A stretch of 64,000 nucleotides of DNA. It comes from a virus (lineage: Duplodnaviria; Caudoviricetes). Numbering within the stretch: the stretch's first letter is position 1; every line of letters starts with the position of its first letter. Shown piece by piece: positions 1 through 64,000 of the stretch. The position numbers and the translations under genes were made by a program. The notes beneath the pieces were generated by a model, which was given only the letters and a program-made list of their open reading frames with translations, did not search any database and was not told the origin of the DNA. The stretch spans positions 416,001 to 480,000 of the IMG/VR virus record IMGVR_UViG_3300049988_000286. The stretch is one strand, 5' to 3'.

Positions 1-89
1 AGGCGAGCAGTAGTCGCCTTATCGATAATGGTCTGTTCCTCACTCGAAATCGGGAGACGAACACCAGACGTGATTTCAAAATAGCGCAT
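1..89 (-). CDS. Hypothetical late protein, partial (runs off window start; MRYFEITSGVRLPISSEEQTII...)
   Basis: ATG at 89 lies 4 nt after TAAATA (94-99, minus); frame is open to the window edge. Confidence 0.6.
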   Translation of the reverse strand, partial: MRYFEITSGVRLPISSEEQTIIDKATTAR

Positions 90-92
90 CGA

Positions 93-281
93 TTATTTAG
101 AGAGTTCGTGGAGTCGAGCGAAGCACTCTGCCAAGCATTCTATATCGTCTTCATCGATAAGACCATATTTCCCGTCCACGGAAATTCCCAACATATTGAG
201 CGGTCCGTTAGGATTCTTGATCATTCCTTCTTTACCGTTTTTCAGCTTGACGGTATCGCCGATCTGATAGCTCTCATCCAT
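93..281 (-). CDS. Small KOW/SH3-like hypothetical protein (start could be 425)
   Basis: ORF track 93..425; segment YQIGDTVKLKNGKEGMI is KOW-like. Confidence 0.5.
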   Translation of the reverse strand: MDESYQIGDTVKLKNGKEGMIKNPNGPLNMLGISVDGKYGLIDEDDIECLAECFARLHELSK

Positions 282-408
282 GGCTTCGCCACGATTCTTG
301 TACTTGCCGTTGCGGCTCCACTGATCGCGCTGATCCTCGCGTTCCTCTGTGGACTTCGCGCGCTTCGGTTTGAACGCCCCGTTGGTGCGAAGCTGATAGG
401 CGGCTAAA

Positions 409-552
409 TTACGCTTCTTCATCACTCTTCCTCAAGGTCAAACGATTGTTGAACACCGGTCGAGGTGTCTCGTCCTCGTGGATGCGCTCAACAATGGGGC
501 CAGAACGACGCCACAGCTTTGTTTTGCTCTTACAGGGGGGCAGCTTACTCAT
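409..552 (-). CDS. 47-aa hypothetical late protein (MSKLPPCKSK...)
   Basis: Manually translated; ATG 4 nt after TAAATA (557-562). Confidence 0.4.
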   Translation of the reverse strand: MSKLPPCKSKTKLWRRSGPIVERIHEDETPRPVFNNRLTLRKSDEEA

Positions 553-555
553 CGT

Positions 556-1404
556 CTATTTAGCGCGTTTGCGCACCTTCCCCAGAGGCTTTACCAATGG
601 GGCAATATCGGCGCTCGTTGTGGCGATCGGAGCAGCGTCACCGCCACCACCATCATCCTCTACAATCTTCTTGCCCGCCCATAGCCCTACCGCACCCCCG
701 GCGGCAAGCGCGGCCACCTTGGCGAGCGTAGACAAGCCGCGAGGTTGCGACCGCGTGGGTGAACCCGCCATGGAACCACATCCTTCACCAGTCTCGGGAT
801 CGCACACGTCGGCGAGTTCGAAATGGTGGTGCTTCGCCAGCGCGGATAGCTGACCAAAGACATCGCTCTGCATCGAGCGGGCACGCATCAACTGCAAGAG
901 CCGCGTTACCGAAAGCTGTTTCTCACGACGCGTCAATTTAGGCCAGTCGAGAACAAGGCGGCGAATCGCTTTCAACGACGTGTCCTTGATCCGAAACTGA
1001 TAGTCGATCATTGTAAAGAGACGACGCGCGGCGCTCTCTTGCGCGCTCGTGCCATGGGCGAGTGCATTCAACCATGAGCGCACCTTAGGCTCATCGAGGT
1101 AGAGGTCGTGAAGATGCTCCGCGCTCGCGTCAGGGAGGCGAAATTCGACGCCATCGGTGAGCAGTGCGTGCATGAGGAGGTAGAGATCGGTCGCGGTGCT
1201 TGACCACTGGTCAAAGTGACCGCCTCGAATTGTCTTGGCGGCATAGTCATGCGCCCACCGGTATGAGGTAGCCTCACCAGCGAGAATGCGAAGTGCAAGA
1301 AGATGCATGTAGGCGAGTTCCGATACCTGCTTCGAGGTGAAGCGACGGTATGCAGTTTTACTCGGCAGCATTTTGCTCTCTGCGAGACTGGTGATCACCT
1401 TCAT
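556..1404 (-). CDS. Hypothetical protein, probable virion/head protein
   Basis: 282-aa ORF coupled to the upstream gene; N-terminus MKVITSLAE resembles the capsid-targeting peptide. Confidence 0.7.
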   Translation of the reverse strand: MKVITSLAESKMLPSKTAYRRFTSKQVSELAYMHLLALRILAGEATSYRWAHDYAAKTIRGGHFDQWSSTATDLYLLMHALLTDGVEFRLPDASAEHLHDLYLDEPKVRSWLNALAHGTSAQESAARRLFTMIDYQFRIKDTSLKAIRRLVLDWPKLTRREKQLSVTRLLQLMRARSMQSDVFGQLSALAKHHHFELADVCDPETGEGCGSMAGSPTRSQPRGLSTLAKVAALAAGGAVGLWAGKKIVEDDGGGGDAAPIATTSADIAPLVKPLGKVRKRAK

Positions 1405-2615
1405 GCCGCCTCTCCCTCATCGGCAGCGGGCTGCCCACCAGCAAGTTTCTCCTTGCGCCGGAGGCCTTCGAACCGAAGGAGAACGAGCATGATTAGACCC
1501 GCCTTTTCAGGGTTTTTGAGAAAGCGGTTCAACTCGGGGGCGACTAGATTCGCGTCACCGCCTTTACGAACGAAATCATAGGCGGCGCGGTAGTAACGCT
1601 CCGGCCACCAATTGTTACCGTTCTGAACTTCCATCATCAAGGCGTGGAAGTTTGGATACGGTTGACGCACGGCAAACTGCATCGCGAGGGCAGTGACGGC
1701 ATTCATCGTCTCGACCTTCATTCGCGACTTGATATCATCCGGCTGGATTGTTTCTTTGTCTGCGGCAATATTCTTGAAATACTGATCGAGTTGAGCGGTA
1801 GCGAATAGAGGGGTCACTTGCGCGATCTGGCGCGCTACCACGGCGACATCGGCAATCTGTTTACGCTCGCTGGGCGGCTGAAGCGGTCCGGTGTTGCCCG
1901 GCTCCTTCGCACCACCATCCACCGCCGCGTCGCTCTCCGGTGCAGCACTGGTCTCTTGCCCATCCTGTGCGGCCATCTGCTGCTTGAGGAGGATTTTCGC
2001 GATACCGGTGAAGAGTTGCTGCATCTGCTCCTTCGAGAGCAGTCCGCCATGAGCGTAGTCGTGCAAGGGCTTCATCGACGGACGCTTGAGCGTCTGCGGT
2101 GCCTTCGCGCCAATGAAGTTCATCCACGAGGACACGTAAGCGGCAATGGCCTGATCCTGCTGCGCCTCCTTCGCGATCCCGTTCGCGAGTTCGCTCACCT
2201 TCGCGTCGAGTGTCTTCGGATTGACGAGTTTGCGAAATGCGTTGGCGATCGTCTTCTGCTTGTCATCAGCGGGACGGGGTGGCTTGTTCACCGTCTCGGC
2301 GGCGGTGCCATAGATGGCACGGAAGGCCTGATCCTCGTCCATGGTGATGCCGATCGAGGTGCGGAAGAATTCTACCACCCCGGATACCGTGGGTCGGGCT
2401 TGCTGTTGCGCGGCGAAATACTTCCACTCGTCCATGACCTCTCTCGCCGTTGCGGCAAGGTCATAGCGACCCGCTGCGGAATGGCTCCCGAGGTCGGCGA
2501 GCATGTCGTTGCCGAATTGCTTCAAGGCGTGCTTGGTGCGATCTTTGGCACTGCTGGCTACGCCCTTGAGGAAAGAGGCGATGTCCTCGTTGAGCATTTG
2601 TTCAAAGGTATCCAC
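1401..2615 (-). CDS. Probable head-internal protein (GTG start, MDTFEQMLNE)
   Basis: SD-like AAGGGGG before GTG at 2615, directly after the upstream stop; N-terminus resembles T4 IPIII MKTYQEFIAE. Confidence 0.65.
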   Translation of the reverse strand: MDTFEQMLNEDIASFLKGVASSAKDRTKHALKQFGNDMLADLGSHSAAGRYDLAATAREVMDEWKYFAAQQQARPTVSGVVEFFRTSIGITMDEDQAFRAIYGTAAETVNKPPRPADDKQKTIANAFRKLVNPKTLDAKVSELANGIAKEAQQDQAIAAYVSSWMNFIGAKAPQTLKRPSMKPLHDYAHGGLLSKEQMQQLFTGIAKILLKQQMAAQDGQETSAAPESDAAVDGGAKEPGNTGPLQPPSERKQIADVAVVARQIAQVTPLFATAQLDQYFKNIAADKETIQPDDIKSRMKVETMNAVTALAMQFAVRQPYPNFHALMMEVQNGNNWWPERYYRAAYDFVRKGGDANLVAPELNRFLKNPEKAGLIMLVLLRFEGLRRKEKLAGGQPAADEGEAA

Positions 2616-2616
2616 C

Positions 2617-2865
2617 TTAATCCCCCTTCTTCTTCGTGGCCTTGACGCCGCGCTTAAATTTTTCAGCATCACCGGTACGAATACCATTGATCAGACGCTT
2701 GCATAGATCGGTAGCCACCTCTTCGGGGTAACTCTCACGAAGCAGCTTCATGAGATTTACCACCGAGGCGATACATTGCTCCCCGCGATGCTCAATGAAC
2801 GCGCTCTTGTCCCGGATCGGTGAATGTGAAAGTTCGTCTAAAAGACTGGTGAATTTACGATCCAT
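2617..2865 (-). CDS. Hypothetical protein (82 aa)
   Basis: Tightly packed ORF in a late operon. Confidence 0.7.
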   Translation of the reverse strand: MDRKFTSLLDELSHSPIRDKSAFIEHRGEQCIASVVNLMKLLRESYPEEVATDLCKRLINGIRTGDAEKFKRGVKATKKKGD

Positions 2866-3124
2866 GGTTCTCGCTCATTTGACGCTTGATGTTCTCCAGC
2901 ATGGTAGCTGCCATTTCTAGACCTTGTTCGAACCCCAAGGAGTAATCACCCCCGGTGGGATCAAGATGGGATCGTAGCTTGAAAATGGCGTTGGTGAGCG
3001 CGGCCCCGACATCAAAGTCCTCTACCACCTCTTCGATAATGACAGGGGCGGGCTCCGCCTCTGCATCCTCCATGAGGTCGAGATAATGTCTGATAATCGA
3101 GTTGTAATCCACGCACACCACCAT
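2855..3124 (-). CDS. Hypothetical acidic protein (89 aa)
   Basis: ORF downstream of TAAATA at 3135-3140. Confidence 0.65.
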   Translation of the reverse strand: MVVCVDYNSIIRHYLDLMEDAEAEPAPVIIEEVVEDFDVGAALTNAIFKLRSHLDPTGGDYSLGFEQGLEMAATMLENIKRQMSENHGS

Positions 3125-3150
3125 GAAATTCTTCTATTTAGTCGTTTTGA

Positions 3151-4557
3151 TTAGGTGGGCTTCTTGAACTTGGCCAGCATGTCGTTGATGTCATTGCGAT
3201 GGTTGGCACCAGCCGTGGGCGGGGGAGCCGCCGTCTGCGCAGCGGAGTGTCCCGCCGCCGCTGATGCGCTATTATCAACGGGATCGCTGCTATCGTATTC
3301 CTCTTCTACGATGTCGGACAATCGCATACAGTTGAAGTCGTAGCCGAGATCAAGTTTCTGCCCCACGGCGGCAGCCGATCGGGTCTTCAAGAACTGGATT
3401 TGATAGCGCCCCTTTTCCCGCATCGTCAGCGAAGTAAAGATACCGAAGACGTTATCCGCCGTGTTGATCTTGGAAATACCACCCGCGATATGGCTGTGAT
3501 CAAACTCGGTTGCCTCTACTGACTGGCGATTAAGCTGCGACGCGGAGACCACCGGGATATCCCACTCACCCCCGATCGCGCGCATCTCTTCCGAGACATA
3601 CTTGTCCTTAGTGAACAAATTGGAGACATCGATCTTGGCATTGTTGGGGAACATCAGGTCGAGGTAGTCAATCACCACCGCGTCGGGGCGACGGCCCGTC
3701 TTGATCTGATACTCTTTTAGGTAAGCCTTGATCGCGTTCGCGTTCGTCCCTGCCTCCGGCATCTTCTTGACCATCAGGTCACCGGCTCGCTGGCCATTGA
3801 CGCCGCGCTGAACCTTCGCAACCTTGAGACAAACATCGCTCGCGTTGCGGAGCAACTCGCTCGTCTTGAACTGTGTCACCATCGCGTCAAGGCGATTATT
3901 TACCAAGTCTTCGGAAAGTTCGAGCGAGATATAGACGACGTTCATGCCCATCAGTGCCCAGTTGAGCGCGATGTTCTGCAAGAAGATCGACTTACCCGAG
4001 CCCGAGCCGCCCGCGAAAACATTAAGGGAGCCGCGTGTGAAACCACCACCAAGTCGGCGATCCATCGTGGTCCAGCCGGTCGAGACATAGTTGGAGCGAT
4101 CCTTCATCCGCTCCAATCGACCCTTCACATCATCGAAGTAGTTGGAGCCCAGATCGCTGATCAGGGAGATGGTCATCGCTTCCTTGATCATCCGCTCAAG
4201 GTCGCCGCCCTGTCCCTTCGCGAGGATATCAGGACCGGATAGAACGACGTTCTCGATTGCGCGGTGGCGACAGAAACCCTCCGTGGAATGGAGGAACCAG
4301 TCCACATGCTCGGCAGAGATGTCGGGGATCACCGCAACCTCAAAGCCGGTCATCGCCTTCACCTGCTGGGGCGAGGGGATGGCCTTGAACTGGTCGGTAT
4401 GTTCCTTGATCATTCGCACGACGGGGCGGAGATTGTCTGCGAAGTAGGCATCATCAATGATGTTCTGAACGCGGGTATAACTGGTCTGATCGCTCACCAT
4501 GAAGTTGATCAGCGTCGATTGAAAGTCACTTGTATTATATAGAGTAGTATCTTGCAA
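3151..4557 (-). CDS. Replicative DNA helicase, DnaB/T4 gp41-like
   Basis: Walker A GGSGSGKS, Walker B VVIDYLDL, SASQLNR and KTRS motifs; next to primase. Confidence 0.93.
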   Translation of the reverse strand: MQDTTLYNTSDFQSTLINFMVSDQTSYTRVQNIIDDAYFADNLRPVVRMIKEHTDQFKAIPSPQQVKAMTGFEVAVIPDISAEHVDWFLHSTEGFCRHRAIENVVLSGPDILAKGQGGDLERMIKEAMTISLISDLGSNYFDDVKGRLERMKDRSNYVSTGWTTMDRRLGGGFTRGSLNVFAGGSGSGKSIFLQNIALNWALMGMNVVYISLELSEDLVNNRLDAMVTQFKTSELLRNASDVCLKVAKVQRGVNGQRAGDLMVKKMPEAGTNANAIKAYLKEYQIKTGRRPDAVVIDYLDLMFPNNAKIDVSNLFTKDKYVSEEMRAIGGEWDIPVVSASQLNRQSVEATEFDHSHIAGGISKINTADNVFGIFTSLTMREKGRYQIQFLKTRSAAAVGQKLDLGYDFNCMRLSDIVEEEYDSSDPVDNSASAAAGHSAAQTAAPPPTAGANHRNDINDMLAKFKKPT

Positions 4558-4569
4558 AATAATAACCTC

Positions 4570-5637
4570 TCATATTAGCCATTTACGACGAACCTCGATC
4601 TCCAATCTACTCGCCGACGCAGTTTCGATAATAGAGCGCAGCGTATATAGACGCCCATATCTCTTTACCGCTTCCGCGCAGTCCTTGCAGTCTTCCTCCC
4701 ACCAGTTGTTCCCACCTCGCGACAAGCGCGGGAAGGCGACGTGCCATCCATGCTCAAGAGCAGAATCAATCAGGCGTTGGCCAGATTTATCCCGGTCGGG
4801 GATGACGATTACCGTCTTTCCCGAATCCTTGATCCATCTCGCCTGACGGGGAGATAGTTTAGCACCGAGAGGTGAAATACCATCGACCGCATCAGCGTCG
4901 AGGACACCTTCTGGCATGAGGAGGAAGCGACGATCACGGAGGTCCATTACTCGGTTGTTGTACAGGAAGTCGGTCGGAACCTGCGACATGTACTTGGGTT
5001 CAGCCTCGGTTGCTTCGTGGATGAAGCGCCCAGTCCACCCCACGACACTATCGCGGAAGTGGAACGGGATGATCATTCGCTGACGCCATTCCGGTTCGGG
5101 GGTCCACATCGCCTTGTCAGCGATGCCTTGACCACGATCGAGCGCGTATCCCACCACAGCGATGAAGTCGGGATCGTCACACCCGGCGTCCGCCCAATCC
5201 ATCAGGGGAAGGGTATCCGGCGGGAGCGACACCGGCGGGAAAGCCGGGGCAAAGGCGGCTTCCCCGCGATACTGGGGCTCCGTATTGCTGTCCTCGACTA
5301 CTCGCGACAACATGAAGGCTTTGTGATTTAGCCGACTGACCTCAAGGTCAGGCATACCCAATGCTCGCATGAAGTTCTTGAAGTTGTTCGAGAGAAGCTG
5401 GCCGGGCACATAGCGGCTCGCGAAGCCGCAGTTGAAGCATGAGATGCCCAACCCTTCGCTCGACCGCTTCGCGCCGCCACGATTCTTTTTGTCCATTGTC
5501 TCGCCACGAGTGACGCACATCGGACAGTTGAACTTGAGAAAGTCGGTGTTGGAGCGACGAGAACCCGTAGGCAGATAGGAGACAACTGCGTCCCAGACGA
5601 AATCGTCGTTGAGTAGTTTTGAGACGAAGGGGTTCAT
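4570..5637 (-). CDS. DNA primase, T4 gp61-like
   Basis: Zn finger CPMC...CFNC; TOPRIM motifs MPEGVLDA and PDRDKSG. Confidence 0.9.
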   Translation of the reverse strand: MNPFVSKLLNDDFVWDAVVSYLPTGSRRSNTDFLKFNCPMCVTRGETMDKKNRGGAKRSSEGLGISCFNCGFASRYVPGQLLSNNFKNFMRALGMPDLEVSRLNHKAFMLSRVVEDSNTEPQYRGEAAFAPAFPPVSLPPDTLPLMDWADAGCDDPDFIAVVGYALDRGQGIADKAMWTPEPEWRQRMIIPFHFRDSVVGWTGRFIHEATEAEPKYMSQVPTDFLYNNRVMDLRDRRFLLMPEGVLDADAVDGISPLGAKLSPRQARWIKDSGKTVIVIPDRDKSGQRLIDSALEHGWHVAFPRLSRGGNNWWEEDCKDCAEAVKRYGRLYTLRSIIETASASRLEIEVRRKWLI

Positions 5638-5669
5638 CTCATGACTATAGCGAGTCTAGTCGATTCGCT

Positions 5670-6434
5670 TCAATTTCTATAAACGAGTTTTTCCACCCCA
5701 TCGACATCAGTGAAGCGAAAGCGCACGTAGGTGTAATTACCATCAAAGTTCAACACGACGGGTCCGGTGCGCGTAGAGAGAGTTTCGCGCGCGACCTCGG
5801 CCCAATCCTGCGAGGTGGGCGTTGAGAGATCAAGGCTGGCCTCGACGATGATATCGCCGGTGTAGGCGAGCAGATGTGCCACCAATGTGTGATTACCAGA
5901 GGGATTGTCGGCACGTGCCGCGCCCGCGAGCGCACCGGTTTGTAGCTGCCCCGCCAAGGGGGTGAGGTCGTCCGCCATGATGATGATAGGCTCATCAGCG
6001 GGAGTGATGATCCCTTCCGAGACCTCGGCGATCCCCTTGGTCTCATAGTCGGTGTTGGTGTAAAGGAGGGCGGGCGTGTCGTTGGTGCTTGAGGAAACCG
6101 ACCACACGTAAATACCTAGTGTCAGTCCGATGGTGGAGGCGGCTGATAGGGTAAGGCGATAATGGCCGCGTGCGGCGTTGACGACAGCGAGGGGCTGCTC
6201 CACCAACGAATTACCCTTGCTGTCCCACAGGTGGAAGGTCAACACGCCATCGAGAACGACTGGCTGGCGGTCAATATCACGAAGGAGGAAGTCCAGATTA
6301 TTGGCAGCGCGACGGAAGATTTTGAAAGTCGAGCGATTGTAGGCAGAATGCGTGATCATCTTGGCTCCCGAATGCACGCCAGCGACGGTCAATTGTGCGA
6401 CTTGAGGGACCGAGTAGATACTAATGGCTGACAT
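5670..6434 (-). CDS. Late hypothetical protein, beta-rich, probably structural
   Basis: 254-aa ORF; ATG 5 nt after TAAATA (6440-6445). Confidence 0.7.
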   Translation of the reverse strand: MSAISIYSVPQVAQLTVAGVHSGAKMITHSAYNRSTFKIFRRAANNLDFLLRDIDRQPVVLDGVLTFHLWDSKGNSLVEQPLAVVNAARGHYRLTLSAASTIGLTLGIYVWSVSSSTNDTPALLYTNTDYETKGIAEVSEGIITPADEPIIIMADDLTPLAGQLQTGALAGAARADNPSGNHTLVAHLLAYTGDIIVEASLDLSTPTSQDWAEVARETLSTRTGPVVLNFDGNYTYVRFRFTDVDGVEKLVYRN

Positions 6435-6471
6435 ACGACTATTTAGCCGAAATCACCTTACTAAATAGCCT

Positions 6472-6867
6472 GTGACCACTTCACCACATCTTGACGCTCG
6501 TATGCTCGCCGTCCTTGAGAAATTCCCTTTCTTGAGCCTCGGCGTCATGCAGGACACCCCCTATCTGGGCATTGTGCAGAATTGCGACAACCAGTTCACG
6601 TCCATCTACATCCTCGATCTCATCCCGGATGAGAATGCGCGCCGCGTCTTCCTCGAACTCGGTGATCGTTGGTGGTGGGAGTCGAACCGCAAAATTCCGA
6701 TCAACGTCTTCATCAAGGATCAGCGCTTCAAGCAATTCCGCTCGGCACTGCGCATGTTCTCGACCAAGGATTGTGAGATCGTCGCTGGTCCGCGTGTTTC
6801 ACTCGCGGAGACGATGAACCGTCGTATCCGCAAGCGTCAGGTCACGCTTGTTCGCAAGATGGACTGA
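6472..6867 (+). CDS. Late hypothetical protein (131 aa)
   Basis: GTG 4 nt after TAAATA (6462-6467); divergent from the previous gene. Confidence 0.75.
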   Translation: MTTSPHLDARMLAVLEKFPFLSLGVMQDTPYLGIVQNCDNQFTSIYILDLIPDENARRVFLELGDRWWWESNRKIPINVFIKDQRFKQFRSALRMFSTKDCEIVAGPRVSLAETMNRRIRKRQVTLVRKMD

Positions 6868-7216
6868 CTATTAGAGCGCTGGCTGGGAACATGAGCGCAA
6901 CGAGGGTGAAGTCTTCTTTACTGACATGGAAGGCGACACTCCGCACTTTGTGCTCCCTTCGGAAGGTGCAATAGAACCCGAAGATACCGCGTAGATCGGC
7001 GCGCTCCCATCCCGAAGAGACTTCTATCTCATTCTCGATCATCCACTTGAGAACATCGAGGAACTCCCCAACTTCGCAATCGAAGGAGAACTCAACCCTC
7101 GATGGTAAAAGCGTCATGTCCGGTCCAGCGCAGTCGGAAAAGTGTAGCATCACCGGGTTCCTTGAAGAAGTATTCGATTCTGACGCCACCCTGTGCGGTG
7201 TAGTCATAGAGGTCAT
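6842..7216 (-). CDS. Hypothetical protein, possible member of the F-x3-D-x3-F-x-L family (true start probably internal)
   Basis: ORF track; C-terminal FHVSKEDFTLVALMF. Confidence 0.5.
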   Translation of the reverse strand: MTSMTTPHRVASESNTSSRNPVMLHFSDCAGPDMTLLPSRVEFSFDCEVGEFLDVLKWMIENEIEVSSGWERADLRGIFGFYCTFRREHKVRSVAFHVSKEDFTLVALMFPASALIVSPSCEQA

Positions 7217-7655
7217 GCTGTCCCTCGATATTATCCCTCACCCACTCCTTCAACGTGGAACTAATAAGCGCATCCCCGCTGCCCCGAATAAGAGTTTCTT
7301 TGACCGCCGTGAACGCTTGCCCAAACCGCATACAGTCGTCTGGGTTAAAGCTAGCGTAGTGTAGCGAACCACTGTCGTAGCTAGCAAAGATATCGTCTTG
7401 ACACATAGCCTCTACCCATGCCTCTAACCCCCTCCGGGACCAGAACGCTCTTTGGACCTGACTTTTCACTACCGACGATCGGGTCAAACTTTCTCCCCAC
7501 GGTGTTCCCGCTGCTGCGATGTGGGCAAAGCAATCGATGAATTGCACACTGTGATAGGGCATCCGGTGATCGATCATGCCGTGTATGCGCGTATCTTGCT
7601 CATGCTGGTGGTGCGTGGTTGAACGCGACTCTGGTAGGTAGATGATCTTGGCCAT
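7092..7655 (-). CDS. Hypothetical protein, F-x3-D-x3-F-x-L family
   Basis: C-terminal YFFKEPGDATLFRLRW. Confidence 0.6.
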   Translation of the reverse strand: MAKIIYLPESRSTTHHQHEQDTRIHGMIDHRMPYHSVQFIDCFAHIAAAGTPWGESLTRSSVVKSQVQRAFWSRRGLEAWVEAMCQDDIFASYDSGSLHYASFNPDDCMRFGQAFTAVKETLIRGSGDALISSTLKEWVRDNIEGQHDLYDYTAQGGVRIEYFFKEPGDATLFRLRWTGHDAFTIEG

Positions 7656-7656
7656 A

Positions 7657-8055
7657 TCAGGTCCGCGTAATGCTCATCAGAAAAAGAGCCGCATCAGTCG
7701 CATCCTCGAACGAGAAACGCAAGTGAAACCGGCTACCAGCGATGGTGGAGATCGACGTGAAGAAGATCGACCAACGCTGCACCGTATGCTCGGCGATCCA
7801 CGCCAGACATGCCGCCATAGTGCTCCTTATGTCACGCGGGAGCACAGAACCGATATCAGCGGTGTTGGGCCAGTCCGCCTTGGTGAACCGTTCGAACCTG
7901 CCTCCGGAGAGCGTTTGTTCGCCTATCCACAACGGGATCACCAGCGTGGCGACCTCTCGTAACGATTCCCGGATCGTCACCATGACATTGGTCGCAGACG
8001 GCTGATGCCACTCGTTAGATTGAGATGCCATCATCGTCCGCGAGGAGTGCCTCAA
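7657..8055 (-). CDS. Hypothetical protein, F-x3-D-x3-F-x-L family
   Basis: C-terminal FSFEDATDAALFLMS. Confidence 0.6.
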   Translation of the reverse strand: MRHSSRTMMASQSNEWHQPSATNVMVTIRESLREVATLVIPLWIGEQTLSGGRFERFTKADWPNTADIGSVLPRDIRSTMAACLAWIAEHTVQRWSIFFTSISTIAGSRFHLRFSFEDATDAALFLMSITRT

Positions 8056-8611
8056 CGATCAGGTTCATCTGCACGACGATCAGGGCCGCGTAGGAAAGAG
8101 CGTGCGCCTTCTTGAACTGATAGCCCTCTTCGATACCCGACGTGTTCCAGATCAATCGGTCGATCTCTGCGCGAGGACGGCCAAGAAGCTGTCGCTTTCC
8201 CGGTCGAATCAACGCCAGCACAACGGCGAGATCGATGATTGATTTTGGCCGGATAGCTTGAACGACATCGAAGTGCTTGTGGATGTGCGGAAGTTGTTCA
8301 ACCATCCCCGCCTCATCGAGCAATTCCCAAGGAGGCGTTCGTGCCAAAAGTTCATCGAGGTGCTCTTCATCCCTCACCGCCTGATAGACAGACTGATTGA
8401 GAAAATCTACCTTGAAGTAACCCCTATCCTCGGCTTCCTCATAATCGAACGCGCACAACTGATTGAGGGGATTGACCGGCACATCTTGGAAGTAGACGCC
8501 ACTTGGATGGCGCGAGGTTGCCCCGTGTTTGTTCGTCAAGGCTGCCGCGACGCAGTGTAGGTTCTGCAACGCAGCATCGCGGTTCGCGAAATCGATATCA
8601 ACGTCAAACAT
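8015..8611 (-). CDS. Minimal DNA polymerase III alpha (DnaE)-like catalytic core
   Basis: DVDIDF, RHPSGVY, YFKVDFL, ALIRPG and FKKAHALSYA are recognisable DnaE motifs within 198 aa. Confidence 0.85.
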   Translation of the reverse strand: MFDVDIDFANRDAALQNLHCVAAALTNKHGATSRHPSGVYFQDVPVNPLNQLCAFDYEEAEDRGYFKVDFLNQSVYQAVRDEEHLDELLARTPPWELLDEAGMVEQLPHIHKHFDVVQAIRPKSIIDLAVVLALIRPGKRQLLGRPRAEIDRLIWNTSGIEEGYQFKKAHALSYAALIVVQMNLIVEALLADDDGISI

Positions 8612-9081
8612 CAGACGATCTTGAACGATGGTGTAGCAACGGGCTCAACTACCGCTGGTAGCGGTCGATCATATTCGACATCATAGCTGCCCGAATAATC
8701 GAATGTCACATTGTTGTCATCGAAGCGGTTGATGCGAAAATGCTCAATCTCGGATTGTGTCCGCTGTTCGAGCACCAGCATAAAAGTCAGGAGGATGAAA
8801 TTCGTAGCCGAGACTTCTGCCTCGTCGGGGTTAACTCGATCCTCTACCGATAGGCGCGACAAGGCATTGAGGCCACGCGTGATCAGCACCCGGTAATGGT
8901 TGGGCGACAGTTCCGACCAGCGCGTGTAGCCGCGAAACTCGGCCAAGGTCTGGAGATTATCCAGCCGGGGATCGGGCTTGTCCCAGATGGCCATTACCTT
9001 GGCGATGTCGGAACGATCATAGGAGATCGTTGACTTCACGTTAGCGGCATAATCGTTTAGGATGACGGTGATCTTATTCAT
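8611..9081 (-). CDS. Hypothetical protein (156 aa)
   Basis: Translationally coupled ORF. Confidence 0.7.
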   Translation of the reverse strand: MNKITVILNDYAANVKSTISYDRSDIAKVMAIWDKPDPRLDNLQTLAEFRGYTRWSELSPNHYRVLITRGLNALSRLSVEDRVNPDEAEVSATNFILLTFMLVLEQRTQSEIEHFRINRFDDNNVTFDYSGSYDVEYDRPLPAVVEPVATPSFKIV

Positions 9082-9341
9082 CGTAGTCGCGCCTCAATCT
9101 TCTTGAGCGCGGCGGCGGTCCGCCGGGACTGTGCCTCCATGCGCTCGATCATGGCATCCCTTGTAGTCGCTTCTGCACGCAAGGCCAATATTTCTCGTTC
9201 AAGTTTAGCCACGTAGGACATCAGTGGTAAGTCCTGAACCACTCCAGTCGAATCTGTGATCTTCACATATCGACGATCTATCGAGACTGTCTTGGTGGTA
9301 TTTGCGCCGCGATACATACCACGACCGACTACATCATTCAT
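9078..9341 (-). CDS. Hypothetical coiled-coil protein (87 aa)
   Basis: Coupled ORF with 4-nt overlaps on both sides. Confidence 0.7.
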   Translation of the reverse strand: MNDVVGRGMYRGANTTKTVSIDRRYVKITDSTGVVQDLPLMSYVAKLEREILALRAEATTRDAMIERMEAQSRRTAAALKKIEARLR

Positions 9342-10045
9342 AATCCTTCACTTTCCAATGTTGATTGTATATCAGCGACCGCCTCCGTGTGACGAGAGAA
9401 CTTACCGTTCCAGAACCGCACGTTGATCGCTGGTTTGATCAAGGTCATCTGCTCATCCGTCAAGCGACCCAAGAGGGCTTGTCCGGTTGAGCAGTTAAGC
9501 ATCACCCACGGTGAGATACGACCAGAAATCAGCCACCTGACTGCCAAGCCCGGAGAAACCTCTCGGAAGAAGTCCTGCCACCGTGCCTTCTGACTAACCG
9601 CCCATTCTTCCATGAGGATGATCGAGCGTTCGAAAGCGCGGTCTGGGCTTTCCTTGGCGGTCAGGTTGGCGACGTATTTCTCATACTCGGCATCGCGGCA
9701 CCACCGGTCGATTGGAATGCCACTTCGCACCATATAATCGATATAGGATCGAGGATCGATCGCATCGATGTCGAGGATATACTTACCGAAGTCGAGGAAG
9801 GCATCGTAGAGCGTGCTTTGCATGAACTTGTCATGGGTTGGCGGGATACGGCCCCGATAGTGCACCTCGTGGAAGTGGACAAAGGCATGAAGGGCTAGAC
9901 GCGCCGCCTTGGTATCTTTTTCGAAGAAACGACGCTTCTGCCGACAGACATGCGCGGCGAAGGCTTTCTCACGCTTGAAGACCTTTGCACAGAATGTGCA
10001 AGTGAATTCAGTCGGCGAAGAGTTTGGTGACACGTTTGACTTCAT
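9338..10045 (-). CDS. Hypothetical protein with N-terminal C2H2-like zinc finger
   Basis: CTFCAKVFKREKAFAAHVC. Confidence 0.75.
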   Translation of the reverse strand: MKSNVSPNSSPTEFTCTFCAKVFKREKAFAAHVCRQKRRFFEKDTKAARLALHAFVHFHEVHYRGRIPPTHDKFMQSTLYDAFLDFGKYILDIDAIDPRSYIDYMVRSGIPIDRWCRDAEYEKYVANLTAKESPDRAFERSIILMEEWAVSQKARWQDFFREVSPGLAVRWLISGRISPWVMLNCSTGQALLGRLTDEQMTLIKPAINVRFWNGKFSRHTEAVADIQSTLESEGL

Positions 10046-10484
10046 CTGCTCCTAGGCCCGTCCCTGCGAGGAATTCTTTCAGATTAGAGCCATGGCGGAG
10101 GCGCTGCAATATTGTCGCCATACCAAGCTCGTCAGCATCGGGCCAGTATTGCTCAAGGAACTCCGTAAGGGCACGGCTGCTCTTTGATTTTGTGCCCGCG
10201 ATCCAGTCATGGCGGGTTCGCATCCCTAGCCCCACACTGGCGAGAAGTCGATATTGGAGGTCGGTGTAATCATAGAGGTCGTAGAGGTGGCGGTTTGCCC
10301 GCTCGTTCGTGGCGATCAGGTTCCAATCATCGAGGTCACCGCTCGCGCTACTGACGAACCTGACGACCACGGTGGGGTGGAAACCCTTCTGTTCCTCTGG
10401 CGTCAACCCGTCGTAATAGTTGAGATCGTGCTGATCGATCGCTGAAAGGGTTCTACCAATATCGAGTGCGTGTCTTTTAGCCAC
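10008..10484 (-). CDS. Hypothetical protein, possibly clamp-loader small subunit-like (gp62)
   Basis: ORF in the replication cluster (GTG start chosen); the function is only a weak resemblance. Confidence 0.45.
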   Translation of the reverse strand: MAKRHALDIGRTLSAIDQHDLNYYDGLTPEEQKGFHPTVVVRFVSSASGDLDDWNLIATNERANRHLYDLYDYTDLQYRLLASVGLGMRTRHDWIAGTKSKSSRALTEFLEQYWPDADELGMATILQRLRHGSNLKEFLAGTGLGADEVKRVTKLFAD

Positions 10485-10555
10485 TATTCCGCCATATCGT
10501 ATCGGCACCACTAAATATTGGTGCAGTTTCTGTGGTCTGTTCGACCTGCTCAAGG

Positions 10556-10584
10556 CGAGGCTACCCCGAGGGGTAGCCTCGTTT
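10556..10584. terminator. Intrinsic terminator-like hairpin
   Basis: CGAGGCTACCC-CGA-GGGTAGCCTCG followed by TTTT; intergenic. Confidence 0.6.
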
Positions 10585-10589
10585 TAAGC

Positions 10590-10934
10590 TTAGAGCGTGA
10601 TATTGCCCGGCGCAGCAGCGATGTCACCGGACTTGGTGCCCGCCGCGCGCTTCTTCTTGGGCTTTGGTGCCTCCTCGGTCAACATCTGCTTGCCGGTCGC
10701 AACCGGGGCCTCTTCGGTGACGGTCGCGTCGGCCTCCGGAGTGTCCGCCACGGGATCACCGGTCTCCATCAGGATTTGACGCTGACCCGGCTCGGGCACG
10801 GCAACAGCGGTGTCTAGGCGCTCGGTGATCTGCTCCAACAGGGTGAGGACACCCGACAGAGCGTGGTTGAGACGACCGCGCGTAAGATCAGAGCGGACGG
10901 TTTCCAAAAGGGTCTTCGTGGTTGTGTCAGTCAT
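10590..10934 (-). CDS. Hypothetical protein with low-complexity basic C-terminus
   Basis: 114-aa ORF with SD AAGGA. Confidence 0.65.
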   Translation of the reverse strand: MTDTTTKTLLETVRSDLTRGRLNHALSGVLTLLEQITERLDTAVAVPEPGQRQILMETGDPVADTPEADATVTEEAPVATGKQMLTEEAPKPKKKRAAGTKSGDIAAAPGNITL

Positions 10935-10943
10935 GGTGTTCCT

Positions 10944-11450
10944 TTAATGAATGATCTTGGTGATGTCTAAACAATCAGGCAGCTTGTTTGTATCCTTGAC
11001 AAACAACGCGCACAATGGCTCCCGCCCCATTGTAATCGGGACCGCCAAGATATGCCCGTTATCAAGCTTCGGTACCGACCATGACACATCCGGGAAGATG
11101 TTTTCAATTTCAATGTCGGGGAAACTTGGCATGTATCCCGAGATCGGATTGAAGCAAAATACCTGAAAGTCGCGGTCGTTGATGTGCTTGATGTCGATCA
11201 GTTCCATGCTGCCCATATTCTTGTCAGCAATGACCACCGACCAATCCAGCGGGACTTGGACATGGTAATTACCAATGCGCAAGTCCGCAGCGGGCCGAGT
11301 AAATTGATCAATGAAAACAACGGGAGGAAAGACAAAATCAACATCTTGCTGGTTGCTATAATCGAGGACGCAGTAGCGGAGGTCGTTCTCGATCAATTCT
11401 GGGAGGATGGCCAAATCCATCGTCTGGTTTTCGGTAGTGAGGATTCTCAT
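10944..11450 (-). CDS. Hypothetical protein downstream of UvsW
   Basis: 168-aa ORF with globular composition. Confidence 0.75.
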   Translation of the reverse strand: MRILTTENQTMDLAILPELIENDLRYCVLDYSNQQDVDFVFPPVVFIDQFTRPAADLRIGNYHVQVPLDWSVVIADKNMGSMELIDIKHINDRDFQVFCFNPISGYMPSFPDIEIENIFPDVSWSVPKLDNGHILAVPITMGREPLCALFVKDTNKLPDCLDITKIIH

Positions 11451-11477
11451 GCTCTACTTATCTTCAATCTCTATGTT

Positions 11478-12914
11478 TTATCGGTACTTTAATTTCTCTA
11501 CCTTAAACTGATAGTTGGCATCTTTGTAATATTCTTTTCGCTTCGTGAGATGACGCTTCGAGAACTTCGCCGTGGAGCAGATGTCATAGATATCGACGAA
11601 ATCCTTGTCCTTTGCTGTGCGGAGACCACGCCCGATCGACTGGATGACGCGAACGAACGACTTCCCCGGTTCAATCAGGATGAGGTTGAAGATGCGCGGG
11701 ATGTTAATACCCGTTGACGCAACACCGAAGGTGGCGACGAGCAACTGATTATCGGTATAGTTGATACCCGCGTATTCGGTAGCGCGCTTACTGGTTTTTA
11801 CCCCACCGTAGATGAACGGCACACCAAGTATTTCCTCGATCGCTTTGCCCAATTCAATACTGTTGACGAGCACCAGTGTGTTGCCCGTCTCGGCGATCTT
11901 GCGGCAATGCTCTGCGATCCATGCGACACGTTTACGGTCGGTGGCGAGATATTGCTTCTCGGCATCGTAGGTCGCGTAATCGACTTCATCGACGGTCTGC
12001 TGGATGTGGATATGACAGTTGGATAGGATACCCTTCTCCTGCAACTCGTCGGCGCGGATTTCACCTACCTTGGGACCAATCGAGCACAAGAGCGACAGGA
12101 ATTCGAAGTCATCCTTCGGGATCGTACCAGTCAATCCCCAGCGCAACGGGATGTGTGCCATCGGGCCGGTGAGCATTTCCTTCAACTCCGCGCCTTTGAT
12201 CGAATGAGCTTCATCGACCATCACGCACACACAACCATCGAGGATGCGAGCCAGCATTTCGGGATTGTTCTTCTTCAATGCAGAAAGGCTCTGCCATGTC
12301 GCGATCGTGTGTTTATGATCGGGTTCCTTGAAGTCACCGAAGTAGCGTCCGGTATCTAGGCCGATATTGATGTAATCCTTGCACGTCTGTAGCACGAGGT
12401 CTTTACCGGGAACGATCACTAGCGATCGTCCATAAGGTTCTATGGCTTTGGACAGACACCCGGTGATGATGGTCTTACCCGCCGATGTAGAGATGCTCTG
12501 CAACGACTGCGGGTTTTCAAGATAGCGGTTGATCGCTTCCACCTGATGCTCGCGCAACATGATGGGCTCGCCCTCCATCGGGTGACCTTCCGGCCACCGG
12601 GTAGCGGCGAGAAAGTCGAGCGTCATCTCCGGGAAGGTGAAGTTGAACTCTGGGCGACGATCGTCGATGTCGATGTCGTAACCCGCCTCCTCCACGATCG
12701 GGAAGATACGATCGAGGACGTTGAAGTATGACTGTCCCCCCACGGTCGCGAAGGCCACCTTGCCATCCCAGCGTCCCAATTTGAACTGCGGGGTGTGACG
12801 AGCGGTAGGAATGAGGAACTTCAGCTTCTCGACTATTTTCCGACGCGTCAGCGCGTCGAGACCGTCCCACTTAATATTAACCTGATCTAGTATGATGAGT
12901 TTGCAAGTTTCCAT
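11478..12914 (-). CDS. uvsW: UvsW-like superfamily 2 DNA helicase
   Basis: Q motif LREHQ, TSAGKT, DEAH, GLTGT and QSIGRGLR. Confidence 0.9.
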   Translation of the reverse strand: METCKLIILDQVNIKWDGLDALTRRKIVEKLKFLIPTARHTPQFKLGRWDGKVAFATVGGQSYFNVLDRIFPIVEEAGYDIDIDDRRPEFNFTFPEMTLDFLAATRWPEGHPMEGEPIMLREHQVEAINRYLENPQSLQSISTSAGKTIITGCLSKAIEPYGRSLVIVPGKDLVLQTCKDYINIGLDTGRYFGDFKEPDHKHTIATWQSLSALKKNNPEMLARILDGCVCVMVDEAHSIKGAELKEMLTGPMAHIPLRWGLTGTIPKDDFEFLSLLCSIGPKVGEIRADELQEKGILSNCHIHIQQTVDEVDYATYDAEKQYLATDRKRVAWIAEHCRKIAETGNTLVLVNSIELGKAIEEILGVPFIYGGVKTSKRATEYAGINYTDNQLLVATFGVASTGINIPRIFNLILIEPGKSFVRVIQSIGRGLRTAKDKDFVDIYDICSTAKFSKRHLTKRKEYYKDANYQFKVEKLKYR

Positions 12915-12950
12915 CCAAGGATCATAAATGATCCCGAGCCAGTTTGGCTA

Positions 12951-13628
12951 TTATGTATTATCGTTCAACAGTCGATCACGCAAAGACAATTGTGCGGCAC
13001 CTACCCTCATCAATCCAGCGAAGGTTCCCATCAGGGCAAAGCGCGCGAGACTATCTCGTTTGAGGTTGCGATCGGTCCGCATCGCTTTTACAACAGCGGG
13101 GAAGAGGATTGACGCCGCATGGTGGGGAGCCGATGTGCTCGCCATACCGGAAAGCCGAAAGGTGTATTGCCGCGACGAAGATGTGTAGATGATCATCCGG
13201 GGAAAGACGCGCCCCAGCCACTCGTAGCCGAGATCATCCGCCGTGATCTCCACAACAGCGACATGATCGCGCATTTCGAGCGCCTCTTTGGGCGAGAACT
13301 CCGACAGGCGGCGGGTGACGCTACTGTCGCCTCCGAGAAGCGGACAACCACCGTGAAGATCGAGGATTGGCGTATCGGGGAGAACATCCCTTACTGCTCG
13401 CGCCACAAGGTCGATTGCGTCGTCATGAGGGATCACGCAGCGGAAATCATGATCGAGGATGAACTGCCGCAACGATAGGGTATCGGCATCACCGCCTTGG
13501 AGACGATCACGAGCAGCGATCTCCTCGATGGGGGCTCGATCCACCTCGCACGACGTGGCGGGGAGGGCGGCTAGAAGTTTGCGCGCCCCGGATGGTGTTA
13601 GGGCGGGGAGGTAGAAGTCACGGTTCAC
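12951..13628 (-). CDS. Hypothetical protein (225 aa)
   Basis: Coupled ORF. Confidence 0.6.
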   Translation of the reverse strand: MNRDFYLPALTPSGARKLLAALPATSCEVDRAPIEEIAARDRLQGGDADTLSLRQFILDHDFRCVIPHDDAIDLVARAVRDVLPDTPILDLHGGCPLLGGDSSVTRRLSEFSPKEALEMRDHVAVVEITADDLGYEWLGRVFPRMIIYTSSSRQYTFRLSGMASTSAPHHAASILFPAVVKAMRTDRNLKRDSLARFALMGTFAGLMRVGAAQLSLRDRLLNDNT

Positions 13629-14245
13629 AGTCTCTCGGCTCCCATGATTTGTTGCAGGAAAGCCGCCAAGGTTTCGCTGTCCCGGATGTTCCCAACCAGC
13701 GCCCCCTCATGCATGACCATCTCGCTCACCGCCTTGCGCGAATCCAAGCACAACGCCAAAAAGCGCTCTAGATCATCATCGATCTCGAAGCCGAAGCGAC
13801 CAAGAAAGTCGATCAGGGGATCAAGGGTCAACTCCGTCACCGCCATGACGCAGACTTCGCCCCGGCGTTGTTGCCGAAGGGACGGGATGTAGAGGGTCAT
13901 GTCAGCGCTGGGAGAGTAAGATAGTGCCACAATATTGTCACCGAGGTAGCGTGCCTCGCTTCTCTTCTCTGTCCTGACTACCGGCTGGTTCTTCCACAAG
14001 CCTTGATCAATGGTGGCGCGAAAGGTCGTTAGATCGTAGGAGGGGCAAAGGATGTTTTGCCTTTGTGCGTTGGCGAGTTCGCGGTATTGGTTCAGCACCG
14101 TCTTGGCTTTGTAGCATTGCCGCGTCGTCAAGGGCTGATCGCGCGCTATCCGGAGATGGATGCTTTGAAAGAAATCACGCTCCTGTGCCGGTAGGTTGCG
14201 GAAACCTGACCGTGCCATGTCGTTGATAAGATCGTCGATGAACAT
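13625..14245 (-). CDS. Hypothetical protein
   Basis: ORF track 13625..14281; MFIDDLIND start chosen. Confidence 0.65.
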   Translation of the reverse strand: MFIDDLINDMARSGFRNLPAQERDFFQSIHLRIARDQPLTTRQCYKAKTVLNQYRELANAQRQNILCPSYDLTTFRATIDQGLWKNQPVVRTEKRSEARYLGDNIVALSYSPSADMTLYIPSLRQQRRGEVCVMAVTELTLDPLIDFLGRFGFEIDDDLERFLALCLDSRKAVSEMVMHEGALVGNIRDSETLAAFLQQIMGAERL

Positions 14246-14289
14246 TCCCGCACCATGCACGGGCGAGCAACCTCCTCGCATTATTTGAT

Positions 14290-14317
14290 TTGACTCTTCG
14301 CCATAGTTCGATATAGC
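14290..14317 (+). promoter_or_regulatory. Sigma70-like early promoter containing an ATAGTTCG box
   Basis: TTGACT-cttcgcc-ATAGTTCG-a-TATAGC upstream of the SD-led gene at 14337. Confidence 0.55.
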
Positions 14318-14336
14318 GACGGGGAGGAGCTAGACC

Positions 14337-14732
14337 ATGATCATGACCGACATCGAGTTTCAGGTAAATCGTCAGGCGATGGACAAAGCCGCGCGTGGCA
14401 TTTTGATGTCGAGCGATGCGCTCGATCTCCTCCAGCGGATCACCGATGCCGATCTCGCAACGGTGTTGCAGAACATTTCCGGCTACGCGACGTCGATCAA
14501 GGTCACGGAACTGGAATTTGTTTTCGCCACCGACCCCCGCCGACCGGGCACGGACAGCTTCTCGCTGCTAGGCGTCTTCTGCAATCCCGCCGCTGGCACC
14601 CGCTACGTGTCGTGGGAACGACAGCAGAGCCCCGACGTGCGGTTCCGCATCCTCCGGGTGTCGGGAAACCGTTTCGCGTCCTATACCGCCTACGAGAGCG
14701 TCAACGAGGCTAAGGCGGAGTCGGTCGATTGA
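14337..14732 (+). CDS. Hypothetical protein (131 aa)
   Basis: SD GGAGG; first gene of an early operon. Confidence 0.7.
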   Translation: MIMTDIEFQVNRQAMDKAARGILMSSDALDLLQRITDADLATVLQNISGYATSIKVTELEFVFATDPRRPGTDSFSLLGVFCNPAAGTRYVSWERQQSPDVRFRILRVSGNRFASYTAYESVNEAKAESVD

Positions 14733-15109
14733 GCGCGAGCGCGCGGGCGGATCGCGGGCGTCTTTGTTGGCTGTGTGGGAAGCCCGGAGGCACTGGGTTT
14801 CCTGCGAGTGTCCTATCATCGTTGGGCACAGGCGCTAGCGATCGTTCCTCACGACACGCACACGGTCCATGCGTCAGCAAGGCACAGCAACGCGCTGCCA
14901 TCGGCTCACCTCCCTCCCCGGCGATCGTGAAGGAGCCCTTTTGGAAAGAATCCCGTGAGGATTTGGCCCGCGAGATCGCCACAGACTGGGCCGAGCGTGA
15001 CAACGAGGCGGACAGCCACTGTGGTCCACGCGGGACTGAAACGGCGGATGACCACATGGAAGCTGCGCTCGCGTTCGTCGATCGCATCCGTGCACGAGGT
15101 GACTTCTGA
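14729..15109 (+). CDS. Hypothetical protein with Cys/His pairs (possible Zn binding)
   Basis: CWLC...HGPC; coupled ORF. Confidence 0.55.
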   Translation: MSASARADRGRLCWLCGKPGGTGFPASVLSSLGTGASDRSSRHAHGPCVSKAQQRAAIGSPPSPAIVKEPFWKESREDLAREIATDWAERDNEADSHCGPRGTETADDHMEAALAFVDRIRARGDF

Positions 15110-15339
15110 TGCTCAAGCCTAATCTTGCCGATCCCACGCCGGAGGATGTGCGTCAGTTCGTCGTCGCTGTCACGGGCCTCGCGCTCGAAGATTGGCGCGC
15201 GGGCTCGAAGCAATACGGTCGAACCGGCAAAGAGATCGTCCGCATGTGTGCGCGTGAATGGCGCATTCTTCATGTCAAGATGGCGAGTGAAATCTACAAC
15301 AAGACCATCTGGACGATGGAATCGGCAGGGAAGTATTAA
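15109..15339 (+). CDS. Hypothetical protein (76 aa)
   Basis: TGATG coupling. Confidence 0.6.
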   Translation: MLKPNLADPTPEDVRQFVVAVTGLALEDWRAGSKQYGRTGKEIVRMCAREWRILHVKMASEIYNKTIWTMESAGKY

Positions 15340-15341
15340 TC

Positions 15342-16073
15342 ATGGACCCCATCTACATCCCAGCCTTTGTCGATCGCGACATCGCCGATCAGGAGTTCAC
15401 GCGGCTGTGGGACACGCTCGATTGGGAGCGTCGCCCGGATGCACCGCGTCGCGAATACTGGCAGAACAACTACGGCGTCCCGTACACCTACGGTCGCGGC
15501 GCTGGTCTGCGCACCTACGAGGCGCGTCCGTGGGACGGCATGGTCGAGGCGTGGATGCAGCGCCTCAATACCGAGCATGGCTTCGCGCTCGACTGCTGCT
15601 TCATCAACGGTTACGAGACCAAGCGCGACTCGCTCGGCTGGCACGCTGATGACAGCCCGGAGATGCGTGTCGATCAGCCCGTTATCTCCTTGTCGCTGGG
15701 TGGCGAGCGCGACATCGAGGTCAGGGAGAATGCGACGGGCGAGACGCAGCGATTTCGGCTCGGTCACGGCAGCGTGTTCATCATGCCGCCGGGATTTCAG
15801 CAAACGCATCAGCACCGCATTCCCAAGGCGGGATACGATGTTCCGCCGCGCATCTCCCTTACCTACCGCGCGCTCGATCTCGCGGTCATCGCTCCCGCGC
15901 GTCTGGCGCTGTTGGGCTGGGACGTGAGCCCGGCCGTTCTCTATGACGAAGAGGGCGTCGAGGGTTGGCGTTGGGAGCGCGACGGTCGCGAGATCACCGA
16001 GATCGGGTCGCATGACGAGCCGCTGGTCGTCCCGGATGAACTCATGGAATTGTTGGAGAAATCGAATGGGTAA
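15342..16073 (+). CDS. AlkB-family 2OG-Fe(II) dioxygenase
   Basis: INGY, WHAD (HxD), SLSLG, HRIPK and RISLTYR motifs. Confidence 0.9.
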   Translation: MDPIYIPAFVDRDIADQEFTRLWDTLDWERRPDAPRREYWQNNYGVPYTYGRGAGLRTYEARPWDGMVEAWMQRLNTEHGFALDCCFINGYETKRDSLGWHADDSPEMRVDQPVISLSLGGERDIEVRENATGETQRFRLGHGSVFIMPPGFQQTHQHRIPKAGYDVPPRISLTYRALDLAVIAPARLALLGWDVSPAVLYDEEGVEGWRWERDGREITEIGSHDEPLVVPDELMELLEKSNG

Positions 16074-16461
16074 GACGATTTGGATCGACCGTGTGGCGCT
16101 CCCATCGAAGATGGGCTTCGGATTGGTATCTCGCCGCGACGACATCAAATACGACTACAGCGTCCATGCCGTCGAGGATGGTGAGGAGATCGGCGATGAT
16201 AACGTCGTTCAGACCTTCCCCGAGCAGTTGAGCGGCGGCTACGGCTACCACAGCGCGGAGGAGTTGGCGAAGCGCCTGTCCAAGCTCTGGGAAGCGCCGG
16301 TCAAGATGGCGTGGCTGGAAGGTCGCATCTGGTACCGGGTGTCCATGTTCATTCCGGTAGTGGCAGCATCGCGCGAGGAGGCGCAGGATATGGTCTATGA
16401 GGCCATGCGGACCAATGTCCTTTGCGAGCGGTCGCGCTTCCACACCGAGGAGGGGCGCTAA
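16066..16461 (+). CDS. Hypothetical protein
   Basis: Internal ATG (MGKTIW) overlapping the AlkB stop region. Confidence 0.6.
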   Translation: MGKTIWIDRVALPSKMGFGLVSRRDDIKYDYSVHAVEDGEEIGDDNVVQTFPEQLSGGYGYHSAEELAKRLSKLWEAPVKMAWLEGRIWYRVSMFIPVVAASREEAQDMVYEAMRTNVLCERSRFHTEEGR

Positions 16462-16625
16462 TGTTCGGCGTCATCCTCCGCACCGCAGCGGTCTTCGTTG
16501 TCGTCGCCACGCTGACGCTCCTCGCCGCCGCCGTGTTCCAGTTCGGCAACTTCGACATCATGGCTTGGGAGGCCAAGGATCGGCAAGTGCTGTTGGTCTT
16601 CCCCTTGATGGCGACGGTGCTATGA
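16461..16625 (+). CDS. Small two-helix membrane protein
   Basis: Hydrophobic 54-aa ORF, TAATG coupling. Confidence 0.55.
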   Translation: MFGVILRTAAVFVVVATLTLLAAAVFQFGNFDIMAWEAKDRQVLLVFPLMATVL

Positions 16626-16807
16626 CCGTCATGGTCATTCGCACGCTCGACGTTGATCGAGTGCGAGCGTTCCTTGAAGGCATGGGACTTGCCTTCGTGG
16701 AGGAGAAGCACGGTAGCGGGCCTGTCCACCATGCATGTCAGGTCGGCGACACTGTTCTGGAAATCTACCCCACGAAGAAGAACGAGAGCGTTCGTTTCAT
16801 CGAATAG
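16622..16807 (+). CDS. Glyoxalase/VOC-like small protein
   Basis: VIRTLDVDRVRAFLEGMGLAF...VLEIYP. Confidence 0.6.
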   Translation: MTVMVIRTLDVDRVRAFLEGMGLAFVEEKHGSGPVHHACQVGDTVLEIYPTKKNESVRFIE

Positions 16808-16841
16808 TGCAGCGGGTGTGAGGGGTAAGGTATCATCCCTC

Positions 16842-17372
16842 ATGCTTGTCGTAAATCTATTTGGCCCGCCATCGTCGGGCAAAACTACCGTGCAGTGTGA
16901 TGTCTTCCGCCGTTTGAAACAGGCGGGTGTGAATTGCGAAATGCTTCCAGAGGTGGCAAAGAAACTGACGTGGGAGCGTCGTTGGCCAACCCTGCGATGC
17001 CAGCCCTACATTTTCGGCAAGACGCTGCACGATATGCAGACGCTGCGTGAACAAGTAGATGTCTTGGTGCTCGACTCACCCTTGATGCTCTGCGCCGTCT
17101 ATAATTCGCTGCTCGAAGAGCCAGCGGGCCACTTTACCCCGATGGTTGCTGACGCTCACGCGCGCTTCACCAACGTCAACTACATGCTGCGACGGACCTT
17201 TGATTACGCCTCGGAGGGGCGGCGGCAGAACGAGGAGGAAGCAGAAAGGGTCGCACGGACGATCCGCACGACCCTTGATGAAACGGGTATCCGCTACCTC
17301 GATCTCGACAGCGACGATGAGACCGGCTGGGTGATCGCCGATCTGGTGTTGTCGCGCCTCAAGGTCGGTTGA
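16842..17372 (+). CDS. P-loop ATPase/kinase (NadR/AAA_28-like)
   Basis: NLFGPPSSGKTT; VLVLDSPL; GRRQNEEEA. Confidence 0.8.
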   Translation: MLVVNLFGPPSSGKTTVQCDVFRRLKQAGVNCEMLPEVAKKLTWERRWPTLRCQPYIFGKTLHDMQTLREQVDVLVLDSPLMLCAVYNSLLEEPAGHFTPMVADAHARFTNVNYMLRRTFDYASEGRRQNEEEAERVARTIRTTLDETGIRYLDLDSDDETGWVIADLVLSRLKVG

Positions 17373-17495
17373 GGAACGCCGACACCACGATTGCCACGAT
17401 GGCGGGGATGATGACGCTCCCCACCAGCCACTCGACGAAGGGCGTGTCGCTCAAGGCGAACAACAGACCCAACACCGCCACGACTCCGAGCAGCT

Positions 17496-17888
17496 TCACG
17501 TATCCGACTTCCACGGCGACTCGGCGGCGAGCGTGCGAAGATGCTGGGCCACGCCCTTGTCACCGTCGCCGAAGCGATCGAACCAGTCTGCAAGAGCGGC
17601 GATGTCAACGTATCCCGTGCGACCGTAGGCGGGCTCGTCATCGAAGCCGATCAGCGAGAGTTGACCTTCCTGATCACGGGCGATGATCGAAACATCCCCT
17701 GCTTCCGCGTCGTGTCGCCACCAGAGAATTTGGAGACCGTCGAGGGGATTGCCGCCCCTCGTATATTCCTCGTGAAAGGCGGTCATCGCGGTGACGATTG
17801 AGGGCGTGATCGGCACAGTGGCCCCGACCAGAGCCAGCAGTGCTGGATGGTCGGGACGAACCACCTGTGCGTCCATGCGGCTCCTCAC
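17496..17888 (-). CDS. Hypothetical protein (130 aa)
   Basis: Coupled ORF. Confidence 0.6.
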   Translation of the reverse strand: MRSRMDAQVVRPDHPALLALVGATVPITPSIVTAMTAFHEEYTRGGNPLDGLQILWWRHDAEAGDVSIIARDQEGQLSLIGFDDEPAYGRTGYVDIAALADWFDRFGDGDKGVAQHLRTLAAESPWKSDT

Positions 17889-18448
17889 GCCGCCTCGGCG
17901 GCGCGCCGCTCCGCGAGTTCCTCGGCCTCCTCGCGGCGCTTCTTGGCGACATCGAGGTAGTAGTTGTTGATCATGTCGTCGAGGACCGCCTTCTCCTCCT
18001 TCTTGAGGCGCGGACGGCGCAGCTTGCCGTCACGGACGATCTTCTCATCGGTGACATCGCCGAATTCGAGGGTGAAGAGGACGCGCTCGTCGTCGGTCAT
18101 CTTCTCCAGCAGGATGTAATCGACGAAGACGCCGTTGGCCGTGGTGTACTTGCGCACCTCGTAACGCGCGCCGTGATTGCGACCGCCCTTCGAGCAGATA
18201 TAACGCTCGCGCAGCCACTCCAGCACGCGGTCGATCGGCACCGCGCCGTCCTTCATGTAGAGCTTGATGGGATAGATGTACTTGTGGGGCTCGTCACGGA
18301 GGACGCGGCCGAAGTCCATGAGGACGGTATTGCCCTTGGGGCGGAGCGCGCGCAGCGCCGATTCGGTCGCATCGCGGCGGCGCTTGGCGACGGTACCAAG
18401 CGCGGGCTTGGGCTTGCGGGTGCGGGTCTGGGGGGCTGCGGTGGCCAT
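17885..18448 (-). CDS. Hypothetical protein (187 aa)
   Basis: SD GAGG; strong codon bias; DDERVLFTLEF resembles the family motif. Confidence 0.75.
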   Translation of the reverse strand: MATAAPQTRTRKPKPALGTVAKRRRDATESALRALRPKGNTVLMDFGRVLRDEPHKYIYPIKLYMKDGAVPIDRVLEWLRERYICSKGGRNHGARYEVRKYTTANGVFVDYILLEKMTDDERVLFTLEFGDVTDEKIVRDGKLRRPRLKKEEKAVLDDMINNYYLDVAKKRREEAEELAERRAAEAA

Positions 18449-18529
18449 CTGCGTGTTCCTCGTTGCACGGCAACAGCGCCGTTAAACGATCAACTAGCCG
18501 GGGAACTGCGCGGAGTCAAGCTTATTCGT

Positions 18530-18973
18530 TTAATCGAGCCGGTGCATGTTGATTGAGCATTCCTGCAAGATCACCGCCGCTTCGGCGAGGCTCTCCGCCC
18601 ACCGCTGGTTGAAATCCTCGTGGTAGAGCCACCAGACATCCGTGATGCCGCTACTCGCAATAGCGAGGGCACATGCCGAACAGGGATGGCGCGTCACGAA
18701 GAGATGGTACCCCTCGGTGGTATCGTCGCGATTGAAGGCAAGACAATTCATCTCCGCGTGCACGGTGCGCTTCAGCTTTTCAGCGCGGTTCGCGGGATCG
18801 TTGAGGAACACGGGATTGTCCGCCATGCGGCGAGGGAATCCGTTGAACCCCAGCGACGCTACCGTCTTGTCGGGACGGACGAGCACCGCCCCGACTTTGC
18901 TCGACGGGTCTTTGGACTTCCCCGCAGCGGCTTGTGCGATGTTGAGGAAGGTGCGCTGCCAATCAGGCGACAT
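18530..18973 (-). CDS. dCMP deaminase family protein
   Basis: SKDPSSKVGAV, GFNGFP, HAEMNCL, HPCSAC. Confidence 0.9.
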   Translation of the reverse strand: MSPDWQRTFLNIAQAAAGKSKDPSSKVGAVLVRPDKTVASLGFNGFPRRMADNPVFLNDPANRAEKLKRTVHAEMNCLAFNRDDTTEGYHLFVTRHPCSACALAIASSGITDVWWLYHEDFNQRWAESLAEAAVILQECSINMHRLD

Positions 18974-19093
18974 CCTCCAACTCCTGTTCGACCATTTGCT
19001 CGATGGCTTCCTGTTCGAGCCAAGATTGGATCATGAACCGTGTCTCTGGACAAGCCAAGGTCATGACTACTAGGTTGAAGAAACTGTCAATCA

Positions 19094-19570
19094 TCAGAAT
19101 GTTGCATCCTCTAGGCCCACGGCCTTCAATTTCGTAACGTTGCTCAACTGAAAGTGCATGACTTCCAGCCCCTTCGAGATACCGAGAAACTCGTTCCGGA
19201 CGCTCGCGACACGGTTACGGATGGAGCGAATAGCTTGAACTTCATCACTGACATCGGCGTAGTTCTTCGCCTGTGTATCCGAGAGCGCACGCTGATAGTG
19301 TTCTAGATACCAGATCACCTTCTGGCCTTTCACCCGGTTCTCGTAATTGGTCACATGTTCGAGCATGATCTCCAAATCGGTCATGCGTGAATAGTTCTCG
19401 GCGGTGATACCGGGCATCATCATGGCCACCTTGGTGATCAAGCCATCCGGGGGTGATAGAAAGGCCTTCGCATCTGGAACCATCGCCTCATAGTAGAGGC
19501 AAGCGTGCACCACGATGTCGAGTTGTTTCAGATCATCCGTCTCATCGAATACGCGGCGATACCAAAGCAT
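19094..19570 (-). CDS. uvsY: UvsY-like recombination mediator
   Basis: Helical protein with LEIMLEH...YLEHYQRALS...KGLE pattern, in an operon with UvsX. Confidence 0.7.
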   Translation of the reverse strand: MLWYRRVFDETDDLKQLDIVVHACLYYEAMVPDAKAFLSPPDGLITKVAMMMPGITAENYSRMTDLEIMLEHVTNYENRVKGQKVIWYLEHYQRALSDTQAKNYADVSDEVQAIRSIRNRVASVRNEFLGISKGLEVMHFQLSNVTKLKAVGLEDATF

Positions 19571-19813
19571 TTAGCGCTCGATCTCTTCTATCTCGTCGAT
19601 CTCTTCCTCTTCATCCTGCTCGGCTGAAACTTCGGCAAGCGCGCGGTCGAGATGAACGTCCTCACCCTCGGCGTCGTGGAGGAGATGGATGTCGTTGCCC
19701 TGTTCGAGCAAAACGCGGATCATCTGCGCGGCGGCATCCTGCCTGTCACCCATCGGGATGAACTCGTAAACTGCCTCCCAGAGGAGGTATAGGAATCGTG
19801 CTTCGTCGTTCAT
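19571..19813 (-). CDS. Hypothetical acidic protein
   Basis: MNDEARF start; lies between uvsX and uvsY. Confidence 0.65.
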   Translation of the reverse strand: MNDEARFLYLLWEAVYEFIPMGDRQDAAAQMIRVLLEQGNDIHLLHDAEGEDVHLDRALAEVSAEQDEEEEIDEIEEIER

Positions 19814-19870
19814 GATTGTTTTTCCAAGTTTGCTAATCAGATATACAGAGGTGCCGAGCACGCTCTCAAT

Positions 19871-19897
19871 AAAAAACGGGGAGGTCTTGCCTCCCCG
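19871..19897 (-). terminator. Intrinsic terminator after uvsX
   Basis: CGGGGAGG-caaga-CCTCCCCG followed by TTTTTT on the minus strand. Confidence 0.75.
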
Positions 19898-19903
19898 CCC
19901 CTT

Positions 19904-21019
19904 TTATTCCTCGTCCGAGATTGCGACGGCGACGGTATCGTCGTCGGGCTCATCACCCTCGCCACTGACGACAGCGGCAATCTCCGCGTTTTCCCAGTGA
20001 TGCCAATCCTCAATGATCTGATCGAGGATGCCCTTCGGGCGGAAATCCTTGCGCCATTCCTTGATGATCTCGCCCGTCTCTGGCGAGGTATAGGTCCAAC
20101 GCTGGCCATCCTTCTGGATCACGCCCTTTGCTACGAACAGATCGAACAGGCCCGAATAGGGGTTCATACCTTCCTGATAAGGGATGTCGATCTTGATCTT
20201 CTCGAAGGGTTTCGCGTAACGAGACTTGCGCACCACCGCAGTTGAGCGGATACCACGCACAACGCCGCCGACGAGCTTCTTGCCCTCGTCATCCTCTTTG
20301 AGGAGATATTTGTTCATCTGGACGATGACCGACGAAGCGAATTCGAGCATCTTGCCGCCGGGAATCTTATCCGGCTGATACTGATCCTGCGAGTCCATCA
20401 CGTGGTTGGTCGCGAGAAGTCCGATCGGCTCGCTGGCGATCTTGGCCATGGTGACGCGCAACATCGCGGTCATCTGCTTGGCCTTGATACCCATGTCGCC
20501 CTTCTGATCACCCTCCTCATACTGACGAATCTGGTTCGGCGTGATCAACATGCCGAGCGAATCGATGATGATCAGGATACGGGGACGATCCGCATAAGGC
20601 TTGCTTGAATGCTCCGCCTTGTAGGCATCGATGATCGTCGAAATGCCTTGCGACACATCGTCGATCGTAGCGCCGCTTACCTTCTCCATGAAGGAAACAT
20701 CGACACCGAGCGAGGTCATCCAGCTTTCATCGAGAGCGTTCTCGGTGTCGAAGACGAACGGGAACACATTCTGTGCCTGACAGCTTTTGACGATGTTCGC
20801 GGATGTGATGTACGACTTACCCGAGCCGGAGTCACCGGCGAACATAGTGAACTTCCCTTCAAGCGGCACACCACCTTTGAAGTCGCCACAGATCAGGTAG
20901 TTCAGTGCATAGCAGCCCGTGCTCAACCAAGTCGTAGGATCATTGAAGCCGGTAGACAGACCGGGGATCGACTTAGCGACGGACTTACGAAATTTTGATA
21001 GATCGATTGGTGTCTTCAT
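19904..21019 (-). CDS. uvsX: UvsX/RecA-like recombinase
   Basis: GDSGSGKS, DTENALD, IIIDSLG, GG...FASS, KSRYAKPF. Confidence 0.93.
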   Translation of the reverse strand: MKTPIDLSKFRKSVAKSIPGLSTGFNDPTTWLSTGCYALNYLICGDFKGGVPLEGKFTMFAGDSGSGKSYITSANIVKSCQAQNVFPFVFDTENALDESWMTSLGVDVSFMEKVSGATIDDVSQGISTIIDAYKAEHSSKPYADRPRILIIIDSLGMLITPNQIRQYEEGDQKGDMGIKAKQMTAMLRVTMAKIASEPIGLLATNHVMDSQDQYQPDKIPGGKMLEFASSVIVQMNKYLLKEDDEGKKLVGGVVRGIRSTAVVRKSRYAKPFEKIKIDIPYQEGMNPYSGLFDLFVAKGVIQKDGQRWTYTSPETGEIIKEWRKDFRPKGILDQIIEDWHHWENAEIAAVVSGEGDEPDDDTVAVAISDEE

Positions 21020-21039
21020 TACTCCACCTAGTTTAGAGA

Positions 21040-21071
21040 CAAAAACGGAGAGGAGGGTTAGTCCTCTCCGC
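21040..21071 (-). terminator. Intrinsic terminator after gp32
   Basis: CGGAGAGG-containing hairpin followed by TTTTT on the minus strand. Confidence 0.7.
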
Positions 21072-21095
21072 CAAGTTTAGGAGTTATCCGTCAGA

Positions 21096-22076
21096 TTACT
21101 CGGTCGGAGCGCGGCTGGTGCCGAGGCGGAGACGGTCGAGGACCGCCTTTGCGCCTTCCTTGCCGCCCGTGCCCGTGGTCAGCGCTGCCGCCGTGGCGAC
21201 CTGTGCCGTCGAGGCAGCCGCACTCGGGGCACCACCACCCGTGGCCGGAGCCTTCGTAGCGCCATTGCTGTCGCTGCGAGCGCCGTAGGGGCGGAAATAC
21301 TGGCCATACGACTCCATGTCGTAGGGGAGGCCGTCCATCGAATCCTTGAGCATCGACTTCAGAGCCTCGATCGCGTCAGCCGAAGGGACTGCACCGAGCG
21401 CGTCCTTGAGGTTGAAGAGACCGTGGGTGTCGATCGCCGAACGCTCTACCTCGTTGAGCGAGCGCGAGTTCATCGAGAACTTCGAAGACGAGTAGTTGGC
21501 CCACTCACCCTTCTGGGTCTTCTTGATGGTGAAATCGCGACCACCGTCATAGTCGGTCGGCATGTCGGCGAGATCGGGATCGAGCAGCGCCTCATACACG
21601 ATGTCGTAGATCGACTTGTTGATGACGAAGCGGCGGATCGGGTTCTCGGGGGCGTTCTCCTCCTGAAGGGGAGAGTTGGTCACGAGACCCTGAAAGATGA
21701 ACGAACGCTTCTTGTAATAGACGCGCGCCAAGTCCTTGGTCTCTTCCTTGTCCCACAGGTGCTTGGTAGCAGCGACGATCGGGCACTTCATGCCGAACAT
21801 GTCGATGCAGGGAACCGTAACGGTCACGTCCTTGTCGGTGGGGAAATCACCCCCGACGACACCCGAGAACGGAAGCTTGATGACTTCACGCTTGACCCAG
21901 AAATAGTCGTTGGTGGTATCGGCATCCGGGAGGAACCGGATCGTGGCGCTCTGGTTGGTGGGAATGTCCCAGAAGGGGTAGCTGGCGTTATCGCCGCCGG
22001 TGCCCTTGGAACGGGTCTGCTGGTCGCCCTTCGAGGCGGTTTCGCGCAGCTTTGCGCGCAGTGCTTCCATGCTCAT
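21096..22076 (-). CDS. Single-stranded DNA-binding protein, T4 gp32-like
   Basis: TIRFLP, Zn ligands C..(CP), KKRSFIFQG, DYDGGRDFTIKK motifs; MSMEALRAK start chosen. Confidence 0.88.
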   Translation of the reverse strand: MSMEALRAKLRETASKGDQQTRSKGTGGDNASYPFWDIPTNQSATIRFLPDADTTNDYFWVKREVIKLPFSGVVGGDFPTDKDVTVTVPCIDMFGMKCPIVAATKHLWDKEETKDLARVYYKKRSFIFQGLVTNSPLQEENAPENPIRRFVINKSIYDIVYEALLDPDLADMPTDYDGGRDFTIKKTQKGEWANYSSSKFSMNSRSLNEVERSAIDTHGLFNLKDALGAVPSADAIEALKSMLKDSMDGLPYDMESYGQYFRPYGARSDSNGATKAPATGGGAPSAAASTAQVATAAALTTGTGGKEGAKAVLDRLRLGTSRAPTE

Positions 22077-22237
22077 TCTATACTTGCCTTTTATATGCCT
22101 TTGGCTGGTGCCACAGGTCTTTGCCTTGATTTTGTTACTATGCCATGCGGGGTGGAGAAGGTTCAATTTCTTTTCCCAGCATTCTATTTATCTTCGCGAA
22201 CTTGATCCAAGGGGACTTTTATTCAAAACGCGCAAAT

Positions 22238-22274
22238 AAAAAGGGGCGGTAACCCAATAAGGATTACCACCCCG
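22238..22274 (-). terminator. Intrinsic terminator
   Basis: GGGGTGGTAATCC-ttatt-GGGTTACCGCCCC followed by TTTTT on the minus strand. Confidence 0.75.
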
Positions 22275-22297
22275 AAGGTCGGTCTGCGATATTTACT

Positions 22298-23692
22298 TTA
22301 GCGCATTGGACGCTGGTTTGTCTGACGGCTGCTGTGCGCGAGGCCTACGATGCGATCAACATCGGCTTCCGAGGTGTCACTGACTACCTCGTGGGCGAAA
22401 TCGTCCTCGGGATCGCTCGGGAGGAGCACGTCCTCGGTGGTGAGATCGTCTTCTGCCTCGATGATCGGCTCCTCTGTGGGAACCATGTCGTCAAGCGGCT
22501 CATCGGTCATCTCGTCGCTCTCCGGCACCTCGACGTTCCAGCCCGCATCGGTCATGGTCACGATCACGTCGCTGATTACCTCATCGGCGATCGTCGATGC
22601 ATCTTTCTCGTTCGGGTATTCGGTTCCGTCGAGAGCATCCTCGATCTCCTGACGGAGGTAGGAGACCAGTGATCCGCGCAGGGTCTCGAAGTCGAGCACG
22701 CGATCTTCGTCGGCCAGCGTGTCGTCGTTGTAGTTGAAGTCATCACCGGAATCGGTCAGGAACGCGTCTGCGGAGAAATTGTCACGCACCGTTGAGAGAG
22801 CGATGTCGGTCGCCTGATCGAAGTCTCCGGTGTGCTCGTAGCCGGGCTGATGCTGACGGCGCAGGAGGCGCTCGACACGCTCGTCCTCGAAGATCGCAAC
22901 ACTGGACAGGCTGTCGAACCAGCGCCCAAATCCACGCATGGATTCCGTCATGATCACGCCGCCCTCGTTGTAGGTTTCCCAGATGTCCTTGGGCGCGACC
23001 GTTTCCTCAACCGCAACGGCATCAGCCTTATATGCGAGTTCAACAGCGCGCTTGGCGACGTTCTTGAGCAGCTTGCTCTCCGAACCATGCGAGAGCGCAT
23101 CGGCGACGCGCGACAGCATGTTGGACATACCATCGGCGCGGACCTTGCTCACAAGGGCCATCAAACGACGCATCATCTCATCCGGGATACGCTCGTTCTC
23201 GACGGGAGGGGAAACGAGGTGAAGGTACTGCCCGTTCTTGAACGCTTCCCAGTCAGCGGCTTCAACGCTGCATCCCAGCGCAGGAAGCTCGATCATCGGG
23301 ATTTCCTTCTTCTCATTCAGTGTCGTCATCGTCTCATCTCCTGTGTGGTTCTCTTCGATCGCGTTGGGGGCCAAGTCCTTCGGTTTCAGCACGCGATCCT
23401 GCTGACGAACATTGAAGCGGACATTGAATTTGCTCACGGTGACACGCATGGTTGCGATCAATCCCGTGATGGTGCGAGCGCTCGTTCCCTTCGAAAGGAA
23501 CATCATCACCTTGCTGTTCTCGCCATCTTCATGGATCGACACCGTGATGTTGTTGGGCTGTGCGAAGAAACGTCGGGCTTCAGTAGGCTCATAGACCTGA
23601 TTACCGTCGAAGTCGAAGATGTCTACGGTGTAGTCATAGCTACGCAGAATCTTGAACACCTCGGTAGCAAGGATTGCGGGATTGAACATCAA
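22298..23692 (-). CDS. Acidic late protein, putative prohead core/scaffold-like
   Basis: 464 aa, very acidic C-terminus, TAAATA at 23717-23722; function inferred only. Confidence 0.55.
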   Translation of the reverse strand: MMFNPAILATEVFKILRSYDYTVDIFDFDGNQVYEPTEARRFFAQPNNITVSIHEDGENSKVMMFLSKGTSARTITGLIATMRVTVSKFNVRFNVRQQDRVLKPKDLAPNAIEENHTGDETMTTLNEKKEIPMIELPALGCSVEAADWEAFKNGQYLHLVSPPVENERIPDEMMRRLMALVSKVRADGMSNMLSRVADALSHGSESKLLKNVAKRAVELAYKADAVAVEETVAPKDIWETYNEGGVIMTESMRGFGRWFDSLSSVAIFEDERVERLLRRQHQPGYEHTGDFDQATDIALSTVRDNFSADAFLTDSGDDFNYNDDTLADEDRVLDFETLRGSLVSYLRQEIEDALDGTEYPNEKDASTIADEVISDVIVTMTDAGWNVEVPESDEMTDEPLDDMVPTEEPIIEAEDDLTTEDVLLPSDPEDDFAHEVVSDTSEADVDRIVGLAHSSRQTNQRPMR

Positions 23693-24522
23693 TGAGCCTC
23701 TTGTGATTTATCGGTGTATTTAGCCATTTCCGTCCAGAACAAATCGAACAGTTGCTTCAAGCGTGAAATTGCTCGGCGGCGATTACGCTCGTTCAGTTTG
23801 GACCAATGCTGCTTCACGACGGCATGATCACTCCATTGCGCGACATGCTTTGCCATATAGTCTCGGAAGTCGCGGGGCAGATCATCGAAAAACTCGATTG
23901 CGGCAGAGTCGCGCTTCAACCAGCGAAGACGATCAAGCAGTGGCTCGGCAAGATTGTGGAAGAAAGCGTTCGTCTCCAAGGCGTCATTATGGTACAGGGT
24001 CGCTTGTGCATCGCGGTGGAGGCGCAACTCGGCGTCATCCATCTTCGATGTGTCGGTCTTCTTCATGGCGACAATTGCCCGATTGGCGATCCCGGCTTTG
24101 TCCTTAAAGCGAGTGTAGTCGAGGATGTGTTGAAGTTCATGACGAAGTGTGGTGCGGACGTTGGTCGAGGTCACAGAGAAGGACAATGACTGGAGAGTTG
24201 AGCAATCCGCCTGAACAGTCACGACGTAGCGCGCCCTGCCGATTGGCGTTTGCAGCACGGCGGCGGTTCCACTGACATCAGGGTACTGGCTATCGATGAA
24301 GATGAGAAGGAAACTCTTGAGTATTGCAGGGACATCAAGAGCCTCACTCGCAATGCAATAATGGTCATTGCCATTGTACTCTGCGGTGGCGAGATGCTTG
24401 AGCGAACCGCCCGACTTTGACAATTTGAACAAGTAACTGGACAAAGCTTGGATGAACTCATTAGCGAGATCGCTTCGGCGAAGATCACTCGCGGCGTCTT
24501 CGTAGAGGTTGGTGAGGCGCAT
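23689..24522 (-). CDS. Putative head-internal protein with HExxH metallopeptidase motif
   Basis: MRLTNLYE N-terminus 4 nt after TAAATA; RHELQH motif. Confidence 0.7.
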   Translation of the reverse strand: MRLTNLYEDAASDLRRSDLANEFIQALSSYLFKLSKSGGSLKHLATAEYNGNDHYCIASEALDVPAILKSFLLIFIDSQYPDVSGTAAVLQTPIGRARYVVTVQADCSTLQSLSFSVTSTNVRTTLRHELQHILDYTRFKDKAGIANRAIVAMKKTDTSKMDDAELRLHRDAQATLYHNDALETNAFFHNLAEPLLDRLRWLKRDSAAIEFFDDLPRDFRDYMAKHVAQWSDHAVVKQHWSKLNERNRRRAISRLKQLFDLFWTEMAKYTDKSQEAH

Positions 24523-24575
24523 CCAATATTTAGGGTAAATACCCGGCATTGATCCGCGTCAGTAAAGGATTGTAT

Positions 24576-25115
24576 ATGAACGACTTTTCATCAATCCCTA
24601 CGCTTTCCGAGGTGCGTCTCCTCCCCGATACCCATGCCATGCTCGCCGAACGACAGCCGGTCTTCGATTTCACCCAAGACGGCAAAGATGCAGCAAAGCT
24701 GGCCGATCTTCTCACCGCCGCAATGCTGCGCTTCGGCGGAATCGGTCTTGCCGCCAACCAGATCGGTATTCCCACTCGCGCGTTCGCGATGATGATGCAC
24801 GATCGCCCGGTTGTCCTGTTCAACCCTGTTTTGCTTGAACTCGACGCAGAGACGGTATCGTTAGAGGAGGGCTGCTTGACCTTCCCTGATCTCTTCCTCA
24901 ACATCGCGCGGCCACGGGGTTGTCGCGTCATCTACCACGATCCCACTGGTCAACGCACCAACGATGTCCTTGACGGCTGGGATGCACGCGTCGCCATGCA
25001 TGAGATCGATCATCTTGATGGCGTGGTATTTACGAGCAAGGCCTCCCGCCTTCATCTCCAGATGCAACGAGAGCGTCTTCGCAAGGCGAAGAAGAAGGCT
25101 GCGCGTCGCAAATGA
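24576..25115 (+). CDS. def: Peptide deformylase
   Basis: GIGLAANQIG, EEGCLTFP and HEIDHLDG motifs. Confidence 0.93.
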   Translation: MNDFSSIPTLSEVRLLPDTHAMLAERQPVFDFTQDGKDAAKLADLLTAAMLRFGGIGLAANQIGIPTRAFAMMMHDRPVVLFNPVLLELDAETVSLEEGCLTFPDLFLNIARPRGCRVIYHDPTGQRTNDVLDGWDARVAMHEIDHLDGVVFTSKASRLHLQMQRERLRKAKKKAARRK

Positions 25116-25151
25116 ATTGACACGGTGAGTTCGCTCCAGTAGTGGATTGCG

Positions 25152-25352
25152 ATGGATGCAAGTGAACTCAACGATCGCATGGTCGAGATCGTCTCGGGGG
25201 AATTTTCGGGCTTCGTCGGCTTGGCCGAGGATCGCAACGAGCATGGCTGGATCGGCGTCGTGCTCGATGCCGTTGATCCCGAGGACGATCGCGTCGTATA
25301 TCCGGTCCTGCCGGAGGACGTGATCATCCGGCCTGACTTGGAAGGAAACTGA
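25152..25352 (+). CDS. Small SH3-like hypothetical protein
   Basis: 66-aa ORF, beta-rich pattern. Confidence 0.55.
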   Translation: MDASELNDRMVEIVSGEFSGFVGLAEDRNEHGWIGVVLDAVDPEDDRVVYPVLPEDVIIRPDLEGN

Positions 25353-25555
25353 AATGCCTTGGCCTTTGGTGCAGAGCGGTCCGAACAAGAACCAGCCTCG
25401 TTCGCGCAACGCAAAGACCGGTCGCATCCGGAAAAAGCACGTTTTCACAGCCCCGTCGCCGCCGCCGAGCGATCCCAAATCGTCCTGATTTTACGCTTGC
25501 CTCGCGGGATCGGGCGCGGCAATTAGGCCGCGTTATCAACGAATCAGGATCGAGC

Positions 25556-25711
25556 ATGGCACAGCGTGACGGGTGGTATTGGGTTCGTCTCAAGCCGCGT
25601 GAGTGGACGGTGGCGCGTTTCAGCAATGGCCTTTGGAACCACGGCAATAGATCGATTACCGCTTCGACGATCATCGATCTTGGACCCTATTATATGCCTT
25701 TAGCGGCCTGA
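25556..25711 (+). CDS. 51-aa hypothetical protein (MAQRDGWYWVRLK...)
   Basis: Manually translated; AGGA upstream. Confidence 0.5.
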   Translation: MAQRDGWYWVRLKPREWTVARFSNGLWNHGNRSITASTIIDLGPYYMPLAA

Positions 25712-25740
25712 CCCACGGGAGGGCGGGCGCTAAATACAGG

Positions 25741-26277
25741 ATGCGCCTTGCCCTCCTCGCCATTCTGCTACTCACGGGTTGCACCACCACTAGGGTGACT
25801 CTTCCCCAGCGTAGTGCCACCGAACAACTCCTCATCAGCGAAGCCGCCGAAGCTGCTGCTGTCGCGATCCACCTCAATCTCGGCTCTCGCAAAGCTTTCC
25901 TCGATACCACCAACTTCGAGGGGGTGGATGCCCGCTACGCCATGTCGGCGATCCGGGAATCCCTGCTACGGCAGGGTAATGCGATCGTTGACAACCGTGA
26001 CCTCGCCGATACCATCATTGAGGTGAGGGCAGGAGCGCTATCGATAGACAGTGCCACAAAGGTGCTCGGTATTCCGAGCGTCGATGTCCCTCGCTTCTTT
26101 ATCCCCGGCCTCAACATCGTTTCGCGCACCCGCAACACCGGCGTGGCCCGCTTCTCACTCTTTGCCTACGATCGCGCTACCGGGAAACTGGTAGCCTTGG
26201 TGGCACCGGTGACCGGTTACAGCCGCCGTGACACCAAATCGTTTGGGAGCGTCATCGCGTGGAGCGCGCAGCGGTGA
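25741..26277 (+). CDS. Late lipoprotein, host-like
   Basis: Signal peptide with lipobox LLTGC; ATG 4 nt after TAAATA. Confidence 0.8.
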   Translation: MRLALLAILLLTGCTTTRVTLPQRSATEQLLISEAAEAAAVAIHLNLGSRKAFLDTTNFEGVDARYAMSAIRESLLRQGNAIVDNRDLADTIIEVRAGALSIDSATKVLGIPSVDVPRFFIPGLNIVSRTRNTGVARFSLFAYDRATGKLVALVAPVTGYSRRDTKSFGSVIAWSAQR

Positions 26278-27095
26278 TGCGTGACCTCATCAATCTGATC
26301 GAGGGGGCGGGCGTCACCTACCGGGTTTCACAAGGACCAGACACCTACCGCTTCATTTACGATAATCATCCCAGCGTCTTCCATGACAAGAGGATCAAGT
26401 ACTTTGATCCCAAGGAGAGCGTGAGGGAGATTCACGTGATCGCAGAAATGGGTGATCTCGTAATCGGCATGGCGGGAATGCAAGTCAATCCGCATGATAC
26501 GGAGCAACTCTGGATTAAGTTCATTTCGGTCGATCCCGCCTATCAAGGGCGCGGCATCGGCAAGACTCTCCTGCGCCACATCTACCTCTATGCTGATGAG
26601 CATGGCTTCAAGATGGCACCGGGGAGTTTCTCACCGGAGGGAGAGCGTTTACGCCATCTTCATGATGAATGGGATAAGGAATTCCCACGCGTCGCCTATG
26701 ACCGTGACAAGAACGGTAACTACATGAACTCCAAGGGTCAGATCGTCCGCATGAACGAGGGTCATTCGTGGAGCCAGTGGGTGCGGCCCGGCGACGAGAT
26801 GGTCACCATCGATGTCGAGAAGGTCAGGGCATCATGGGCGCTCGACCGAGACTTCTATTTCGATGATGGTGACCACCCCAACGCGATCCGGGGACGGGTG
26901 TCTCGTTTCAACCAATGGCTGGAGCGCGGCGAAGCAATCGGCTTGCCTGAACTGTGCCTCAATCCATCCGGGGAGATTACCTTCATCAACGGTCGCCATC
27001 GGTTCGTGGCGCTGATGCAACGCGGCGTCGAGAGTCTCCCCGTCGCGGTTCCGGTAGATCAGGCTGACGAGTTTCGTCTGCGGTTCGGAAAATAG
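26277..27095 (+). CDS. GNAT acetyltransferase fused to ParB/Srx-like domain; capsid-targeting N-terminus
   Basis: ISVDPAYQGRGIGKTLL (acetyl-CoA motif A); FINGRHR; MRDLINLIE. Confidence 0.8.
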   Translation: MRDLINLIEGAGVTYRVSQGPDTYRFIYDNHPSVFHDKRIKYFDPKESVREIHVIAEMGDLVIGMAGMQVNPHDTEQLWIKFISVDPAYQGRGIGKTLLRHIYLYADEHGFKMAPGSFSPEGERLRHLHDEWDKEFPRVAYDRDKNGNYMNSKGQIVRMNEGHSWSQWVRPGDEMVTIDVEKVRASWALDRDFYFDDGDHPNAIRGRVSRFNQWLERGEAIGLPELCLNPSGEITFINGRHRFVALMQRGVESLPVAVPVDQADEFRLRFGK

Positions 27096-27123
27096 TTGTT
27101 GACACCCAAAAGCTCGTGTGAGA

Positions 27124-27129
27124 TAAATA
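27124..27129 (+). promoter_or_regulatory. Late promoter (TAAATA) of the His/Tyr leader and tRNA array
   Basis: Same motif and spacing as the other 18 leaderless late starts. Confidence 0.75.
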
Positions 27130-27134
27130 CTCCT

Positions 27135-27179
27135 ATGAACACGCAGAGCCATCACACCTATTATCATTACCACGCGTAA
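27135..27179 (+). CDS. His/Tyr-rich leader peptide MNTQSHHTYYHYHA
   Basis: ATG AAC ACG CAG AGC CAT CAC ACC TAT TAT CAT TAC CAC GCG TAA; 4 His + 3 Tyr; precedes tRNA-Tyr/His genes. Confidence 0.75.
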   Translation: MNTQSHHTYYHYHA

Positions 27180-27290
27180 GCGGGGTCGTGGTAACGCGTC
27201 CTCGTTTCGGGGACGATGAAGGTGTGAAAGAGCCAGCGTGGCACTCTCCCCATAGTTGAACCCGCGAAGACGCAGATGATTTGCGTATCA
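27152..27290 (+). promoter_or_regulatory. Attenuator-like structured leader RNA
   Basis: Perfect 8-bp helices 27167-27174/27187-27194 and 27152-27159/27220-27227; hairpin 27197-27215; alternative pairing 27170-27175/27237-27242. Confidence 0.6.
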
Positions 27291-27300
27291 TGTTGCTAGT

Positions 27301-27384
27301 GGGTCGGCTGGACACGAGTGAGTCCACCTGACTGTAAATCAGACGCTTTGGCTGTGAGGGTGCAAATTCCTTCCCGGCCCACCA
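27301..27384 (+). tRNA. tRNA-Tyr(GUA) with atypical D- and T-loops
   Basis: Acceptor GGGTCGG/CCGGCCC, A73, CCA; anticodon loop CT-GTA-AA; long variable arm; T-loop TGCAAAT. Confidence 0.85.
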
Positions 27385-27407
27385 AGCAACCAAAGAACAG
27401 TGATCAG

Positions 27408-27484
27408 GTGCGGCCGAGGCTGACTTGGATGAGGCGCGCGGTTGTGATCCGCGAGATAGTGAGTTCGAACCTCACCGGTCGCCC
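27408..27484 (+). tRNA. tRNA-His(GUG), CCA not encoded
   Basis: CGCGG-TT-GTG-AT-CCGCG; T arm GTGAG-TTCGAAC-CTCAC; G-1:C73. Confidence 0.85.
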
Positions 27485-27502
27485 CTGAACACTGTTCACC
27501 TT

Positions 27503-27596
27503 GGGAGGTGCCCCCGCTCGCCGGTTGTAACCCGGTGGTCTCTAATAAGGGTGGGAAGCATTGAGGCGATGGGTGCAATTCCTACACCTCCCACCA
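27503..27596 (+). tRNA. Atypical tRNA-Tyr(GUA)-like gene with truncated D arm and very long variable region
   Basis: Perfect acceptor GGGAGGT/ACCTCCC, A73, CCA; GCCGG-TT-GTA-AC-CCGGT; T-loop TGCAATT. Confidence 0.6.
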
Positions 27597-27599
27597 CGT

Positions 27600-27674
27600 G
27601 GCGTTGGTAGCTCAATGGTAGAGCGCTCGATTGTGGATCGAGATACGCGGGTTCGATCCCCGTCCTTCGCCCCA
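27600..27674 (+). tRNA. tRNA-His(GUG)
   Basis: Canonical D arm GCTC-AATGGTA-GAGC; CTCGA-TT-GTG-GA-TCGAG; TTCGATC; G-1:C73; CCA; two U-U pairs in the acceptor stem. Confidence 0.9.
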
Positions 27675-27702
27675 GACCTTCTAACAAGTCCCTAAATATG
27701 TC

Positions 27703-28080
27703 ATGCGCAACTTCATCGATATCGTCAACGAAACTGTTATGTCGGATTCCGACACCTACTATTATGTTGTTGGGAAGGTGCGCGACCTCTATACGATGAG
27801 GGCAACAATCGACGGCTATTGCGAAGATGGCGTGATCTACCTCGATCTTATTTCGGTAGACGATGCCGGTAACGGTGTCGGCACAGAGATGATGAAGGAA
27901 ATATGCTTCAACGCGGATGATCACCACATCGCCATAGAGCTTGAAGCGGGATCACACGGTCGAGGCAATATCAGTCAGAGAAAGCTGGAAGATTGGTATG
28001 GCCGGTTTGGTTTCAAGAAAACTGGCGCGGTCTCAAGCGAAGACCATCCCTATATGCGCAGAGAACCCTCTGCTACTTAA
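27703..28080 (+). CDS. GNAT acetyltransferase with capsid-targeting N-terminus
   Basis: LISVDDAGNGVGTEMM, LEDWYGRFGF; MRNFIDIVNE 4 nt after TAAATA. Confidence 0.8.
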   Translation: MRNFIDIVNETVMSDSDTYYYVVGKVRDLYTMRATIDGYCEDGVIYLDLISVDDAGNGVGTEMMKEICFNADDHHIAIELEAGSHGRGNISQRKLEDWYGRFGFKKTGAVSSEDHPYMRREPSAT

Positions 28081-28168
28081 ACATTACAACAACACAACAA
28101 GTTGTTGTTTTACATTCATGCAACTCTGATCTCTCCTGATAGTTATTACATCACATTAGGAGATAGTT

Positions 28169-28516
28169 ATGAAACGACTTGCACTTACCTTGGCCGCATT
28201 GGCTACCCTCGCCCCCGTCACTGCATCCGCGCAGCGCTACGACAATCGCTACGAGTTTCGCGGCTACGATCGCGGCGGCAATCCCGTCTACAGCTACCAC
28301 GATCGGCGATACAATCGGGACTGGCGAAATGATCGTCGTGACTACCGTAGAGATCGCCAGTGCCGTGACGGCACTACCGGAACGGTGATCGGCGCTATCG
28401 CGGGTGGACTATTGGGCAGAACCGTTGACACCCGTGGTGACCGAACGCTCGGTACGGTCGTCGGAGCCGGAGGTGGAGCCTTGGCGGGGCGGGCGCTGGA
28501 TCGTAATTGCCGATGA
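28169..28516 (+). CDS. Secreted glycine-zipper 2TM protein, sphingomonad-like
   Basis: Signal peptide, Arg/Tyr/Asp-rich middle, GTVIGAIAGGLLG...GTVVGAGGGALAG. Confidence 0.85.
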   Translation: MKRLALTLAALATLAPVTASAQRYDNRYEFRGYDRGGNPVYSYHDRRYNRDWRNDRRDYRRDRQCRDGTTGTVIGAIAGGLLGRTVDTRGDRTLGTVVGAGGGALAGRALDRNCR

Positions 28517-28793
28517 AGGATGGCGAATGCTCGCTGCGGATTAAGTAGATCGCCTCATCGGTTGAATTATATCCATGCCGAGGGGCGATCGTCATGCGTG
28601 AGATCGCGGATCGGTCAAAGCGGCTCGATGTCGAGGGCGAGATCGGCACAACTGGAATGGGTCAAGATCGCGACCGAAGTTGACCGCTCGTTGATTACTG
28701 CTTGCCCCTCTCCATGCTGCACAGGCTTTGCGCAGAAGGGGCAAACAGTGGCTGCGAGTGTCACCTCTTTGACTCGGTGGACGGTGAAGATGT

Positions 28794-29066
28794 TCAATGC
28801 GCGTCTCCCCAAGACGATCCAAATTCGCCGCAGTTGCGGTTGATTGAATCCATTACGCCATCTACCTCTGTCATGAAGTGTTCTTGATCGGTCTGGTCGA
28901 GACCACGATACATCCTTACATTTGCTGCAATAATAGCGCGACAGTTTTTCGGAAGACCGCTGCTGCCATAAATTGGTTTGCTGTTGTCCAGCAGTTCGGC
29001 GTCCGCTGAAACACATCCCGTCACGAGCAACACACCCATCAGCACACCCATCAGCATCTTCTTCAA
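28794..29066 (-). CDS. Small lipoprotein
   Basis: Lipobox LVTGC; SD GGAG. Confidence 0.65.
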   Translation of the reverse strand: MKKMLMGVLMGVLLVTGCVSADAELLDNSKPIYGSSGLPKNCRAIIAANVRMYRGLDQTDQEHFMTEVDGVMDSINRNCGEFGSSWGDAH

Positions 29067-29165
29067 GTCGGCATCTCCCTACGCGTTCTATCAACGAACT
29101 ATCACACAGGTACGACTCCTTGTCAAAGCGCCTTCGTGCTGGCACCACCGCGTGAGGAGACGCCG

Positions 29166-29423
29166 ATGACCCGATATCAATTTGAATGCTCGATGCCCGA
29201 GTTGGCCGATGGTCGCGAGATCGACATCGAGGACGGCGGTCAGGCCGTGATCTTCCATCCCACGCCGGAATTCGAACAGGGCGGTGACGGCTTTTTCCAC
29301 GTCCGGCTACAGAGTTGGGAAGACGGAGCCGCGAAACGCGAGGAATCGTTTGCAAAGGCGCACTCCTTGATGCGCGAGTTTTCGGGTCGTCGTCTCCGGG
29401 TCACTGTTGAAACCATTGACTGA
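29166..29423 (+). CDS. Hypothetical protein
   Basis: SD GAGGAG before MTRYQF. Confidence 0.65.
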   Translation: MTRYQFECSMPELADGREIDIEDGGQAVIFHPTPEFEQGGDGFFHVRLQSWEDGAAKREESFAKAHSLMREFSGRRLRVTVETID

Positions 29424-29509
29424 TCATCATAAGAAAGAGGCTCGCTTCAACCTCGTCATCATGGTAGCGAGCTTGATCTTCTCTGCACTGGCGCTTGGAA
29501 TGTGGTTCT

Positions 29510-29794
29510 ATGATTGATGGCATCGTTATCGCCGACCGAGTTCTAGCCGGGTCGGTGAAGGTCTGGCTCGACGAGGAATGCCAGCGCTGCTACGAACACG
29601 TAGATTGCGATTACGATGATCTCGACAGGCTCATCTTGCGGCTCACCGATCAGCGGCTGGGTCACAATGTAGCGGTCGATGTCCTTGATCTCGATAACGA
29701 CGATCGAGGCGTTTACGGCATCGTTTTGATCGAGGCCGCGCCGATAATCATGAATGAAGTGCTGGGGAAGCTGAATGCAAACAATGAAGGTTGA
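29510..29794 (+). CDS. Hypothetical acidic protein
   Basis: ORF track; internal ATG chosen. Confidence 0.55.
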   Translation: MIDGIVIADRVLAGSVKVWLDEECQRCYEHVDCDYDDLDRLILRLTDQRLGHNVAVDVLDLDNDDRGVYGIVLIEAAPIIMNEVLGKLNANNEG

Positions 29795-30029
29795 GCGCCT
29801 CGGCGAGGTGCGAGTCACCGCGCGGAGAGGCGATGGAAGTGAGTTCAGCTTCATGACCGCGACGCCTGATCGCTACATGGCTCCGGAACCGTTTAATCGT
29901 CGAGCGTGGCTACTGGAGCGTGAACAGCGCTACCTTCGCCTCCTAGACAACGATCTTACGAACGGCGCTCGGGCGCGTCTGGTCGAGGCTCTCGAATGGA
30001 TCAGGAGTGAACTTGCTTCGCGCCATTGA
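29775..30029 (+). CDS. Hypothetical protein (84 aa)
   Basis: Overlapping ORF in an operon. Confidence 0.55.
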   Translation: MQTMKVERLGEVRVTARRGDGSEFSFMTATPDRYMAPEPFNRRAWLLEREQRYLRLLDNDLTNGARARLVEALEWIRSELASRH

Positions 30030-30510
30030 GGCTATCCGGCTGGTGGGTTTCCGGCTCGGATTGTGGCGTGGTTTTCACGGACCCACGCTGCCGTGGAACC
30101 TACAAGAGCGCGTCTCTACCCTCTTCATCATCTGGCGCGATAGTCGGTTTGAGCGTCCCGTGCCCGCCGCTCGCGCCTTCTTCCTCCGCCATGGGATCGA
30201 GGTTCGTTTCAGTCATAAAGCGAAGGCGCGCCTTGCTCGCAAGCGCGATGTCACGGCCTACCAAGCCTTCGTCGATGCTGCCAAGAAAACCTTCCAGATC
30301 GACGATCATCTCCTCCCGATCTTCATCGATTGGTGCCGTGAGAATGAGTGTGAGATAGCTGTCCAGACGCCGGACCAGTATCACCCCCAGCATCGACCGT
30401 GGTCCAAAGTCACAGCGCTGGGTCAGGATAGTTTCACCCTGATCATGCTCGGTTGTGACATCTCGCCTAACCGATACACGGATGAAGCAACAATAAGGCG
30501 CGTCCACTAA
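30007..30510 (+). CDS. Hypothetical protein (167 aa)
   Basis: SD AGGAG before GTG. Confidence 0.6.
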   Translation: MNLLRAIEAIRLVGFRLGLWRGFHGPTLPWNLQERVSTLFIIWRDSRFERPVPAARAFFLRHGIEVRFSHKAKARLARKRDVTAYQAFVDAAKKTFQIDDHLLPIFIDWCRENECEIAVQTPDQYHPQHRPWSKVTALGQDSFTLIMLGCDISPNRYTDEATIRRVH

Positions 30511-30552
30511 ACCCGTGATAGGGTCATGTCTCCTCACTACTAGGAGATTATT

Positions 30553-30882
30553 ATGTCAATCGATCAAGATACACGCTTTTTCGCCGGAGCATCTTCACGC
30601 AGCTTTAGCGACGCTTCTGGTCCGAAGGCAAGCCGTGAGGACACCCCCGGCTTCGTCAACGCCTCGGATCACCAGTTCACCGACATTTCATCGGAGGCCG
30701 AACGTGTCTACAATTTCGGGCAGAAGGGTTTCGTCCGCATCAATCGTCCGCTGCAACTCGCGGTGAGCGACTCGGGTGGCCACCGTATTTTCTCCGCCGA
30801 TGGCCGCTCCCACTACATTCCCGCTGGCTGGATCGAGATCACATGGACGACGCGACCGGGTTCTCCGCACTTCGTTAAGTGA
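30553..30882 (+). CDS. Hypothetical protein (109 aa)
   Basis: SD AGGAG. Confidence 0.7.
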   Translation: MSIDQDTRFFAGASSRSFSDASGPKASREDTPGFVNASDHQFTDISSEAERVYNFGQKGFVRINRPLQLAVSDSGGHRIFSADGRSHYIPAGWIEITWTTRPGSPHFVK

Positions 30883-30940
30883 CGGGGTATTGACGGGGTG
30901 GTGGTGCGCGCCTATCTCGCCGCCTCCACCCTTTAAGGAG

Positions 30941-31342
30941 ATGGCTGCTATGCATCCTGTCGATGCCACAAGTCCGAAATGGCGGATCGCCAACAATTCG
31001 ATCCGCATCCTGTACACGCACCCAACGACCCATTGGTCCTTGGCCTCCATGACCTACGACGACATCCCGGATCGTATCGGGATACGTTGGAACGGCGATG
31101 TTACCGATCGTGGCGATCTCGGTTACCCGAGCGCTCGCGGCAATGGTGCGTGGTTCATCCTTCCCGATCCCCTTGACGGTCTCGTCCGCGCCATGATCCC
31201 GATCTGGAACGGCAACCATGGTGGGGTCGACGTTGCCCCACCCGCGTCGGCATTCGAGAAGATCATGGAAGGGATGCAGGACGCCATCGCACACGCGGGT
31301 GGTGATCACACCCGAGGCCGCATCGCCAATCAGAGCGCGTAA
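30941..31342 (+). CDS. Hypothetical phage protein (IGIRWNG...GYPSARG...WFILP)
   Basis: SD AAGGAG before the MAAMHP start. Confidence 0.65.
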   Translation: MAAMHPVDATSPKWRIANNSIRILYTHPTTHWSLASMTYDDIPDRIGIRWNGDVTDRGDLGYPSARGNGAWFILPDPLDGLVRAMIPIWNGNHGGVDVAPPASAFEKIMEGMQDAIAHAGGDHTRGRIANQSA

Positions 31343-32067
31343 ATCGAACCCTTCGCCGTGTTGATCAGCGTGGCGAAGATTTCGTTCAACTCCTGTTCGA
31401 ATTCTTCCACAATGCGGTGCTCGTCGATGTGGTTCAGTCGAACCGCTCCGCGAAGCATGTATTGAGCGAAGCATTCCGGCAGGAGTTCGAATTGCGAGTT
31501 GAGCGTGCCGTCTCGGCAAGACTTGGACGTGCCGATCATACACGCCAGCGATTTTGGATTCTCATCCCAGAACACACCACCGAGACGTGATAGCGTGCGC
31601 GCTAGAGCCGCGCTCGCTTCCCCGGACAACCTGTATGCCCCACTCGACACCGCGTTGTGGAACGGTCCTGAACGGCCATTCTGGAAGGCGTGATACATGC
31701 GGTGGGCGATGATCCAACCCGTGAGTGGTTTGCGGGCGCTGCCTTCGTTCTGGGTGAAGATCACGCCGATGTTTTGGGGCTTCGGCTCGATCATTCCTTC
31801 AAGGAACGACAGAGAGGCGAGGACACCCTGCCGACCGTCATAGTCGCCCCCAATCGCGATCGAGAGCGCCGACGTGGGATCGATCTTGAGATCGACGAGG
31901 TAGAGGTTGACATCGCAGACGCTGGACTGCCATAGCCGATGAATCTTCTCCAAGGCTTTTTTGTTCTGCACCAAGCGAACATCATCGGGACGAAACGACG
32001 AATCGCCGCCCATGTCCGAGAGTGGCGTGATGGAGAGAGGCATCTCGACGAGTTCGTGGTAGCGCAT
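31330..32067 (-). CDS. Putative head-internal protein
   Basis: MRYHELVE 4 nt after TAAATA (32072-32077). Confidence 0.7.
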   Translation of the reverse strand: MRYHELVEMPLSITPLSDMGGDSSFRPDDVRLVQNKKALEKIHRLWQSSVCDVNLYLVDLKIDPTSALSIAIGGDYDGRQGVLASLSFLEGMIEPKPQNIGVIFTQNEGSARKPLTGWIIAHRMYHAFQNGRSGPFHNAVSSGAYRLSGEASAALARTLSRLGGVFWDENPKSLACMIGTSKSCRDGTLNSQFELLPECFAQYMLRGAVRLNHIDEHRIVEEFEQELNEIFATLINTAKGSIYAL

Positions 32068-32074
32068 CCAGTAT

Positions 32075-32602
32075 TTAGGTGAAGCGAAACTTCGTTTTGA
32101 CCAGCATCTCGACGCTGGGGTCACGGAAGCGGAAGGTTATGCTTCCTCCGGGCAACGACTCGATCTCATAATCGCGCTTGATTCGGTCACCCATTTCGAA
32201 GAGGAAGTCTTGGATTTCTGCACGCTTCTCATCTGGGAAGATCAGCGCTTCACTCTTCGGCTTATCGAGCCTCGCCTCAACGGCTTGTAGATCAGCGGCG
32301 TGGACGAAGCAGAGTTTAACCTCATACCAGTTGCATGACTGGATGTAGACATCACCCTGACAGGTCTCGCGCAGCATAGCGAGAAAGTCATCGCGGTGCC
32401 AAAAGGCCTTCCGCATTTGTTCTGATTTGATACGCAGTATGGCGACCTCGCTACCCGCTCCGTCAATCTCATGGAAGAAATTGGCGAAATCGGCGAAGCC
32501 CGCCATCGGATCGTGGACTTCTTCGAGCGACGAGGCACCGCGATCTGTCCAGCACATCTGGCTGATCTCGATCTGATAGGCGACGAAGTGAATTTGCATC
32601 AC
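32075..32602 (-). CDS. Hypothetical protein with two F-x3-D-x3-F-x-L-like modules
   Basis: 175-aa ORF preceded by an ATAGTTCG box. Confidence 0.6.
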   Translation of the reverse strand: MMQIHFVAYQIEISQMCWTDRGASSLEEVHDPMAGFADFANFFHEIDGAGSEVAILRIKSEQMRKAFWHRDDFLAMLRETCQGDVYIQSCNWYEVKLCFVHAADLQAVEARLDKPKSEALIFPDEKRAEIQDFLFEMGDRIKRDYEIESLPGGSITFRFRDPSVEMLVKTKFRFT

Positions 32603-32621
32603 CGCCCTATAGGCGAACTAT

Positions 32622-33155
32622 CTACGCCGTGCCAGCGAAATCACATGCGTGGAAGGATTGTCGCTCGAAGACGATCATCTTCTCACCCTGCTGCACGCTT
32701 CGATGTAGCGCAGGACCGATGCTAACCTCTGCTCCCGTCCCGTTCCGATACACGAATTTGCGCAAGCGTCGCGCCGGTGGAAGCGTCATCGTGTGGTAGG
32801 TAGCACCTCGCCGACTATCTCCGAGCCGCTTCGCGATACGCTTCCAAGCGGCATTGTGGCCATCTGCGCGCAGGGAGGGTTTAGCAAAAGCGATGAGGTG
32901 GGCTACCTCGTGGGGAAGGATGCTCTTCGTCATCATCTCCCAATCGCGCAACAGGGCTTCACGGTTGAACCTTAACGAATATGTATAACCCAAGTCTTCA
33001 TGAGGTCGCTGCGCCGCCTCTCCGGCCTTCTGGCCCCGGAGATCGAACGATACAGTGATCCTCCCTAAATCAACTCCGTATAGTTCCTCTGCGCGTCTCA
33101 CGCATTCGTTAACCAGTTTCCTGAACTCTGTTTGTGGCCGTAGGCGGTGCTGCAT
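32622..33155 (-). CDS. SprT-like zinc metalloprotease
   Basis: HEVAH...DGHNAAWK; upstream TTGAAA-N17-TATAAT 6 nt before the ATG. Confidence 0.85.
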   Translation of the reverse strand: MQHRLRPQTEFRKLVNECVRRAEELYGVDLGRITVSFDLRGQKAGEAAQRPHEDLGYTYSLRFNREALLRDWEMMTKSILPHEVAHLIAFAKPSLRADGHNAAWKRIAKRLGDSRRGATYHTMTLPPARRLRKFVYRNGTGAEVSIGPALHRSVQQGEKMIVFERQSFHACDFAGTA

Positions 33156-33367
33156 ACGAGCATTATAGGGAATCCCTCTGCCAGTTTCAAATTACCTCGG
33201 ATTTGGCAGTGAGAGGTCGGGGTGCGAGGGTTGCCCCGGCAGGGGTGGGCGACCCGTTGGTGCACGCTTCATCGGACGTGCTCTCATCGGTGGCGCGCCC
33301 GCAACGGGAAACCATATCTGGAAGCCAATTGTCGCCGCCAAAGGGGAACATGCAGCAACAAAGAAAC

Positions 33368-33387
33368 AAAGGCCCAAGAGGGCCTTT
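33368..33387. terminator. Bidirectional terminator-like hairpin
   Basis: AAAGGCCC-aaga-GGGCCTTT. Confidence 0.6.
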
Positions 33388-33390
33388 GCT

Positions 33391-33876
33391 TTAGTCACGG
33401 GGGAGTTCATCCGGGCAGCCCGGCGGCGGCACGTCTGTGGGCTGCGGCTGGGGGTAGGGCTGCGGGAAACCCTGTGGGGGGTAATAGGGCGGATGGTAGG
33501 GGTAGGGCTGCTGATACTGCGGCATTGGCGCTGGCGTGGGCTCTGGCGCGGCGGGAGCCACCACTTCGGCAATCGTCTCACCATCGCCGCCACTGGCCTC
33601 GAAGCCATCCTTCGAAACGCGGATCGAGCGGCGGTTGATCGCGAACCCGAGTGTGACGAGCACAACCAGTGATCCAGTCAGCGACAGGAGCAAAGCCTCG
33701 CCTAGAATCTTGATACGCTCGGGCGCGGTCTCGATCGGCCAACCGCCGCGCCACATCACCCAACAAAGGGCACCGGCGAAGACGGTCATTGCGACCGAGC
33801 CAAAGATGCTGGCGATCAACGCAACGGCGGCGCGCCATTCGCGATGTGGGTTCTCTGGGAGCTTGGGAAACTTCAT
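33391..33876 (-). CDS. Late membrane protein (2 TM) with Pro/Tyr/Gln-rich tail; holin-like candidate
   Basis: Two hydrophobic helices; ATG 5 nt after TAAATA. Confidence 0.6.
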   Translation of the reverse strand: MKFPKLPENPHREWRAAVALIASIFGSVAMTVFAGALCWVMWRGGWPIETAPERIKILGEALLLSLTGSLVVLVTLGFAINRRSIRVSKDGFEASGGDGETIAEVVAPAAPEPTPAPMPQYQQPYPYHPPYYPPQGFPQPYPQPQPTDVPPPGCPDELPRD

Positions 33877-33911
33877 ACCCCTATTTAGGGGCAGGATGAG
33901 TTCCCGTGTCG

Positions 33912-34214
33912 TTAGCCGATCACGGTCATCAGGGGGCGGCGGGTGCTACCGTTGCCCGACTGGCCAAGCGCCATTGGCTTACCTCCCGTGACGCTGATCT
34001 CCGCACGCTGGTAGCGATCCTGCGCTGCCTTTGGAATAGCTCGGTCGAGCATGTCGCGCAGACCCTCGATGCTCTCCTTGCCGCCAAGCCGGATAGTGCT
34101 CTCGTTGCTACCGCTTCGAACGATCAGACTCGCGCCACCGCGATCGTCGATGTCGATGGACAACGATGTGTCCCACGGCAGACTGCCCGTGAGTGTGATC
34201 GTCTCTTCAATCAT
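33912..34214 (-). CDS. Hypothetical protein
   Basis: SD GGAGG before MIEETITL. Confidence 0.6.
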   Translation of the reverse strand: MIEETITLTGSLPWDTSLSIDIDDRGGASLIVRSGSNESTIRLGGKESIEGLRDMLDRAIPKAAQDRYQRAEISVTGGKPMALGQSGNGSTRRPLMTVIG

Positions 34215-34512
34215 TGGATATCTCCTCCGAGTCAGCGATGTCCCGGTCGGGCTGCTTCTCGCCCCCGATAACGCGCCATTGGATACTCTCCAAGCCCCGA
34301 TCCTCAATCTTCTCTGCGGCGCGGGTCAAGGCAGCGGCGAGGGCGAGCATGGTGGCGGAATTGAAACCGAGGTGAAGCGTCGCGATGCTGTCCCCGGTGC
34401 GGATTTGCAATTCAGAATACAGGGCAGAGCCGTTGCTCGCTTGATTGGTGATCACCGAGTAGGTGGAGCCCCAAGGGGCATAGTCGTGGCGGTAGAATTG
34501 TTCTTCAATCAT
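34207..34512 (-). CDS. Hypothetical protein (101 aa)
   Basis: TAATG coupling. Confidence 0.65.
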   Translation of the reverse strand: MIEEQFYRHDYAPWGSTYSVITNQASNGSALYSELQIRTGDSIATLHLGFNSATMLALAAALTRAAEKIEDRGLESIQWRVIGGEKQPDRDIADSEEISND

Positions 34513-35882
34513 TAAAGAGATATAGGATGATCTTCAAAACCTTCAAGTACCCAAGCGGTTCTACTATTAACATAAGGGTCTACACCAGTGATGACTTGCT
34601 GTGACATCCTCATCTTCTTCGGGAGATCAGTATAGATACTGACCGGTGGGCGTGCGTGATACAGTTCCTTCTTCATCTCGTAGGTGGGCATGAAGAAACG
34701 CTGTGTTCCACGCGCGCGCATCTTGCGAATGAAGTCGAGCAGCATGGCTTCGCTCAACCCTTTCAGCTTCTGATTGACCTCCGGCTCCATGATCTTCGGC
34801 AGATCGGTTTGCACCTCATCGATCCAGCAATCGCGTCCGAAGAGCGTGAAACGCACCCAGCCCAGAGCAACGACGGTATAACGTTCATCGCCTCCACCAA
34901 GCGACAGACCAGCCTTTGGTGGTTTGGGTGCGGCGGGTGGCTTGGGGTGGTTGCTCGCATAGTGGTAATTGACCAGCGCTTTGCAATCGGGGATCGAGAG
35001 ATCAAGGCCGTCTTTGATTGCTTCCACCGGGAGACCGAAGACACAGGCGATGTTCTTACGATCAAGGAAGATACGCTGATCGTCCTGACCATCCATCTTC
35101 CATTCGACGATGTAGTTGCGCGCCGATTTAACCACTCGCTCGATCGTCGTGGTCTCACTCGGGTTAGCTCGCAGATCATCGATTGAGATGTCTCGACCCC
35201 CGAGTTGTTTCACCAACGCGGAGAAGAATGGAGTGTTGCCCCAGCGCTGCTGCTTCAATTCCTTGACCGAGATGCTCTCGCGATCGTTGGTTTCGAACCA
35301 GCGCATCAGGGCGAGTTGATCTTGGTTCAAGCCCGCGAGCGATTTGCGTTCGCCCTGACGAGGAAGGCGGTGCCCGCGTGAGAACTCGCGGCGACGGTCC
35401 TCGTTCTGCTTATCGAACAGCGTTTGAAGAGTGGTGTCGAAGTTGGAGAGTTGGCGCAAAACATGGATGTTGCCGGGAAACTCCTCAAACGCCTCACGCT
35501 GCAACTCGACGGGGATACGATCGAACATCTCACACGTCTGACGAATATTACGCTTCATCGCGATTGCGACAACATCGAACGGGATCGGGCGCTTGACCTT
35601 GTACAGGACAGTCGGTCCGAATTTTTCAACTGCGAGTCGGAGACAAGTATCGCTAGGCTCCGGCAGGTATTCCAAAGCGGAAGCCCAGTTCTCACACGCG
35701 TATTCCTGTGCTTCCTCGTGGGGGTTCTTGATCGCTCGGATCAGCGCCACATTGCGACCGAGAGCAATCATCTGCACTTGCCTCGACGGCGCTTCCATAT
35801 GACGAATATTGAAGGGATCGGCGTAAATGAGCGCGAGTTGCTCCGCCGTTGATTCTGACTGCTCGAAGATGGTTGAACGCAT
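34512..35882 (-). CDS. Late protein with N-terminal helical repeats; putative head-internal protein
   Basis: MRSTIFE 4 nt after TAAATA; repeated Q-x-x-A...I..I.NP units. Confidence 0.7.
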   Translation of the reverse strand: MRSTIFEQSESTAEQLALIYADPFNIRHMEAPSRQVQMIALGRNVALIRAIKNPHEEAQEYACENWASALEYLPEPSDTCLRLAVEKFGPTVLYKVKRPIPFDVVAIAMKRNIRQTCEMFDRIPVELQREAFEEFPGNIHVLRQLSNFDTTLQTLFDKQNEDRRREFSRGHRLPRQGERKSLAGLNQDQLALMRWFETNDRESISVKELKQQRWGNTPFFSALVKQLGGRDISIDDLRANPSETTTIERVVKSARNYIVEWKMDGQDDQRIFLDRKNIACVFGLPVEAIKDGLDLSIPDCKALVNYHYASNHPKPPAAPKPPKAGLSLGGGDERYTVVALGWVRFTLFGRDCWIDEVQTDLPKIMEPEVNQKLKGLSEAMLLDFIRKMRARGTQRFFMPTYEMKKELYHARPPVSIYTDLPKKMRMSQQVITGVDPYVNSRTAWVLEGFEDHPISL

Positions 35883-35885
35883 CCC

Positions 35886-36236
35886 CTATTTAGGGGCGGG
35901 CTCGAAATGCAGCTTGCGGCCACGCCGCGACAGGTAGCCGACTACCTTACCGGGAAGACGGGAATCCGAGTAGGAGTCGCAGTTGGGACCGAATTCGAAA
36001 ACCGCAGAGGGCGCGGCCTCTGTGATATCACGGAAGTCACCCGCAATCGCGTAGCAGACATTGGGAAGGGCCAAGCGAGCATTCTCGGCGTGATGATGCA
36101 TCAGCGCTACCCGGCGGCGATAGACTCCGCTCTCGTTCCAGAACGAGTTCTTATACGCGTAGGCGAAACGACCAATGGTGCGGCCAGCGACGACTTTGGT
36201 CTGCGACCGCAAGGTGTAGGTGTAGACGCCCATCAT
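35886..36236 (-). CDS. Hypothetical protein
   Basis: SD AAGGAG before MMGVYTY. Confidence 0.65.
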   Translation of the reverse strand: MMGVYTYTLRSQTKVVAGRTIGRFAYAYKNSFWNESGVYRRRVALMHHHAENARLALPNVCYAIAGDFRDITEAAPSAVFEFGPNCDSYSDSRLPGKVVGYLSRRGRKLHFEPAPK

Positions 36237-36242
36237 TGTTCT

Positions 36243-36284
36243 CCTTGACGCACCTCCTACCCTCAATAGTTCGGTGCGTCAAGG
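36243..36284. repeat. 12-bp perfect inverted repeat enclosing an ATAGTTCG box
   Basis: CCTTGACGCACC (36243-36254) / GGTGCGTCAAGG (36273-36284). Confidence 0.8.
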
Positions 36285-36292
36285 ATAATTGT

Positions 36293-36694
36293 TTATTCCC
36301 AGCCCGCCTTGCGGAGGAATTTGTTGATCGCAGCGTCGTCGGCGTACTCCCAGCTATCCACCGAGGTTACGAAGCTGTCGTGCTGGAAACCCTTATGGTT
36401 TATCAGGCAGGCGTCACCATCATTGTCCACCTCGATGACCAACCCCACCTTGTCTCCTGTTTCGATGAGGGTACCGACGCGGATTTCACCCTCGCCTCCG
36501 GGAATGCTGTCGGCATCGAGGACGAGCGCCATCAGGGCCTTCACCGCTCCGGTCTGGCAGCCGAAGTCAGCCTCACCGATGATCCGCGCGGCCTCCGCTA
36601 CCTTCGGGGGCAGGGTCTCACCCGCGATCCCGTCACGGGCACTGCGGGTCCGATCCCGAATCTTCTCCGGATCGATCAGGTCGCGTAACTTCAT
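36293..36694 (-). CDS. Hypothetical protein with C-terminal KOW-like segment
   Basis: SD GGAGG before MKLRDLIDPE. Confidence 0.6.
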   Translation of the reverse strand: MKLRDLIDPEKIRDRTRSARDGIAGETLPPKVAEAARIIGEADFGCQTGAVKALMALVLDADSIPGGEGEIRVGTLIETGDKVGLVIEVDNDGDACLINHKGFQHDSFVTSVDSWEYADDAAINKFLRKAGWE

Positions 36695-36889
36695 CACTTT
36701 CCTCCATCTCTCGCTCGATAACGATTTTGTCGTGCTGACGCTGACGGCGAGCGTGCTCACGCTTCGCCTCGCCGCGCTGCGCCGACGAGTACATCTCGTC
36801 GGTTTGTGCGGTATCTACCTGTTTGTCAGGTCGGAAGTAGTTGCTTGGGCTTCCCATGCCGCGAGGGGTAACGCGACGCGGTGGGGGCG

Positions 36890-37159
36890 TCAATCGGATC
36901 GAGTCAGATCGAAGATGGAGACCTTCGGGGCAGCGCGATCCTCTTCCACCATTTGGGTATGATGGGTCGGCTCGCCGAACAGTTTCTGGTTCAGCTTCTC
37001 GAAATTCTCGACACTGGCCTTGGCGCGCTTGAAGGCAGGATCATCGCTGCAACCCCGCATCGCATCCATGAACGACGAACGGTCCGCCACCGCATAGGAG
37101 AGCGCGGAGCGGATGATGTTGAGATCATTGGCGGTGATGGTGGGCTTACGATGCGCCAT
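36890..37159 (-). CDS. Hypothetical protein (89 aa)
   Basis: ORF track. Confidence 0.6.
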   Translation of the reverse strand: MAHRKPTITANDLNIIRSALSYAVADRSSFMDAMRGCSDDPAFKRAKASVENFEKLNQKLFGEPTHHTQMVEEDRAAPKVSIFDLTRSD

Positions 37160-37316
37160 GGATCATTCCACCCATGTAGAGTATAAGTGCCCCGCCGATT
37201 ATATTGGCAAGACCGATTAGTTCTCGTCGAGAAGCCCGCGTCTCCGCTGGGTTGGTGGAAAGATACCATCCCGAAAACAGGATGACTGCCGCACACAGAC
37301 TAATCACTAATGACAT
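37146..37316 (-). CDS. 56-aa two-TM membrane protein (MSLVISLCAAVIL...)
   Basis: Manually translated; downstream of a TTGACT-N17-TACACC promoter. Confidence 0.5.
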   Translation of the reverse strand: MSLVISLCAAVILFSGWYLSTNPAETRASRRELIGLANIIGGALILYMGGMIHGAS

Positions 37317-37375
37317 GTCTTCTTCCCTTCACTCTTGGTGTAGGGGATAGTTCGATGACAGTCAAGATAAATGAA

Positions 37376-37460
37376 TGGTCCCCCGGACGAGAATCGAACT
37401 CGCTGATGCTTTCGCAAACAGGCGTGAGAAACCTGCGTCCTGCCATTAGACTTCCGGGGG
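37376..37460 (-). tRNA. tRNA-Glu(CUC) with long variable arm
   Basis: Acceptor CCCCCGG/CCGGGGG, A73, CCA; CAGGT-TT-CTC-AC-GCCTG; V arm TGC-GAAA-GCA; TTCGATT. Confidence 0.88.
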
Positions 37461-37461
37461 A

Positions 37462-37545
37462 TGGCCGCGCTGACGGGAATCGAACCCGCTTCTGCTTTCG
37501 CAACAGGAGTGAAAGTCCTGCGTCCGCCCATTAGACTTCAGCGCG
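37462..37545 (-). tRNA. tRNA-Glu(UUC) with long variable arm
   Basis: Acceptor CGCGCTG/CAGCGCG, G73, CCA; CAGGA-CT-TTC-AC-TCCTG; V arm TGC-GAAA-GCA; TTCGATT. Confidence 0.88.
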
Positions 37546-37577
37546 ATAGGCTGGTCTGGATGGATCATTAACGGGGG

Positions 37578-37628
37578 AGAAACAGAACCAAAATCACCCG
37601 CGCCGTCGAGGCGCGTGAAAGCGCACTC
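37578..37628 (-). promoter_or_regulatory. Terminator/antiterminator-like switch upstream of the tRNA-Glu pair
   Basis: Hairpin CGCGCC-tcgac-GGCGCG (37599-37615) with U-rich tail; competing GAG+GCGC helix (37608-37628). Confidence 0.5.
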
Positions 37629-37674
37629 AACCGATCGAGCGTTCGCGTTCCATGAGGGTGTAGGTCGTGTTCAT
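37627..37674 (-). CDS. Leader peptide MNTTYTLMERERSIG
   Basis: ATG 5 nt after TAAATA (37680-37685); two GAA codons; same ATG AAC ACG start as the His/Tyr leader. Confidence 0.6.
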   Translation of the reverse strand: MNTTYTLMERERSIG

Positions 37675-37718
37675 GTTTTTATTTATGCCTGAACGGCATC
37701 CGGGCGTCAACATCTTTT

Positions 37719-38051
37719 TTGACCTTCGTGCAATCACGCTGCTACCCTCACGTGATGACGCGTTCGAAACTCGCAGCCCGTTCACGCGATGACTGGCGCT
37801 GCCACACCCTGTCGGTCGAATCGCTGTTCGATGTCCCTAAAGTTAAATGGCTCGTCCGGTTCAACTCCGCCTTCGACAGCGATCAACCCCAGACGTGGCT
37901 CGTTGATTCCGTCGCATACGAGAAAGGAGAGGAAGTGGCGGCTTGGCTCATCGATAGTTGCGACGGAGACTTCGCCATATTGCGTTATCGCGGCCACGTC
38001 ATATTCGAGCGAGAGGATGATGCTCGCCTCTGCTACCTGACCTTTGCTTAG
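37719..38051 (+). CDS. Hypothetical protein, F-x3-D-x3-F-x-L family
   Basis: VIFEREDDARLCYLTF; start uncertain. Confidence 0.6.
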   Translation: MTFVQSRCYPHVMTRSKLAARSRDDWRCHTLSVESLFDVPKVKWLVRFNSAFDSDQPQTWLVDSVAYEKGEEVAAWLIDSCDGDFAILRYRGHVIFEREDDARLCYLTFA

Positions 38052-38359
38052 ATTGCGTACTGGTTCGCGGCGGCGACGAGTTCATCGTGCTCCGCTTCTG
38101 CGGCTTTGTCCGACCACGGCTTGTAGGTGCCGCTCCCATAGCTGCTGTGGATGCGGGGGAAGGGCTGTCCCGAACGCAGCGCCTGACCGGCTTGCCAGAG
38201 CATCACTGCATCCGGGCCAGTGAAACGCTCATCAACCGAGTCCCACTTGGGGTCGTAGTCGGGGCGGATTCCAGCATGGCGCTCGATGAAGGAATCGATA
38301 CGATCGGCGAGATCGGGGTCGGTATGTGCTTCGGTGATCATGTCGATATAGTCGCGCAT
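38048..38359 (-). CDS. Putative head-internal protein
   Basis: MRDYIDMITE 5 nt after TAAATA. Confidence 0.7.
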   Translation of the reverse strand: MRDYIDMITEAHTDPDLADRIDSFIERHAGIRPDYDPKWDSVDERFTGPDAVMLWQAGQALRSGQPFPRIHSSYGSGTYKPWSDKAAEAEHDELVAAANQYAI

Positions 38360-38413
38360 ATGATTATTTAGCGCAAGGCTTGACACCTTACCGAACTATG
38401 CTAACTGACCGGC

Positions 38414-38650
38414 ATGAAGATCAACATCATTCGCCTCATCCGTCGTATCGATCCCACCGAGGGTCTGTTCATGAACCGGTGGACGGCCAGTGATGCACGA
38501 CTGATCGACCTCATGGTCAAGCTGGGTCTCGTCCAGTGGATGAGTGACAGTACAAACTATAATCCCCGATGGCCGCGCGCAAGACAGCATGGGATGCGCC
38601 TCACACTCACGCATCGCGGCACTCTCCTGCATCGCCGGTATGCGCGATGA
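38414..38650 (+). CDS. Small winged-helix-like hypothetical protein
   Basis: 78 aa; follows a TTGACA promoter with a CGAACTAT box. Confidence 0.55.
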   Translation: MKINIIRLIRRIDPTEGLFMNRWTASDARLIDLMVKLGLVQWMSDSTNYNPRWPRARQHGMRLTLTHRGTLLHRRYAR

Positions 38651-38886
38651 TCAAGATTCTTCCCAACACCCTCATCGGCAAGACGCGCTACAAGGCTCGG
38701 CTGCGCCTGTATGACGCGCCCGCGCTACGCGGTCTCTTCGGCGACCCTTACTACCAGCGGCGGCTTGAACTCCGCGAGATGGTGCTCGATCTGGTCAAGC
38801 ATCCGATCCGCGACGAAGGCTCCACCATCTATTTCACGAACAAACAGGATGCCCGCCTCGTGGAGACGATGCTCTTACTGTCCTAG
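38647..38886 (+). CDS. Hypothetical protein, F-x3-D-x3-F-x-L family
   Basis: IYFTNKQDARLV; ATGA coupling. Confidence 0.6.
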   Translation: MIKILPNTLIGKTRYKARLRLYDAPALRGLFGDPYYQRRLELREMVLDLVKHPIRDEGSTIYFTNKQDARLVETMLLLS

Positions 38887-40221
38887 ACCGTACATCTGTG
38901 CGAAACGCTGTCCTAGTCCGTACATCTGCGCGAAACGCTGCGCATTCGCCGTCCCGGCCTCGCTGAACATAGGCTCGCCGTTCGAGCCCATCTCGGCGAA
39001 GAGGTTGTTGCACAACTCGCGCGCCACCGGCACGCCCGCCGCTGCGATCATCAACCGAACCAGCATCGCGATCTCCGCACTGTAATCGAGCCTTACTGGC
39101 GTGTCGTAGATGTCGGCGAGGAGACGATCGTCGCTCATCGAGTTCATGATCAATCGACGAATGTCATGAGCGACTTGTCGCTTGCCCACTTCGTCCCACT
39201 TCATCTTTGGCAGCATCGCTTCGATCACGCCCGCATAGCGGGGCAGCCTCTGATTATCTGGAACGACGAGGCGAACCAATTTATGTTCACCGCCGTTGTT
39301 CGATATTTCGATTTGGACATACATGCTGGCGCGATCTCCGGCGAGACGCTCGATGAGCCATGACATCCTACCGGGCTTGATGTAACGCCCGTATTGCTTC
39401 GCTGCTTTAATGAGATCGCGTGGTTGATTGATCTCTATATCAAGAACGTCGGTGCGCGGATTGTTCAGACGATCGACGACGCGAATCACGCGCGTCGAGA
39501 AGAACACCGCCTGAATGGGCTCATTGCTGTGGATGATCCCCATACCCTCGTCCACCACGGCGGTGACTCCGATACGGAGCAGAAGGTTGGTCCACACCGC
39601 CGCTGCACCAGACTCGTGGTTGGCCATGTGGCAGATGTTCAACACATCGGCGGGACCGAAGCCTTTGGCGTCACCCTCCCGGCGAAGATGCACGATGATG
39701 TGGGCGACTAGGCGGGAGAACGCCCACCAGATGCCCGCAGGGCTCTTCTGATAGGCATTCTCTGCCGCGTAGGTGAAGACCTTGCTCCAAATGAGTTCCT
39801 TCACCCGTTCGCGCGGCAGCGGCTTGTTGTCGCCATCAAGGAGCGGGAAGCGATCAAGGAGGAAATCCCCCACGGCCTCGTTCAGCTTCTGGAACCTCGC
39901 TACCGAGTCGCCGCGCAGGAACACCGCTCCAATCTCGTTGACGAGTTTTATGACGGAAATATAGGGGGCCTGTCCCGCGAACGGCACGGTATCACCCTCG
40001 ATCTGTTCTTCCATCAACCCAATCGGATAGGCGTAGATGCCGATCGGCGTATCAAAGGTCGAGCGAGGGTTGACCCCGATCTTGTCCAGCTTGGTGAAGC
40101 TGGCGAACCACCATCCCGGCTTCTTCGCGTACGTGAGGAGTTCCTCGATCGAGGCGCTGTTACGCGCGTGGGTATTGAGGTCGGGGTTGCGTCGTGCTTC
40201 GACGAGATTGTGGTAGCGCAT
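38875..40221 (-). CDS. Putative head-internal protein, paralog of 43812..44981
   Basis: MRYHNLVEARRNP 4 nt after TAAATA; shared motifs TPIGIYAYP and GIIHSNE-x2-QAVF. Confidence 0.75.
   Translation of the reverse strand: MRYHNLVEARRNPDLNTHARNSASIEELLTYAKKPGWWFASFTKLDKIGVNPRSTFDTPIGIYAYPIGLMEEQIEGDTVPFAGQAPYISVIKLVNEIGAVFLRGDSVARFQKLNEAVGDFLLDRFPLLDGDNKPLPRERVKELIWSKVFTYAAENAYQKSPAGIWWAFSRLVAHIIVHLRREGDAKGFGPADVLNICHMANHESGAAAVWTNLLLRIGVTAVVDEGMGIIHSNEPIQAVFFSTRVIRVVDRLNNPRTDVLDIEINQPRDLIKAAKQYGRYIKPGRMSWLIERLAGDRASMYVQIEISNNGGEHKLVRLVVPDNQRLPRYAGVIEAMLPKMKWDEVGKRQVAHDIRRLIMNSMSDDRLLADIYDTPVRLDYSAEIAMLVRLMIAAAGVPVARELCNNLFAEMGSNGEPMFSEAGTANAQRFAQMYGLGQRFAQMYGLGQ
38881..38940. repeat. 30-nt tandem duplication (28/30 identical)
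   Basis: tcctagaccgtacatctgtgcgaaacgctg / tcctagtccgtacatctgcgcgaaacgctg; encodes QRFAQMYGLG twice. Confidence 0.9.
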
Positions 40222-40224
40222 CGG

Positions 40225-41247
40225 TTATTTAGAGCGCCGTGGTTTGCCCGTGTAGCGATCGTAATCGACCTGATCGATCGCCTCATTACCGGCTTTGGTG
40301 ATCTTCGCTCTTGCATATTGCTGATCATCCGGGATGCAATAGAGACCGTCGTCTTTGCCACGGTTGACTACTCGGCACCAACGACGGACGAAGGTTTCGA
40401 ACCTGTCCTCCTTCGTTCCGTAGAGTTCATGTGGGAGCAAGATGAAGTCACCGTTCTCGTTCTCGTACCGCACGATGTTGAGGCGGGCTACCGGCTTCTC
40501 GATGTTGGTATCGGAATCGCGGATCAGGTAGGCGATCAGCGACTGTCCTTGCGCGTAGCGGGCGACATACCGCCGTTCCTTACCGTCCGTGAGGCTTGTG
40601 CAGCTTGTCCATCCCCGACCGGTGCTCATACCCGCTATGTCATAGGGATGACGCGAGATCACCACCGTGTAGGGCTCGGTTTTCTTAGTGAGGTCGCGGG
40701 TAGGATCGGTCTCGTAGGCGCGTTTCACCACGAGGAATTGATCCAGCATCTGGGTCATCGTGTGCACGGGGTCGGCGAGAAAGCTGTCGATCTCTGCCGC
40801 ATCCCTGACATACCGGCGATACTGCGCCTCGATGCGGTTCAGGACTTTACCGATCCGGACTTCGCGATCGAGAACAGTGACGACGCCGCGCCTGTATTGC
40901 GCGCGCATCTCCGCGATGCGCTCTTCTCTATCTTCACCAAAGAGAACGAGTGTGCACTCCTCGTTCCAACAAAGGGGCTTGATGTCGTCGAAGCCGATGT
41001 CGTGGAAGACGCCTTTATTGTTCGGAGAGAATTGGCGAATCTGCTCGTAGACGCGCTCCATGACATCGAAGTGAACGTCCCCGAGCGCGTTCTCGCGGAT
41101 GATCGGGAAGTAAAGGCGATCCGGGCTCTTGCGCACGAACTTCTTGTTAGCGGCGAAGAGATCGTCGTAGGGGCGCGGCCCCGCCGCCTTCATGATCGGG
41201 CGGGCGAGGCTCAACGGAACGGCTTCGAATAGGTCGCGGATCAGCAT
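40225..41247 (-). CDS. Putative head-internal protein
   Basis: MLIRDLFE 4 nt after TAAATA; ISRHPYDIAGMSTGRGWTSC. Confidence 0.75.
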   Translation of the reverse strand: MLIRDLFEAVPLSLARPIMKAAGPRPYDDLFAANKKFVRKSPDRLYFPIIRENALGDVHFDVMERVYEQIRQFSPNNKGVFHDIGFDDIKPLCWNEECTLVLFGEDREERIAEMRAQYRRGVVTVLDREVRIGKVLNRIEAQYRRYVRDAAEIDSFLADPVHTMTQMLDQFLVVKRAYETDPTRDLTKKTEPYTVVISRHPYDIAGMSTGRGWTSCTSLTDGKERRYVARYAQGQSLIAYLIRDSDTNIEKPVARLNIVRYENENGDFILLPHELYGTKEDRFETFVRRWCRVVNRGKDDGLYCIPDDQQYARAKITKAGNEAIDQVDYDRYTGKPRRSK

Positions 41248-41254
41248 CCACTAT

Positions 41255-41530
41255 TTATCGGAGCATCGGGTACTCCAAGAGGAACAGCGTCTGCCAGTGA
41301 TCGGTCTTAAAGAGGGAAGCACCGATCTCGTACTCGATCCGGTACCGGCGCTCTATCTCCGCCCTCGCTACGTTGGGCTCGATCTCACCAAGGCTTCCAT
41401 AATATGGCTTCCACGCACGGTTCGTGGCATCCTTGATCAGGGTATTGAGATCAACCATGGCTGCGCGTTGCGCATACCTTCGACGATCGATCACGCTTGC
41501 GCGCTGGTAGCTTCGGTTACGATGGCGCAT
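41255..41530 (-). CDS. Hypothetical protein (91 aa)
   Basis: TGATG coupling. Confidence 0.5.
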   Translation of the reverse strand: MRHRNRSYQRASVIDRRRYAQRAAMVDLNTLIKDATNRAWKPYYGSLGEIEPNVARAEIERRYRIEYEIGASLFKTDHWQTLFLLEYPMLR

Positions 41531-42246
41531 CAGGCGTTCCGCTTCAGGAGGTCGAGCACCTTGTCGCGCAGCGCAATCGCTTCCTCTTCGCTGGCACGGT
41601 AGACGTTGATGGCGTTACCGTGGTCGCCGATGTCGATGCCCGAGGTGAAAAAATCATCGCCTTTGTTACGGTAGGTGTCGCCGGGCTTGAAGGCGGCGGC
41701 GCGCACCTCCTTGTCACTGCGATCTTGAGCGATGTGAGCGTGGGTTTGCGCGGCGATCCCCAAGTCGGTCAGCCAGACGCGTGCCGCACTGGAATCCTCG
41801 TAGAAGGTGCCATCGACGAAGTTGGCATCGACGAGTTTCCAGAGCGCCGCCTTGTTCATCTTGAACGCTGCCGGGGCATCGGTGAATTCGAGCAGAAGAG
41901 TGCGCGCCGTCTTGGAAAGCTTCTGGAGCGCGGCGTGCATCTTGGAGCGGTCATCGCCCTTCTGGCGACGAGTGCGCGAGTCCGCATACTTGATCGAATA
42001 GCACGCCGCGTAGAAGGAGCGAAGCTTCTTGCTGCCGGTAGTGCCCCGGCCGTGCGGGTAGCGCTGCATAAAGTCCTCGACGATCGCCGAGAGATACTCG
42101 CGCGCCAGCTTGGGTCGCGTCGCGTGATGGATCAGCATCCCGGCGACGAACACCTCGTAGTTGGGATCAATGCCCTTGGCCTCTTCAGCGATCTGGAGAC
42201 GCGCCATCGTGGCGTTGGGGATCGGCATTCCGGTGAAGTTGTGCAT
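41530..42246 (-). CDS. Hypothetical early protein (238 aa)
   Basis: SD AAGGAG; upstream TTGACT-N17-TAGATA. Confidence 0.7.
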   Translation of the reverse strand: MHNFTGMPIPNATMARLQIAEEAKGIDPNYEVFVAGMLIHHATRPKLAREYLSAIVEDFMQRYPHGRGTTGSKKLRSFYAACYSIKYADSRTRRQKGDDRSKMHAALQKLSKTARTLLLEFTDAPAAFKMNKAALWKLVDANFVDGTFYEDSSAARVWLTDLGIAAQTHAHIAQDRSDKEVRAAAFKPGDTYRNKGDDFFTSGIDIGDHGNAINVYRASEEEAIALRDKVLDLLKRNA

Positions 42247-42309
42247 CGCGTTGCTCCTTACCGAACTATCTACGGCTAATCGTTTAGCGAGTCAAGCGCT
42301 AAATACCGC

Positions 42310-43809
42310 ATGGTTTCCTCCCTCAATGGTCCGACGAAGATCGGTGATCCGCTGGTCGCTGGTGTAAACGTCCGCCGCGTCTTCGATGCTCGCGTCAACG
42401 CCTACATCGCAACCGCGACTACCTCGCTGACGGTAGACTACACGCTGGCGCTCATCACTTTCTCGAAACGGATTGATGCGTTCGCATCATCGATCAAGGG
42501 GTTGTGGTTCTACAATTCGCCCGAGACAGCATTGTCGCTGCGAAACTTCATGAATCCCATGGGCACACAGAGCACGATGGTGGCCAGCGGCGCAACGCAC
42601 GATCCGGGTTATGGTTGGCGCATCACTGCTGCGCGCGGCTATGTCCGCACGCCTACCGGAATGACGGCACTCACCCGCACCACTGCGCAACCCTCACTGG
42701 ATTGGACCCCCACCGGTAACACCCTCGGAGGGGTGGAAGATGGGTCCGGACCCGACACCTACGATTACGCCTATCCGGTTGGGAGCCAAGGAACGAACTT
42801 TCGCGTCGTCAAGCAGGATAATCGCCCCACGGGATCGACCAGTTTCATGAACCGAGCCACTTATGCATCGCAGTCCTACACTCCCGCGCGGACAAACCAT
42901 ATAACCATGTCGGGTAAGCTGGGTGATATTAGCGCCATCTATGCTATCAATGGTCGCGTCGGCCTAGTAGGCAATAACGTCAACGGAACGCTCTCGTTCA
43001 CTAACGTCGCTGTGGGCGTCGGAGCGGTTTCTGCACAGTTCGATACCTCAATCGGTGCTCGCCATCCCATCTTCTACGTCGGCACAGAGTTGACGATTGC
43101 TCAAGTCACCACTCTTCATGCCGCCGTTGATGAATACCTACTCGCAACTCGGCCGGGATGGCAGACTACTGTTGGAATCACCGGCAATCAAACCACTGAC
43201 AACATGGCGCGCACCATTACCGTGTCATCGATTTACGATCAGACCAATAACAGCAGCAACATCACACAAGGTGGTGTACTCCGATCGAGGCGCGTTGGCT
43301 CTTACTACGATGACGGGGAAGGAAACTCATACTATGAATCCAATGATGGTCAACCTAATCGACAGGTAAACACCAGCCCATATCCCTTCGCGAGAGAGCG
43401 ATTTTGGGAAGCGAAGGTTCTCACCAATACGAACCGTTGGGCAGTCGTCATGTATGGTGTTGATTACTCGGGTTCTAATTATCTCATGGTATTGTTTAGT
43501 ACCAATAATAAAATCGAGATTTACTCGAATGTAAACGGCAATAGCACTCTCCTTGGCACCTTCTCGATTACCTCTATCCTCAATAAGGTCATTCGCATCT
43601 GGGTGGCGGCTGATGTACTCTACGTCCGTAATGTGACTGACAACACCATGTTGGTGAACGGCCAGACTCTGCCTTCGGCGGCAGCATATTTGAGCAATAA
43701 TCAATCCCCGTATGTGATCTTTTATCCCGTCATTCCCAATGGCGTGCAGGTGGATGAGTACCACCCTTGGTTAGATGATCTTCGTCTCGGTGATGGAACA
43801 GGAGTCTAA
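42310..43809 (+). CDS. Late beta-rich protein, probable tail fibre/virion surface lectin-like protein
   Basis: 499 aa, Thr/Asn/Gly/Ser-rich; ATG 4 nt after TAAATA. Confidence 0.65.
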   Translation: MVSSLNGPTKIGDPLVAGVNVRRVFDARVNAYIATATTSLTVDYTLALITFSKRIDAFASSIKGLWFYNSPETALSLRNFMNPMGTQSTMVASGATHDPGYGWRITAARGYVRTPTGMTALTRTTAQPSLDWTPTGNTLGGVEDGSGPDTYDYAYPVGSQGTNFRVVKQDNRPTGSTSFMNRATYASQSYTPARTNHITMSGKLGDISAIYAINGRVGLVGNNVNGTLSFTNVAVGVGAVSAQFDTSIGARHPIFYVGTELTIAQVTTLHAAVDEYLLATRPGWQTTVGITGNQTTDNMARTITVSSIYDQTNNSSNITQGGVLRSRRVGSYYDDGEGNSYYESNDGQPNRQVNTSPYPFARERFWEAKVLTNTNRWAVVMYGVDYSGSNYLMVLFSTNNKIEIYSNVNGNSTLLGTFSITSILNKVIRIWVAADVLYVRNVTDNTMLVNGQTLPSAAAYLSNNQSPYVIFYPVIPNGVQVDEYHPWLDDLRLGDGTGV

Positions 43810-43811
43810 CC

Positions 43812-44981
43812 ATGCGTGCTATTCAGATCATAGAAGCAAGAAGCAATCCCGCGCTCAACATCGGCGGAAAGATCGGATCGACCTTCTCGGACATCTCGGA
43901 TTTCTACGACGATGACACCTACGTGTCCCTGACCGCTTTGCCCAAGCTAGGCTTCAATCCCCTGTCCTCATACTCGACGCCACTTGGCGTCTATGCCTAC
44001 CCGCTTGGCGATAAAACCATCCAAGATCAGCTTGAAACCGAGACCCTGCCGTTCGCGGGTAAGCAGCCTTACATCAATGTGTTGCGCGCGCAAGTCGATG
44101 TGGTCGATCTGCGCTGGGACTTCAAGTATTTCGCCTATTTGTCCGACCTCTACGACGCATATCTGTTGAAGCACCTTCGCATCAACCTTCCCAGCGATGC
44201 CAACTTGGAGAAGGATCGCAAGAAGGTCATCAACGATATCCGCGTCACGGCAGAGGATAGTGCCAAGATCAAATCCGCCGGGGGAATGTGGTGGAACCAT
44301 GGCCGTGTTGCCGCCTTGCTGCTCACACGCCAGCGCAGTCCATCATACCTCTTCCCCGACGAAATCGACGACATTGTAAGGAATCAAACCCACATACCGG
44401 GTAGCCACGCTATGTGGACGAAGATCATGCTCGCGATCGGGGTCAAGGCAGTAGTGGATCATGGCCGGGGAATTATCCACAGCAATGAACGCACCCAAGC
44501 TGTGTTCCTGTCCCCCGATGCTTTCAAAATCCTGACCCGTGTCAGCAATCCACACAACGACGCCAATAAGACCTTGGTGGTCAAGACCGCGTATGACTTC
44601 TCGCGCTTGCTTGCACGGACGAATTATTCCATTAATTGCCGAGTAGTGTCGAAGCTCTTCCTTAATGCCGTCATGGGCTGGGCGTATCGGGATCACGTCT
44701 CTTTCTATCGGGACAATAAGTATGACACTATCCTTGTCCAGATGGAACAGGGTCAGCAAACCGATGTATTGGGATGGGCGCGTGTCATGAAGAAATCATT
44801 TGCGCGCATGACCCACTTCGACCTCAATCGGTTCGCGCGTTTGCTCATGTCCACCTTCCCCGACACCGAAGACGATCCGCATGGCAAGCTCTACGCTGCG
44901 GTCATGCGCGCGATGATCCCCGCTGATCTCCTCGCTGAAGTCAGGGACAAAGCCGCGATGGAGTCGTTCGATAGCTACTAG
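43812..44981 (+). CDS. Putative head-internal protein, paralog of 38875..40221
   Basis: MRAIQIIEARSNP; TPLGVYAYP, PFAG, GIIHSNERTQAVF. Confidence 0.75.
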   Translation: MRAIQIIEARSNPALNIGGKIGSTFSDISDFYDDDTYVSLTALPKLGFNPLSSYSTPLGVYAYPLGDKTIQDQLETETLPFAGKQPYINVLRAQVDVVDLRWDFKYFAYLSDLYDAYLLKHLRINLPSDANLEKDRKKVINDIRVTAEDSAKIKSAGGMWWNHGRVAALLLTRQRSPSYLFPDEIDDIVRNQTHIPGSHAMWTKIMLAIGVKAVVDHGRGIIHSNERTQAVFLSPDAFKILTRVSNPHNDANKTLVVKTAYDFSRLLARTNYSINCRVVSKLFLNAVMGWAYRDHVSFYRDNKYDTILVQMEQGQQTDVLGWARVMKKSFARMTHFDLNRFARLLMSTFPDTEDDPHGKLYAAVMRAMIPADLLAEVRDKAAMESFDSY

Positions 44982-45361
44982 AGCCCGATGAGGAAGAGGA
45001 CGCGATCTTCATCCCGGTCGAAGTCAATGTGGAACTCCGTTTTGCGGTCGTAGTCCGACCCGTGCAAGACATACACCGTGCCTAGCGCATAATCGAGAGA
45101 GACGCGGACTCGTTCCCATTCCTCTTGGGTAAGTCTGATGTGGTTACGCGCAACAACTTTCGATGCATCGTATTCTGTCCAGAGGTGCCAGAGTATTCCG
45201 AGACCCACGGTAAGGATCGCTCCAATGGTTCCGGAAACAATGATTGACATGGCTCCGTATCGGGGAGTCAGGATTACGCTCGCTACCATAACGGAAAAGC
45301 TGATCAGGCCCACGATACAGACGAATGGTCCTTTGCCGCGCGGATAGACGCGCACCTTCAT
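44978..45361 (-). CDS. 2-TM protein with F-x3-D-x3-F-x-L C-terminal domain (tandem copy 3)
   Basis: Two hydrophobic helices; IDFDRDEDRVLFLIGL. Confidence 0.7.
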   Translation of the reverse strand: MKVRVYPRGKGPFVCIVGLISFSVMVASVILTPRYGAMSIIVSGTIGAILTVGLGILWHLWTEYDASKVVARNHIRLTQEEWERVRVSLDYALGTVYVLHGSDYDRKTEFHIDFDRDEDRVLFLIGL

Positions 45362-45741
45362 CGATTGAGGAGGAACATGACTCGATCGTGGTCATGTTTG
45401 AACTCGACCCGGCATCGCTGCACCCCGATCTCGTCACGAACATCTGTGTTGGTGAAGTCGCGCCAACGATGCCCCCGCCCCGGCACGGCGGCAAGAGCCT
45501 CCCACTCCGTCTCATCGATCGCGATCAGATCGTCTCGCGCCAACATTCTCGCCAGATCGCGGGCACACCAAGAGCGCCAGACGAGCAGTGTCGAGAATAC
45601 CAACACCGCGATCGAGATCGCGCCGAACATGAACCATCCGACACTCGGTGCATGGGTGAACACGACGCCGAAGGCAGTCACACCAGCGGCGAGGCTCACC
45701 CCCATCAACCATCCGCGACGCGGGTAGCGGATCGCCGTCAT
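45358..45741 (-). CDS. 2-TM protein with F-x3-D-x3-F-x-L C-terminal domain (tandem copy 2)
   Basis: VEFKHDHDRVMFLLNR. Confidence 0.7.
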   Translation of the reverse strand: MTAIRYPRRGWLMGVSLAAGVTAFGVVFTHAPSVGWFMFGAISIAVLVFSTLLVWRSWCARDLARMLARDDLIAIDETEWEALAAVPGRGHRWRDFTNTDVRDEIGVQRCRVEFKHDHDRVMFLLNR

Positions 45742-46265
45742 CGGTTGAGAATGAACATGACCCGCTCATGCTCGTCGTCGAAGGTCAGGTAGCCGGTTCG
45801 CCACCCGATACCATCGAGGTGAAGTTGTCCATCAATGGTGCGGGCATCCACGAGGTCGAGAACCCCGCCGGGCTGCGTGTGCTCCACTGTGGCGAGTTCA
45901 CTTTGTGTCAGCAGAACAGCTTGAGCAGAACGTTCCAGCCGATCTCGCGTGTCCAGCATCTTTTCAACTGCCGAGCGGACATGAACGACGGCCACGACAA
46001 CCACAGTGACGGGGATCGTGATTGCGCTCAAGGCGTAGAGGATACTACCGAAGATGATCGCAATCGCGATCCCCACCCCAGCCGCGATCCACAACGAGGG
46101 AATGATGCCCCGGCGGAACACTGCTTGCTCGATCGATTCGATGGTACCGTGATCGACTACCCGCAGCGACCCGAGCTTACCCCTGCGGTACATTTCGACG
46201 AGCGACATGAGCGACTCGCGTCCCATTACCGTATCACCCGTCCAACCCTCATCGCTTGCGACCAT
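45738..46265 (-). CDS. 2-TM protein with F-x3-D-x3-F-x-L C-terminal domain (tandem copy 1)
   Basis: SD AGGAGG; LTFDDEHERVMFILNR. Confidence 0.7.
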   Translation of the reverse strand: MVASDEGWTGDTVMGRESLMSLVEMYRRGKLGSLRVVDHGTIESIEQAVFRRGIIPSLWIAAGVGIAIAIIFGSILYALSAITIPVTVVVVAVVHVRSAVEKMLDTRDRLERSAQAVLLTQSELATVEHTQPGGVLDLVDARTIDGQLHLDGIGWRTGYLTFDDEHERVMFILNR

Positions 46266-46353
46266 AGCATCCTCCTGTCGCGCATGTAGCGAACTATTCC
46301 ACGTCAAGCAAGACTAGATTGACAAACTCAATAGTTCGCTATATTACGCGAGT

Positions 46354-46704
46354 ATGAAAATCCTCACCCCTCTGTTCGCCCTGTCGCTGATCGCCTGTGC
46401 CAACCACACGATCGATCCCCGCTACCGGGATGCCAAGATTACGATCGGTAATGAGGTGGCGCTCTTCTACGCCAATGTCGTGAACGGTTCACCATCGGGT
46501 CACGCCGTGATGCGCTCGCGATTGGTCAACTACGCCGCCCTCGCAAAGGCCTTCGACGACGATCAGGGCGTTAGGATTGCCGAACGCCTTGAGGCCGCGA
46601 TCGGAGAAACCCAGAAGCTAGACTGCTCACGGATAACCGATGCACGGTGCGTCGAACTCCGCGATGCCGCCGCCCCCTACTTGACTGACGACGCCCTTAA
46701 TTGA
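46354..46704 (+). CDS. Small lipoprotein
   Basis: Lipobox LIAC after a hydrophobic signal. Confidence 0.7.
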   Translation: MKILTPLFALSLIACANHTIDPRYRDAKITIGNEVALFYANVVNGSPSGHAVMRSRLVNYAALAKAFDDDQGVRIAERLEAAIGETQKLDCSRITDARCVELRDAAAPYLTDDALN

Positions 46705-46716
46705 TCTAAATAATCG

Positions 46717-46959
46717 ATGAGAAACTTCATCGACATCATCGAGGGTGCAAATGCGCCGCGTCAGGCACAAGAAATCTACGCCAGCATGTCAATGTTGGCG
46801 CGTTATAGGCTGCACGAATTGCTCCCCTACACCGCAGACAAAGCAGCGCGCGAAGCTGCCGCGATCGACTATATCGCTGCTCACCTTGACGAATACACCA
46901 AACCACCAGTCGAGGATACGCGCGATATCGCCGATGGCGGCATTCATCGCCTCTACTAG
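46717..46959 (+). CDS. Small putative head-internal protein
   Basis: MRNFIDIIE 4 nt after TAAATA. Confidence 0.7.
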   Translation: MRNFIDIIEGANAPRQAQEIYASMSMLARYRLHELLPYTADKAAREAAAIDYIAAHLDEYTKPPVEDTRDIADGGIHRLY

Positions 46960-47507
46960 AGCACTTCACTACATTCGAGGAGGAACGGCGTCGGGTCGAG
47001 AAGGCTCTGCGGACGATCACCATCGAGGCTCCACTCGAACGCGTCGCGAGTGCCGTGCCGATGAAGTTCAAGGTGGAGCATCGTCATCGGACGCCCCTTG
47101 TCCTTTTTCAACACGGGAACCACCCTACCAAGAACCGATCCTGCGGCGACGGAATCGCCCTCCCAGAAATCCAGTGCTGGCTCGATCTCACCGTAAAGAA
47201 CCACTCCGCTATCCCCGGCGACGAGGATTGCCTTGGTGTCGTGCCACCACGGCGACGGCGGCACTGCGCTCTCTCCCGTGAAGGCGATCACCGCCACAAC
47301 GAGACCATCCTCTACCGCCGTGACAAGCGTTCCCTCCGGGCAGTAAAGGTCTACACCCTCATGGACGTGATTGGCTCTCCGGAACCCGAACGCACCGGGG
47401 TGCTGATCCCCCACAGGCACGCCGGTAACGCCTTCCGGGAGGGTGAGGAAGTCCTCGCTGCCCCGGCTCTCTACCAGCACGCGCGGTAGTGGTGGCAGCC
47501 AGATCAT
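46956..47507 (-). CDS. M23-family metallopeptidase
   Basis: HEGVDL (HxxxD) and HLE (HxH-like) motifs; PTPFL end. Confidence 0.8.
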   Translation of the reverse strand: MIWLPPLPRVLVESRGSEDFLTLPEGVTGVPVGDQHPGAFGFRRANHVHEGVDLYCPEGTLVTAVEDGLVVAVIAFTGESAVPPSPWWHDTKAILVAGDSGVVLYGEIEPALDFWEGDSVAAGSVLGRVVPVLKKDKGRPMTMLHLELHRHGTRDAFEWSLDGDRPQSLLDPTPFLLECSEVL

Positions 47508-48076
47508 GCCGGGCGGCTCCCCGGCTTGATGGCGGGCACATCACGGAGATGATCCGGCACATCATCAGCGGAGAATGTCCGCGCCTCCACTTGTAAGAGC
47601 GATCGATAGCGGACGCCGATGTCAGCGGTTCCGAGAGAGCGGTCGATGATCGATGCCCCCATGCGGACGCACCCTCCCGCGCGCTCGATCGCGGCGATTG
47701 CCTCGCGGGACGATAGCCCCGTCGTGATCACGTCCTCTACCATCAGGACCAAGGCACCCGGCTCGATCTCAAACCGTCGCAGAGCGAAGGTTCGATCGGG
47801 CATTCTCTCTACGAACATATGGGGGATGTCGAGTTCGCGGGCGAGATGCTGGCCGATGATCAGTCCGCCCATTGCTGGGGAGACGATGGCATCGAAACGC
47901 TCCCCTGCGAGCATCACGGCCATCCTGCGGGCGAGTTCATCGGCAACGCGCGGATGCTGCAATGCTCTCGCGCATTGCACGTAGGTGTCGGAATGAAGGC
48001 CTGACGAAAGGAGAAAATGCCCCGACAGAATTGCTCCGTGTCGGGACAACAGCCCCAAGGGGTGCTCCTCCATCAC
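47504..48076 (-). CDS. pyrE: Orotate phosphoribosyltransferase
   Basis: GHFLLSSGLHS, SPAMGG, PRPP motif VEDVITTGLS. Confidence 0.92.
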   Translation of the reverse strand: MMEEHPLGLLSRHGAILSGHFLLSSGLHSDTYVQCARALQHPRVADELARRMAVMLAGERFDAIVSPAMGGLIIGQHLARELDIPHMFVERMPDRTFALRRFEIEPGALVLMVEDVITTGLSSREAIAAIERAGGCVRMGASIIDRSLGTADIGVRYRSLLQVEARTFSADDVPDHLRDVPAIKPGSRPA

Positions 48077-48957
48077 GCGAGAACCACGCCGGGCTTCACC
48101 TTGTCGGAGATCGTTGGGATCACACCCTTGCGAAGCATCTTCTGCTTGGATTCATCGCCGACGAGCCAGCGGTTCCAAGCCCGCACGAACAACTCGATCT
48201 TGTCCATCTCGGAGAGGTCATCGGACATCATCAGCTTGTCGCGAAGCTGATAGATCGCCGAAGAGGCGGAGAGATTCGCGCCGGTGCGGAAGGCTTCCAT
48301 GAAGGTCTTGGCGTCGAGGGGACGCTTGGAGGACAGGATGTAGAACACCAGCCCGACGACGCTGCCTTTCGCCATGTTCTTCAGCCGGTGGCGCGAGTTA
48401 TCGGTCCACGTCGCGATCTCGCGGATCAGAGCATCCTCTTTCACCCGATCGATCTGCTCCATCGTGCTGATCTGGGCGCGGCGACCAAGGTTGCCGTCGC
48501 GCTCCCACGCGATGACCGATCGCGCGATGGCGGCGGCGGTGTTGCTGTTCGCCACACCCTGAAAGGCGAGGTGATCGCCCGCACCCTTCGCCGTACCGGT
48601 GTCGATCGTGTAGCGACTGTCGCGCTCGACACCGACCACGAGCATGGTCTCGAAGCCAACCCCGGCGGCGATGCACGCGTGGAGGCGATGCTGACCGTCG
48701 TTGAGGAGGCCTTCGCGCGAGACGATGATCGCCTCACCGTTGAAGCGGAAGCGTCCTGCGCGCATGTCCGCCTCGTACTGGGCTGATTTGGTGGGCCGGA
48801 TGTTCCGGTTCTGCTCGTTGCGCGATAGGAGAACGGCAGCGCGCTCCGGTGTGATGACGAACCGCTCTGAAACGATTCCCTGCTGGGCGGCGCGGAGAAG
48901 TGCGTTGAACCACTTCAGGGCATCCGCAGTAATTTCGAGGCTGGGTTTGATCTTCAT
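48073..48957 (-). CDS. ParB-like N-terminal domain protein
   Basis: NRNIR...FNGEAII...LLNDGQHRLHA; MKIKPS start chosen. Confidence 0.75.
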   Translation of the reverse strand: MKIKPSLEITADALKWFNALLRAAQQGIVSERFVITPERAAVLLSRNEQNRNIRPTKSAQYEADMRAGRFRFNGEAIIVSREGLLNDGQHRLHACIAAGVGFETMLVVGVERDSRYTIDTGTAKGAGDHLAFQGVANSNTAAAIARSVIAWERDGNLGRRAQISTMEQIDRVKEDALIREIATWTDNSRHRLKNMAKGSVVGLVFYILSSKRPLDAKTFMEAFRTGANLSASSAIYQLRDKLMMSDDLSEMDKIELFVRAWNRWLVGDESKQKMLRKGVIPTISDKVKPGVVLA

Positions 48958-49030
48958 GTTGTGCTCCACCTGCGGACTTGCCGCGAACTCGCCCTCTCTC
49001 GCGTGTCGCGAAAAGGAAAGCAACGAGAAT

Positions 49031-49402
49031 TTATGCCCGGTCGCGATACTCGTTGATAATCGTTTCCAACTCTGCAAGCCTACCTTGATCGCGCGCAGCG
49101 ACGAGGAAGGCCTTTCCGGCTTCGATGTTCGAGAGATGGCCCGCGACACTGATCCCCAGACGCCGTGCGGCATCCATCTTCTCCGAGACGCGGAGTTGGA
49201 AGAAGGCGTAGACGAGATGACGCGAGAGCGCGGGGATGTTGTCCGCTACAGCGACGCTAGGATAGCTTTGCTCACACCATCGGTTGCGTGCTTCCTGAAC
49301 GATGCGGCGATCTTCATCGTCGAGGTCAATGTCGTATTTGGCTCGCAGACCATCTACGACATCGAGCACGCTCCCGAGCGTCTCCAACTCCGCGCCGGTC
49401 AC
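49031..49402 (-). CDS. Hypothetical protein (123 aa)
   Basis: Coupled ORF. Confidence 0.6.
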   Translation of the reverse strand: MTGAELETLGSVLDVVDGLRAKYDIDLDDEDRRIVQEARNRWCEQSYPSVAVADNIPALSRHLVYAFFQLRVSEKMDAARRLGISVAGHLSNIEAGKAFLVAARDQGRLAELETIINEYRDRA

Positions 49403-49875
49403 CCCGGTGTCTTCTCGGTAAGTCCGAGGAATTCCGAGACATCAGCCCCCATGGTGAAGTAGAGGCCCGACATCGAGGATTGGACCACCGTTCCGCGACG
49501 CACCGGAAAGACCTCCGCCTTGATCCCCCGCTCATCGAACAACTCCTCTGCGTGTTCGATCTTGAACAGGAGACCGCGCGATTCGACGCGATCCTCCTCT
49601 GGCCCAAACCTCCGTAGCTTCACTGTGTTGTGCTTCTTCCCCTCAAGGCCTCCGCGATCCTTCTCATCGTTCCAGTAGCCACGCTCGCGCATAACGTCGT
49701 CGGGAACGATCGTTCCTTCGGAGAGGTAGATCACCGGCTCATTGACGGACCAGCGAAAGGAGCCGTCATCGAGGCGGTTGGCCACCACCTGATGCTCCAC
49801 CCCCGCCAGTGATACGACGGACAGGCTGATACCTAGAGGGCGCACGGCAGTCACCGTGGTGATGATAGCGGTCAT
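49399..49875 (-). CDS. Stand-alone tRNA-binding OB-like domain resembling the N-terminus of DRB0094-type RNA ligases
   Basis: QVV...VIY...VP...VKLRRF...ESRGLLF...GADVSEFLG pattern. Confidence 0.55.
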   Translation of the reverse strand: MTAIITTVTAVRPLGISLSVVSLAGVEHQVVANRLDDGSFRWSVNEPVIYLSEGTIVPDDVMRERGYWNDEKDRGGLEGKKHNTVKLRRFGPEEDRVESRGLLFKIEHAEELFDERGIKAEVFPVRRGTVVQSSMSGLYFTMGADVSEFLGLTEKTPG

Positions 49876-50087
49876 TCTTGTTCCCTTACTTTGATCGAAA
49901 CGCTATTCAGATCGGGCGCGGAGCCGAAGTCGCCGTATCTGGCACCCTCGTCACTGACATCCCAGACGAAATCATGACGGTCTACGTCAACGCCGAACCG
50001 CTGCGCGATTTGCTCGATCAACAAGTCAGTGACATCATCTTTCGAGAAGGTGTAAGTGGTCTCTTTCGCGACCTTTACGTCAACCAT
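49872..50087 (-). CDS. Hypothetical protein (71 aa)
   Basis: SD AAGG; coupled ORF. Confidence 0.6.
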   Translation of the reverse strand: MVDVKVAKETTYTFSKDDVTDLLIEQIAQRFGVDVDRHDFVWDVSDEGARYGDFGSAPDLNSVSIKVREQE

Positions 50088-50252
50088 ATCATCACCTTAT
50101 GTTCGGGACATCCCTGACGGCTTTCTGGATTTGTGCCATCGCGGACGAGAACTCACCCTCCCAGAGACGGCCAGCCTCGACATCGAGCGCCAGCTTCTCC
50201 GCCAAGGCGGCGATGACGCGCAGATTGACCGACGCGAGGCGGCTCTCTGGTG

Positions 50253-50411
50253 TCATCGCTCACCCTGCTTGGCGATCTGTTCGAGCGCCTCCGCTTGCCT
50301 TGCTGCGATCGACAGTGCCATGACCTTCTCCCTCCCCGAGGGGCCGAGCGCTTCATAGGCCGTCCCATAAAGGGAGAGCGCCATTAGGTCGAGGGCAGCC
50401 GACGACATCAT
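50253..50411 (-). CDS. Small hypothetical protein (52 aa)
   Basis: ATGA overlap with the upstream stop. Confidence 0.4.
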   Translation of the reverse strand: MMSSAALDLMALSLYGTAYEALGPSGREKVMALSIAARQAEALEQIAKQGER

Positions 50412-50875
50412 TGCTCCGCGTCTCGGGACTGATAGGAGTCGATCACCTCCTTGTTGCGGTACCGCACGCCCTTGATCATGTTCTCGGAGACGTTCCGCTT
50501 GAACTCCTGCGTGAGCGTGGCGGCGATCACCGAGAGGGTCTTCCGCTCCGCCGACAACTCGATCACCCGCTTGGTGAACGAAGTCGAGTGATAGCCCGCG
50601 AATGAACTCGGGCTGCACTTGGAGGCATCGATCTTCTTCAAGACCGCGAAGGCTTCCTCTGGCACCTTGTCTGTTTTGCGCCAGTGCTGCAACGAGGACA
50701 GGGAATAGTCACTGTTCTCGGTGAAATTTGTCTGGGCGCGACGAGGCGACCCGAGATGCTCGGTCAACTCCGCGATAAAATCCGCCCATGGGCGGGTCTG
50801 TCCTTTGGCCATTTCTTCAATCCAACTCCGTGCCGACACGATCACCAAGACCCTTTTCTCGGCAATGTCAAGCAC
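50408..50875 (-). CDS. Putative HTH DNA-binding protein, paralog of the C-half of 55759..56550
   Basis: AATLTQEFKRNVSENMIK versus AAVILTDEFERIFTDNMIK. Confidence 0.55.
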   Translation of the reverse strand: MLDIAEKRVLVIVSARSWIEEMAKGQTRPWADFIAELTEHLGSPRRAQTNFTENSDYSLSSLQHWRKTDKVPEEAFAVLKKIDASKCSPSSFAGYHSTSFTKRVIELSAERKTLSVIAATLTQEFKRNVSENMIKGVRYRNKEVIDSYQSRDAEQ

Positions 50876-50885
50876 GAACTTTGAA

Positions 50886-51815
50886 CTATGTGGATGACCG
50901 CTGCATCTTTTTCCAGTCGCTCTCCCACATTACGATCACCCGGTACCCCGCTTCCTCAAGCAGCCGCTGCTTCTCTAACGTGGACGCGTAATGGTGGCCA
51001 AACGTCTTCCCCGTTTTCAAATTTACCGCTTCCGGCGAATAGAGCGCAGGGTTCCCGTGCCAGTAATCTCCATGGTACTCATAGATGGTGTTGGTGACCG
51101 GATCGAATCCATCGACACGATACCCCGTTCTCATCCCTTCAATAGGGAGGTAAACTTGCCGGTAAATGTCACCATCCGGCAGTCCTACACTATCTAGGTA
51201 GGCTCTTTCGCCTTTGGAGATATGCTTCGAGCACTGCGGACAACCGGTGCGCTTACGCAGATGGGCGACAGCGATTTGACTGAACATTCCATGATCGGGG
51301 CAGACTACTTGGATGTGAGCAGTCATCGTAGTATAACTTTCCCTGACATAGGTATAGCGACCAGAGTGCACATCGGAAGCCTCTCGGATAAAGTCATCGA
51401 CGGGGAGCGTAGCAGTTCCTCCACACCGCGAGCATCCCTGACGAAGGTTAACATGGCCGCTCGGTCGTTGCTCAAACGGGCCGTGCAGCGCACAAATTAT
51501 CGTCATCTTCTTGAGCGCAGTGGAGTAGGATGCCCGATCATATTGATAGCGTTCACCATGAACCTTCCGGGCATCTTCAACAAAGTCATCGAAGGACTTA
51601 CGACATCTCGTTCCTGTATCGGCAAAAGAACATAATCGGCAGCCTTTACCGGATAAATGGTCGCTGGGCCGTTGCTTAAATGTACCATGGATCGAGCATG
51701 TAATACTTACCGGAATACTATTCCTGAAATACGAAACAGAGTTGTATCCGTAGCGTTCTCCGTGCACTCTCCGAGCAGCATCAATAAATTGAGGTGTAGT
51801 CTTCCTAGCAGTCAT
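50886..51815 (-). mobile_element. Free-standing homing endonuclease-like gene (three Zn-ribbon repeats plus PD-(D/E)xK/Vsr-like nuclease)
   Basis: Repeated C-x2-HG-x-F-x-Q...H...GC-x2-C; RVDGF...IYEYHGDYWHG; visibly lower GC; divergent from terL. Confidence 0.8.
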
Positions 51816-51828
51816 ACCTTAATATTAG

Positions 51829-53448
<1,620 letters not shown>

Positions 53449-53682
53449 TCAATCCAGCATCGTCCGAAAACCAAAGAGCCGGAACAGCACTTCATCATCG
53501 GCGCGAATTTTGAAGCGATACCACAACTTCGCCCCACTGACGTATCGCGTCCAGCCGAGTCTGCTGTTTATCCATGTGCCCTGCACCTGCCAGATGAAGG
53601 GGATACCCTGATAGCGACAACCGGCGAATAGTCGGTAAAAGTCAGGATAACCCATCTCGACTACGAGTCGGACCGTGCGCAT
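53449..53682 (-). CDS. Small protein, F-x3-D-x3-F-x-L family
   Basis: FKIRADDEVLFRLF. Confidence 0.55.
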   Translation of the reverse strand: MRTVRLVVEMGYPDFYRLFAGCRYQGIPFIWQVQGTWINSRLGWTRYVSGAKLWYRFKIRADDEVLFRLFGFRTMLD

Positions 53683-53984
53683 TCGATTTCCTTGATTTGA
53701 ACTTTGACAAACATCGCATCGAGGTCACGCATGATGAGGCGGCGGCGCGGTCGTTTATTGGGGAACATCCGTCTTCGCGAGTAGTAGGCGGGACCACGGA
53801 ACAACGGCTTGGTGATCTTCCCGTAACCGGTCACGTAAGGAAATGTCGAGCACAAGAGCGGGATACCGACTTGCCTCGCCCATGCCATGAGGGTGCATAA
53901 CTCCCGCAGGGAGAGCTTACGCTCCAAAGTGCGGTTACGCCCTCGCTGCCATTCTCGCCCTTTACGCGACCCTGACATACTCAT
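53661..53984 (-). CDS. Small protein, related family (start uncertain)
   Basis: W-x-R-x-x-GIP and LIMRDLDAMFVK shared with neighbours. Confidence 0.45.
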   Translation of the reverse strand: MSMSGSRKGREWQRGRNRTLERKLSLRELCTLMAWARQVGIPLLCSTFPYVTGYGKITKPLFRGPAYYSRRRMFPNKRPRRRLIMRDLDAMFVKVQIKEIECARSDS

Positions 53985-54222
53985 CCCCGAGGAACAACAG
54001 GGTAATAGCCATATCGCAAGGCCTCACCATGAAACGTCGATGACGACGGCGCGTCTGATCTGCCATCAATTCATACCTCGAACCTCGGTACACTCGTCGA
54101 TAACCGCGCGCAAAACCCAACCCGGCAATCTGGACACAAGGGACTCCATTGGCTCGACACCAGCGCTTGAATTCATTCACGCGTGAGCACGACTGATTGG
54201 CGAAGAAGTGCGCGTGAGGCAT
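53962..54222 (-). CDS. Small protein, related family (start uncertain)
   Basis: WCRANGVP and FMVRPCDMAITLL. Confidence 0.5.
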   Translation of the reverse strand: MPHAHFFANQSCSRVNEFKRWCRANGVPCVQIAGLGFARGYRRVYRGSRYELMADQTRRRHRRFMVRPCDMAITLLFLGDEYVRVA

Positions 54223-54235
54223 ACCCCGCTATAGT

Positions 54236-54481
54236 TCACAGCATGAGGCGAAACAAGGCTTCATCTTGGGGCCGAACGAGGAAGACCATGGGAGTCGTCA
54301 CGGGACACGGCGGTCCCGAGGCCCGCTCCACCCGTCTAGTCGATACAATGAAGCGCAAAGGCGCTGACATCTCTGCACCCGCGTAGGCGCGACCGCAGTA
54401 CACCACGGGGATACCAGATTGGCGAGCCACTGTCATGGCTGCGACTAGGCGGTTGTAGATGGTGTGGACAACGATACGCAT
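54236..54481 (-). CDS. Small protein, F-x3-D-x3-F-x-L family
   Basis: ARQSGIP; FLVRPQDEALFRLML; SD AAGGA. Confidence 0.6.
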   Translation of the reverse strand: MRIVVHTIYNRLVAAMTVARQSGIPVVYCGRAYAGAEMSAPLRFIVSTRRVERASGPPCPVTTPMVFLVRPQDEALFRLML

Positions 54482-54489
54482 GGCGATCC

Positions 54490-55050
54490 TTTGAAGTCGA
54501 GCGCATAGCGCTCTCCTGATTTGCCTTCAAGCCCTCACTAGCGTTCGGTCTTTCGACAAATCACAAACCTTAACTCATATTCCCATAGATAGAGACGATA
54601 CTCTTTATCCCCTCCAAGACCAACTCATCACTGGGATGCGCGCACATGGGCGCGAACGCTGACCTTGGAGGGGGAAGAAGAATTGAAAACACATTCCCAT
54701 GAGTATCAACGGATTAGCTCGCGCCCTCGGCGTCTATAGCGTGGCTGGTGGTCACCCGAGACCCAGCACTGGCGCGCTCTCCCAGACCCTTTCGGGTCTT
54801 GACGGTTATCTTGAAAGAAGCTCATCTGGGACGCCGCCTATTACCTTGACGCCCAGACGCGGAGGGGTGTCAGCAGGACATGGCCCTCCTCTTTTCGGTG
54901 TCTCTTGCTACCCGCTGTGCGCGGAACCGGCAACACCTACCCGGTCGGCTATCCTGCCCTACATCTTCCCGGAACACGGCGACTACGGCCACCTGCAAAG
55001 TCCATCGAATGTCTATTCAATCGGGCACACGGCCCTTGGATAAATTTGAG
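54490..55050 (-). ncRNA. Candidate large structured non-coding RNA or long 5' leader
   Basis: No credible ORF; nested helices such as the 10-bp 54609-54618/54664-54673 and a GAAA-capped 54784-54799; upstream TTGACA (55079-55084) and TACAAC (55055-55060). Confidence 0.5.
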
Positions 55051-55080
55051 TCCTGTTGTAGAATCCGGCTTCGAGTCGTG

Positions 55081-55350
55081 TCAATTTCGGAATTCAACTA
55101 CAGAGTAATTTATCCCAAATAATACCCGATCCTCTTCTGACGTGAAGATAAACCAAATATGGGGAGCGTGATCTTCCACCAAGGGAGCGCTGGTAAGGTT
55201 AGCCTCGCACCATAGGAGAACTTCATCACGGAGCCACCACCGACTATCGAGCGGTGTAACATTTAGATCGCCGTCGAACAGATCAGCTTTCAACAGCCTG
55301 ATGGTGTCCGCGACGCATGGGACGAGAAAGAAATTAGCACTGCATTCCAA
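55081..55350 (-). CDS. Small protein, F-x3-D-x3-F-x-L family
   Basis: WCEANL...FIFTSEEDRVLFGINY. Confidence 0.65.
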   Translation of the reverse strand: MECSANFFLVPCVADTIRLLKADLFDGDLNVTPLDSRWWLRDEVLLWCEANLTSAPLVEDHAPHIWFIFTSEEDRVLFGINYSVVEFRN

Positions 55351-55762
55351 GGCTCAACGCTCCGGAGAAACGCGGCGGAACACCATCGGCGAGATATTGC
55401 CGGATACGCGCCGCAGCCTGTGCGGCGGTTGGTTCGATGTTCGCCCAGCCACCATCGAAGAGGTAGGAGAACGACACGCCCTCGACTCCGAACACATCGT
55501 TGGCGTACTGGTCCCAGCATTCGGTGCCACGCGGCACCGGGACACCGGCAGCGGGTCCATGGCCGAGCGCGCACGCTACCGTGCCGCAGCCCATCTCCGC
55601 GACCCTATCCGCAACCTTGAGTTCATCCCTCTCCATCAGCGTTTCCTGCGCCGGGCTGTGGAAGTACGTCTCCATGTCGAAGTGGAGGTAGTTGCTCGGA
55701 AGCGCTTCGAGATGGCTCGCCAGCATGGCGAGGTTGTCGGCATGGCGTGGCTCGATCATCAT
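55334..55762 (-). CDS. Hypothetical protein (GCGTVACALGHG motif)
   Basis: 142-aa coupled ORF. Confidence 0.7.
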   Translation of the reverse strand: MMIEPRHADNLAMLASHLEALPSNYLHFDMETYFHSPAQETLMERDELKVADRVAEMGCGTVACALGHGPAAGVPVPRGTECWDQYANDVFGVEGVSFSYLFDGGWANIEPTAAQAAARIRQYLADGVPPRFSGALSLGMQC

Positions 55763-56550
55763 TGCTTCCTGCTCTGGCCGATCTCTGGGCCAAACGCCGG
55801 ATTGGTGAACACGCCGGTGCGTGCCCGCGAATCCAGCTTGGTCCGCTTGATCATGTTGTCGGTGAAGATGCGCTCGAATTCATCGGTGAGGATCACCGCT
55901 GCTTCCTTCTCGGTCTTACCCTCGTCGATCAGCGCGCGCAAGCGGCGAACCTCCGGCAACGACCACTTCTCCTTGTGGCGCTTCGGTGGCGGCGCGGGCT
56001 GCAATTCCGCAATGGCGGTGACGTAATCGGCATCAACCCAACCCCGCAATCGGAAGAATTGGATGCGCGACCGTGGTAGGCCGGTCTGATCTTCGAACAC
56101 CGCTTGCCAACGGTGATACGCCCCGGTGCGGGTGGAGACAAGCGCCGCCCACTCCGTGTAGGGCATCGATCCGTCTTCCTGCACCTTGATTTTCTTCGAC
56201 GACGCCGCTGCCATGTTCTTGTTCTTGGTCAGCAGCGTGGCGATCTCGGCGGTCAATCGAGCAACATCGCGTTCGAGATCGACGATCTCCTGCTTCTGCT
56301 GCTCGACCGTTGCGGTGAGGGTGATGTTCTCCTCGGTGAGACGCATCTTCTCCGCCCGCGCCTCCGAGAAGGTCTGGAAGGGCTGTGGCGTAGCCGAACG
56401 CGCGGGGACGATCGAGCGAATATACTCCGCCATCCCCCCTGCGCTATCGGCGGCACGGCGGATCGCCACAAGGGCGTTCTCGCGCTCGCCCGGATTGGTG
56501 GTTTCCCGCAATGCCATTTCCAGCATTGCCACAGCCCTCGTGTTCATCAT
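55759..56550 (-). CDS. Coiled-coil protein with C-terminal HTH/Myb-like domain
   Basis: TTNPGERENA N-terminus, heptad region, KWSLPEVRRL...GKTEKEAA. Confidence 0.65.
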   Translation of the reverse strand: MMNTRAVAMLEMALRETTNPGERENALVAIRRAADSAGGMAEYIRSIVPARSATPQPFQTFSEARAEKMRLTEENITLTATVEQQKQEIVDLERDVARLTAEIATLLTKNKNMAAASSKKIKVQEDGSMPYTEWAALVSTRTGAYHRWQAVFEDQTGLPRSRIQFFRLRGWVDADYVTAIAELQPAPPPKRHKEKWSLPEVRRLRALIDEGKTEKEAAVILTDEFERIFTDNMIKRTKLDSRARTGVFTNPAFGPEIGQSRKQ

Positions 56551-57125
56551 TCGGCTGCCGCAGCCTCCGACGCCGACGCACCGGCATCATTGGCATTCAT
56601 CGGGAGGCGCAGAAGCGCATCGCTGCTCACGCCGCGCATCTCGCGAATCAGGGCGATCGATTCGCGCATCTCGGCATTCATGTCGCGGAGGCCGATGAGT
56701 TCGGTCAACTGCGCGGTGTGCTCGGTGGCGAGGTGGGCGAACGGCCCCATCAACTCACCCATGCCCTCGTCGAAGGTGATGTTGCCACTGGTCATGTGGA
56801 TGAACATCTTGAACATGTGGGTGGCGTCGGCGTGGAACGCGGACGGAATGGTGCCCAGAATGCGCTGAAGAGCAGCGCCGCCGGTAGGAACGTTGTTCGC
56901 GGTCAGGACGCCGCGCTCGGTGCGCTTCGTCGCCCAAGCGGGCATCTTGCCCCGCATTGGACCCTTGATCAGACCCTTCCGGACCAGCTTGCGGCCATCG
57001 GGATTGTCGAGCAGAAATGCATTGAGCCGAATGGCGCTCGTGTTGAGCAGCTTGGCATACTGGGAGACATTGCCACCCGGAAGCGCTTCGATGAAGGCTG
57101 CGAGATGCTTGTTCGTCAGATTCAT
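56547..57125 (-). CDS. Hypothetical protein
   Basis: SD GAGG before MNLTNKH. Confidence 0.65.
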   Translation of the reverse strand: MNLTNKHLAAFIEALPGGNVSQYAKLLNTSAIRLNAFLLDNPDGRKLVRKGLIKGPMRGKMPAWATKRTERGVLTANNVPTGGAALQRILGTIPSAFHADATHMFKMFIHMTSGNITFDEGMGELMGPFAHLATEHTAQLTELIGLRDMNAEMRESIALIREMRGVSSDALLRLPMNANDAGASASEAAAAE

Positions 57126-57298
57126 TATCGGGTTCCTCGAATAGCCGCCCGTAGACGGCGACGCCATTCGAAATCGCAAATCAACCCCAAGGTGTCAACG
57201 GCCTTCCCACGCACCAAGCAACAAATATGATAAAAGGGGCGGGGGACAATCTATCCCCCACCCCCAGCGGTAGTTCGGTAATGTGTTTTTGACCTTCG

Positions 57299-58045
57299 TT
57301 AGATCAGACCCGCTTGCGCCTTCTGCTGGTCGTTCAACCAAAGTCCTCGGGCATCCAGTTCTGCTAGTGCGCGCTGCTGCTGCTCTCCGCGCTCGTGAAT
57401 CGCCTGAATGATTACTGCATAGTTGGGAAGATCATCCATGCCGTTATCGATTTCCTCATCGAGAAGTTTACCATGGTTGAGGCCATGGGCGTGAGCCTCG
57501 GCGGTGTTGCGATCAGGGTAGTAGTCCAAAATCGCATCCTCGGCATCGACGACGACGAAACGCGTTGCCGCTTCGTCGCTCACCTCGTGCCAGCCGTTGC
57601 CGGGACCGTCGTTCTCCGCCACACCCACGACGGTATGGGGGGTCAACTCGGCATCGATGTCGGCGGCGACCATCTGGTGGTCGATATCGATATCCGCGTC
57701 GGTGATCTCTTCCTCATCAACCATGGCGTGCGACACACCCTTGAACCCCATTGCGGGATGGTCGGTAAAGATGTTTCCGGTAGGGGGCACGTTATCGGGT
57801 GAGGGCGCTGTTGCGGGCTCGATGGTCTTGAGTGACCAATCGGGCTGGTGACCACTGTCAAATCCGGCAGCGATCAACTCCGCGATATGGAACATCGCCG
57901 ATTCGTCTTCGAGCACGCGCGGATCGGCGTTCAGCTTCCAGTATGGGGCAAAGCCCTCATGCTCGCCCGCGCGGACTGCGTTGATGATGGTGGTGTGGAG
58001 CGAATCGTCCTTGATCGCTTCCATGATGGTGATGAAGTGGCGCAT
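57299..58045 (-). CDS. Acidic putative head-internal protein
   Basis: MRHFITIME; TAAATA at 58072-58077 plus SD GAGGG. Confidence 0.7.
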   Translation of the reverse strand: MRHFITIMEAIKDDSLHTTIINAVRAGEHEGFAPYWKLNADPRVLEDESAMFHIAELIAAGFDSGHQPDWSLKTIEPATAPSPDNVPPTGNIFTDHPAMGFKGVSHAMVDEEEITDADIDIDHQMVAADIDAELTPHTVVGVAENDGPGNGWHEVSDEAATRFVVVDAEDAILDYYPDRNTAEAHAHGLNHGKLLDEEIDNGMDDLPNYAVIIQAIHERGEQQQRALAELDARGLWLNDQQKAQAGLI

Positions 58046-58117
58046 GTACCCTCGCGTGCAAAATCTCCCTCTATTTAGTTTATTGCACACGGGATCGCCG
58101 CCCCGCTACCATCGGGT

Positions 58118-58927
58118 ATGGATATCACGATCGACAATATGCGCGCCATGGGGATGCGACCTAAGTGGTTCGGCCTCGGCTTCATCCAAATGAAGGCCAA
58201 CGCCAACACGCGATTTCATTTTTGGCACCCCGACCTCCCTGCTGACGATGACCATTACGCCGATGAGTGGCACGATCATCGCTACGATTTCACCTCCACG
58301 GTGATGCGCGGCAGCCTTGTGACCCAAATCGCCACGGTGGTGCCGATTGCGGGCGGCAGGACGGCGCAATACCACGTTTGTTGTCAGACAGGCCAACTCG
58401 CCCTCGACGGCACCGTTGATGCCACGCCATCGACTACCTTCACCACCCCGGCGGGAAATAACTATTTTCTCCACCGCGATGTTTTTCACCGCGTGCGACC
58501 CGGCGGTGATGGCCGTGTGGCGACCTTGCAGGAGCGCTACAATGAAGTGAAGGCTACCGCGCGCGTCGTCCGTGCGATGGGGCGGGAATCCGCCAACCCG
58601 TTCGATAGTCATATTCCGGAGGAGCGCTTGTGGGAGGTGATCCGCGACATCTGGGACGAGCCTCTCGCCACGGTGGACAATCCGGGTTATCACCTTTCAC
58701 CTATCCCTTGCGGCGTCCTCGGTGAGGCCTCGAAGGTGTTGGAGGAAGCCTTGGAGTTGGTCGATGCCGAGCGTCAGGATGCGCGCATCATGGAATTGGT
58801 AGAGTTGAGCGATCTCCTCGGGGCGGTTCGCGCCTTCATGGACCGCCGCCATCCCGGATACTCGATCGACGATCTCAAGGTTTTCTCCGACATCACCCGC
58901 CGCGCGTTTGAGAATGGCCATCGATGA
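58118..58927 (+). CDS. Cupin-like domain fused to MazG-like NTP pyrophosphatase domain
   Basis: FHFWHP...HDHRYDFTS...FHRV; KVLEEALEL...ELSDLLGAV. Confidence 0.65.
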   Translation: MDITIDNMRAMGMRPKWFGLGFIQMKANANTRFHFWHPDLPADDDHYADEWHDHRYDFTSTVMRGSLVTQIATVVPIAGGRTAQYHVCCQTGQLALDGTVDATPSTTFTTPAGNNYFLHRDVFHRVRPGGDGRVATLQERYNEVKATARVVRAMGRESANPFDSHIPEERLWEVIRDIWDEPLATVDNPGYHLSPIPCGVLGEASKVLEEALELVDAERQDARIMELVELSDLLGAVRAFMDRRHPGYSIDDLKVFSDITRRAFENGHR

Positions 58928-59436
58928 ACATCGACTACCGCATCATCGCTGACGCGATCGACCACTACCGCGCAGTCGGTTACCGACAGGTAGAGGTTCC
59001 GTGGATGGTCGATCGCGCGGTAGTGGCTCAAACATTTCTTGGTCGCGGCTTTGGGGTTGATGATGGGCGCGTGCTGGTGGGATCGGCTGAACAGGGCTTT
59101 ATCGCTTCACCCCATCGGGGTAAATTGATGGCGTGTTCGCCGTGTTTCCGTCCTGACACGATTGATGAGTTTCATCAGGAGCAATTCGTCAAACTTGAAC
59201 TTTACAACGACGTGGAGACCAGTGACGCTGATCTTCAATCCATGATCCGCGAAGCACGGTCATTTTTCGCCCGGCATGGCGAGGCCAAGATCGAGGAGAC
59301 TGTCGAGGGTTGGGACATCACCATCGCGGGTATCGAGGTTGGTAGTTATGGACGCCGCCGCCACGATGATACGACTTGGCTATATGGAACCGGTGTGGCT
59401 TTACCCAGATTGAGTATCGCACAGCTTTGGTTATAA
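58924..59436 (+). CDS. Stand-alone class II aminoacyl-tRNA-synthetase-like catalytic domain
   Basis: Motif 1 Y-x2-VEVP, motif 2 FRPD...H...FVKLE, IEVGS, motif 3 GTGVALPRL; no anticodon domain. Confidence 0.7.
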   Translation: MNIDYRIIADAIDHYRAVGYRQVEVPWMVDRAVVAQTFLGRGFGVDDGRVLVGSAEQGFIASPHRGKLMACSPCFRPDTIDEFHQEQFVKLELYNDVETSDADLQSMIREARSFFARHGEAKIEETVEGWDITIAGIEVGSYGRRRHDDTTWLYGTGVALPRLSIAQLWL

Positions 59437-59492
59437 CGACATAAGTTCATCCTCCAGCCGATAAATATCGGATAGATCGGAGGAGGAGTAAC

Positions 59493-60122
59493 ATGGCTGG
59501 TGGGTACGTTTTTCTTGAGGAACGCTATGGAAACTCACCCCCTTATCGATCGTGTTATTGGTCTGATGACGGCACTGTCAACGGTGTCTTGACGCGAGCC
59601 AACCACGTAGATGGTGGCGCTGGCGGAACCGATCCCGCACTCCTTCAAGCGATTCGCGACCGGCTCCCGGATGATCTAGGGGCACAAGCCGCAGCGGAAA
59701 GCCTCTCGGTGGTCTTCGCCACCGACGCTACGAATGTCTCGCGTTCCGACGTGCAGACGCTGGCGACAACGATGCATAATGATCTTTCCGCCATTGTGGC
59801 CAAGATTGACACTGCGCCCATCCCGGCAGGAACTGCTGTGATCGGCTATGTGAAGCAGCGTGGCTCCAGCGATTATGCAACCGGACAGGTGACTGTTGGA
59901 GCAACTCCGGTAATGATCGTAGCAGCGCGACCAACGCGTTCCAAGTTGGTATTGAGTCCCACGACTGCGGCGGCGTTCTATGTCGGTGGCCCCGGTGTCT
60001 CATCAACAACGGGAATGTTTATCGGTTCTGGTGGCACGGTGAACATGGAGACGGCCGCAGCCGTTTATGCCGTAGCCGCGTCGAGTTCATTCACTCTGTC
60101 ATATGTCGAATACTGGGCATGA
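59493..60122 (+). CDS. Late hypothetical protein, probably structural
   Basis: TAAATA at 59462-59467 and SD GGAGGAG; beta-rich C-terminus. Confidence 0.7.
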   Translation: MAGGYVFLEERYGNSPPYRSCYWSDDGTVNGVLTRANHVDGGAGGTDPALLQAIRDRLPDDLGAQAAAESLSVVFATDATNVSRSDVQTLATTMHNDLSAIVAKIDTAPIPAGTAVIGYVKQRGSSDYATGQVTVGATPVMIVAARPTRSKLVLSPTTAAAFYVGGPGVSSTTGMFIGSGGTVNMETAAAVYAVAASSSFTLSYVEYWA

Positions 60123-60658
60123 GTGACATAAGCTATTCGACAAACATGGCGGCTTTGGTCAGCCAGACTGCTGCGATCGTTGGTGCACAATCAATGACCA
60201 AGTTCGTCGCCGATGGTGAAACGATAACGCTAGCTGATTTGATGGCGCGCTTTCCCGCAAGCGCTTTGTATAGGGGTTGGTACGCCCATGTCTCCGACCT
60301 TTACGGTAGTCTCGACGAGGTGTTGCGCTGCCGCTTCGACGGATTATTCTATCGCTGGGTGCCGCAGCGTGACCAGTACATTCAGAACTCGCCGATAGCG
60401 AGTGGCACGATTGCCCTCACGCCGATGTTCATGGCACCGATTGTCAACCTTACCGCGAATCCGACCAGTAACATCATGGTGGTTCCGTCCTCGCAATACG
60501 CCTACCTTGGCCAGACCTTCCGTGTTAATCAGCTTGGTGTCTTGGGTGTTTTTGGTATTAGCATCAGCGGTTTGCTCGGAGGGGGCACTGTTCCTCTGTT
60601 GAGCGGAAGCAGTAAGCTGATGGTTTTCGACGTGGGTGGATGGCGAGTTATCGCCTGA
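60119..60658 (+). CDS. Late hypothetical protein, probably structural
   Basis: ATGA coupling to the previous gene. Confidence 0.7.
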   Translation: MSDISYSTNMAALVSQTAAIVGAQSMTKFVADGETITLADLMARFPASALYRGWYAHVSDLYGSLDEVLRCRFDGLFYRWVPQRDQYIQNSPIASGTIALTPMFMAPIVNLTANPTSNIMVVPSSQYAYLGQTFRVNQLGVLGVFGISISGLLGGGTVPLLSGSSKLMVFDVGGWRVIA

Positions 60659-61337
60659 AGTGGCTATAGCCCTTGACTAGCCCGACGCGGAACTCGGTCA
60701 CTGCTACGCTTTTATCAAACTGCCCGGTCAACCGATCGGGGAAATCTGCTACCTGCCATGCGGCATGATCCCATGGTTGCACCGAGCGTGCCGGTGCTCC
60801 CTTCCATGCGCCACCGCCAGATGAACTGATTTTGCTCTTCGGCCAATAGGTCTCTGGATCGAGCCCAGCGATGAAGTCGGCACTCGCCCTCTGCGCGTCT
60901 TCGTACTCGGAAAACGGTCCAAGTGTCGTGGAGGTCTTCTCGTCATCTGCCGTCCACCAACTGACTTCCGCATGTAGGACCGATTCGCGACGGGGATAGA
61001 TCGTCACCGGGATGTTCTTGCCACCACGCCGCATCACCATGGCGGTTCGGTGTCGGCCTTCGTGGCCCAGAACAGCCCCGGATGGAAAGGCGACGTTGAG
61101 GAAAGGCATTTCGAAACGCCCAAAGCCTTCATCGCGTCCACGCTCATCCCGGTATTGATCCGCATCGAGGGGGAAAGGGCGGGCAAGGATATCTGCGAGG
61201 ACTTCGGGGGTGGAGGTCAACCGTAGGAAATCCATGGGAGCCATTGTGATGATGAAGGCCCCGTAGCTACCACGAACGCGACCCATGGTGTTGCGCACTA
61301 GCGGGAGATTGCTTTCAAGTAAATCACAGAGCAGCAT
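60648..61337 (-). CDS. ParB/Srx-like protein with capsid-targeting N-terminus
   Basis: MLLCDLLE 4 nt after TAAATA; PFL...VLGHEGRHR. Confidence 0.7.
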   Translation of the reverse strand: MLLCDLLESNLPLVRNTMGRVRGSYGAFIITMAPMDFLRLTSTPEVLADILARPFPLDADQYRDERGRDEGFGRFEMPFLNVAFPSGAVLGHEGRHRTAMVMRRGGKNIPVTIYPRRESVLHAEVSWWTADDEKTSTTLGPFSEYEDAQRASADFIAGLDPETYWPKSKISSSGGGAWKGAPARSVQPWDHAAWQVADFPDRLTGQFDKSVAVTEFRVGLVKGYSHFRR

Positions 61338-61384
61338 GGTGTATTTAGATTGACGCCTCGGTGTAGTTCGCGTATCGCCAAGGT

Positions 61385-61549
61385 ATGAACCTTTTCGTCT
61401 CCCTCGTTCTCGCGCTCGCAACCCTCGGCGCGGGCATCATCCTCTCCGTCACGGTGCCACGCTGGTTCGAGCACCGTCATCGCTCGGCGGTGATGATCAC
61501 CATCTGGTTGATCTCGCTGGTGACGGCTGTTGGGCTGATCTTCGCGTGA
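61385..61549 (+). CDS. 54-aa two-TM membrane protein
   Basis: Manually translated (MNLFVSLVLAL...); its TGA overlaps the TyrRS GTG. Confidence 0.55.
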   Translation: MNLFVSLVLALATLGAGIILSVTVPRWFEHRHRSAVMITIWLISLVTAVGLIFA

Positions 61550-62736
61550 ACATTCTCGAACGCCTTCGTGAGCGCGGCCTTTTCAAGGACGCGACCTTCA
61601 CTGCTGCGCCGGAGGTGACCACCGCGTATGTGGGCTTCGACCTCACCGCGCCGTCGCTCCACGTCGGTTCGCTCATCCCCCTGATGGCGATGCGCTGGCT
61701 CGCGATGTCAGGGCACCGGGTCTTCGCACTACTCGGGGAGGCGACGACGCGGATCGGCGATCCCTCGGGTAAGGACGAGACGCGCCGAATGCTCGGTGAG
61801 GATGAGATCGAGCGCAATCGTCAAGGCATCGAGGCGGTCATTCGCCGCATCGTCCCAGACGCGACGATCGTCTCCAACGGCGACTGGTTCAACGGCGTCG
61901 ATCCATCCTTCATGTCGTTCCTCGTCGATTATGGTCCGCACTTCACGGTCAATCGCATGATGGCCATGGATTCGGTGAAGCGTCGGCTCGATCGGCACCA
62001 ACCCCTGACCTTCCTCGAATTCAGCTACTCGCTCTTACAGGCCGTGGACTTTCGAGAGATGCATCTGCGCCACGGCGTTGATCTCCAGATCGGTGGATCG
62101 GACCAGTGGGGCAACATCGTCTCCGGTGTGGAGGTAGTGCGTCGCCGCGACGGGAAGGAGGTCATGGGTCTCACCACGCCGCTGCTCCTCGATCGCGAGG
62201 GCAACAAAATGGGTAAGTCACAGGGTCGCCCGGTCTGGCTCGACGCAGAGATGACACCGGTCTTCGACTTCTTCCAGTTCTGGCGCAACTGCGCGGATGA
62301 GGATGTAGAGCGCTTCTACCTGATGTTCACCACCGTGGCGAAAGTGTCCATCGACGCGATGGTGCGCAGCCGCGTCGCGCCCCTCGATATCAATCGTGTA
62401 AAGAAGGCCTTGGCGTTCGACATCACCGAAGTGGTGCATGGCCGGGAAGCAGCGCGCGCCGCACTCGCCCATGCGGAAGCGGTCTTCGAGCGCGGTGATA
62501 CCACCAAACTCACACCGTCGATGACCCTGACGGCCCCGCGATCTCTCGTGGAGGTCATGGTGGCGCTCGGACTCGCGGAGTCGAAGTCGGCGGCTCGGCG
62601 GCTCATCGCCGGTAACGCCGTGTCTCTCGATGGTGAAAAGATCAGTCAAGATCGCCTGATTGATCACGATGTCGTAATTCGTGCTGGTAAGAAGGCACCC
62701 TTGATGGTAGAGTTCGCTCCGGAGACAAATCAATGA
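61546..62736 (+). CDS. tyrS: Tyrosyl-tRNA synthetase
   Basis: GFDLTAPSLHVGS (HIGH), IGDPSGK, GGSDQWGNI, KMGKS, C-terminal S4 domain. Confidence 0.95.
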   Translation: MNILERLRERGLFKDATFTAAPEVTTAYVGFDLTAPSLHVGSLIPLMAMRWLAMSGHRVFALLGEATTRIGDPSGKDETRRMLGEDEIERNRQGIEAVIRRIVPDATIVSNGDWFNGVDPSFMSFLVDYGPHFTVNRMMAMDSVKRRLDRHQPLTFLEFSYSLLQAVDFREMHLRHGVDLQIGGSDQWGNIVSGVEVVRRRDGKEVMGLTTPLLLDREGNKMGKSQGRPVWLDAEMTPVFDFFQFWRNCADEDVERFYLMFTTVAKVSIDAMVRSRVAPLDINRVKKALAFDITEVVHGREAARAALAHAEAVFERGDTTKLTPSMTLTAPRSLVEVMVALGLAESKSAARRLIAGNAVSLDGEKISQDRLIDHDVVIRAGKKAPLMVEFAPETNQ

Positions 62737-63455
62737 TCACCCATCTACTGCTCGCCGCTGCTTCGCTGATCGGCCTTGACTATAGCGCGACGCTCAAGGG
62801 CACCGCCCTCGATCCGGCGCGGCGATCAACCGGCGTGGCGCGTGAAGTCTTCGTCTCGACCCTCAACGGTCCGCAGAAGCCGGGCGTCGAGGTGGAAATC
62901 CGAGGACGCAAGCTAGTGGTGTTCGAGACCTGCATGGCGAACTTCTGTCCCTTCTCCCACAGCGTCATTGCGATCGATCCAGAGACGCACGCCCTCTACG
63001 CGGCATCGTTCACCGACGAGGGCAAACAGGTAGTGGTGGGCAATCCCGAGATCGAGCAACTGATCGGTCGGGCGTGCGATGAAGTCGAATGCGACTTCGA
63101 GAAGGTCATCGCGACTGCCCAGCCGGTTCGGGGCGAGACGCTTCCCGATAGTGCTGCCGCCGATGAGGGGGCATCCTGCACCGCTGTGCGCGCCAGTGAC
63201 GGCGGCAAACTGCTCGTCACGTCGGGGAATGCGCTGATGCGGTGGAAGGGCGTGATGCGCCGCCTTCGCGAGCCCGGTATCGGCGGACCCACGCTTTATA
63301 GCGAGGATCAGGGTTCGCCGATCGTCGTGACCCTCAAGCCTCGACCCGGCGCAGTCAAGATGCTGGAAGAGGGTTCGGTCAGGCCGATGACCCTTTCGGT
63401 GTTGGACAACAACGCCGTGACGAGCGTCGATGTTCTGCTGCGATGCGAGGCCTGA
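62733..63455 (+). CDS. Secreted Cys-containing hypothetical protein
   Basis: N-terminal signal peptide; paired Cys. Confidence 0.65.
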   Translation: MITHLLLAAASLIGLDYSATLKGTALDPARRSTGVAREVFVSTLNGPQKPGVEVEIRGRKLVVFETCMANFCPFSHSVIAIDPETHALYAASFTDEGKQVVVGNPEIEQLIGRACDEVECDFEKVIATAQPVRGETLPDSAAADEGASCTAVRASDGGKLLVTSGNALMRWKGVMRRLREPGIGGPTLYSEDQGSPIVVTLKPRPGAVKMLEEGSVRPMTLSVLDNNAVTSVDVLLRCEA

Positions 63456-63730
63456 CAGTGGGCCGCTGGGGCACCCGTGATGGACGCCTACATACGATCG
63501 AGTGGCAGAGCGATGTTGTGATCGAGCAAGGGCTGCGCGTCGGCCGCAACTTCCACAACGGCGAGGACTCCTATCGCTACCGGGAGTTGCCGCGCGGAGG
63601 GGTGGAACTCGTTATCCGCTATCGGACCTTCGGGATCGAGGACGTGCGCACCATGCGGGACCGTCGCCAAGCTGGTAAGTACGCCTCCACGCTGTGGCTG
63701 CGAGAGTACAACAAGAGGATCGAGGCATGA
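63443..63730 (+). CDS. Hypothetical protein (95 aa)
   Basis: Overlapping ORF in the operon. Confidence 0.55.
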   Translation: MRGLTVGRWGTRDGRLHTIEWQSDVVIEQGLRVGRNFHNGEDSYRYRELPRGGVELVIRYRTFGIEDVRTMRDRRQAGKYASTLWLREYNKRIEA

Positions 63731-63996
63731 AGATTACCGAGCCGAGTGCCAAGCGTCGCACAATCCCGCTCAAGCGTCTCTGGCGTATGTGCAGGGACGA
63801 GGAAGCGCTCGCCACGATCGCTTATAGGCATCGCCTCGATGAGGTGCATGAGTGCTGCCGCCGCCGCAATCTCCTCATGGATGCGATCTTCCATCATCCG
63901 GACAACATCTACAGCAGAGGCGCGATCTCGTCGCGGATCATCCACGGGCTGTCGGGGCACGAGGATCGTCTCAAGGACGAGTTCCCCGCATCGTGA
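63727..63996 (+). CDS. Hypothetical protein (MKITEPS...)
   Basis: ATGA coupling; SD GAGG. Confidence 0.55.
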   Translation: MKITEPSAKRRTIPLKRLWRMCRDEEALATIAYRHRLDEVHECCRRRNLLMDAIFHHPDNIYSRGAISSRIIHGLSGHEDRLKDEFPAS

Positions 63997-64000
63997 TCAA

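Follow-up and report, generated by a model that had tools for sequence, protein, structure and literature searches.

How does a phage set the amount of tRNA that it makes for itself? Phage tRNA genes are usually seen as constitutive codon-usage helpers or as decoys against tRNA-cleaving defences. The locus considered here lies in a window of 64,000 nucleotides from a 499.6-kb phage genome, and in it a tRNA array for His and Tyr stands behind a 14-codon ORF rich in His and Tyr codons. The question it raises is whether a ribosome reading these codons governs the genes behind them. Our answer is that the His/Tyr stretch is likely a ribosome-read sensor which sets how much of the phage His/Tyr tRNA operon is made.

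Promoter, leader ORF and tRNA array

The features of the locus are collected in Table 1. The gap between TTGACA and the GATAAATA box is 17 nt, and the ATG at 27135 lies 5 nt past TAAATA. This combination of TTGACA and TAAATA forms a promoter class with nine copies in the genome, one standing in front of tmRNA and seven in front of tRNA arrays. TTGAC at the same -35 spacing occurs at 10 of the 171 TAAATA boxes of the genome, and 8 of these 10 head tmRNA or tRNA units; at most of the other boxes the -35 is absent. A start codon (ATG or GTG) is found 3-6 nt past TAAATA at 117 of the 171 sites, 98 of which open ORFs of at least 50 aa. Because of this arrangement we infer, from sequence alone, that the box marks the transcript starts of leaderless mRNAs and that leaderless mRNAs are the rule behind TAAATA here.

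Table 1. Features of the His/Tyr leader and tRNA array, and of the Glu sister unit, in window coordinates.
Feature	Position	Strand	Remarks
-35 hexamer TTGACA	27099-27104	+	perfect; read directly in sequence
-10/TAAATA promoter element, box GATAAATA	27122-27129	+	TAAATA itself at 27124-27129
Conserved leader module	27118-27278	+	from contigs of four related strains
Leaderless sORF MNTQSHHTYYHYHA and stop	27135-27179	+	14 codons
Regulatory run CAT CAC ACC TAT TAT CAT TAC CAC	27150-27173	+	codons 6-13
Hairpin 1:2 (ORF 3' part with post-stop segment)	27161-27194	+	-14.2 kcal/mol; contains 27167-74 / 27187-94
Alternative hairpin 2:3	27178-27207	+	-16.7 kcal/mol; predicted fold once a stalled ribosome masks the ORF
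Hairpin C (3:4), ribosome-gated (predicted)	27197-27215	+	-12.2 kcal/mol; no U tract behind
Helix A, 3' arm	27220-27227	+	pairs with 27152-27159 in the ORF; perfect 8 bp, duplex -13.1 kcal/mol
tRNA-Tyr(GUA), class II	27301-27384	+	CCA encoded; Infernal 27301-27381, 29.2 bits
tRNA-His(GUG)	27410-27485	+	ARAGORN and Infernal, 43.1 bits
tRNA-like element, GUA stem-loop	27503-27595	+	called as tRNA by neither ARAGORN nor Infernal
tRNA-His(GUG)	27601-27674	+	ARAGORN and Infernal, 61.3 bits
Glu sister unit: -35 TTGACG, box CATAAATA, sORF MNTTYTLMERERSIG (37674-37627)	37627-37710	-	

The regulatory run consists of seven His/Tyr codons and one Thr codon, so that 7 of its 8 codons match the GUG and GUA anticodons of the tRNAs that follow. 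His and Tyr make up 7 of the 13 leader residues, compared with a background of 5.3% (P = 1.4e-6). Three sister units have the same first three codons and the same 5-nt spacing as this ORF. Two features of an attenuator can be judged here: the regulatory codons should be cognate to what the operon supplies, which is shown, and the short ORF should be placed for translation at the very start of the transcript, which is met by position, translation itself not having been observed. Translation is inferred, as no RNA-seq run covering the locus was found; there is therefore no evidence on the transcription start, ribosome occupancy or short transcripts.

In the array, tRNA-Tyr is barely above the Infernal gathering score of 29, and ARAGORN finds it once the threshold is relaxed. 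With the threshold set very low, ARAGORN reported hundreds of false tRNAs, and such a setting was used for the Tyr call alone. Unannotated homologues in CbK-like and Lacusarx phages share 77-81% identity with the gene. The element between the two tRNA-His genes has an 8-bp acceptor-like stem, a GUA stem-loop, a Tyr-tRNA-like T arm and an encoded CCA; its 3' half aligns with Tyr tRNA and it is kept in strains X3-X5. Against the Sec model it scores 16 bits, and ARAGORN is negative. When a tRNA gene is required to show a cloverleaf by covariance model or ARAGORN, the Tyr gene and the two His genes pass and this element fails.

A preliminary description of the locus, made before this analysis, can be compared with these results. 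It had proposed a 14-codon leaderless ORF with 7 of 8 consecutive codons being His or Tyr, which held with the coordinates 27135-27179 confirmed. It had also counted four tRNA genes (Tyr, His, Tyr-like, His), of which three held, the fourth being merely tRNA-like. TAAATA at 27124 had been called a late promoter; the position of the box held, but "late" stays unproven, given that a consensus -35 is also part of the unit. A T4-type late promoter carries TATAAATA at -10 and no -35. Here GATAAATA is present, yet there is a perfect TTGACA upstream of it, and the promoter is more than a bare late box.

Structure of the leader RNA

The leader fold beats 198 of 200 shuffles (z = -2.65). Two helices had been proposed in the preliminary description, TCACACCT (27152-59) with AGGTGTGA (27220-27) and TTACCACG (27167-74) with CGTGGTAA (27187-94). 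Both held as exact complements, and both, or a one-register variant, were recovered by folding; the alternative partner GCGTGG is truly at 27236-41, not at 27237-42. Helix A appears in co-transcriptional folds, and in the sister unit U5 there is a helix analogous to 1:2 with the bases changed.

The leader contains competing helices, and their choice is predicted to depend on the ribosome. Hairpin C is predicted in the free RNA and with a ribosome at the stop codon, and is gone with a ribosome on codons up to 12. In the folding prediction, masking the ORF turns 3:4 into 2:3, and masking to stop+9 brings 3:4 back. A further attenuator feature, namely three overlapping and mutually exclusive helices set by ribosome position, is therefore met as predicted by the model, with no covariation available. 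If the leader is left untranslated, the C-rich ORF is predicted to pair with the G-rich downstream segments in a long interrupted duplex of -47 kcal/mol. Folding of truncated transcripts did not separate the free and stalled states.

On the other hand, the attenuator feature that helix 3:4 should be an intrinsic terminator, with a GC stem and a U tract, is not met in the His/Tyr unit. No hairpin with U-tract terminator was called in 27180-27300, and neither hairpin C nor any other hairpin in 27180-27278 has a U tract behind it, as the preliminary description had noted. Intrinsic termination is therefore doubtful, and the output step remains unresolved for this unit. Two other structures were set aside. 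The full-length minimum-energy fold, which pairs the start-codon region with 27270-27292, was rejected on strain evidence, because in X2 six bases there are changed and two are added with no compensating change, and the synteny of X3 breaks at 27278/27279. A weak hairpin at 27271-27289 was not relied on as a terminator because it lies outside the conserved module.

Conservation among related strains

The leader module is conserved. In the four related strains only 0-1 substitutions are listed in 27118-27254, compared with at least 19 in 27033-27117, and divergence or rearrangement is back from 27279. None of the listed substitutions falls within the His/Tyr ORF, and there are no synonymous changes. 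No homologue of the leader was found outside near-identical strains, either by BLASTN against cultured phages, where the tRNAs alone of the locus match, or by a pattern search of IMG/VR; the helices of this leader therefore cannot be tested by covariation. The pattern, a degenerate DNA pattern for HHTYYHYH, gave three chance matches in unrelated coding DNA without tRNAs. A search of IMG/VR for relatives of the two flanking proteins (26259-27092 and 27703-28077) likewise returned none. The preliminary description had suggested looking for the pairing of a short ORF with cognate tRNAs in related genomes. The pairing does recur, as described below, while the His/Tyr leader itself lacked the homologues needed for covariation.

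Leader codons and tRNA payloads in this genome and in other phages

Behind each of the seven tRNA-array promoters of this genome stands a short ORF in which the amino acids of the array that it precedes are enriched, and the true pairing of leaders with arrays is the best of the 5040 permutations. Beside the His/Tyr unit there are six sister units whose leader codons follow their own tRNA payload. One leader has 14 consecutive Val/Ala/Gly/Arg/Asn codons before a Gly, Val, Arg, Asn, Ala array; others read QRQQR before a Gln tRNA, RKRKR before a Lys tRNA and ERER before Glu tRNAs; a Leu/Pro dodecamer precedes a Pro/Leu array, and Thr/Ser/Ile/Trp codons precede Ile, Trp, Thr and Ser tRNAs. The Glu sister unit lies in the same window (Table 1), and its short ORF is followed by a hairpin with a U-rich tail, tRNA-Glu(UUC) at 37462-37545 and tRNA-Glu(CUC) at 37376-37460. 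Taken one by one, the leaders for Lys, Glu and Asp/Glu are weak (P = 0.09-0.49), and some arrays lack a leader altogether, namely L053, the Cys tRNAs and the suppressor tRNAs.

The design is found in metagenomic phages and in cultured phages as well. When 13 units drawn from several phage groups are taken together, leader codons covary with payload at a Fisher P of 4e-28, and none of 200,000 permutations reaches the observed score. MNT-type leaders with DEREED-like runs stand before Asp/Glu tRNAs in other phages, and T/S/I/W leaders before Ile/Trp/Thr/Ser tRNAs. In the CbK-like family, CcrColossus and 26 further phage records carry the design. The regulatory stretch in CcrColossus, Kabachok, Magneto, RB23 and others is limited to Y, R, N, Q, V, I and F; leaders of this type are followed by a canonical terminator and then by Tyr-like, Phe, Val, Ile, Gln, Asn and Arg tRNAs. 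Across the CbK-like leaders the order of residues is shuffled while the alphabet is kept. The leader of Sphingobium phage Lacusarx has 20 of 21 residues cognate, His and Tyr included, and such leaders cover up to eight amino acids. For an AT-rich unit of the L046 type, BLASTN against cultured phages matched the tRNAs alone.

Canonical hairpin-plus-U terminators are present in U4, U7, L001, L018, L035, Colossus, Kabachok, L042 and L046. In Kabachok, L042, L035 and U4, folding predicts that the terminator melts solely with the ribosome on the cognate codons; for Colossus, L001, L018 and L046, no loss of the terminator was seen in equilibrium folding. In U2 and Lacusarx, a GC hairpin without a U tract directly abuts the first tRNA.

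Proposed mechanism and alternative explanations

Because the codon-matched design recurs before other tRNA clusters and in cultured phages, we consider it likely, in the absence of expression data, that phages tune their tRNA output to the speed at which ribosomes read the leader codons. In the His/Tyr unit, RNA polymerase would start at or next to the A of the ATG at 27135 to give a leaderless mRNA, and a 70S ribosome would translate the 14-codon ORF with its His and Tyr codons at 6-13. When charged tRNA-His and tRNA-Tyr are plentiful, the ribosome would reach the stop and cover segment 2 (27180-27194); segments 3 and 4 would then pair into hairpin C, the "off" conformation. When these tRNAs are scarce, the ribosome would stall on 27150-27173 and the free segment 2 would capture segment 3 in hairpin 2:3. 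With hairpin C blocked, the polymerase would run on into tRNA-Tyr, tRNA-His, the tRNA-like element and the second tRNA-His, and the new tRNAs would relieve the stall, so that tRNA supply would feed back negatively on itself. The direction of the switch, the rise of tRNA output on stalling, and the ending of transcription at hairpin C or a nearby site are all inferred, as there are no expression data. Rho or another factor may be needed because hairpin C has no U tract.

The preliminary description had proposed a leaderless His/Tyr codon sensor governing the His/Tyr tRNA array, and this claim is supported, with translation and the effect on tRNA output remaining inferred. The support that has been added consists of the six sister units, the other phages, the conservation among strains, about 100 leaderless genes and the predicted ribosome-gated hairpins. 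Its proposal of Rho-dependent termination or RNA processing as the output stays an inference and is kept as a rival. Its link to tRNA-cleaving defences (colicin E5, retron PtuAB) also stays an inference, and no evidence here bears on it.

The rival closest to our reading keeps the same sensor with a non-intrinsic output: the position of the ribosome would control Rho-dependent termination, or RNA cleavage or stability, within 27180-27300, and hairpin C together with the three-way fold that sequesters the ORF would set the access of Rho or RNase instead of the release of polymerase. This is possible. It is favoured by a conserved module without a U tract, by the predicted duplex of the untranslated leader between the C-rich ORF and G-rich segments, and by the GC hairpins without U tracts in U2 and Lacusarx. 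However, the RNA past the ORF offers no long unstructured tract that is rich in C and poor in G, canonical terminators are found in most sister and homologous units, and cleavage of the leader would control little because mature tRNAs are stable. A less favoured rival takes the leader to be a mere structured 5' spacer for the processing or folding of the tRNA precursor, with the ORF and its His/Tyr codons incidental. Conservation at the nucleotide level without synonymous changes is what an RNA element would show, and with no RNA run over the locus there is no translation evidence to set against this view. We find it unlikely, though, in that 13 units, taken from several phage lineages, have a codon content that follows the tRNA payload, CbK-like phages shuffle the residue order yet keep the alphabet, the ATG sits at a fixed leaderless distance common to about 100 genes, and the stop of each ORF lies just ahead of the switch helices.

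Two further rivals seem to us very improbable. Several leader triplets are complementary to the anticodons of the downstream tRNAs, which would suit direct, T-box-like sensing of tRNA by codon-anticodon pairing without translation. Against this, cmscan of 26900-27900 with E up to 10 gave no T-box or riboswitch match, only tRNA and chance matches; the many cognate triplets are in a single frame that runs from the ATG at the transcript start to a stop; and multivalent leaders of up to eight amino acids are unfit for a single specifier. The other is that the 14-residue His/Tyr peptide is itself functional, for example as a micropeptide that binds metal or modulates an enzyme. The strains do not differ in this peptide, but the sister peptides are unrelated in sequence, with the match to the tRNA array as their sole common property, and homologous leaders keep composition and not sequence.

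Comparison with known systems

The preferred reading, a codon-sensing attenuator, is best compared with the enterobacterial leader-peptide attenuators trpL, hisL, thrL, ilvL and pheL (modelled in PMC1183508; pheL in PMC3082878). The likeness lies in the 5' short ORF with a run of regulatory codons, multivalent leaders among them, in the overlapping helices 1:2, 2:3 and 3:4 predicted to be chosen by ribosome position, and in the sister units with hairpin-plus-U terminators. Unlike these attenuators, the His/Tyr element is phage-encoded and, by inference, leaderless, has a 3:4 hairpin without a U tract, and would control tRNAs cognate to the sensor codons in place of biosynthetic enzymes or synthetases. 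The loop would therefore close on tRNA supply itself. The polycysteine attenuators of mycobacteria (bioRxiv 10.1101/834739) are also short ORFs in which a leaderless mRNA begins with the AUG, and a run of codons registers how much of one amino acid is available, for control of downstream genes in cis. Those genes are protein-coding Cys-metabolism genes on a bacterial chromosome, whereas the phage payload is an untranslated tRNA array, and therefore the output cannot be translational coupling. T-box riboswitches share the sensing of the state of a specific tRNA and antitermination, but they bind the tRNA directly through one specifier codon and the T-box motif; the His/Tyr leader has a translatable ORF and no motif.

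Phage tRNAs are known in counter-defence against tRNA-cleaving immunity, as with T5 tRNA-Tyr against retron Eco7/Ec78 PtuAB (PMC11555353; bioRxiv 10.1101/2023.03.15.532788). Like T5, this phage has its own tRNA-Tyr, among others, able in principle to replace depleted host tRNA; unlike in that case, no nuclease or defence system is linked to the His/Tyr locus. Counter-defence phage tRNAs are not, to our knowledge, subject to regulated, demand-sensing expression. A bolder reading is that these leaders form a widespread modular class in phages, a programmable multi-codon ribosome sensor whose alphabet is rewritten for each payload, serving as an inducible spare-tRNA response when host tRNAs run short or are cleaved by anticodon nucleases or by other immunity aimed at tRNA. 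We hold this only tentatively, with doubt clearly ahead of belief. If it is true, tRNA supply is a quantity both sensed and defended during infection.

In the literature searched, we found no description of leader-peptide control of tRNA genes, and the genome papers of CcrColossus and Lacusarx do not mention leaders or attenuation. If our reading is correct, phages gauge how fast each codon is decoded and set their tRNA output to match, and this would be the first attenuator in which the sensed molecule is its own product. The design occurs in cultured Caulobacter, Brevundimonas and Sphingobium phages, which opens it to direct tests in a model host. Such leaders would also be compact, reprogrammable codon-specific sensors for synthetic biology. 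Finally, they allow the tRNAs that share one transcription unit to be predicted with nothing but the sequence, and unannotated tRNAs to be found; in this way, Tyr-like and Phe-like genes missed in the annotation of CcrColossus and Lacusarx were found via their leaders.

Organization of the His/Tyr unit

The unit lies in a single IMG/VR virus record of 499,572 bp (57% G+C, estimated complete), of which the window covers bases 416001-480000. Besides a tmRNA, over 45 tRNA genes are encoded in this genome. Its features are tabulated together with the leader-array pairs, and codons 6-13 of its sORF are CAT CAC ACC TAT TAT CAT TAC CAC. Since a separate TAAATA box lies 4 bases before the ATG of the following gene (27703), the unit holds only the RNAs downstream of the leader. 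Nearby genes encode two GNAT-type acetyltransferases, a DUF6655 protein and a peptide deformylase; a deformylase also sits immediately upstream of a tRNA array in CbK-like phages. The 93-nt GUA-bearing element was called a tRNA by no program used. It is similar to a tRNA-like element bearing Cys(GCA) at genome 52105-52180. Many entries of the genome tRNA list have an unusual length of 84-95 nt; they include Met, Arg, Asn, Cys, Gln, Glu and Ile(UAU).

Features of the His/Tyr unit and leader-array pairs in this genome and in other phages (window coordinates)
Feature	Position	Strand	Description or tRNA array
-35 TTGACA	27099-27104	+	Read from sequence
Box GATAAATA	27122-27129	+	17 bases after TTGACA
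sORF MNTQSHHTYYHYHA, to stop	27135-27179	+	ATG 5 bases past the box
tRNA-Tyr(GUA)	27301-27384	+	Infernal 29.2 bits, barely above cut-off
tRNA-His (first)	27410-27485	+	
93-nt tRNA-like element	27503-27595		Between the tRNA-His genes; GUA stem-loop, acceptor-like stem, T arm resembling that of the Tyr tRNA
tRNA-His (second)	27601-27674	+	
His/Tyr leader			Tyr, His, tRNA-like element, His
Leader MNTNTTF + 14 codons, Val/Ala/Gly/Arg/Asn only			Met, Gly, Val, Gly, Arg, Arg, Val, Asn, Ala, Asn, Ala
Leader with QRQQR at its end			Two tRNA-Gln
Leader containing RKRKR			Three tRNA-Lys
Leader of 12 consecutive Leu/Pro codons + canonical terminator			Eight Pro/Leu tRNAs
Leader MNTTTSSTTISWSITFG			Ile, Ile, tRNA-??? 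(probable Trp(CCA)), Thr, Thr, three Ser
Leader MNTTYTLMERERSIG	37674-37627	-	Two tRNA-Glu
CcrColossus leader MMTYRNNVRQIRVRQFN..., then annotated rho-independent terminator			Tyr-like, probable Phe, Val, Ile, Ile, Val, Gln, Gln, Asn, Arg
CcrColossus second unit, leader rich in P, K, L, H, A, S			Pro, Pro, Lys, Leu, Leu, His, Ala, Ser
CcrColossus third unit, leader with ERE...D			Glu, Asp
Sphingobium phage Lacusarx leader MFTQTTLLTQCHYWQLLSSSSL			Ser, Tyr-like, Leu, Leu, Thr, His, Gln, Ser, Cys, Trp
AT-rich contig group, leader ...NYLYWCPP..., then terminator			Trp, Pro, Tyr, Cys

Leaders match their arrays within the genome

TTGAC(A/G/C) followed after 16-20 nt by TAAATA occurs at nine sites in the whole genome. 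One of these promoters drives the tmRNA and seven head tRNA arrays, while nothing recognisable was found downstream of that at genome 168462. All seven array promoters are followed by a short ORF, which begins 4-5 nt past the box in six; the exception is the Pro/Leu unit, whose ORF is Shine-Dalgarno-led. When the seven leaders were paired with the seven arrays in all 5040 possible ways, the true pairing gave the highest cognate-residue count. One tRNA of the Ile/Thr/Ser array, for which ARAGORN reads the 4-nt anticodon 'tcca', was treated as probable Trp(CCA). The amber-suppressor tRNAs have plain promoters without a leader, and no sense codon could report on them.

Units in other phages and contigs

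Other viral and metagenomic contigs were searched with the promoter plus ATGAACACG as key. The cassette recurs as leaders with DEREED-like runs ahead of tRNA-Asp and tRNA-Glu in three independent contigs, all three with canonical terminators, and as Thr/Ser/Ile/Trp leaders ahead of Ile, Ser, Trp and Thr tRNAs. Unannotated homologues of the Tyr tRNA were also found in cultured phages, and their upstream regions follow the same leader logic. For example, 27 phage records carry the CcrColossus-type leader, among them Magneto, Karma, Swift, RB23, BL57 and the Brevundimonas phages. In the Lacusarx leader 20 of the 21 residues are cognate, and together they cover all amino acids of the array, with His and Tyr among them. 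For the 13 non-redundant units combined, the leader-array match has a Fisher-combined P of 4e-28, and the observed cognate score was reached by none of 200,000 random re-pairings. Some tRNA arrays, such as locus L053, have no leader.

Eight CbK-like leader sequences (seven phage records and the IMG/VR contig L042) were compared. In their regulatory stretch the residue order varies while the alphabet (Y, R, N, Q, V, I, F) is constant, a pattern which fits selection on codon identity rather than on the peptide.

The unannotated Tyr(GUA)-like tRNAs lie at 1501-1587 of the CcrColossus locus and 1501-1579 of the Lacusarx locus; the genome papers of both phages state that tRNA-Tyr is absent. A probable unannotated tRNA-Phe(GAA) follows in CcrColossus (about 1589-1660 of the locus; Tyr and Phe together span CcrColossus 68364-68523).

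Conservation of the His/Tyr leader

The comparison used contigs of related strains that come from four sequencing runs, each of a different study, with an overall divergence of 5-6%. At least 19 substitutions fall in 27033-27117, 6 of them within the promoter spacer. For 27118-27254 only one change is listed (27220 A>C, one strain), and the next is 27255 G>A in two strains. The leader count is a lower bound, as nine differences were not displayed, but the contrast with 27033-27117 is still strong. Strain X2 diverges from 27279 onward, and strain X3 has 109 other bases in place of tRNA-Tyr and the first tRNA-His (27279-27501), a replacement that begins exactly where the conserved leader stops. 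The leader thus behaves as a conserved module that ends sharply at 27278 on its 3' side and has an exchangeable payload attached; the X3 replacement may represent modular payload exchange.

Predicted switch and output step

Folding of the free leader RNA predicts a long interrupted stem in which the ORF supplies the 5' strand. The stem includes helix A (27152-59 paired to 27220-27), hairpin 1:2 (27161-27194) and hairpin C (27197-27215). The pairwise overlapping hairpins 1:2, 2:3 (27178-27207) and 3:4 (hairpin C) have energies of -14.2, -16.7 and -12.2 kcal/mol, respectively. Masking the ORF, which mimics a ribosome stalled on the His/Tyr codons, shifts the predicted fold from 3:4 to 2:3, and masking to the stop plus nine bases, which mimics a terminating ribosome, gives 3:4 again. 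In this model the helix set follows trp-attenuator logic. The sister Thr/Ser/Ile/Trp family has the same helix layout with different bases, and the flip is predicted in two of its four members.

Behind hairpin C stands GAUGAAGG in place of a U tract, and the conserved leader module of the His/Tyr unit has no detectable terminator at any position. Genuine terminators are present in sister units U4 and U7, the Asp/Glu family, the CbK-like family and the L046 type, and in four of the terminator-bearing units the terminator is predicted to melt only with a ribosome on the cognate codons. We therefore consider premature termination, which would be relieved when a ribosome sits on the cognate codons, the likely common output of the leader units; the His/Tyr unit may need Rho or another factor.

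The preliminary description had reported the leader, its codons, the helices and the tRNA array, and these were confirmed with small corrections. Its remark that no U-tract terminator is visible was also confirmed, and the output step of this unit is not resolved. Its interpretation that the leader senses His/Tyr codons is supported by strong comparative evidence, without expression data.

Comparison with known systems and possible roles

The His/Tyr element is not a T-box. In its inferred mode of action it resembles both the leader-peptide attenuators that control amino-acid operons and the polycysteine sORFs, likewise leaderless, of mycobacteria (10.1101/834739), but the payload in the phage consists of tRNAs reading the sensor codons, and therefore the circuit would regulate tRNA supply directly. 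On comparative support and without expression data, the regulatory principle is a known one and the tRNA payload is the new aspect. Leader-peptide control of tRNA genes was not described in the paper library searched, nor in the genome papers of CcrColossus and Lacusarx; the library is incomplete and a prior description is not excluded.

The circuit could answer tRNA-cleaving defences (PMC11555353), an attractive but untested idea. The data are explained just as well if tRNA supply is simply matched to the codon demand of the phage. The leader-tRNA design is directly testable in Caulobacter phages.

Promoter class and further observations

Over the whole genome, 117 of 171 TAAATA sites have ATG or GTG 3-6 nt downstream (83 at exactly +4), and 98 of these 117 starts open ORFs of at least 50 codons. 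Given this short distance, the box is inferred to mark transcript starts at the initiation codon. TAAATA with an ATG 4 nt further on heads about 100 protein genes (e.g. window 27693-27705), and this phage thus seems to express its genes mainly through leaderless mRNAs. The tRNA/tmRNA units are distinguished from the other TAAATA units by the added consensus -35. The promoter had been called late; the sequence cannot tell whether the TAAATA box is late.

Outside the window, a permuted tmRNA (genome 15527-15913) is driven by TTGACA plus TATAAATA, as are the tRNA units, and a related 266-kb contig (locus L010 in contig G001) shares this arrangement. The two anticodon-CUA tRNAs (amber suppressors) lie at genome 102238-102314 (+) and 106351-106425 (-); contig G001 too carries two (locus L007), a possible hint of TAG readthrough or recoding in these phages. 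A 29-codon ORF on the reverse strand of L007 (225-314) encodes a product similar to PqqA, the precursor peptide in pyrroloquinoline quinone synthesis. HNH endonuclease ORFs interrupt tRNA arrays at genome about 26.2-26.85 kb and at 840-1190 of the Lacusarx locus. Long leader-to-first-tRNA spacers (units at 25.4 kb, 350.6 kb and 403.3 kb; loci L003 and L019) have the motif TCTTTGACAT in common, which one unit carries as TCTTTGAAAT; this conserved motif lacks a properly spaced -10 box. Finally, a five-codon ORF, MHQLI (genome 393149-393230, minus strand, outside the window), is too short to judge; it stands behind a TAAATA box, ends in the rare codon ATA and directly precedes tRNA-Ile(UAU), which reads ATA.

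Follow-up and report, generated by a model that had tools for sequence, protein, structure and literature searches.

A tRNA-Tyr-like gene with a putative pseudoknotted, non-cloverleaf core in a phage of about 500 kb

A 94-nt tRNA-Tyr-like gene (positions 27503-27596, plus strand) was identified in a 499,572-bp IMG/VR virus record, that is, in a phage of about 500 kb, and its product is probably a working tyrosine tRNA with a core that is not a cloverleaf. Positions are those of the window, the whole 64,000-nucleotide stretch that was analysed, unless they are given as genome positions or with a locus number. Outside animal mitochondria, the cloverleaf is, to our knowledge, regarded as the form that all tRNAs take. 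The evidence comprises the sequence elements of the gene, their conservation in homologs, covariation in all of its helices, and its genomic context. In the predicted structure, the acceptor and T stems would form a 12-bp branch of the 8/4 type, the anticodon arm, with GUA, would be ordinary, and the 6 to 7 nt that follow the acceptor stem would pair with a strand in an enlarged variable-arm loop, thereby replacing the D hairpin.

The 5' strand of the acceptor stem (27503-27510, 8 nt) pairs perfectly with its 3' strand (27585-27592), which is followed by the discriminator A73 (27593) and an encoded CCA (27594-27596). The eighth base is G rather than U8, and because G8 pairs with C83, the acceptor stem has 8 bp, not 7. 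The anticodon arm (27520-27536) has a 5-bp stem with a G-U pair at its top and a 7-nt loop with U33, GUA (27527-27529), and A37; the T arm (27570-27584) has a 4-bp stem and a noncanonical 7-nt loop, UGCAAUU. The candidate thus shares with canonical tRNAs a 7-bp acceptor stem with discriminator and 3' CCA, and an anticodon arm in which a 5-bp stem closes a 7-nt loop that has U33 and a purine at position 37. Between these ends the layout is unusual. Only 9 to 10 nt lie between the acceptor and anticodon stems, a gap that allows no hairpin, and no D hairpin is present; the anticodon and T arms are 33 nt apart. The short gap holds the D segment (27513-27519), which abuts the anticodon stem and constitutes the 5' strand of a rebuilt D-like helix. 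The longer one holds the 5' and 3' strands of a variable-arm stem (27538-27542 and 27563-27567, 5 bp in the candidate) and, in the loop between them, a strand (27549-27555) complementary to the D segment, the pairing of which is indicated by folding and covariation. An earlier note, made from the letters of the window, had listed a 7-bp acceptor stem, A73, CCA, a 5-bp GUA anticodon arm, and a UGCAAUU T arm, all of which are present in the sequence, and the two gap sizes that it gave, with no D stem, agree with our measurements.

Standard tools did not recognize the gene. No sensible call was made by ARAGORN at default, relaxed, intron, or mitochondrial settings, and no match to the Rfam tRNA model RF00005 (gathering score, 29 bits) was found even at E values of up to 10; the homologs described below were likewise missed by ARAGORN and by the Rfam tRNA model. 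The sole Rfam match of the candidate was to tRNA-Sec (RF01852; 16.2 bits, E = 4), to which it was aligned as an 8/4 molecule. Alternative cloverleaf readings, in which a hairpin served as the D arm, a CUA loop was taken from the variable region, or an intron was assumed, were rejected, their stems being inconsistent. No second copy was found in the same genome with model R1, and a search for paralogs by global alignment to all 42 tRNAs returned only T-arm similarity, to the neighbouring tRNA-Tyr.

Homologs, a search for which the earlier note had proposed, were found by pattern scans. Four further distinct sequences were recovered, three of them phage forms carried by seven IMG/VR contigs and the fourth from a metagenome-assembled genome (MAG). 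The productive IMG/VR pattern required ACCA and the odd T loop in addition to the anticodon loop; two more patterns confirmed its results and added one form, and a looser pattern yielded the homolog in a contig of the Verrucomicrobiota MAG, inside a tRNA array. The first strict DNA pattern for the candidate gave no matches, and neither did blastn searches of cultured phages with the candidate and two homologs. Because the collection scans used exact patterns, the Tyr family is certainly undersampled. Two pattern matches were set aside: L125 was not tRNA-like, and L137 was a 3' fragment only. The latter, in a Verrucomicrobiales MAG (approximately 6020-6058 of the locus, minus strand), holds, beside a tRNA array, no more of a Tyr-type gene than its 3' 39 nt (the 3' strand of the variable stem, the T arm, the 3' strand of the acceptor stem, and ACCA), with the matching 5' half absent, and is possibly a remnant or an attachment-site copy.

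Searches by other routes gave more distant matches. Apart from the candidate itself, a single-sequence model of the candidate matched best to a tRNA-Ser gene of Sphingobium phage Lacusarx whose product could adopt the 8/4 form. Matches of the Tyr-type model R2 to 8/4 tRNA-Ser genes of record G001 (26 to 29 bits) were rejected as not having the same fold; because those genes keep the D hairpin, the matches reflect shared 8/4 features. Relatives of this phage identified by TerL were only 24 to 42% identical in that protein, the nearest being G001 (543 kb, 42%). No syntenic relative was found in IMG/VR by way of the GNAT gene upstream of the candidate, the product of which had a 99% identical counterpart on a 2.4-kb contig.

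The set of distinct Tyr-type sequences (n = 5) consisted of the candidate, L109 (identical to L110 and L112), L117, L123 (identical to L124 and L126), and L136. They were aligned with MAFFT (alignment A6), in which only the candidate had an extra 4 nt. UGUAA, A73, CCA (as ACCA), G8, and the C that pairs with G8 were invariant in all five; the T loop was UGCRAUU in each, and GUA and the 8/4 layout were kept throughout. A structure made up of the 8-bp acceptor stem, the D-like helix (columns 11-17 with 47-53), the anticodon stem, the variable-arm stem (columns 36-38 with 63-65), and the T stem was 92.6% paired in A6, compared with 75.5% in shuffles, none of which (0 of 500) reached 92.6%, and with 40 to 60% in controls with slid partners. 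Thirteen pairs were changed on both sides, versus 1 to 3 in the slid controls.

Compensatory changes were spread over the molecule. In the D-like helix, columns 11-16 covaried with columns 48-53, and four pairs were changed on both sides; pair 13-51 occurred as CG, AU, GC, and UA, pair 15-49 as CG, GC, and UA, and pair 16-48 as AU, CG, UA, and UG, and pair 17-47 was formed in the candidate only. The variable-arm stem was 100% paired in all five sequences, with pair 37-64 appearing as UA, CG, or UG. Changes on both sides affected four pairs of the acceptor stem and two of the anticodon stem, which was 96% paired; the T stem was 90% paired and had two covarying pairs. G8-C83 and two pairs of the D-like helix never varied in the five sequences and therefore carry no covariation information. 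The assignment of an 8/4 branch rests on the presence of G8-C83 in five of five sequences and on the 7/5 reading, which would produce an A-C mismatch at least in the four phage sequences checked.

The D-like helix of the candidate comprises 7 bp (27513-27519 with 27549-27555), including two G-U pairs. A complement of 7 bp or more arose in 6.7% of shuffles of the candidate (P = 0.067), so the helix is not significant from this sequence alone; it is the homologs that make it significant. When only the acceptor, anticodon, and T stems were forced, folding returned the D-like helix at -35.2 kcal/mol, compared with -37.9 kcal/mol for the unconstrained minimum-free-energy structure, which differs and is 2.7 kcal/mol better; the z-score of the fold was only -1.5. 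Given this energy difference and the shuffle result, the case for the pseudoknot rests on the comparison of homologs and not on the single sequence. The pairing of CCCGC with GUGGG suggested in the earlier note proved to be real and lies in the helix with the strongest covariation (27513-27518 with 27550-27555). Since the variable-arm stem crosses the D-like helix, as alignment A6 indicates, the core is predicted to be pseudoknotted. The features of a pseudoknotted tRNA-Tyr were found together: a helix between the D segment and the variable loop that crosses the variable stem, GUA, A73, CCA, and a UGCRAUU T loop.

These comparisons also bear on the view that the gene is a decaying tRNA pseudogene with a deleted D arm and a scrambled variable region. 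Rejection by the gene finders, the lack of a close homolog in the blastn search of cultured phages, and a single-sequence complement that could have arisen by chance (P = 0.067) would all fit such decay. Against it stand five distinct sequences from different phages with the same layout and with compensatory changes in every helix, the D-like one included, which make decay extremely improbable; the conservation of structure across the five sequences indicates that the gene is not a pseudogene with a decayed D arm. Selection rather than decay had been proposed earlier from the intact ends of the candidate, and this proposal is borne out by the five sequences, which keep the ends, GUA, A73, and CCA.

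Recognition of tRNA-Tyr by bacterial TyrRS depends on G1-C72, A73, G34, U35, and a long variable arm. This identity set is complete in the candidate; A73, G34, and U35 occur in five of five Tyr-type sequences, and pair 1-72 is G-C in four of them and A-U in one (L136). As the set is kept, the candidate is probably charged by a bacterial-type TyrRS, from either the host or the phage, and probably reads UAY codons.

The candidate is the third of four tightly packed plus-strand tRNA genes. The first is a cloverleaf class II tRNA-Tyr(GUA) gene (27301-27384; Rfam tRNA score, 29.2 bits), and the second and fourth are tRNA-His(GUG) genes (27410-27485 and 27601-27674) called by ARAGORN and by Rfam, with 43 and 61 bits, respectively; the fourth gene starts 4 nt past the CCA of the candidate. 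Upstream of the row (27097-27230, plus strand) lie a promoter-like sequence (TTGACA..GATAAATA), a leader open reading frame, and then hairpins. The leader open reading frame (27135-27179) has 14 codons, and 7 of 8 consecutive codons, translated by eye, specify His or Tyr; the region looks like a codon-matched attenuator. No terminator-like site was found inside the row. The cloverleaf tRNA-Tyr, the two tRNA-His species, and the candidate would be transcribed together behind the promoter and the His/Tyr-rich leader, and the candidate would be excised from the row transcript with its encoded CCA. Because the D-like helix abuts the anticodon stem, it could stack on that stem at the usual place of the D stem. 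We infer this stacking, as well as an L shape, processing, charging, and use by the ribosome. Our preferred, though speculative, guess is that the rebuilt core would let the tRNA escape host enzymes that recognize or cut normal tRNA-Tyr.

The T loop is among the points against a working tRNA. The usual T loop contains U54-U55-C56, the T-psi-C trio once modified, and the candidate lacks this trio and has no evident G18-G19 partner, which bears on the contacts of the elbow. Furthermore, since a cloverleaf tRNA-Tyr is also encoded by this phage, the candidate could have another role. It might, with a likelihood that we regard as low, be a tRNA-shaped decoy or regulator outside translation that mimics the acceptor end and the anticodon loop of tRNA-Tyr; such a molecule would titrate or misdirect a host nuclease or modification enzyme directed against tRNA-Tyr, or would act as a sensor, and the cloverleaf tRNA-Tyr would do the decoding. 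Its position next to that gene, by which decoding is already covered, is compatible with a decoy, as is the retention of the Tyr form by phages with very few tRNA genes. At L109 the Tyr-form gene stands alone, with its own promoter (TTGACT-17-TATACT) 7 nt upstream, and the record of this locus (G006; CheckV, 100%) contained just one other tRNA-like match. Defence systems that deplete tRNA-Tyr by destroying it, and phage tRNAs that counter them, are described in PMC11555353, and escape by phage tRNAs through the anticodon loop is described in PMC10264068.

The settings of other homologs are less easily reconciled with a decoy. In G007 (CheckV, 100%), no GUA gene other than the Tyr-form gene was found in the whole record, and the Tyr-form gene occupies a row of Ser-UGA, the Tyr-form gene, Leu-UAA, and Arg-UCU with spacers of 1 to 2 nt. 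In G008, it was the only GUA gene within an array of 21 tRNA genes, the other 20 of which encode cloverleaf tRNAs for 17 amino acids; this record is about 20% complete, and the rest of the phage genome could hold a second Tyr gene. The homolog in the MAG array is flanked by tRNA-Asn and tRNA-Met, and no Tyr gene was called there by ARAGORN. The gene is thus the sole GUA gene found, in a normal slot, in the whole of G007 and in the arrays of G008 and the MAG, and the conservation of all Tyr identity elements together with U33, A37, and CCA exceeds what a nuclease decoy would need. The settings of the homologs, L109 included, fit a working tRNA-Tyr, and the sole-GUA status in the G008 array and in the complete G007 record fits it better than a pure decoy.

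The window, which also encodes a terminase, contains a gene for a bacterial-type TyrRS (61546-62736, plus strand) with a Pfam tRNA-synt_1b match (3.7e-61) and with SYY C-terminal and S4 domains. This enzyme raises a further explanation, namely, that the candidate is a private substrate of the phage TyrRS, the two forming an orthogonal pair that would sustain Tyr decoding if the host enzyme or host tRNA-Tyr were disabled. The C-terminal domain, of the kind that binds a long variable arm, speaks for such a pair. No PF00579 domain (the class Ic synthetase core), however, was found in the CheckV-complete carriers G006 and G007, and this genome (G000) and G001 were positive in the same search. The Tyr design is therefore independent of a phage TyrRS, and a private pair is rather improbable; the suggestion in the earlier note of a substrate for the phage TyrRS only is unsupported as a general rule.

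Viewed as a working tRNA-Tyr, the candidate resembles class II tRNA-Tyr of the RF00005 cloverleaf type in G1-C72, A73, CCA, the GUA arm, the long variable arm, and its place in a tRNA row. It differs from that type in having no D hairpin, a D-like helix formed through the variable-arm loop, a pseudoknot, an 8/4 instead of a 7/5 branch, and the T loop UGCAAUU, and in receiving no RF00005 or ARAGORN call. It resembles tRNA-Sec (RF01852), the only Rfam model that aligned with it end to end, in its long acceptor stem and long extra region, but its score of 16.2 bits compares with a gathering score of 47, its anticodon is GUA and not UCA, and it has no 6-bp D stem. Animal mitochondrial tRNAs that lack the D arm, such as tRNA-Ser(AGY) and nematode tRNAs, are shortened, have a short loop in place of the D arm, and lack a long variable arm; the D hairpin is absent in both cases, whereas the candidate is longer than normal and its D helix appears to be rebuilt and not lost. 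Published tRNAs of the (8/4) type include allo-tRNAs and, in alpha-proteobacterial phages, tRNA-Ser and tRNA-His, all of which keep the D stem-loop (Mukai et al. 2017, PMC5389517). The candidate shares with them the 12-bp 8/4 branch, the long variable arm, and the setting in phage tRNA clusters, but they have a long D stem with a tetraloop, and the candidate has no such tRNA-Sec-like D stem-loop; neither a Tyr form nor a form without the D hairpin is mentioned in PMC5389517. No description of a bacterial or phage tRNA without a D hairpin was found in the part of the full-text literature that was searched.

Similarly rewired genes were found for other amino acids, which also speaks for a working tRNA-Tyr. 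A descriptor script of our own, which required a 7-bp acceptor stem, a T arm, and NCCA, was run on this genome and detected two more genes in which the anticodon hairpin follows 7 nt past the acceptor stem. These were an Arg(UCU) gene without a D hairpin (genome 73547-73628; L054:548-629) and an Arg(CCG) gene that shares this layout and is 91 nt long (genome 26889-26979; L053:1890-1980), which is located just 5' of two tRNA-Arg(ACG) genes and has about 12 extra nt before the T arm. The alignments to the Rfam tRNA model, which scored 26.7 bits for the CCG gene and 29.3 bits for the UCU gene, lacked the D arm and had an insertion of 20 to 29 nt in the variable region. A 6-bp complement in the Arg(CCG) gene, between the D segment and a strand with a GGAAUG motif, was rejected as the family helix because comparison by eye with the Arg(ACG) genes suggests that the helix is shorter and lies in the register of the family.

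Full-length relatives of the Arg(UCU) gene, with 81 to 86% identity, were present in 129 cultured-phage records, including Salmonella phage FelixO1, wV8, E. coli Vequintavirinae, and Streptomyces phages such as Yaboi. They are mostly unannotated, and the Yaboi copy is misnamed tRNA-Val(aac). A further 38 Arg(UCU) loci were obtained by a pattern scan of IMG/VR. In an alignment of 24 distinct Arg(UCU) sequences (A4), the three bases past an invariant UAU pair with the three bases past the anticodon arm; this D-like helix was 100% paired, with changes on both sides (8 and 5) and none unpaired. At the level of sequence covariation, a D-like helix formed from strands that flank the anticodon arm is thereby proven for Arg(UCU). 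Unannotated Arg(ACG) genes with the same D-hairpin-less layout were located in Caulobacter phage CcrColossus (L002:2309-2388), in the gap between an annotated tRNA-Asn and an annotated tRNA-Arg, and at L101:2689-2762, L013:2117-2191, and L087 (3291-3379, minus strand, of the reverse-complemented locus). The UCU, ACG, and CCG genes share with the Tyr form the order of acceptor stem, short strand, anticodon arm, partner strand, and T arm. They show no sequence similarity to it, however; their branch is 7/5, their T loop is canonical, and their helix has just 3 bp and is followed by a conserved UGGAG motif.

The same order of parts was observed in a Trp(CCA) gene of G001 (L133:1501-1589, minus strand), which scored 44 bits with model R2 and in which a short strand past the acceptor stem pairs with a 5-nt strand past the anticodon arm. 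It is conceivable, although we would not yet favour it, that phages carry a class of working non-cloverleaf tRNAs (Tyr, Arg, and Trp) in which the D helix is built from strands that flank the anticodon arm, and that these tRNAs would be usable by synthetases and ribosomes but hidden from host nucleases or modification enzymes directed against tRNAs. The L shape may be buildable from a different strand topology, and a pseudoknotted core may be acceptable to TyrRS, EF-Tu, RNase P, and the ribosome. Standard finders undercount and misname phage tRNAs, and similarly rewired tRNA-Arg genes are present in well-known cultured phages, e.g., FelixO1. The candidate offers a concrete and cloneable test case for the evolution of phage tRNAs that escape tRNA-targeting immunity, and non-cloverleaf tRNAs could supply new scaffolds for orthogonal translation.

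Several further observations concern the surroundings of the row. GNAT acetyltransferase genes flank it (26259-27095 and 27703-28080). In L052, a metagenome relative with 58% identity, the two flanking gene types are adjacent with no tRNA row between them, and the row is therefore an insertion or was deleted there. In the cloverleaf tRNA-Tyr at 27301-27384, the D loop is odd (ACGAGUGA) and the T loop, UGCRAAUU, has 8 nt. The gene is about 79% identical to genes in Caulobacter, Brevundimonas, and Sphingobium phages (L002:1501-1587, L003:1501-1585, and L004:1501-1579), which are unannotated in the three GenBank records inspected, and a cloverleaf tRNA-Tyr with an 8-nt T loop also occurs in 25 IMG/VR loci (L005-L029). 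The cloverleaf tRNA-Tyr is followed, in both CcrColossus and Kabachok, by a Phe(GAA)-like gene that is unannotated and has an odd T loop.

Genome-wide, ARAGORN called 41 tRNAs, many of which combine a class I identity with a long variable arm; more tRNAs, missed by ARAGORN, were revealed by the Rfam tRNA model and the descriptor script. Long variable arms, in genes of 84 to 95 nt, were seen for Met, Arg, Asn, Cys, Gln, Ile-UAU, and Glu, both in the window (37376-37545, minus strand) and genome-wide, and these long-arm class I tRNAs often form doublets with an isoacceptor of normal length. Cloverleaf tRNAs missed by ARAGORN included Val-GAC, Ala-GGC, Thr-UGU, Ser-CGA, and Ile-GAU, with noncanonical T loops, e.g., GGCAGAA, UGCAAGU, and AGCAUUA (genome positions 25982, 29033, 399736 [minus strand], 401852 [minus strand], and 403053 [minus strand]). 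Two CUA suppressor tRNAs and one tRNA to which ARAGORN assigned a four-base anticodon (UCCA) are encoded at genome positions 102238-102314, 106351-106425, and 402970-403045. In G001, an 83-nt GUA gene (L010:5340-5422, minus strand) that received no ARAGORN call can be read as 8/4 and has a 5- to 6-bp D stem and a short D loop, as in allo-tRNA or tRNA-Sec.

Follow-up and report, generated by a model that had tools for sequence, protein, structure and literature searches.

Why and when phages use tRNAs of their own is an open question, and the proposals include compensation for codon bias, degradation of host tRNAs and escape from anticodon nucleases. The locus described here puts that question in a narrower form. 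Could a short reading frame with two Glu codons, placed ahead of two phage tRNA-Glu genes, decide when those genes are transcribed? The locus lies in a window of 64,000 nucleotides, bases 416001-480000 of a virus record of 499,572 bp that has 57% GC and is rated complete by CheckV. The record holds at least 42 tRNA genes and a permuted tmRNA, and its tRNAs stand in small arrays sorted per amino acid (Gly-Gly, Arg-Arg, Cys-Cys, Gln-Gln, Lys x3, Pro/Leu x8, Ser x3, Tyr/His x4 and Glu x2). Our analysis suggests that the Glu element is probably a Glu-responsive, ribosome-mediated (leader-peptide) transcription attenuator of the two tRNA-Glu genes. If this is true, the phage would make a given set of tRNAs only when ribosomes stall on the corresponding codons, as could happen when host tRNAs are depleted or cut by anticodon nucleases.

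Elements of the Glu locus

The two genes at the end of the locus are tRNA-Glu(UUC) followed by tRNA-Glu(CUC), as in the original prediction, and both are detected by ARAGORN and by Rfam (Table 1). In both tRNAs the variable region has an additional hairpin, GC-GAAA-GC. Since PF00749, the family of a phage GluRS, is absent from the genome, there is no phage synthetase to which these long-armed tRNA-Glu species could be linked. A blastn search with 3.5 kb of sequence surrounding the locus had no match among GenBank phages, Pfam returned nothing for the nine flanking ORFs, including those after the two tRNA-Glu genes, and the upstream 112-aa ORF, used as a query for homologues, recovered only itself. 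An Rfam scan of the whole window matched tRNAs only, with no T-box and no other riboswitch.

Upstream of the tRNA genes is a near-consensus sigma-70 promoter that ends 7 nt ahead of ATG 37674. As in the original prediction, TAAATA (37685-37680, minus strand) is followed by 5 nt (AAAAC) and ATG AAC ACG from 37674, and the same arrangement of TAAATA, 5 nt and ATGAACACG opens the His/Tyr leader 10 kb away. The -10 hexamer has A at position 6 and is not called by a simple sigma-70 rule based on strict consensus. The promoter is a recurrent feature of this genome: the box TGTTGACA is common to eight RNA-gene arrays and stands ahead of each, and a whole-genome scan found the consensus promoter almost restricted to tRNA arrays and the tmRNA gene. 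In all leaders of the class 7 nt separate the end of the -10 hexamer from the ATG (6 nt from the GTG in the case of the Gln leader), and the spacing is identical in relatives whose GC content ranges from 30 to 58%. None of the leaders of the class has a Shine-Dalgarno sequence. Because the 7-nt spacing is constant and a Shine-Dalgarno sequence is lacking, the Glu transcript probably starts on the A of ATG 37674 or immediately beside it, which would make it a leaderless mRNA.

The leader frame reads ATG AAC ACG ACC TAC ACC CTC ATG GAA CGC GAA CGC TCG ATC GGT TGA, with the two GAA codons that had been noted originally. Among the phage's Glu codons GAA is the minor one (36%), and in the leader it can be read only by the UUC tRNA, the product of the first gene past the switch. 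Minor, A-ending codons are also preferred in the Gln, Lys and Ile(UAU) leaders. In most leaders there is an in-frame stop 2-16 codons upstream and no other start between, so that the conserved ATG is the start codon. The Glu leader is the exception in that its frame is open for 55 codons upstream. A 52-codon reading from GTG 37785 in the same frame was set aside, as it crosses the conserved promoter and most sister frames are closed just upstream. Finally, one contig from a metatranscriptome carries the ERER stretch (37636-37660) and the tRNA start (37509-37545) together, in a variant with 98 nt between the two, compared with 90 nt here. This is a weak hint of expression, and DNA carry-over could account for it.

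Table 1. Features of the Glu locus and leaders of the same class at other tRNA arrays. Positions refer to the window; leaders are listed with the tRNA genes that they precede.
Feature	Position	Strand	Sequence or content	Remarks
A-tract, UP-element-like	37720-37715	minus		read from sequence
-35 hexamer	37710-37705	minus	TTGACG	read from sequence
-10 hexamer	37687-37682	minus	CATAAA	17 nt past -35, 7 nt ahead of ATG
Leader ORF	37674-37627	minus	MNTTYTLMERERSIG	15 codons + TGA; read from sequence
Putative sensor codons 9 and 11	37650-48, 37644-42	minus	GAA	
Codons interleaved with GAA	37647-45, 37641-39	minus	CGC	
Predicted helix 1:2 (anti-antiterminator)	37652-37616	minus	15 bp	MFE and centroid, free RNA
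Predicted antiterminator 2:3	37631-37621 with 37614-37605	minus	10 bp, about -16 kcal/mol	ribosome-masked folds
Predicted terminator 3:4	37615-37599	minus	CGCGCC-UCGAC-GGCGCG	found by terminator scan, stable in folds
U-rich tail of predicted terminator	37593-37578	minus	UUUUGGUUCUGUUUCU	
Spacer, U-tract to first tRNA	37577-37546	minus	C-rich, G-poor, ~32 nt	5' leader of tRNA precursor
tRNA-Glu(UUC)	37545-37462	minus	84 nt, CCA encoded	ARAGORN; Rfam 51 bits
tRNA-Glu(CUC)	37460-37376	minus	85 nt, CCA encoded	ARAGORN; Rfam 47 bits
Leader, same genome	27099-27181 (leader also delimited as 27137-27181)		MNTQSHHTYYHYHA	before Tyr, His, Tyr-like, His
Leader, same genome			MSTMTLSTRKRKRL (RKRKR)	before Lys x3
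Leader, same genome			(V)TNSHALLPFEAQRQQR (QRQQR)	before Gln x2
Leader, same genome			MNTTTSSTTISWSITFG	before Ile, Ile, Trp-like tRNA, Thr; Thr and Ser x3 further down
Leader, same genome			MNTNTTFVAGRGVVANRANRG	before Met, Gly, Gly, Arg, Arg, Val, Asn, Ala, Asn
Leader, same genome			MHQLI, ending in ATA	before Ile(UAU)
Leader, same genome			47-codon Leu/Pro-rich ORF with ALPLLPLLPLPLLA	before Pro/Leu array; predicted terminator
Leader, G003 (GC 41%)			MNTNTTSITTIWSSTFG	before Ile, Ser, Trp, Trp, Ile, Thr x3
Leader, G002 (GC 30%)			MNTKRKFLRTTSEGFEG	before Lys
Leader, G002 (GC 30%)			MNTQTALFWRF...	before Trp, Phe
Leader, L034			MNTVSFIVAPVAIIVAVAAIIAVA	before Val, Ile
Leader, L065			MNTNFTSGSSSFKGSSSFFHYYGRKS	before Tyr, Phe, Ser, Gly
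Leader, L039			MNTNSSITTTISWSSTIR	before Ile, Trp
Leader, L107 (GC 46%), orthologue			MNTIFTLLERERLS, with ERER	before tRNA-Glu(UUC)
Leader, L009 (G001, 266 kb, GC 58%)			MNTNFTSIRLDEREEDTFQR, DEREED	before Asp(GUC), Glu(CUC), Glu(UUC)
Leader, L035 (77 kb)			MNTTITILFELDEREDDTSLR, DEREDD	before Asp(GUC), Glu(UUC), Glu(CUC)

Predicted folds and the position of the ribosome

When the free RNA is folded from the ATG to the U-tract, helix 1:2 and terminator 3:4 form together. Helix 1:2 pairs UGGAA-C-GCG-AA-CGCUCGA with UUGAGUG-CGC-UUUCA, its 5' arm being the Glu/Arg codon block and its 3' arm holding the stop codon. The terminator hairpin is followed by GGTGA and then TTTTGGTTCTGTTTCT. It is a modest candidate, with a 6-bp all-GC stem, a 5-nt spacer (GGUGA) before UUUU unless the stem is extended, and an interrupted U-tract; extension is available through UCAC/GUGA or CACCC/GGGUG. 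The antiterminator pairs GUUGAG-U-GCGC with GCGC-CUCGAC and consumes the 5' arm and the loop of the terminator. All elements of the original prediction, the GC hairpin with its U-rich tail included, are present where they had been placed from the sequence. A mutually exclusive helix over the stop codon, originally put at 37608-37628, comes out of our folds as essentially the same pairing. The 1:2, 2:3 and 3:4 geometry is recovered by folding with and without a ribosome mask.

To represent the ribosome, we masked the RNA to 12 nt past the first base of the A-site codon and took the probability of the terminator stem in the ensemble as the output. With the A site on codons 2-11, this probability was 0.00-0.25 and the antiterminator formed; from codon 12 to the stop, it was 0.89-1.00. 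Since the predicted switch falls between codons 11 and 12, GAA-CGC-GAA (codons 9-11) are the last three permissive codons, and the second GAA is the final position at which a stall still antiterminates. The last permissive codons are the textbook place for sensor codons. In silico, a stall anywhere in codons 2-11 antiterminates, the first CGC included, and the specificity for Glu consequently rests on comparison with other leaders and not on geometry.

The observed elements and alternative folds are consistent with the following mechanism. From the strong sigma-70-like promoter, a host-type RNA polymerase would initiate on or beside the A of ATG 37674 and give a leaderless mini-mRNA, on which a 70S ribosome would translate MNTTYTLMERERSIG. 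When Glu-tRNA(UUC) is plentiful, the ribosome would reach the TGA and cover 37631-37621, so that the hairpin at 37615-37599 and the U-tract would stop transcription before the tRNA genes. A ribosome waiting at GAA (codon 9 or 11) would leave 37631-37621 free to pair with the 5' arm and loop of the terminator, and the polymerase would read through into both tRNA-Glu genes. If no ribosome is present, the codon block would pair with the stop-codon segment (helix 1:2) and termination would prevail. The tRNA produced would relieve the stall, which would make the element a negative-feedback sensor of tRNA-Glu supply, switched on when host tRNA-Glu is scarce, cleaved or outcompeted.

Leader codons and tRNA arrays in this and other phages

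Taken singly, the elements of the Glu leader are within chance. Two Glu residues in the 12 codons after MNT have a P of 0.17 against the phage's own amino-acid usage, in line with the caution of the original prediction that two Glu codons alone are weak evidence. Furthermore, about 0.8-1 terminator-like sites are expected by chance per 700 nt, and the z-score of the leader's fold is -1.9. With the other arrays and the relatives taken into account, the combination as a whole exceeds chance.

The other leaders of the genome were found by a whole-genome scan for the promoter plus a start codon (Table 1). For each leader we dropped the shared first three codons and scored its match to the array with a binomial test; the values were combined by Fisher's method and compared with 20,000 random re-pairings of leaders and arrays. 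All eight leaders of the genome match their arrays (Fisher P = 1.5e-16), and 1 of the 20,000 permutations was as good. The original argument that leader codons matching their tRNAs at two arrays make coincidence less likely is supported, and the search for similar leaders at other arrays returned the same design, with no mismatched leader at any array of the genome. Some arrays (Cys, Leu-CAG, Arg-CCU and the two CUA tRNAs) have no leader ORF. Compared with its sisters, the Glu leader is alike in promoter, spacing, MNT start and array-matched codons; it has the fewest sensor codons, yet the cleanest 1:2/2:3/3:4 geometry in the genome.

Leaders of this kind also occur in other phages. We scanned IMG/VR and metagenome contigs with the promoter and ATGAACAC only, a search that is blind to the rest of the leader. 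Wherever a match had a short ORF and a downstream tRNA on the same strand, the leader codons fit the array, in contigs of 30-58% GC. The nine leaders obtained from other metagenomic and viral contigs all match (combined P = 2e-17; again 1 of 20,000 permutations as good), and over the 17 leaders composition follows the identity of the array.

The closest comparison is with the orthologue L107, which keeps ERER ahead of a tRNA-Glu(UUC). ARAGORN missed this tRNA, which we recognized by eye from the anticodon loop CUUUCAC and which folds as a cloverleaf. An ungapped MAFFT alignment leaves the 3' half of L107 out of register with the leader studied here, and the two were folded and compared separately. 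L107 is predicted to adopt the same three-state fold from other helix sequences: helix 1:2 pairs AACGCG..CGCCUG with CAGGCG-CGUGUU, helix 2:3 pairs CAGGCGC with GCGCCUG, and masked folding puts the switch between codons 12 and 13. In both leaders, the ORF stops at the 5' arm of the competing helix. The U-tract of L107 is poor. Judged by these folds, the design of the Glu leader is conserved beyond sequence alone.

Glu codons are likewise kept in the other homologous leaders, as DEREED in L009 and DEREDD in L035, and Asp codons are present in the leaders of just those Glu arrays that include a tRNA-Asp. Two more pattern scans of viral contigs for ERER-type leaders gave no matches, or chance matches without tRNAs, and no leader is recognizable at L011, a solitary tRNA-Glu at another place in G001. 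The folds of the more distant leaders vary. In the Trp/Phe leader of G002, masked folding places LFWRF within the permissive window; masked MFE folding found no antiterminator in the Lys leader of the same contig or in the Asp/Glu leader of G001. We read the Asp/Glu leaders of the relatives as a longer helix relay than that of the Glu leader. By eye, candidate relays are GCGGUGA(CC) repeats in G001 and GCGGUGA, UCGCCGC, GUGGCGA and CGCCAC in L035.

On balance, we favor the view that a clade of huge phages, with GC contents of 30-58% and from several habitats, regulates its tRNA arrays per amino acid through leaderless attenuators whose sensor codons are rewritten for each array. The leader studied here would be the Glu-specific member.

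Alternative readings and known attenuators

The original prediction also cautioned that Arg is as well represented in the leader as Glu, and the caution is well founded. There are as many CGC as GAA codons, GAACGCGA is invariant in all four Glu-type leaders, and both CGC codons are paired in helix 1:2 in the folds of this leader and of L107. Arg is interleaved exactly in the leaders with A-rich sensor codons (Glu, Lys and Gln), and it is found among the codons of the Asp/Glu and Trp/Phe leaders as well. We infer that the role of the CGC codons is to provide the 1:2 stem with G-C pairs. A second, Arg-sensing role of the Glu leader is possible, given that stalling on the first CGC likewise antiterminates in silico. 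Taken further, the same observations would suit an attenuator that senses overall ribosome speed or the supply of Arg-tRNA(ACG), with ERER serving mainly to build a GC-rich 1:2 stem, and the uniform response to stalls in codons 2-11 would agree with such a sensor. We consider it unlikely. Leader composition tracks the array over the 17 leaders, down to the Asp codons that accompany tRNA-Asp in Glu arrays; moreover, the Arg tRNAs own a separate leader with Arg codons, and the His/Tyr and Ile/Thr leaders are without Arg.

Alternatively, codon sensing could be real and the output something other than intrinsic termination. A ribosome that has finished the leader could leave the C-rich spacer open to Rho; or RNase E or RNase P processing, or the stability of the precursor, could depend on which of the alternative folds forms. 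The spacer is a possible Rho-loading stretch, and L107 has a comparable C-rich, G-poor spacer behind its weak U-tract; the U-tract of the Glu leader is itself interrupted. Furthermore, the His/Tyr, Lys and Gln leaders of the genome have no clear hairpin-plus-U terminator, so that the output may be of another kind there, or depend on Rho or on processing. For the Glu leader we regard such an output as quite unlikely, given that canonical intrinsic terminators are predicted between leader and tRNAs in G001, twice in G002, in L035 and in L065, and that some 32 nt is short for Rho loading.

It is very improbable that the locus is unregulated, that is, a strong promoter followed by the untranslated 5' leader of a tRNA precursor, with a chance ORF, chance Glu codons and hairpins of ordinary precursor structure: the single-element statistics given above and the absent Shine-Dalgarno sequence would fit, but the codon match holds genome-wide and across phages, L107 keeps both ERER and the predicted three-state fold, the stop codons of the ORFs regularly fall on the 5' arm of the helix in competition with the terminator, and a terminator right behind a strong promoter makes little sense unless read-through is conditional.

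A Glu-responsive attenuator, which we prefer to these readings, would belong with a well-known family. The leader-peptide attenuators of enterobacteria include trpL, hisL, leuL, thrL, the ilv leaders and pheM of pheST, the last of which serves the translation apparatus. Like these, the Glu leader combines a short ORF with cognate codons, mutually exclusive helices 1:2, 2:3 and 3:4 and a hairpin with a U-tract, and the position of the ribosome is predicted to select the fold. It differs from them in its targets, which are phage tRNA genes rather than genes for biosynthetic enzymes or an aminoacyl-tRNA synthetase, and in having just two putative sensor codons, interleaved with Arg. It also has no Shine-Dalgarno sequence, its ORF apparently lies at the 5' end of the transcript, and the feedback would act on the supply of a tRNA instead of an amino acid.

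T-box elements bind uncharged tRNA directly, without translation. As in a T-box, the state of a tRNA would decide between terminator and antiterminator upstream of translation-related genes; unlike a T-box, of which Rfam found none in the window, the sensor would be a putatively translated ORF.

Closer in one respect are the polycysteine short ORFs of mycobacteria, which are described as leaderless, located at the 5' ends of operons and able to attenuate downstream expression through stall-based sensing of one amino acid (bioRxiv 10.1101/834739). According to the same source, they control chromosomal protein genes of cysteine metabolism (10.1101/834739), whereas the Glu leader precedes phage tRNAs and has an evident terminator/antiterminator pair in its predicted folds. 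Full-text literature searches of a limited collection turned up no account of tRNA genes under leader-peptide control.

If our interpretation is correct, the phage would measure decoding failure directly and answer it with the matching tRNA. A codon-sensing switch ahead of the arrays would turn the question of why phages carry tRNAs into simple reporter experiments, and the modular sensors (ERER, DEREED, RKRKR, QRQQR and HHTYYHYH) could possibly serve synthetic biology as codon-specific reporters of translation. What sets the Glu leader and its relatives apart from known attenuators is the tRNA-gene target, the phage owner and a sensor block that is rewritten per array. With them, leader-peptide attenuation would have RNA genes among its targets and would also operate in viruses and on leaderless mRNAs.

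Possible exchange and architecture of the Glu cassette

The flanks of the Glu locus (window 37000-37316 and 37790-38400) share approximately 92-95% identity with a relative in sequencing run X2, yet both contigs from that run diverge into unlike sequence exactly at the leader-plus-tRNA cassette (window 37316-37790). This pattern suggests that the cassette is a variable or exchangeable module. Within it, the two tRNA-Glu genes (see table) owe their size to an additional hairpin, GC-GAAA-GC, that each carries in its variable region. tRNA-Glu does not usually have a long variable arm, and in the orthologous tRNA-Glu of L107, a contig with the same type of Glu leader, the variable region is short. 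Many further tRNAs of the phage genome are likewise 85-95 nt long. No phage-encoded GluRS was found in the genome.

Features of the tRNA arrays and tmRNA gene (window or whole-record "genome" coordinates; L005, L014, and L039 are loci of other phage contigs)
Feature	Coordinates	Strand	Remarks
tRNA-Glu pair	window 37376-37545	-	both 84-85 nt, CCA encoded
His/Tyr leader MNTQSHHTYYHYHA, then four tRNA-like genes	window 27099-27674	+	ARAGORN, Rfam, by eye
Hairpin + CTTTGACATG	genome about 25408-25440	+	
Hairpin + CTTTGACATG	genome about 403370-403390	-	
Hairpin + CTTTGACATG	L005 about 10068-10095; L039		relatives
tRNA, anticodon CUA	genome 102238-102314	+	ARAGORN label Pyl; amber-suppressor type
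tRNA, anticodon CUA	genome 106351-106425	-	ARAGORN label Pyl; amber-suppressor type
Tandem pair of CUA tRNAs	L014 1420-1574		in 266-kb relative G001
tRNA, 8-nt anticodon loop	genome 402970-403045	-	ARAGORN anticodon "tcca"
Rfam-positive tRNAs missed by ARAGORN	genome 25982-26054, 29033-29105	+	odd T arms, GGGCAGAAC-type loops
Permuted (two-piece) tmRNA gene	genome 15527-15913	+	tag VNDNDIRMAIAA

Elements shared among leaders

Besides the MNT start, many leaders close with Gly and a stop (SIG*, TFG* twice, NRG*, FEG*, FGG*, and IIG*). Codons 5-6 frequently read (T/A)TCACC or TACACC and could pair with a GGUGA located downstream, which lies after the terminator stem in the Glu type and over the stop codon in the type preceding Asp-Glu-Glu arrays. 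These conserved leader ends may play a role in RNA pairing or in slow termination. A second element recurs in this phage, at its multivalent and Ile/Thr leaders, as well as in two relatives: between the leader and its first tRNA there is a hairpin, with the conserved CTTTGACATG behind it. Possible readings are an additional promoter (TTGACA) and a conserved RNA motif; the Glu leader lacks this element. In the leader of the His/Tyr array, no clear hairpin-plus-U terminator was seen.

Non-canonical and suppressor-type tRNAs

Non-canonical tRNAs seem to be common in this phage clade. Among the four tRNA-like genes of the His/Tyr array, ARAGORN detects only two, both His(GUG). Another is a borderline Rfam tRNA (29.2 bits; window 27301-27381, plus strand) whose anticodon loop reads GUA (Tyr) by eye, and window 27503-27596 (plus strand) resembles a further Tyr-like tRNA of non-canonical form. 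The two genes that ARAGORN missed elsewhere have, by eye, the anticodons Val(GAC) and Ala(GGC), and the T loop of the L107 tRNA-Glu (L107 2280-2354) is also unusual. The tRNA with the 8-nt loop occupies the place of tRNA-Trp(CCA) in relatives, and the leader of its array contains one Trp codon. Alongside the CUA tRNAs, TAG is the least frequent stop in long open reading frames (50 of 306) and ends none of eight leaders.

The tmRNA gene and a possible host

The tmRNA gene shares its consensus promoter with the tRNA arrays and is without a leader ORF. A leaf metagenome was the best holder of the phage DNA, and may itself be the sample of origin. Two-piece tmRNAs are typical of Alphaproteobacteria, and the permuted gene hints at this group as host.
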